Positions 1-13,311 of a stretch of DNA of 13,311 bases are shown piece by piece. Made by a program: the position numbers and the translations under genes. Origin of the DNA: Nitrosopumilaceae archaeon. GTDB lineage: Archaea > Thermoproteota > Nitrososphaeria > Nitrososphaerales > Nitrosopumilaceae. Numbering within the stretch: the first letter of the stretch is position 1; every line of letters starts with the position of its first letter. The stretch is taken from positions 1 through 13,311 of the forward strand of contig JBQTHX010000012.1 in assembly GCA_052389415.1 (NCBI GenBank). Direction: 5' to 3'. A model generated the notes under the pieces. It saw nothing but the letters and a program-made list of their open reading frames with translations, ran no database searches and was not told where the DNA came from.

Positions 1-372
1 GGATTTATCTTTCTTGAACCATTTCTTATTTGGGAAATCCAGAGAGGGGACATCACAGGGTTCTCACTTATTATCATAGTTTCTGCCCTTTCTGGAATTG
101 TAGGAAGCATGAGTATGTTTAGAATAAGGATGTTGAATGCAAAAAAGCTAAATGTAGGCATTGCAGGCCCGATAATTGGTGTAAGTGCGGGGGCATGTAG
201 TTGTGGACCAATCGGTTTTGCAATAGTTTCTACCTTTGGCTCAGCCGGAGGAATTACTACAGCATTTCTAACAAATTATGAAATTCCATTAAGGTTGGTA
301 AGTATAGGGATTTTGGTAATAACATATTATTTTACATCAAGGGTTATAACTTCACAGTGCAAAATCCAATAA
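1..372 (+). CDS. Membrane protein with intramembrane CSC motif, 5'-truncated by the window edge
   Basis: Frame 1 is open from base 1 (GFIFLEPFLIWEIQRGDITGFSLIIIVSALSGIVGS-MSMF...) to TAA at 370-372, so the track ORF 109..372 is only the C-terminal part. Several hydrophobic helices and a GACSCGP motif. Confidence 0.75.
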   Translation, partial: GFIFLEPFLIWEIQRGDITGFSLIIIVSALSGIVGSMSMFRIRMLNAKKLNVGIAGPIIGVSAGACSCGPIGFAIVSTFGSAGGITTAFLTNYEIPLRLVSIGILVITYYFTSRVITSQCKIQ

Positions 373-395
373 ATGATTTTGTAATTAGAATTTTA

Positions 396-427
396 TTTTG
401 ATCAAAAGGAATTTCACTGAGAAATTC
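396..427. promoter_or_regulatory. Two adjacent palindromes, possible operator upstream of ORF 447
   Basis: TTTTGATCAAAA (396-407, perfect 12 bp) and GAATTTC-ACTGA-GAAATTC (409-427, perfect 7-bp arms) lie 20-50 nt before the ATG at 447. Confidence 0.35.
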
Positions 428-446
428 TGCCTAATAGTTATATGTA

Positions 447-707
447 ATGAATGCTAAAAAAATCGAAATGAAGGAAATCGAGATTTATGAGGAAGCATTA
501 TCAGAATATCAAAAGGCACACAGATTGAAAAAACTAAATGAGCAGCTTAGCATTCATCTACATGATTCTATCTATTACCTGTTGAAATATTCAGAAAAAC
601 ATGATCTACCATTGCCAAATAAATCAGCACTTTTACAAATGATTGAAAATACCGATTATATCATAGACCAATTTGTTGCCGAGTCAAAAGTCAATCCTGG
701 GGTTTGA
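447..707 (+). CDS. Hypothetical helical protein, 86 aa
   Basis: ATG start, protein-like charged helical composition, no competing ORF. No family recognised. Confidence 0.65.
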   Translation: MNAKKIEMKEIEIYEEALSEYQKAHRLKKLNEQLSIHLHDSIYYLLKYSEKHDLPLPNKSALLQMIENTDYIIDQFVAESKVNPGV

Positions 708-863
708 CAAAAAATCAGCAAAAAATCCAAGAGAGCAAATTCACTAAAACCATAGACTCCTCAATTCTGATTCGTTTTACTAACAATTTTCACTCGAATT
801 ATCCTGATGCACTGGGTTTAAACGAGGTTTATCTCAATAGTTGATTTTCCATAAAAATTGAAT

Positions 864-1067
864 TTATGCCGAACCCTTGTACAAGATTAAATACTCGTCA
901 GGATTATTCTTGCTCTTCTTTGATCTCAAGGCTTCCTGGTACATCTCAAAATGTTCTATGAAATACAACTTTTTACCAGGTACCTCAAAAGGATCTATGC
1001 CAACTAGATTAAATCCTGACTCTGGAGTCAGAGCAATTCTTTCTTCCTCCGATATTTCTGAATCCAT
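864..1067 (-). CDS. Small hypothetical protein, 67 aa
   Basis: ATG start, acidic globular composition (GFNLVGIDPFE..GKKLYFIEHF). More protein-like than the overlapping + strand ORF 877..1092. Confidence 0.7.
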   Translation of the reverse strand: MDSEISEEERIALTPESGFNLVGIDPFEVPGKKLYFIEHFEMYQEALRSKKSKNNPDEYLILYKGSA

Positions 1068-1168
1068 TGCAAAGATTTTGGAATTGTCATAATTATTTGC
1101 TGTTGTTCCAGATCTGTCATTTTACATCAATACTAACAGTTTTTATGTGACAAAAAATGCTAAAAGTT

Positions 1169-1309
1169 ATGTCATCAGATAGACAAATGCATCCTGCTAC
1201 ATGTGCAGATTGCAAAAAAGAAACTCAGGTTCCTTTCAAGCCAACAGAAGGAAGACCGGTATACTGTCGTGAGTGCTTACCAAAACACCGCGGCGAAAGA
1301 AGATTTTAA
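1169..1309 (+). CDS. CxxC-x17-CxxC zinc-ribbon microprotein, 46 aa (not in ORF track)
   Basis: Manual translation MSSDRQMHPATCADCKKETQVPFKPTEGRPVYCRECLPKHRGERRF*. Exactly 17 residues separate the CxxC pairs, with the VPFKPxxxRPVYCRxC family signature. TATA-like TTTTATGT at 1141-1148; alternative in-frame ATG at 1157. Confidence 0.93.
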   Translation: MSSDRQMHPATCADCKKETQVPFKPTEGRPVYCRECLPKHRGERRF

Positions 1310-1415
1310 GCTGAAACACGTTTAAAATTATTTTTTATTTAATCAGAAATTTTTTCAAAACAATAAAATCAAAGATAAACATATTTACCAAACAAATAAC
1401 TGGTTTTGTAGACAA

Positions 1416-1622
1416 ATGAAAGACATTAATGAAATTATGCCAAAGGTTCAAAACATGAGGTGGGGGGCATTATTAAATAAATATCCTACAAGTGATAAAG
1501 TAAAATTGATGAATAAAATTTTTCCCCACAATGGCAAGTGGCACACAGTTTTTGAAGAAAAAGAACAAGTCTATGTTGACGGCGTCAGGATCTGGAAAAA
1601 AGACGTAAATGCGTGGACATAA
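1416..1622 (+). CDS. Small hypothetical protein, 68 aa, Trp-rich
   Basis: ATG start and coherent sequence (WGALLN, PHNGKWHTVFE, YVDG). Resembles conserved thaumarchaeal hypotheticals from memory, not from a search. Confidence 0.75.
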   Translation: MKDINEIMPKVQNMRWGALLNKYPTSDKVKLMNKIFPHNGKWHTVFEEKEQVYVDGVRIWKKDVNAWT

Positions 1623-1667
1623 TTTGACATAGAATTCGGCTTCAAAATAGCGGGAAAGATTTTAGAT

Positions 1668-2750
1668 TTATGCATGTACCTCAGCTGCAATTTTTGGATT
1701 TTTCTGATTTATCATTTTGGACAAGCCCCGCATGTAATTCTGGGCAAATGTGCTGACAGGTTGAGATGAGTACCAAACACAGCCAAGAACCTCACAGTCG
1801 TGGCATGTTTTTGCTATCTCCCATTGTGGAGCGCTCCATATTTCATCCACACTTTTTTCAAGTAAACTGTATGAACTCTCAGGGCTTGTATACTTCCAAC
1901 AGGGTACCATTACAGTACCATTTCCATTCACAAAGATGCTCTTCCACACGCCACACTCATCAAACATTCCCCTTCCGTGTTCTATTATCTGCTCAAAATA
2001 TTGTGGGGGAATCATTACTTGAGGATCTTTGTGGCTTTTGATATGTTCCAGAACACTATTGCATACCTTGACTATCGTTTCCCTGTCAGGAAGTAAGGAA
2101 TAATCTACATCTGATCTATCTTCTACAAATGTTAATGATACTGATCTTACTCCTAATTCTGTAGCTCGCTGAAAATATTTCTGATTGATAAATTCCTCTG
2201 TGTTGTATTTTGTAATTACGCTGTTAAAGTAATGTGGAACATTGTGTTGGTTTAATAATTCAAGATTTTCCATAACTTTGTAATACATCTGAGGAGCCAC
2301 TCCTCTAATCTTGCAGTATGGTTCTTCAAATACAGAATCTATGCTACAAGTGATAAACTGGATATATTTTTTTAATTCATCAAGATCAATCAAATGCAAG
2401 AGAGAACAATTTGTTATCAGGGTGATCGGAAAGTTCAGTTTGTAAAGATATCTAACTAATTCCATAAAATCTGGTCTGCTTGTTGGTTCACCACCTTCAA
2501 TTATTGACCACACGCAATACTTTGAAACCTTGTCAAAAATTGTCTTCCATTGTTCTGTGGTAAGATCGTTTTTTTTCGCCAATCTTATTTGGCCATCCTT
2601 GTCAGAATCTCCAAAAGGACACATTGGGCAAAAAAAATTGCAGTAATGAGTCAGACTAAAAACTGCGATAAGTGGACGTTTTCTTCCAATTGCTCTGTTA
2701 GCAGACCACTTGCCAATCTTACTAATTGTCTGAATTACATCCACAGGCAT
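1668..2750 (-). CDS. Radical SAM enzyme with C-terminal SPASM/twitch-like Fe-S domain (possibly related to archaeal PTO1314-family rSAMs)
   Basis: CxxxCxxC motif (CNFFCPMC), GGEP motif, ITN and SIDS strands, and C-terminal C...GTVMVPC...CHDCEVLGC. ATG at 2750 is preferred over TTG at 2768. The subfamily call is tentative. Confidence 0.9.
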   Translation of the reverse strand: MPVDVIQTISKIGKWSANRAIGRKRPLIAVFSLTHYCNFFCPMCPFGDSDKDGQIRLAKKNDLTTEQWKTIFDKVSKYCVWSIIEGGEPTSRPDFMELVRYLYKLNFPITLITNCSLLHLIDLDELKKYIQFITCSIDSVFEEPYCKIRGVAPQMYYKVMENLELLNQHNVPHYFNSVITKYNTEEFINQKYFQRATELGVRSVSLTFVEDRSDVDYSLLPDRETIVKVCNSVLEHIKSHKDPQVMIPPQYFEQIIEHGRGMFDECGVWKSIFVNGNGTVMVPCWKYTSPESSYSLLEKSVDEIWSAPQWEIAKTCHDCEVLGCVWYSSQPVSTFAQNYMRGLSKMINQKNPKIAAEVHA

Positions 2751-2944
2751 TATCTGTAATAAAATCAAAAATCTAATAAGAATTGTTTTCTAGTTTTCAT
2801 CCTTAGGGCTTCTTTTAGTTGAACCGCAAGCAAAAAATACGAATTTTCGTTAAAAAAATTATAAATAATATATTACGAATTGATTTATCCAAGTTAATAT
2901 TAAAAATACATAAAAAAATCTCTTTTATATAAAAATTTTATATT

Positions 2945-3691
2945 GTGATACTGTGTATCTATTGTGTGTTAGTGTTACACGATAATTTTATTATTAAATT
3001 GCAAAAGCATTTGGCATCAGTTGGAATGGATGCTGAATTGTTAGAGCCTGGAAGCATGGATTTTGAATATGATTATCCGAGAATTCCACTTACTGGGCCC
3101 ACTGAAGGAATTGCAAGCATGGGAGCAATGCGAGTAAGAGATGGTCATTTCACATATCTTGACGTATTAAAAAAGAAGGTTCTTGAAGAAAGTGGATTCT
3201 CTCCAGGTAGCACATATGGCTTGGGATTACACGAATACACTACATGGAAGATTAGATTCTTTTTGTCATTTCCATCTACGATCAAGATAGGCCCCTTAAA
3301 CATTGGAACCATAAGCAAAGTTCTAAAAGGCAAATTCCATTCAAAAATCGAAGATTTTGTTTGGAATGGATTTGGTAAACTAACAACGCTTCCACCCGGA
3401 CTTGTGTATGATGATGTGATATCTGCACTTGATTCTGATTCCAAACTTAAAGAATTAATGATGAAATCTCTCTTAAAAGAAAAAATAATCACTGTCGCTC
3501 ATTATTTTCCAAAAAAATCAAAAGAGCAAACGGGTGGACATCAGTCATTTGCTAAGGTGTTGATAACATCTGATTGGAAACCTCAGCATGATCTTTTAAT
3601 CGATAACAATACTGTGTTGACATATCAACAAATAGCAACTGATATCAAAAATGCAATTATCAGACTGCGATACGTACTCGAAAATAATTAA
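2945..3691 (+). CDS. Hypothetical protein, about 220-248 aa
   Basis: Long ORF with globular alpha/beta composition. The true start is more likely GTG 2972 or ATG 3026; TATA-like sequence lies at 2923-2944. No family recognised. Confidence 0.7.
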   Translation: MILCIYCVLVLHDNFIIKLQKHLASVGMDAELLEPGSMDFEYDYPRIPLTGPTEGIASMGAMRVRDGHFTYLDVLKKKVLEESGFSPGSTYGLGLHEYTTWKIRFFLSFPSTIKIGPLNIGTISKVLKGKFHSKIEDFVWNGFGKLTTLPPGLVYDDVISALDSDSKLKELMMKSLLKEKIITVAHYFPKKSKEQTGGHQSFAKVLITSDWKPQHDLLIDNNTVLTYQQIATDIKNAIIRLRYVLENN

Positions 3692-3792
3692 CCGGCATTT
3701 TGTTGCCAGTAATGTAACGTAAGTTCATTCTATGGTGGACAGATTACACATTGAAAAGAAAATATCTGGAGTTTTTCCTCCAACAATTTTTG

Positions 3793-4026
3793 CTAGTATT
3801 CTATTGCCATCAAGGTAAGAGTGGTTCTTACTCCTTCTAATTTTCTTATCCTCATAGTAATTGTTTCCCGAAGCTTGTCAATAGTAGGAGTCTGCACATC
3901 AACAATAATATCATAAGCTCCAAAAACACCACTCACATTTCTGACTCCCGGTATTGATTTTAAATCATTGATTATGGAGCCTTCTGAACCCATATCACAA
4001 TTAACCAGAACATACGCTGTGGGCAT
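3793..4026 (-). CDS. Stand-alone Lrp/AsnC ligand-binding (RAM) domain protein
   Basis: MPTAYVLVNC...GVFGAYDIIV...IRKLEGVRTTLTL is the RAM-domain pattern; no HTH domain. Confidence 0.92.
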   Translation of the reverse strand: MPTAYVLVNCDMGSEGSIINDLKSIPGVRNVSGVFGAYDIIVDVQTPTIDKLRETITMRIRKLEGVRTTLTLMAIEY

Positions 4027-4046
4027 GACTATATCACGTATACAAA

Positions 4047-4055
4047 ATATTTAAG
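4047..4055 (-). promoter_or_regulatory. Archaeal TATA box of the Lrp/AsnC gene
   Basis: CTTAAATAT on the minus strand begins 29 nt before the ATG at 4026, consistent with a leaderless transcript. Confidence 0.6.
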
Positions 4056-4118
4056 ATTCTATTTAACAGAAGTTACTAGGCGTACATGAATCATCAACGC
4101 TGCTAGGTTTGCCAAAAA

Positions 4119-4394
4119 TTATCGAATAGCAGACAACATCTTCATCGCCTTTTCTCTCGTGAGGGCAACCATTGTTTCTGTTTTTGCAATATCAATGCGT
4201 CCGGCTTTTAGGAACCATTCAAAGAGCTTTTCCTCGTTTGGCGCCTCTACTATCCATACAGCATCGTATCTTCCCATCGTCCAATAAGACGCTTTAATTT
4301 TGATGTATTTGGGGATATTTTTGAGAACTTTGCTTCCATATTCAGCAACCTCTTTAGCACTTTTTTTGAATTTCACCAATATCACAGCAATCAT
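4119..4394 (-). CDS. GYD-domain protein
   Basis: YWTMGRYDAVWIVEAP and TETMVA motifs. ATG at 4394 (MIAVILVKF) gives the typical ~90 aa size and is preferred over the 4439 start. Confidence 0.88.
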   Translation of the reverse strand: MIAVILVKFKKSAKEVAEYGSKVLKNIPKYIKIKASYWTMGRYDAVWIVEAPNEEKLFEWFLKAGRIDIAKTETMVALTREKAMKMLSAIR

Positions 4395-4678
4395 TATTTT
4401 AGATAAGAAGAATTTCAATAAAAACTGTTCTAAAACCAACTGAAAACTACTGATTCAATAATAAGTTTGATTAGGAACACTTGTGGGTTAATCTTAACTA
4501 GTTATCAGACTAAATTCAACGATTAAGCTCTTTTAATAAGAAAAAATCTCAAAAATTGAAACAAAAATTCTTTTTGATAAATTAATCACGAACTATTCAA
4601 GCTAGATAATCTATAGACATAATAATTTCTCTGCGACCAACAAATAACATATATTCGTAGCATATCAGTATCAAAATC

Positions 4679-5077
4679 ATGAAAGAATTTTTCAAAGAAC
4701 TATGCGAAAAGATAGTGGTGTTGGATCCTGCGATTCGATTTGTAGGTATTGCCGATGAAGAAGGCATTCTTGAGGCAGAAGCAGAAAGAAAGGGATTAAA
4801 AGCAATATTTTCACCGGATCAAAGAACAGAATATGCAATTACTGCTGCAAACAGGCAAGCAACACGCCTTCGATGGGAATATCTCTTAGGAAAGATCAGC
4901 TTTGCCACATCGCATTACGAAAAGTTAATCCGCGCTACAATACCAATTGCAGATGAAAACAGACGCCTTTCCCACGTGGTTCTGGTCTCATTTGATTCCC
5001 AAACAGATGCTGATGAAATAATTAGAAGGAAGATAATTCCTCTGATTATCGAAAACATGAAAAGTCTACTGGCATAA
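4679..5077 (+). CDS. DUF6659-type thaumarchaeal protein (roadblock/profilin-like fold expected)
   Basis: LCEKI...IRFVGIAD..G...RKGL and LGKI......YEKLIRATIP patterns, recognised from memory of this family. Confidence 0.75.
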   Translation: MKEFFKELCEKIVVLDPAIRFVGIADEEGILEAEAERKGLKAIFSPDQRTEYAITAANRQATRLRWEYLLGKISFATSHYEKLIRATIPIADENRRLSHVVLVSFDSQTDADEIIRRKIIPLIIENMKSLLA

Positions 5078-5185
5078 AAATTCGAAAAATATTCTAATTA
5101 TATGATATTATTTTTATTACATTTACCGATGTTCTGTAAAAAATTGGCATGAAATAACTAATTAATGAAAAATCTCTAGCTAGCT

Positions 5186-5194
5186 CTTAAATAT
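5186..5194 (+). promoter_or_regulatory. TATA box of a putative small transcript
   Basis: CTTAAATAT is identical to the box upstream of the Lrp gene. Predicted start about 5213-5217; ATG at 5217. Confidence 0.55.
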
Positions 5195-5214
5195 CTGAAA
5201 GAGCATAATACATA

Positions 5215-5350
5215 CAATGACATTTGTTGTCAGAGCAATGGATTGAACTAGCGTGGCCCCGCAGAAATCAATAACGTGAATGGCGCAATGGCGCTGATTT
5301 TTGGGTGGTAATCTCCCTTTGTTCTGCAAGAGGGTCACGCCATTATTTTA
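5215..5350 (+). ncRNA. Candidate structured RNA or regulatory leader of unknown family
   Basis: 5251-5340 is 48/90 G+C within AT-rich intergenic DNA. Stems: GCGTGGCCC/GGGTCACGC (5251-59/5332-40), GCAGAA/TTCTGC (5261-66/5322-27), ATCA/TGAT, GCGC-AATG-GCGC. G-U pairs favour the + strand. Flanked by a TATA box and a T-tract (5346-5349). Confidence 0.6.
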
Positions 5351-5353
5351 AAA
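5346..5353 (+). promoter_or_regulatory. TATA-like box for the SOD gene (may also terminate the upstream RNA)
   Basis: TTTTAAAA lies 24-31 nt upstream of the ATG at 5377. Confidence 0.5.
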
Positions 5354-5376
5354 CGGAATAGTGTAAACAATTTCCT

Positions 5377-6000
5377 ATGGGAAGATATGAAATTCCGCCA
5401 CTAAATTACACGTATGATTCACTAGAACCATATATTGATGCAAAAACGATGGAGATTCACCATTCAAAAATTCATCCTGCGTACGCTAACGGCATAAACA
5501 AGACACTTGAACGGATAAACGCACTCCAACACAAAAATTACATCACTTCAATTCTCTCTGATCTTACCTTGATCCCAGAAAATGTGAGAAAAGAAATAAA
5601 TTTTTTTGGTGGAGGATTTGATAATCACAGGCTATTCTGGGAAAGCATTAAACCTCACGGAGGAGGTGAACCAGGTGGAAATCTTGCTGATGAAATAAAA
5701 ATATATTTTAACAGTTTCAAAGAATTCAAAGAAAAGTTTTCCTATGCAAGTATGTCTATTCAGGGAAGTGGCTGGTCCTGGCTAGTTTACAATCAAACAT
5801 ATTCCAGACTAGAGATAAAGGCAATGCCTGATCAGACTAGCCCGTGGACTCTCCGATTAATCCCTCTCTTGGGTTTGGATCTATGGGAACATGCATATTA
5901 TTTGAAATACCAAAACAACCGCGAAGAATATGTTAAAGCATGGTGGAATATAATAAACTGGACAGAGATCGAAGAGAGATTTTTACGGGTCTCATCATGA
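5377..6000 (+). CDS. sod: Fe/Mn-family superoxide dismutase with Mn-type signature residues
   Basis: LEPYID..TMEIHH, NH.LFW, GSGWSWL and DLWEHAYY motifs; all four metal ligands are present. Confidence 0.95.
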   Translation: MGRYEIPPLNYTYDSLEPYIDAKTMEIHHSKIHPAYANGINKTLERINALQHKNYITSILSDLTLIPENVRKEINFFGGGFDNHRLFWESIKPHGGGEPGGNLADEIKIYFNSFKEFKEKFSYASMSIQGSGWSWLVYNQTYSRLEIKAMPDQTSPWTLRLIPLLGLDLWEHAYYLKYQNNREEYVKAWWNIINWTEIEERFLRVSS

Positions 6001-6097
6001 AATGGCCATTTTCATTAAAAATTGTCCTAAAAATAATAATTTGGATCGTGCTACGGAGAAATATCCTTATTACCCAAAATCACTATCTTATGTTATA

Positions 6098-6313
6098 ATG
6101 AAATTATATCTTGACTTTGAACCTTGCGAGGAATGCAAAACTCTGATTAAAGAGATTAGCGAAAGTGAAATTATTTCAAACGAACAAACAAAAGAAGAAG
6201 AATCAACCAAATTTCTCAGACATTTGACATATAATCACAGCGAAGTAGTCAAGGCAATAATCAAGGATATGCCAGTTCAGAAAAGGAAGCAGGAATTTGA
6301 CTGGTTCAGATAG
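6098..6313 (+). CDS. Small putative zinc-binding protein (CxxC ... HxxxxH), 71 aa
   Basis: MKLYLDFEPCEEC...FLRHLTYNH. ATG 6098 is preferred over 6002 because the extension looks like promoter-region sequence. Confidence 0.75.
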   Translation: MKLYLDFEPCEECKTLIKEISESEIISNEQTKEEESTKFLRHLTYNHSEVVKAIIKDMPVQKRKQEFDWFR

Positions 6314-6424
6314 CATCATTTTGACTCATTAACCCACGTATGGGAAATTCTAATTCTATGCAAATTCAGCTTTGTGTCTTTTGTGCACAATATTTTTTAA
6401 TCTGATTTTTACAAAAGACATCAA

Positions 6425-6805
6425 ATGAACTTAAAAGTCATTTCAGGTGCCTTTATTGTTATACTAATACTAGGTATTTCAGGTTCAAGTTTTTACAATG
6501 CTAATGCCTTGGGTAGGAATGAATCTATTATTCTCAAGAAGGATTTGAAATCGATTATGAATGATTATCAGCTGGCTATAGAAAAAGCGAGGGAAGATTT
6601 TGTGGCTTCAATAAAAAAGGCAAACCATGATGCGAAACTGGCTGTAAAAAAGGGGATTCCTATGGATGAGATAAATTCAGCCACAAAGTCAACCATCTCC
6701 AAAGCTAGAGCTGATCTCAAACTTGATATTCAACAGGCAAAGATAGAGGCAAAGACTATGTTATTACAGCTTAAAGCAGCGGTGGATAGAAATAAACTGT
6801 CATAA
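6425..6805 (+). CDS. Secreted or membrane-anchored helical (coiled-coil) protein
   Basis: N-terminal Lys plus hydrophobic stretch and an ANA-L signal peptidase-like site, followed by Ala/Lys-rich amphipathic helices. Confidence 0.8.
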   Translation: MNLKVISGAFIVILILGISGSSFYNANALGRNESIILKKDLKSIMNDYQLAIEKAREDFVASIKKANHDAKLAVKKGIPMDEINSATKSTISKARADLKLDIQQAKIEAKTMLLQLKAAVDRNKLS

Positions 6806-6867
6806 TTTTTTATTGAAAAAGCTATTAATTTTTTAAAGAATGGGCATCTGAGACAAATTGAAAATTT

Positions 6868-6990
6868 CTATGAAGAAGCTATCTGAATAGGCTGTGCACT
6901 GTGTTTTGAAAGATCTTTATGTATTACCGCATGTGATTCTTGTTTGAATGTCAAGTTACATGCATAACATTTCCAAGCTGTCATACTCAT
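6868..6990 (-). CDS. Single C2H2-type zinc-finger microprotein, 40 aa (not in ORF track)
   Basis: Manual translation MSMTAWKCYACNLTFKQESHAVIHKDLSKHSAQPIQIASS* shows C-x2-C-x3-F-x8-H-x5-H spacing. A strong TATA box lies upstream. Confidence 0.85.
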   Translation of the reverse strand: MSMTAWKCYACNLTFKQESHAVIHKDLSKHSAQPIQIASS

Positions 6991-7008
6991 ACTATTGTAA
7001 TATTATTT

Positions 7009-7020
7009 TTTATATATAAA
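7009..7020 (-). promoter_or_regulatory. TATA box of the C2H2 microprotein gene
   Basis: TTTATATATAAA lies 19-30 nt upstream of the minus-strand ATG at 6990. Confidence 0.6.
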
Positions 7021-7042
7021 ATCCGCGTAGAAATTATTCTTT

Positions 7043-7738
7043 CTACTTTCTTAATTCGTTGTCTACCGCATCTGCCATTGAGTCAAGATCATCAAAACTT
7101 CCAAATTTTTGGTATGTTAATCTTTCCAAAGTTTGCAGGACACTTTTTACTGCACGATATTGTGGTATTTGTGGATCGTTTATCTCTCCATACAATCCTA
7201 TGCCCTGAATGCCATTTGATTTTGCAAGGCCCAAAATCAGACCATTAAATCCTGTTATCAATGACTGTTGAGGAGTTATGTCTACACCAAGATTGCTTAG
7301 TTGACGAGTTAGCTCAGGTGAGGTAGTTGTCACAAAACTGCGCGGACTCTTTCCCAAAATTTTGTTTGTGTGAAAGGCACCAAGCGTATAGATTAACTTG
7401 ACCTCATATTTTTTGGCAACATCGATTACATCTTGGCAAAGTTTGTAGAGATCCTCGTGATTTTCTGGTTGACCTCTTCCACCTCCAAACACCAAAACAT
7501 CCTTTCCGTATCGATACTCCCACTTTTCTTGAAAATACTCGATATGACCTCCCTTGTCAACCACGTAAGGAGGAAAAGAAGATGTTACATAACGAAACAG
7601 GCGTGTGTGTAGATATTCATTGATGACATCTATTGCTGTGTTGCCAACATTTCCCATGTCTTGCATGGCAGCTATCGCTATGGGTTTTTTCAAATTTGGT
7701 TCTTCTACCTGGACAAATTCCATATCTGCATTTTGCAT
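7043..7738 (-). CDS. PAC2-family proteasome assembly chaperone-like protein
   Basis: DMGNVG, GQP, IYTLGAF, ITGFNGLILG.A...GI.GIGLYGE motifs. The start may be ATG 7723 (MEFVQ). Confidence 0.88.
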   Translation of the reverse strand: MQNADMEFVQVEEPNLKKPIAIAAMQDMGNVGNTAIDVINEYLHTRLFRYVTSSFPPYVVDKGGHIEYFQEKWEYRYGKDVLVFGGGRGQPENHEDLYKLCQDVIDVAKKYEVKLIYTLGAFHTNKILGKSPRSFVTTTSPELTRQLSNLGVDITPQQSLITGFNGLILGLAKSNGIQGIGLYGEINDPQIPQYRAVKSVLQTLERLTYQKFGSFDDLDSMADAVDNELRK

Positions 7739-7769
7739 TAGACGTAAATAATTCTTGGGTAGGGAAAAA

Positions 7770-9509
7770 TCATTTTCGTATTACTTGATACACTGAACCA
7801 TACTCTTGTGTGTCTGCCCCTGTTACCAATCTGTAATTGTACAAATCAAAGGATTTTACCATTTCATACAATGCTTCATCTATGACCAAACCATTTGGTG
7901 GTGAGAATCGGTTTATCTTGGCGCACCTGTTTACAGTAGAACCAAAAATGTCATCTATTGCTGAAGTGGCAATTTTTGCGACTCGTACCGTACCATATGT
8001 TGCACTGATTCTATAATCAAATGGCGGTAATCCTTCCTGTTGCATCTTTTTGCTTATGTGTGAATTAAGCTCACCAATTTTCAAACAGCCTTCTAATGCA
8101 TTCTTTATGACATTGATATCTTTTGTGTTAGTCCTTGGAAAATAAAACAGTAATGCATCTCCAATATTTTTTACTACAATGCCACCATTATCACCAATCC
8201 ATATCGCCATGGAATTAAGGAAGATACTATAGAATTTGCTAGACTGTAAATCAGTCATATTGGCGGTAAGCTTGGTAGATCCTATGACATCCAAAAAACA
8301 AACAAAATAATTTTCACTCTGCTCCGAAAATTGTAACAACACGTCCTGTTGCTGTTTTATAATGTCTTCTCTTTGTCTAATTGCAATCAATGATTCCTGT
8401 ATCTTTTTTGCCATGGCATCAAAAGAGATAGAAAGCTGGCCGATTTCGTCACTCCTAATTATGTTAGTCCTTGTCTCAAAGTTGCCTTTAGCAATCTCAT
8501 TTGCAGCATCACGTAATTTTATTAACGGTCCAGAGAGCCGCTTTGATAAGAAAAAGGCAAGTATTACCATTACGACTATTATTATAACCCCGGCAAAGAA
8601 AATCTTATTTTGAAGATTTTGTAGCGGTTCAAATGTTTCTGACTCGTCTTTTTCTGCAAGTAATACAAATCCCAGATCCTTTGCACAATAAGAATAGCTG
8701 TAGATTGGTACTCCTCTATAATCAATATACAAACCACCGATACTATCGCCTGATTCAAAACATGTTGATACGGGCAAAGTGTTTACTATTTGATTAAACA
8801 CTGCATCTTTTACAAACCTTGATTCTGAGATCATCAGATGATCCTTATTTACGAGGTAAACTTCACCTGTATTACCTAATCCACTTCTGGTCAACAAAAT
8901 ATTGTCAAGTTCTACTGTGCTTGTTGTTGCAATTAAGACCCCTATCGGCTTTTTCCCTTCTGTTCCAAAAATCGGAGTAATAATAACCATGATTCGTTCT
9001 CCGTAAGATGTTGGTTCGAGTTCAACAAATGGCTGAGCCAGTCCGCGAACAAACCTAGGGTCTCCTGTAAAGTCTGTTTTTTCCATTCTTCCCAGAGAAA
9101 AATAAACTATACCTTTATCACCAATAATTTTTACATCAGCTAGACCAATTGAATACCCAACCAGTTCACGGAAAGATCTTATCTCGTTAAAAAAATCTTC
9201 CCGCTTTTCATTAACTCTTAAATCAAAATCAGGATCATCTGAGATGTTGTTTAACTCATCAACTATGTTATGTACATTGGGGGCGGTAGCAAGAATTTGA
9301 GCATCTTTGATTCTAGTATAAAATAATGTTCGAACAGATTCGCCTCTTATCTTTGATTCACTTAGGAGTTGGTTTTCAACCCCCTCTTTGAGCGTAATTT
9401 GGGCAAAATTAAAAATTAAAACTGTGACAGTGACAAGAGTAATCGCTGAAACTATCATAACTAGTAAAATTAGCTTTTTATCTAAACTAAATGATAGCCG
9501 TTTTGGCAA
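7770..9509 (-). CDS. Membrane-bound class III adenylate/guanylate cyclase: TM - Cache-like sensor - TM - HAMP - cyclase
   Basis: Two TM helices flank a ~265 aa extracytoplasmic domain (GNTGEVYLVNKD, YIDYRGVPI). HAMP motif PLIKLRDAANEIAKG...DEIGQLSISFDAM. Cyclase motifs FLDVIGST, KNIGDA and DIFGSTVNRCAK. TTG start. Confidence 0.92.
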   Translation of the reverse strand: MPKRLSFSLDKKLILLVMIVSAITLVTVTVLIFNFAQITLKEGVENQLLSESKIRGESVRTLFYTRIKDAQILATAPNVHNIVDELNNISDDPDFDLRVNEKREDFFNEIRSFRELVGYSIGLADVKIIGDKGIVYFSLGRMEKTDFTGDPRFVRGLAQPFVELEPTSYGERIMVIITPIFGTEGKKPIGVLIATTSTVELDNILLTRSGLGNTGEVYLVNKDHLMISESRFVKDAVFNQIVNTLPVSTCFESGDSIGGLYIDYRGVPIYSYSYCAKDLGFVLLAEKDESETFEPLQNLQNKIFFAGVIIIVVMVILAFFLSKRLSGPLIKLRDAANEIAKGNFETRTNIIRSDEIGQLSISFDAMAKKIQESLIAIRQREDIIKQQQDVLLQFSEQSENYFVCFLDVIGSTKLTANMTDLQSSKFYSIFLNSMAIWIGDNGGIVVKNIGDALLFYFPRTNTKDINVIKNALEGCLKIGELNSHISKKMQQEGLPPFDYRISATYGTVRVAKIATSAIDDIFGSTVNRCAKINRFSPPNGLVIDEALYEMVKSFDLYNYRLVTGADTQEYGSVYQVIRK

Positions 9510-9651
9510 TTAACTCGCTGGGTCCTCATTCTTAATTTAATGTTATTCTGCTTATCACTATTGATACACTCAAAATTGTTCTCAATATGGTCTTCTAATT
9601 TTGAGCCAGATTATATTAGATATCTTCATACCTTGGTTATGTGAAGTCTGA

Positions 9652-10875
9652 TTGGCAATAGAATCTCACTTTATTCAAACAATAATTGGTGTTGGGATTT
9701 TGCTTTTTGCTGCCAAGCTTATGGCAGAACTCTTTCATAGATTAAAGCTACCGATTGTTTTGGGGGAACTTCTAGCTGGCATGATTGTGGGTCCATTTGC
9801 TTTTGGCTCGTTGTTTATGTTTGAGGGTCAACCTTTGCTTAAGATAGACGGCGAACTAAGAATCCTTGGAGAAATAGGGGCAATTGTAATCCTTTTCATA
9901 GCAGGACTTGAGGTTACACCAAAAGAATTCTTGCGCGGAGGTAAGGCCTCGTTTGTGGTAGCAACATTTGGAGTTATTTTGCCGTTCTTTGTTGGATTTT
10001 TTGTTTTTGAGATGTTTGGATTTGGAGCATATCAATCAATGCTTATTGCTACAGCTCTTACTGCAACAAGTATTGCAGTTTCAGTGCAAGTTTTACGTGA
10101 ATTTGGAAAACTCCAGACTCCCGAAGCTCGCCTGATTATTGGAGCTGCAATCATAGATGACATTCTTGCTATCGCAGTTTTATCAGTAGTTAGTTCACTT
10201 GGCACTGCAACTGGTGATATTTCTCAGATAGATCCTATTCAGATAATTATTGTAATAGTCCAAGTCCTTGGTTTCTTCGCAATGCTATTGATTGGTTCTT
10301 TAGTAATAATCCCAAGGATTGTTGCAAGAAAAATATGGAAGGCAGAGGGAAGTGTTGAAGCGATAGCGACAGCGCTTTTTTTTGGAGCAGCAGCGCTGGC
10401 AGGGATTATAGGACTATCCCCGATTGTTGGTGCCTTTGCTGTAGGAATGGCGTTGTCTTCAAGCAAGGTTTTTGAAAAAATTGAACAATACATAAGCAAA
10501 CTAGGTATAATTTTTGCACCCTTATTTTTTGCGTTTATTGGTGCTCAGGTTGACTTTCGAGGAGTTAATCTTGAGGTCTTGATGCTAAGTGGCTTGATTA
10601 TCGTTATTGCAGTATCCACGAAATTCTTTGGATGTGGGTTGCCTGCCATGCTATTTCTCAAGGATAAAAGAAAATCAATGCAAGTGGGAATAGGAATGAT
10701 TTCAAGAGGGGAAGTGGGATTAATTATTGCAGGAGTTGGTGCAGCTTCAGGAGTTCTCACATCTAATGTATATTCAACTATTGTGATAATGGTTGCAGCA
10801 ACTACAATAATAACTCCTCTTTGGTTAAAATCAAGTTATAAAAAAGAAGGTGCACATAAACCTCAAACGATCTAA
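9652..10875 (+). CDS. Cation:proton antiporter, CPA2 (NapA/Kef-type) family
   Basis: About 12-13 TM helices; PIVLGELLAG, LFIAGLE, ATSIA, AAIIDD and MISRGEVGL motifs. No C-terminal KTN/RCK domain. TTG start. Confidence 0.93.
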   Translation: MAIESHFIQTIIGVGILLFAAKLMAELFHRLKLPIVLGELLAGMIVGPFAFGSLFMFEGQPLLKIDGELRILGEIGAIVILFIAGLEVTPKEFLRGGKASFVVATFGVILPFFVGFFVFEMFGFGAYQSMLIATALTATSIAVSVQVLREFGKLQTPEARLIIGAAIIDDILAIAVLSVVSSLGTATGDISQIDPIQIIIVIVQVLGFFAMLLIGSLVIIPRIVARKIWKAEGSVEAIATALFFGAAALAGIIGLSPIVGAFAVGMALSSSKVFEKIEQYISKLGIIFAPLFFAFIGAQVDFRGVNLEVLMLSGLIIVIAVSTKFFGCGLPAMLFLKDKRKSMQVGIGMISRGEVGLIIAGVGAASGVLTSNVYSTIVIMVAATTIITPLWLKSSYKKEGAHKPQTI

Positions 10876-11024
10876 TCTGTATAACATACACGAGATTTAT
10901 TCTACAAAATTCTATTTCAATAAAGGACATCGAACACAAATAAATTCAATAAAAACCGAAAATAAAATTACAAATGCATATTTGAAGTAACATTCAATTA
11001 AAGTAAAAAAAACAACAACACATC

Positions 11025-11423
11025 ATGGATCTTGACGAAACTATTTTATCAGAATTAGTACGTAATTCTACAAAGCATGAATATCGGATTCATTATCGAA
11101 ATCAAATCTATCCTTTAGAAGATGTCGTGATCACTAATTCTGCAATGCCAGTAAACAGACCTACTACTAGAGGAGGTGTGTATTCTGTAGGTGATACAGA
11201 ATACAAAATTAAGGGTACAACACACGACATGTCTCTTTTACCGCTAATTTCAAAGATGATGCTTGGTCCTAACGAAGAATTTCAGAAAATTCCAGTTCAA
11301 ACAAATATTGAGATTGAAAGGAATGACAAATCTTGCACGCTTTTTACCTATCTAACTGATGCGATGAATAATTCATCAAAAATCGTACTTAATCTGTTAA
11401 TCATAGGTACAAAAATCGAATAA
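11025..11423 (+). CDS. Hypothetical beta-rich protein, 132 aa
   Basis: ATG start, distinctive PVNRPTTRGGVY and MLGPNxEF segments; function not recognised. Confidence 0.75.
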   Translation: MDLDETILSELVRNSTKHEYRIHYRNQIYPLEDVVITNSAMPVNRPTTRGGVYSVGDTEYKIKGTTHDMSLLPLISKMMLGPNEEFQKIPVQTNIEIERNDKSCTLFTYLTDAMNNSSKIVLNLLIIGTKIE

Positions 11424-11501
11424 AACCTTGTTTTAGTAAATGAGAGAGATGTTAGTCCCGAATGTTACAAACATGTTGATTTAATCATCAAATTTCCATA
11501 A

Positions 11502-11792
11502 ATGGTAATGCTAGAGGCAACAGACCTCCAAATCAAAAAAGCGTTAGTAACAATTTCTGTGGAGCAAGCATTGCTTGAGATAGGAACACCTGTACTGGAG
11601 GAAGTCACACGTTCTTTGTATTCTAATTACCATTGTTATATTCCTGACTGTCTGGATCATCCAGAGTATCTTATTACAGTAATCAAAGACCTGTATGGAA
11701 AAGGTTATCTGAATATCGTAAAATCTATTCACAAACATCTTGACGAATTCATTGATCAGAAACCAATTGAAAAATTTCTAATAGCTTTATAA
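11502..11792 (+). CDS. Stand-alone Nitrosopumilus output domain-like (NitrOD-type) protein
   Basis: VEQALLEIG...Y.CYIPDCLDHPEYL..VIKDLYG pattern, recalled as a thaumarchaeal signalling output domain; not verified by search. Confidence 0.65.
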   Translation: MVMLEATDLQIKKALVTISVEQALLEIGTPVLEEVTRSLYSNYHCYIPDCLDHPEYLITVIKDLYGKGYLNIVKSIHKHLDEFIDQKPIEKFLIAL

Positions 11793-11801
11793 TCCGAAAC
11801 C

Positions 11802-11840
11802 AAGTGATAGATGTTGATCTAATCTATCGCTTTGTTGATT
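11802..11840 (+). terminator. Hairpin plus T-rich tail downstream of ORF 11502..11792
   Basis: AAGTGATAGAT-(GTTGATCTA)-ATCTATCGCTT, an 11-bp stem with one U-G pair, starts 10 nt after the stop and is followed by TGTTGATTT. Confidence 0.45.
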
Positions 11841-12051
11841 TCTAGTAATTTGATTATATTTTCAACAATTATTATTGCTGATATGATCATCATGATGTGA
11901 TAAAAATTAGATCAAATCCTAGAATTCTTAACATTATAATCATATGAAATAAAATGTATTATGTAAGGCTTTTTAGTTGAGAAATTCTATGTATGTTGTT
12001 TAATCTTGATTTTCATAACTCTATTATTTTCTAATTCATTAAATCTAATGA

Positions 12052-12855
12052 TTGCAAAGCACTAAGAAATCAAATCTGTTAAAACCCTTGCTCCTTACCT
12101 TGGCAGCTATTGCAATAGCATTTTTAGCTGCAAATTTGATTGGGCAAGAATTGGCAACATCAGTGTCATTATCAATTTATATTCCTGTAACTGTTTCTCT
12201 TGTTGTTTTATCAGTCATTATTTCAAAACGATTTGGAATTAAAGGTGCACATGGAAAAGCTTGGATATTATTTTTAACTTTTGCAGTACTTTGGTTTATT
12301 GCAGAAAGAATTTCATTATACCACAATGTGATATTAGGTGAGGAACTATTTCCATCTGAAGCCGACGCCTTTTGGCTTGCTGGGTATCCATTCTTGTTTT
12401 GCTTCATGTTATGGTATATTAAACCATTAAAATCTACTATCAGAAAAAAAATAATTTTATTTTCCCTAGCAATCTCTGCTTCATTACTAATTCTGTCACT
12501 TTACATAGTGAGTTTTGAAGCCGCGGATTTACCTCCTTTTGAATTAGCTGTCGGTATAGCATACCCGATAGGTGATGCAATTCTCCTGACACCGGCTATA
12601 ATCGGTATTTCATCATTTTTTGGAGGCAAAGTCAACTTACTATGGTCATTGATGTGTATTGCCATCGTAATTGAGGCAATAGCAGATACTGGATTTCTAC
12701 TTGCTACGATCGATGACAACTATTACGAGGGACATCCTGTAGACATACTATTTAATTGGTATTACGTAATATTCTCATTTGGAGTATATCATCACATTAC
12801 TCTGTTTAAGGATCATCGAAAAGATCCTTACAAAAACCTAGAAGAATTAAGATAA
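12052..12855 (+). CDS. Multi-pass (about 8 TM) membrane protein resembling a stand-alone membrane sensor domain
   Basis: FPSEADAFWLAGYP, AYPIGD and IAD motifs resemble the N-terminal TM domains of sensor kinases and diguanylate cyclases. No cytoplasmic output domain. TTG start. Confidence 0.75.
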   Translation: MQSTKKSNLLKPLLLTLAAIAIAFLAANLIGQELATSVSLSIYIPVTVSLVVLSVIISKRFGIKGAHGKAWILFLTFAVLWFIAERISLYHNVILGEELFPSEADAFWLAGYPFLFCFMLWYIKPLKSTIRKKIILFSLAISASLLILSLYIVSFEAADLPPFELAVGIAYPIGDAILLTPAIIGISSFFGGKVNLLWSLMCIAIVIEAIADTGFLLATIDDNYYEGHPVDILFNWYYVIFSFGVYHHITLFKDHRKDPYKNLEELR

Positions 12856-12951
12856 AGTCATAATCCTGAATTGAGAAAAATCCTTTGCTCAAATGCTTGA
12901 TATCTACATCTCCGATAGACTTACTTAGCCCACTAAAATAAACAGAGTTTC

Positions 12952-13311
12952 ATGAGACTAGTTCGACCAAAAAATTATGATATTTTGTTTGAGCCAAATT
13001 TTAGAAATTTTACTTTTACTGGAAAGGAAAGAATTTCACTTGAGGTAGATAAATCAACAAACAAATTAGTTTTGAATTGCAGTGAAATAAAAATAAAAAA
13101 TTGTTTTATTGTTATGAAGGGAAAAACTTTACAAGCCAAATCAAACCTAGATGAAAAAAATGAAGAATTAACTATCGTGATTCGAGAAAAAATCAAGGGC
13201 AAGGTAGATCTCTTCATTGACTTTGTTGGAATTTTAAATGACAAGCTTGTAGGACTGTATCGAAGTCAGTATAAAGACAAGCAAGGTAGAACAAAATTTA
13301 TGGCAACAACT
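12952..13311 (+). CDS. M1-family zinc aminopeptidase, N-terminal domain, 3'-truncated by the window edge (not in ORF track)
   Basis: Manual translation MRLVRPKNYDILFEPNFRNFTFTGKERI...LVLNC..IKI...FVGILNDKLVGLYRSQY...FMATT is open to the window end. PxxY, FxG, GxYRS and ATT motifs match M1 peptidases. Confidence 0.92.
   Translation, partial: MRLVRPKNYDILFEPNFRNFTFTGKERISLEVDKSTNKLVLNCSEIKIKNCFIVMKGKTLQAKSNLDEKNEELTIVIREKIKGKVDLFIDFVGILNDKLVGLYRSQYKDKQGRTKFMATT

Follow-up and report, generated by a model that had tools for sequence, protein, structure and literature searches.

A predicted small RNA gene family of the Nitrosopumilaceae, with a conserved fold and a putative leaderless nine-codon frame at its foot

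The Nitrosopumilaceae are among the most abundant archaea of the ocean and drive nitrification there, and to our knowledge very few RNA regulators have been recognized in them. The accessible text of a 2017 survey counts one known riboswitch instance in all Thaumarchaeota (PMC5473149). The stretch of DNA analyzed here, 13,311 nucleotides from a genome of this family (G000) and hereafter called the window, raises the question of whether a GC-rich segment lying 36 nt upstream of the sod gene, on the same strand, encodes an RNA; whether that RNA belongs to sod; and what it might do. The original prediction, made from the sequence of the window, left two possibilities standing—a stand-alone small RNA of about 130 nt, or a cis-regulatory leader of sod, possibly responsive to metal or oxidative stress. 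The results below favor the first. Positions 5217-5349 (+) appear to hold a small RNA gene about 130 nt long and transcribed on its own, a member of an uncatalogued family that is restricted, in the genomes searched, to the Nitrosopumilaceae (Table 1).

Table 1. Coordinates of the predicted RNA gene, its parts and related copies. Positions are those of the window unless a contig or locus is named.
Feature	Position	Strand	Basis or remark
TATA box of the RNA gene, TTAAATAT	5187..5194	+	TTAAATA-like box 28-30 nt before the start codon in 95/99 copies
Whole predicted RNA, ~133 nt	5217..5349	+	Whole-unit fold; ends inferred from promoter spacing and T-tract
Predicted leaderless mini-ORF, 9 codons, MTFVVRAMD	5217..5246	+	ATG 5217-5219, stop TGA 5244-5246
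P0, hairpin within the mini-ORF, TGACA/TGTCA	5218..5232	+	Stem sequences differ between groups
P1, 5' strand (9-bp closing stem)	5251..5259	+	Minimum-free-energy fold; 7/9 P1 pairs changed on both sides, 100 copies
P1b, 5' strand, GCAGAA (C5260 bulged)	5261..5266	+	6/6 pairs changed on both sides
P3 hairpin, sequence variable, pairing conserved	5282..5295	+	5/5 pairs changed on both sides
P4 hairpin	5303..5317	+	5/5 pairs changed on both sides
P4 loop, G-N-A-A-U, near-invariant	5308-5312	+	Conservation seen in alignments
P1b, 3' strand, TTCTGC, then unpaired AAGA 5328-5331	5322..5327	+	Fold and pair counts
P1, 3' strand, then conserved unpaired C 5341	5332..5340	+	Fold, alignment and pair counts
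T-rich tail, likely oligo-T terminator	5343..5349	+	Terminator role inferred from sequence and spacing
Second copy in G000	C14:86305-86396 (locus L064 1501-1592)	-	37.7 bits, model R1
Weak third match in G000	C8:1613-1701 (locus L065)	+	20.7 bits with R1, 14.6 bits with R2
Third subfamily	Loci L278-L297, L093, L096, L099, L270, L271		Other genomes

The segment stands out from the AT-rich DNA around it, as had been observed at the outset: G+C reaches 0.49 in 90-nt windows against 0.22-0.27 just upstream, and is 0.52 over the covariance-model match at 5248-5343. Each element of the fold first proposed is present in the sequence, at the positions given for it—a 9-bp closing stem (P1), an asymmetric loop in which a single unpaired C stands opposite AAGA, a 6-bp stem (P1b), and two inner hairpins, GGCGC/AATG/GCGCT (P3) and GGGTG/GTAAT/CTCCC (P4)—and the minimum-free-energy fold is this same structure. 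Taken singly, the plus strand of the element folds no more stably than chance allows (z = -1.58; 20 of 200 shuffles are as stable), and the minus strand gives z = -2.3; the case for a real structure therefore depends on relatives. As a side observation, P3 is followed in same-genus copies by ATTTTT (5281-5302 in the window), a combination that a simple scan reads as terminator-like and that could mark a premature stop inside the RNA; the T-run is missing from most other genera.

Relatives are plentiful within the family. BLAST recovers full-length orthologs, 83-90% identical, in nine of ten genomes of the same genus, and in two other genera it gives weak matches; with a covariance model built from 12 sequences (R1), 134 of 151 Nitrosopumilaceae genomes, representing 25 of 27 genera, show full-length matches, at one to three or more copies per genome. 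A class-wide sample gave matches in 79 of 80 genomes of the family and in none of 70 genomes from 11 sister families. A broader model (R2) recovers two genomes missed by R1, finds no match in the small-genome genus g5, and likewise none in two sister families searched separately (0 of 41 and 0 of 11 genomes). These tallies include three unpublished genomes (G108, G122 and G123), without which the counts shift by at most three. The carriers include Nitrosopumilus, Nitrosarchaeum and Nitrosomaritimum, and one of them, Candidatus Nitrosopumilus salarius BD31, is in culture.

The fold is conserved among these copies, and it covaries. Across 100 copies, 97.0% of the cells at pairing positions are paired, as against 86.4% after shuffling (none of 500 shuffles reaches the observed value) and 38-54% in controls with slid partners; the alignment was fitted to the model and so favors the structure, and the compensatory changes are nevertheless plain in its raw rows. 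Changes on both sides are seen at 23 of the 25 pairs, a count whose independence is overstated, since the copies are phylogenetically related. The homologs and covariation on which the original prediction had proposed to judge the structure are thus both in hand. Its argument for the plus strand, drawn from G-U pairs in one sequence, also extends to the family: the copies hold 131 G-U cells against 19 A-C cells, which identifies the folded strand as plus. Beyond what pairing needs, the primary sequence of P1/P1b and of the P4 loop is itself strongly conserved.

The source genome holds two clear covariance-model matches and one weak match. The second clear copy, on contig C14, carries the frame MQKDAKSTA followed by TAA, and is flanked by a short-chain dehydrogenase gene, divergent from it, and by a small membrane-protein gene, convergent to it; this type of locus, seen in 27 of the 99 sampled loci, looks like the ancestral one. 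The weak third match stands at a contig end, with no recognizable TATA box or ATG upstream, and may be a degenerate copy or a chance match. Genome G034 has a weak second match (locus L112 2168-2261, minus strand; 24.7 bits) with a 13-codon frame; a clear copy lies some 570 nt away in the same orientation, and the weak one may represent a diverged tandem duplicate. A pattern search based on the architecture of the unit, described below, further exposed a third subfamily that R1 detects weakly. It has the same promoter, nine-codon frame, stop codon, P1 and T-tract, and a different interior, in which a hairpin with a 13-nt loop takes the place of P1b and P4; it is often found between the genes for chorismate synthase and EPSP synthase.

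The RNA family is absent from catalogs. At gathering thresholds, Rfam 15 has no family that matches the window; under permissive settings, 5080-5400 gave SNORD45 as its sole match, at a chance-level E of 9.8, and twenty other copies returned two chance-level matches (E = 1.5 and E = 4.7). A faint resemblance to the manganese-sensing yybP-ykoY riboswitch had been raised in the original prediction and set aside there, rightly as it proves: RF00080 has no match at E<=10 in 5080-5400 and none in the twenty other copies, and a yybP-ykoY element would require a regulated Mn-related gene downstream, where the genes next to this RNA are not conserved. The same scans uphold the earlier judgment that the element matches no tRNA, 5S, SRP, RNase P or known ribozyme family. 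A tRNA or tmRNA is further rejected by ARAGORN, which reports no genes in the window, and by inner hairpin loops of 4-5 nt, rather than 7 nt. An interspersed, MITE-like repeat, which the original prediction had named as the outcome that many dispersed copies would imply, can be set aside because BLAST finds a single copy in the element's own genome and viral contigs lack it.

Several further candidates were considered and rejected. A Y RNA of the Ro ribonucleoprotein would call for a TROVE protein, and none matching PF05731 turned up in G000, a genome 94% complete (control searches gave matches in 2 of 14 named genomes). Box C/D and H/ACA guides find no snoRNA family above chance in the Rfam scans, and by eye the C/AAGA loop lacks tandem G-A pairs and no ACA follows the stem. 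K-turn, hammerhead, H/ACA, intron-bearing tRNA and SRP Alu-like domain were each missing their defining motif on informal inspection by eye. The idea that P4 mimics a Shine-Dalgarno site was dropped, its variable loop base arguing against it; the 16S gene is missing from the source assembly. The openly accessible literature that was searched contains no description of the RNA family, nor of a leaderless nine-codon frame that links translation and folding in Nitrosopumilaceae; the accessible text of a Red Sea metatranscriptome study mentions thaumarchaeal contigs and not this family (PMC5069720).

The unit is also bracketed as a gene of its own would be. The original prediction had pointed to a TATA box identical to that of the Lrp gene, and TTAAATAT does occur twice in the window, once ahead of the RNA and once at 4047-4054 (-), 28 nt before the ATG of a gene with an Lrp/AsnC domain. 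The T of the box ahead of the RNA lies at 5187 and an ATG at 5217, and in the source genome TATA-like hexamers peak 29-30 nt before the ATG of ORFs of at least 150 aa. This spacing is the signature of leaderless mRNAs in the genome, and on this basis transcription is predicted to start with the AUG. In the tRNA genes of the same genome the TATA box stands 28-33 nt ahead of the mature 5' end, where an ATG is generally lacking, from which it follows that the ATG is neither a requirement nor a by-product of the promoter. (Many of these tRNA genes have a TATA-like box at 28-33 nt, a spacing that by itself points to tRNA precursors with almost no 5' leader.) At the other end, P1 is followed across copies by a conserved unpaired C and then by the T-rich tail recognized from the beginning as bracketing the element; in 74 of 100 copies, the 22 nt downstream of P1 include a run of at least four T. 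Promoter spacing and T-tract thus predict both ends of the transcript, and the proposed stand-alone RNA of about 130 nt, with its own promoter-like TATA box and T-tract, is supported.

Whether the RNA serves sod is a matter that synteny can address. The arrangement seen in the window, with sod directly downstream, is kept in nine of nine same-genus orthologs; in the family-wide sample it is found at one of 99 loci, which is the window itself, so that homologs stay beside sod within the genus and not elsewhere in the sample. The downstream gene is convergent at 85 of the 99 loci and on the same strand at 14, an orientation that makes the unit an independent gene and not a leader. Of the two possibilities first proposed, then, the stand-alone RNA stands and the sod leader does not. 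A leader or riboswitch sensing metal or oxidative stress would account for the 36-nt spacing, the shared strand and the constancy of the arrangement in the genus, and the presence of msrA, fur, hsp20, a thermosome gene or a hemerythrin gene near other copies would be in keeping with it. Against this, no riboswitch family matches, and the T-tract and a TATA-like box stand between the element and sod; with the synteny, which largely refutes it, this reading is hardly credible. That TATA-like box, TTTTAAAA at 5346-5353, overlaps the T-tract of the RNA and lies 31 nt before the sod ATG (5377), a spacing which suggests that sod is probably a leaderless mRNA whose promoter overlaps the terminator of the RNA. 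Transcription of the RNA could, in that case, interfere with the sod promoter. The neighborhoods as a whole—sod, msrA, fur, the thermosome gene, hsp20 and the hemerythrin gene near some copies, and corA also among the neighbors—give only a hint of a possible stress theme.

At 52 of 99 loci the convergent neighbor belongs to one protein family, here called protein X, whose members are 140-190 aa long and combine a membrane helix at the N-terminus with a beta-sandwich domain (for example C14:85882-86301 (+) in G000); its stop codon overlaps the T-tract of the RNA, and at about 55 of the 85 convergent loci the neighboring ORF ends within 14 nt of the RNA core. Protein X falls in no Pfam family. 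Its AlphaFold model has a pLDDT of 85, and a Foldseek search against the PDB returned weak jelly-roll and beta-sandwich matches, none at E<=0.001, with no functional clue. The four genomes of the small-genome genus g5, in which the family search found no copy of the RNA, lack protein X as well; in genome G017 its gene does not adjoin the RNA. Elsewhere in the window, a gene for a 579-aa sensor cyclase with dCache, HAMP and adenylate/guanylate cyclase domains (7770-9509, minus strand) adjoins a PAC2-family gene (7043-7738, -) and a Na+/H+ exchanger gene (9652-10875, +).

The most distinctive regularity of the unit lies ahead of its fold. A short open reading frame that ends 3-5 nt before P1 is found in 99 of the 100 copies, with nine codons in 88 copies and eight in another eight. 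It starts with ATG in 95 copies, GTG in three and TTG in one, and all three stop codons are in use (TAA 66, TAG 17, TGA 16); the identity of the stop flips among close orthologs, and a stop is kept. Of 99 copies, none has a stop there in one of the other two frames, and 8 have one in the other. (Taken by itself, the lack of TGG at the stop position is not significant.) When family genomes were searched with a pattern composed of TATA box, ATG, eight codons, T-R-R and the beginning of P1, 70 of 80 matched; 70 genomes outside the family gave no match, and the reversed pattern never matched. The conserved mini-ORF, predicted to be leaderless, together with the multi-copy nature of the RNA and its family-wide distribution, was not part of the original prediction and is new here.

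What is conserved across groups is frame length, start, stop and the distance from stop to stem, and the peptide sequence varies. The 99 frames encode 67 different peptides, which by our reading fall into about 17 distinct groups with no motif common to them, and no amino acid is enriched. By the same reading, substitutions within the frame track a 5' hairpin, P0, and not third codon positions, which suggests that the peptide itself is probably not under selection. It is conceivable that the locus is simply a micropeptide gene, its nine-residue peptide being the product and the fold a 3' UTR stabilizer or terminator, and the joint conservation of start, frame length and stop is what such a gene would present. 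But the diversity of the peptides, the tracking of the hairpin by in-frame conservation, and a downstream RNA far more conserved than the frame make this reading very improbable.

P0 itself is a consistent feature: 77 of 85 distinct leaders fold with z < -1 (mean z -2.4), and in most copies the hairpin begins 0-4 nt after the first base, pairing the AUG itself in some. Its position relative to P1 varies, at 0-19 nt. The leader is 33-35 nt long in 75 of the 85 distinct leaders, 30 nt in six and 31-32 nt in one. A leader of tightly held length around a drifting hairpin fits a constraint that is counted in codons rather than in helix geometry.

These regularities bear most directly on a purely non-coding interpretation, according to which the unit produces a stable small RNA, or the RNA of an RNP, that acts through P1/P1b, the P4 loop and the A-rich junction; ribosomes would never read its 5' AUG or the U-R-R triplet ahead of P1, which would belong to the RNA itself or to its promoter, and P0 would be an end-protecting hairpin. 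This interpretation draws support from several observations: the conservation of P1/P1b and P4 loop sequence beyond pairing needs, the hairpin within 0-4 nt of the predicted 5' end, the lack of peptide conservation, and the stand-alone locus. It leaves unexplained the ATG at the start of 95 of 100 copies, given that tRNA genes with the same promoter spacing generally have none. Nor does it account for two further regularities: all but one of 100 copies have an in-frame stop 3-5 nt ahead of P1, where the other two frames have one in 0 and 8 of 99 copies, respectively, and leader lengths cluster at 30 and 33-35 nt while the hairpin drifts. We consider it somewhat unlikely.

To the reading we prefer—a stand-alone RNA in which translation of the leader gates the conserved domain—we would give an even chance. 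The order of elements suggests how such gating might work. A strong TATA box would place the start codon at the first base of the transcript, making it leaderless; nine codons (rarely eight), which can also fold as P0, run to a stop codon; P1 and P1b, 3-5 nt past the stop, form a long, interrupted helix that closes a three-way junction bearing the P3 and P4 hairpins, and the presumed T-rich terminator follows. Ribosomes would initiate at the 5' AUG and, on terminating, have their leading edge within P1. The footprint of a ribosome reaches several bases past the stop codon, and for that reason a terminating ribosome would have to open P1, so that translation would transiently open the closing helix. 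Folding of the domain, and hence its activity, stability or 3'-end formation, would then report the level of leaderless translation in the cell. The comparisons above show the fold and its conservation, the layout of the unit and its separateness from sod; a transcript start at the AUG, translation of the nine codons and coupling of that translation to the fold are all predicted here from sequence and spacing. Points that weigh against the gated reading are these: P0 lies close to the AUG, pairs with it in some copies, and could hinder leaderless initiation; the peptide is probably not selected; and a simple model of ribosome versus stem gives the conserved interior, the P4 loop and the A-rich junction no role.

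A more specific version of the gated reading is also possible, though we regard it as doubtful. The leaderless start, the nine codons and the stop might exist only to drive a ribosome into the closing helix, in which case the unit would be a stand-alone, translation-sensing archaeal riboregulator through which marine ammonia oxidizers gauge how actively they translate leaderless RNA, for instance in the face of oxidative, heat or energy stress. What is read could be how the RNA is folded, or else transcription that runs on into sod or, antisense, into the convergent membrane-protein gene.

Read-through is central to another alternative, in which the unit is a ribosome-gated terminator, an archaeal analog of leader-peptide attenuation: P1 and the T-tract would terminate transcription, a ribosome parked at the stop codon would keep P1 open, and read-through would run in the sense direction into sod in this genus and, mostly elsewhere, antisense into the convergent gene. 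The stop codon 3-5 nt before P1 and the frequent T-run after it (74 of 100 copies) are what such a device would need, and the downstream contexts are suggestive as well, both in the close approach of neighboring ORFs to the core (about 55 of 85 convergent loci) with the same convergent gene family at 52 of 99 loci, and in the constant position of sod in the nine same-genus orthologs. Yet no conserved alternative (antiterminator) pairing is visible by eye in the consensus or in single folds, the frame has no enriched amino acid, and the conserved three-way junction would be superfluous. Moreover, sod has its own TATA-like box at leaderless spacing, and archaeal transcription termination is known to need only oligo-T. 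We therefore judge the gated terminator unlikely, and return to translational gating of the RNA domain as the preferred reading.

The locus is of interest beyond the choice among these readings. A family-wide, multi-copy and strongly covarying RNA with a strict architecture and no catalog entry is a ready target for further work; its nine-codon frame, predicted to be leaderless and ending just ahead of the fold, suggests that translation and RNA folding are linked; and since cultured strains carry the RNA, the proposal is directly testable. If true, a translation-sensing RNA would represent a new kind of archaeal riboregulator.

Comparison with known systems places these features in context. 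The likeness to yybP-ykoY (RF00080) is confined to short sequence motifs, the architecture being different and no regulated gene conserved. Dual-function small RNAs such as SgrS/SgrT, RNAIII/hld and SR1/SR1P have a peptide that is conserved and functional; this family, like them, joins a short frame to a conserved structured part in one small transcript, but in it conservation of the frame is limited to length and boundaries. tmRNA is a stable RNA in which a frame of about ten codons, with its stop, accompanies a structured domain closed by a long helix. The resemblance of the present unit to it—a frame of about that length, ending in a stop and joined to a domain closed by a long helix—is loose, because here the frame lies at the 5' end with its own AUG and there are no tRNA-like arms with 7-nt loops. 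The family has no defining feature in common with either dual-function small RNAs or tmRNA.

Closer parallels are found among attenuators. In bacterial leader-peptide attenuators such as trpL, pheL and ermCL, a very short 5' frame has its stop at the foot of a stem. The RNA described here likewise combines a short putative 5' frame, a stop at the stem foot and a U-rich tract thereafter, and a ribosome at the stop would interfere with the stem. It differs in being archaeal and putatively leaderless, with no enrichment for a sensed amino acid, no same-strand downstream gene at 85 of 99 loci, no conserved alternative pairing found, and a stem that encloses a conserved three-way junction. Leaderless short frames are known from mycobacteria, as the accessible texts on polycysteine short-ORF attenuators (bioRxiv 10.1101/834739) and on leaderless small ORFs (PMC4633059) describe; to judge from the same texts, these frames head operons and are rich in the sensed codon, whereas the unit here stands alone and its codon content is variable. 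In both, the frame would run from the first base of the transcript, and translation rather than its product would be what matters. Overall, the RNA family may be said to work, if our preferred reading holds, most like these two groups, the bacterial leader-peptide attenuators and the mycobacterial leaderless short-ORF attenuators.
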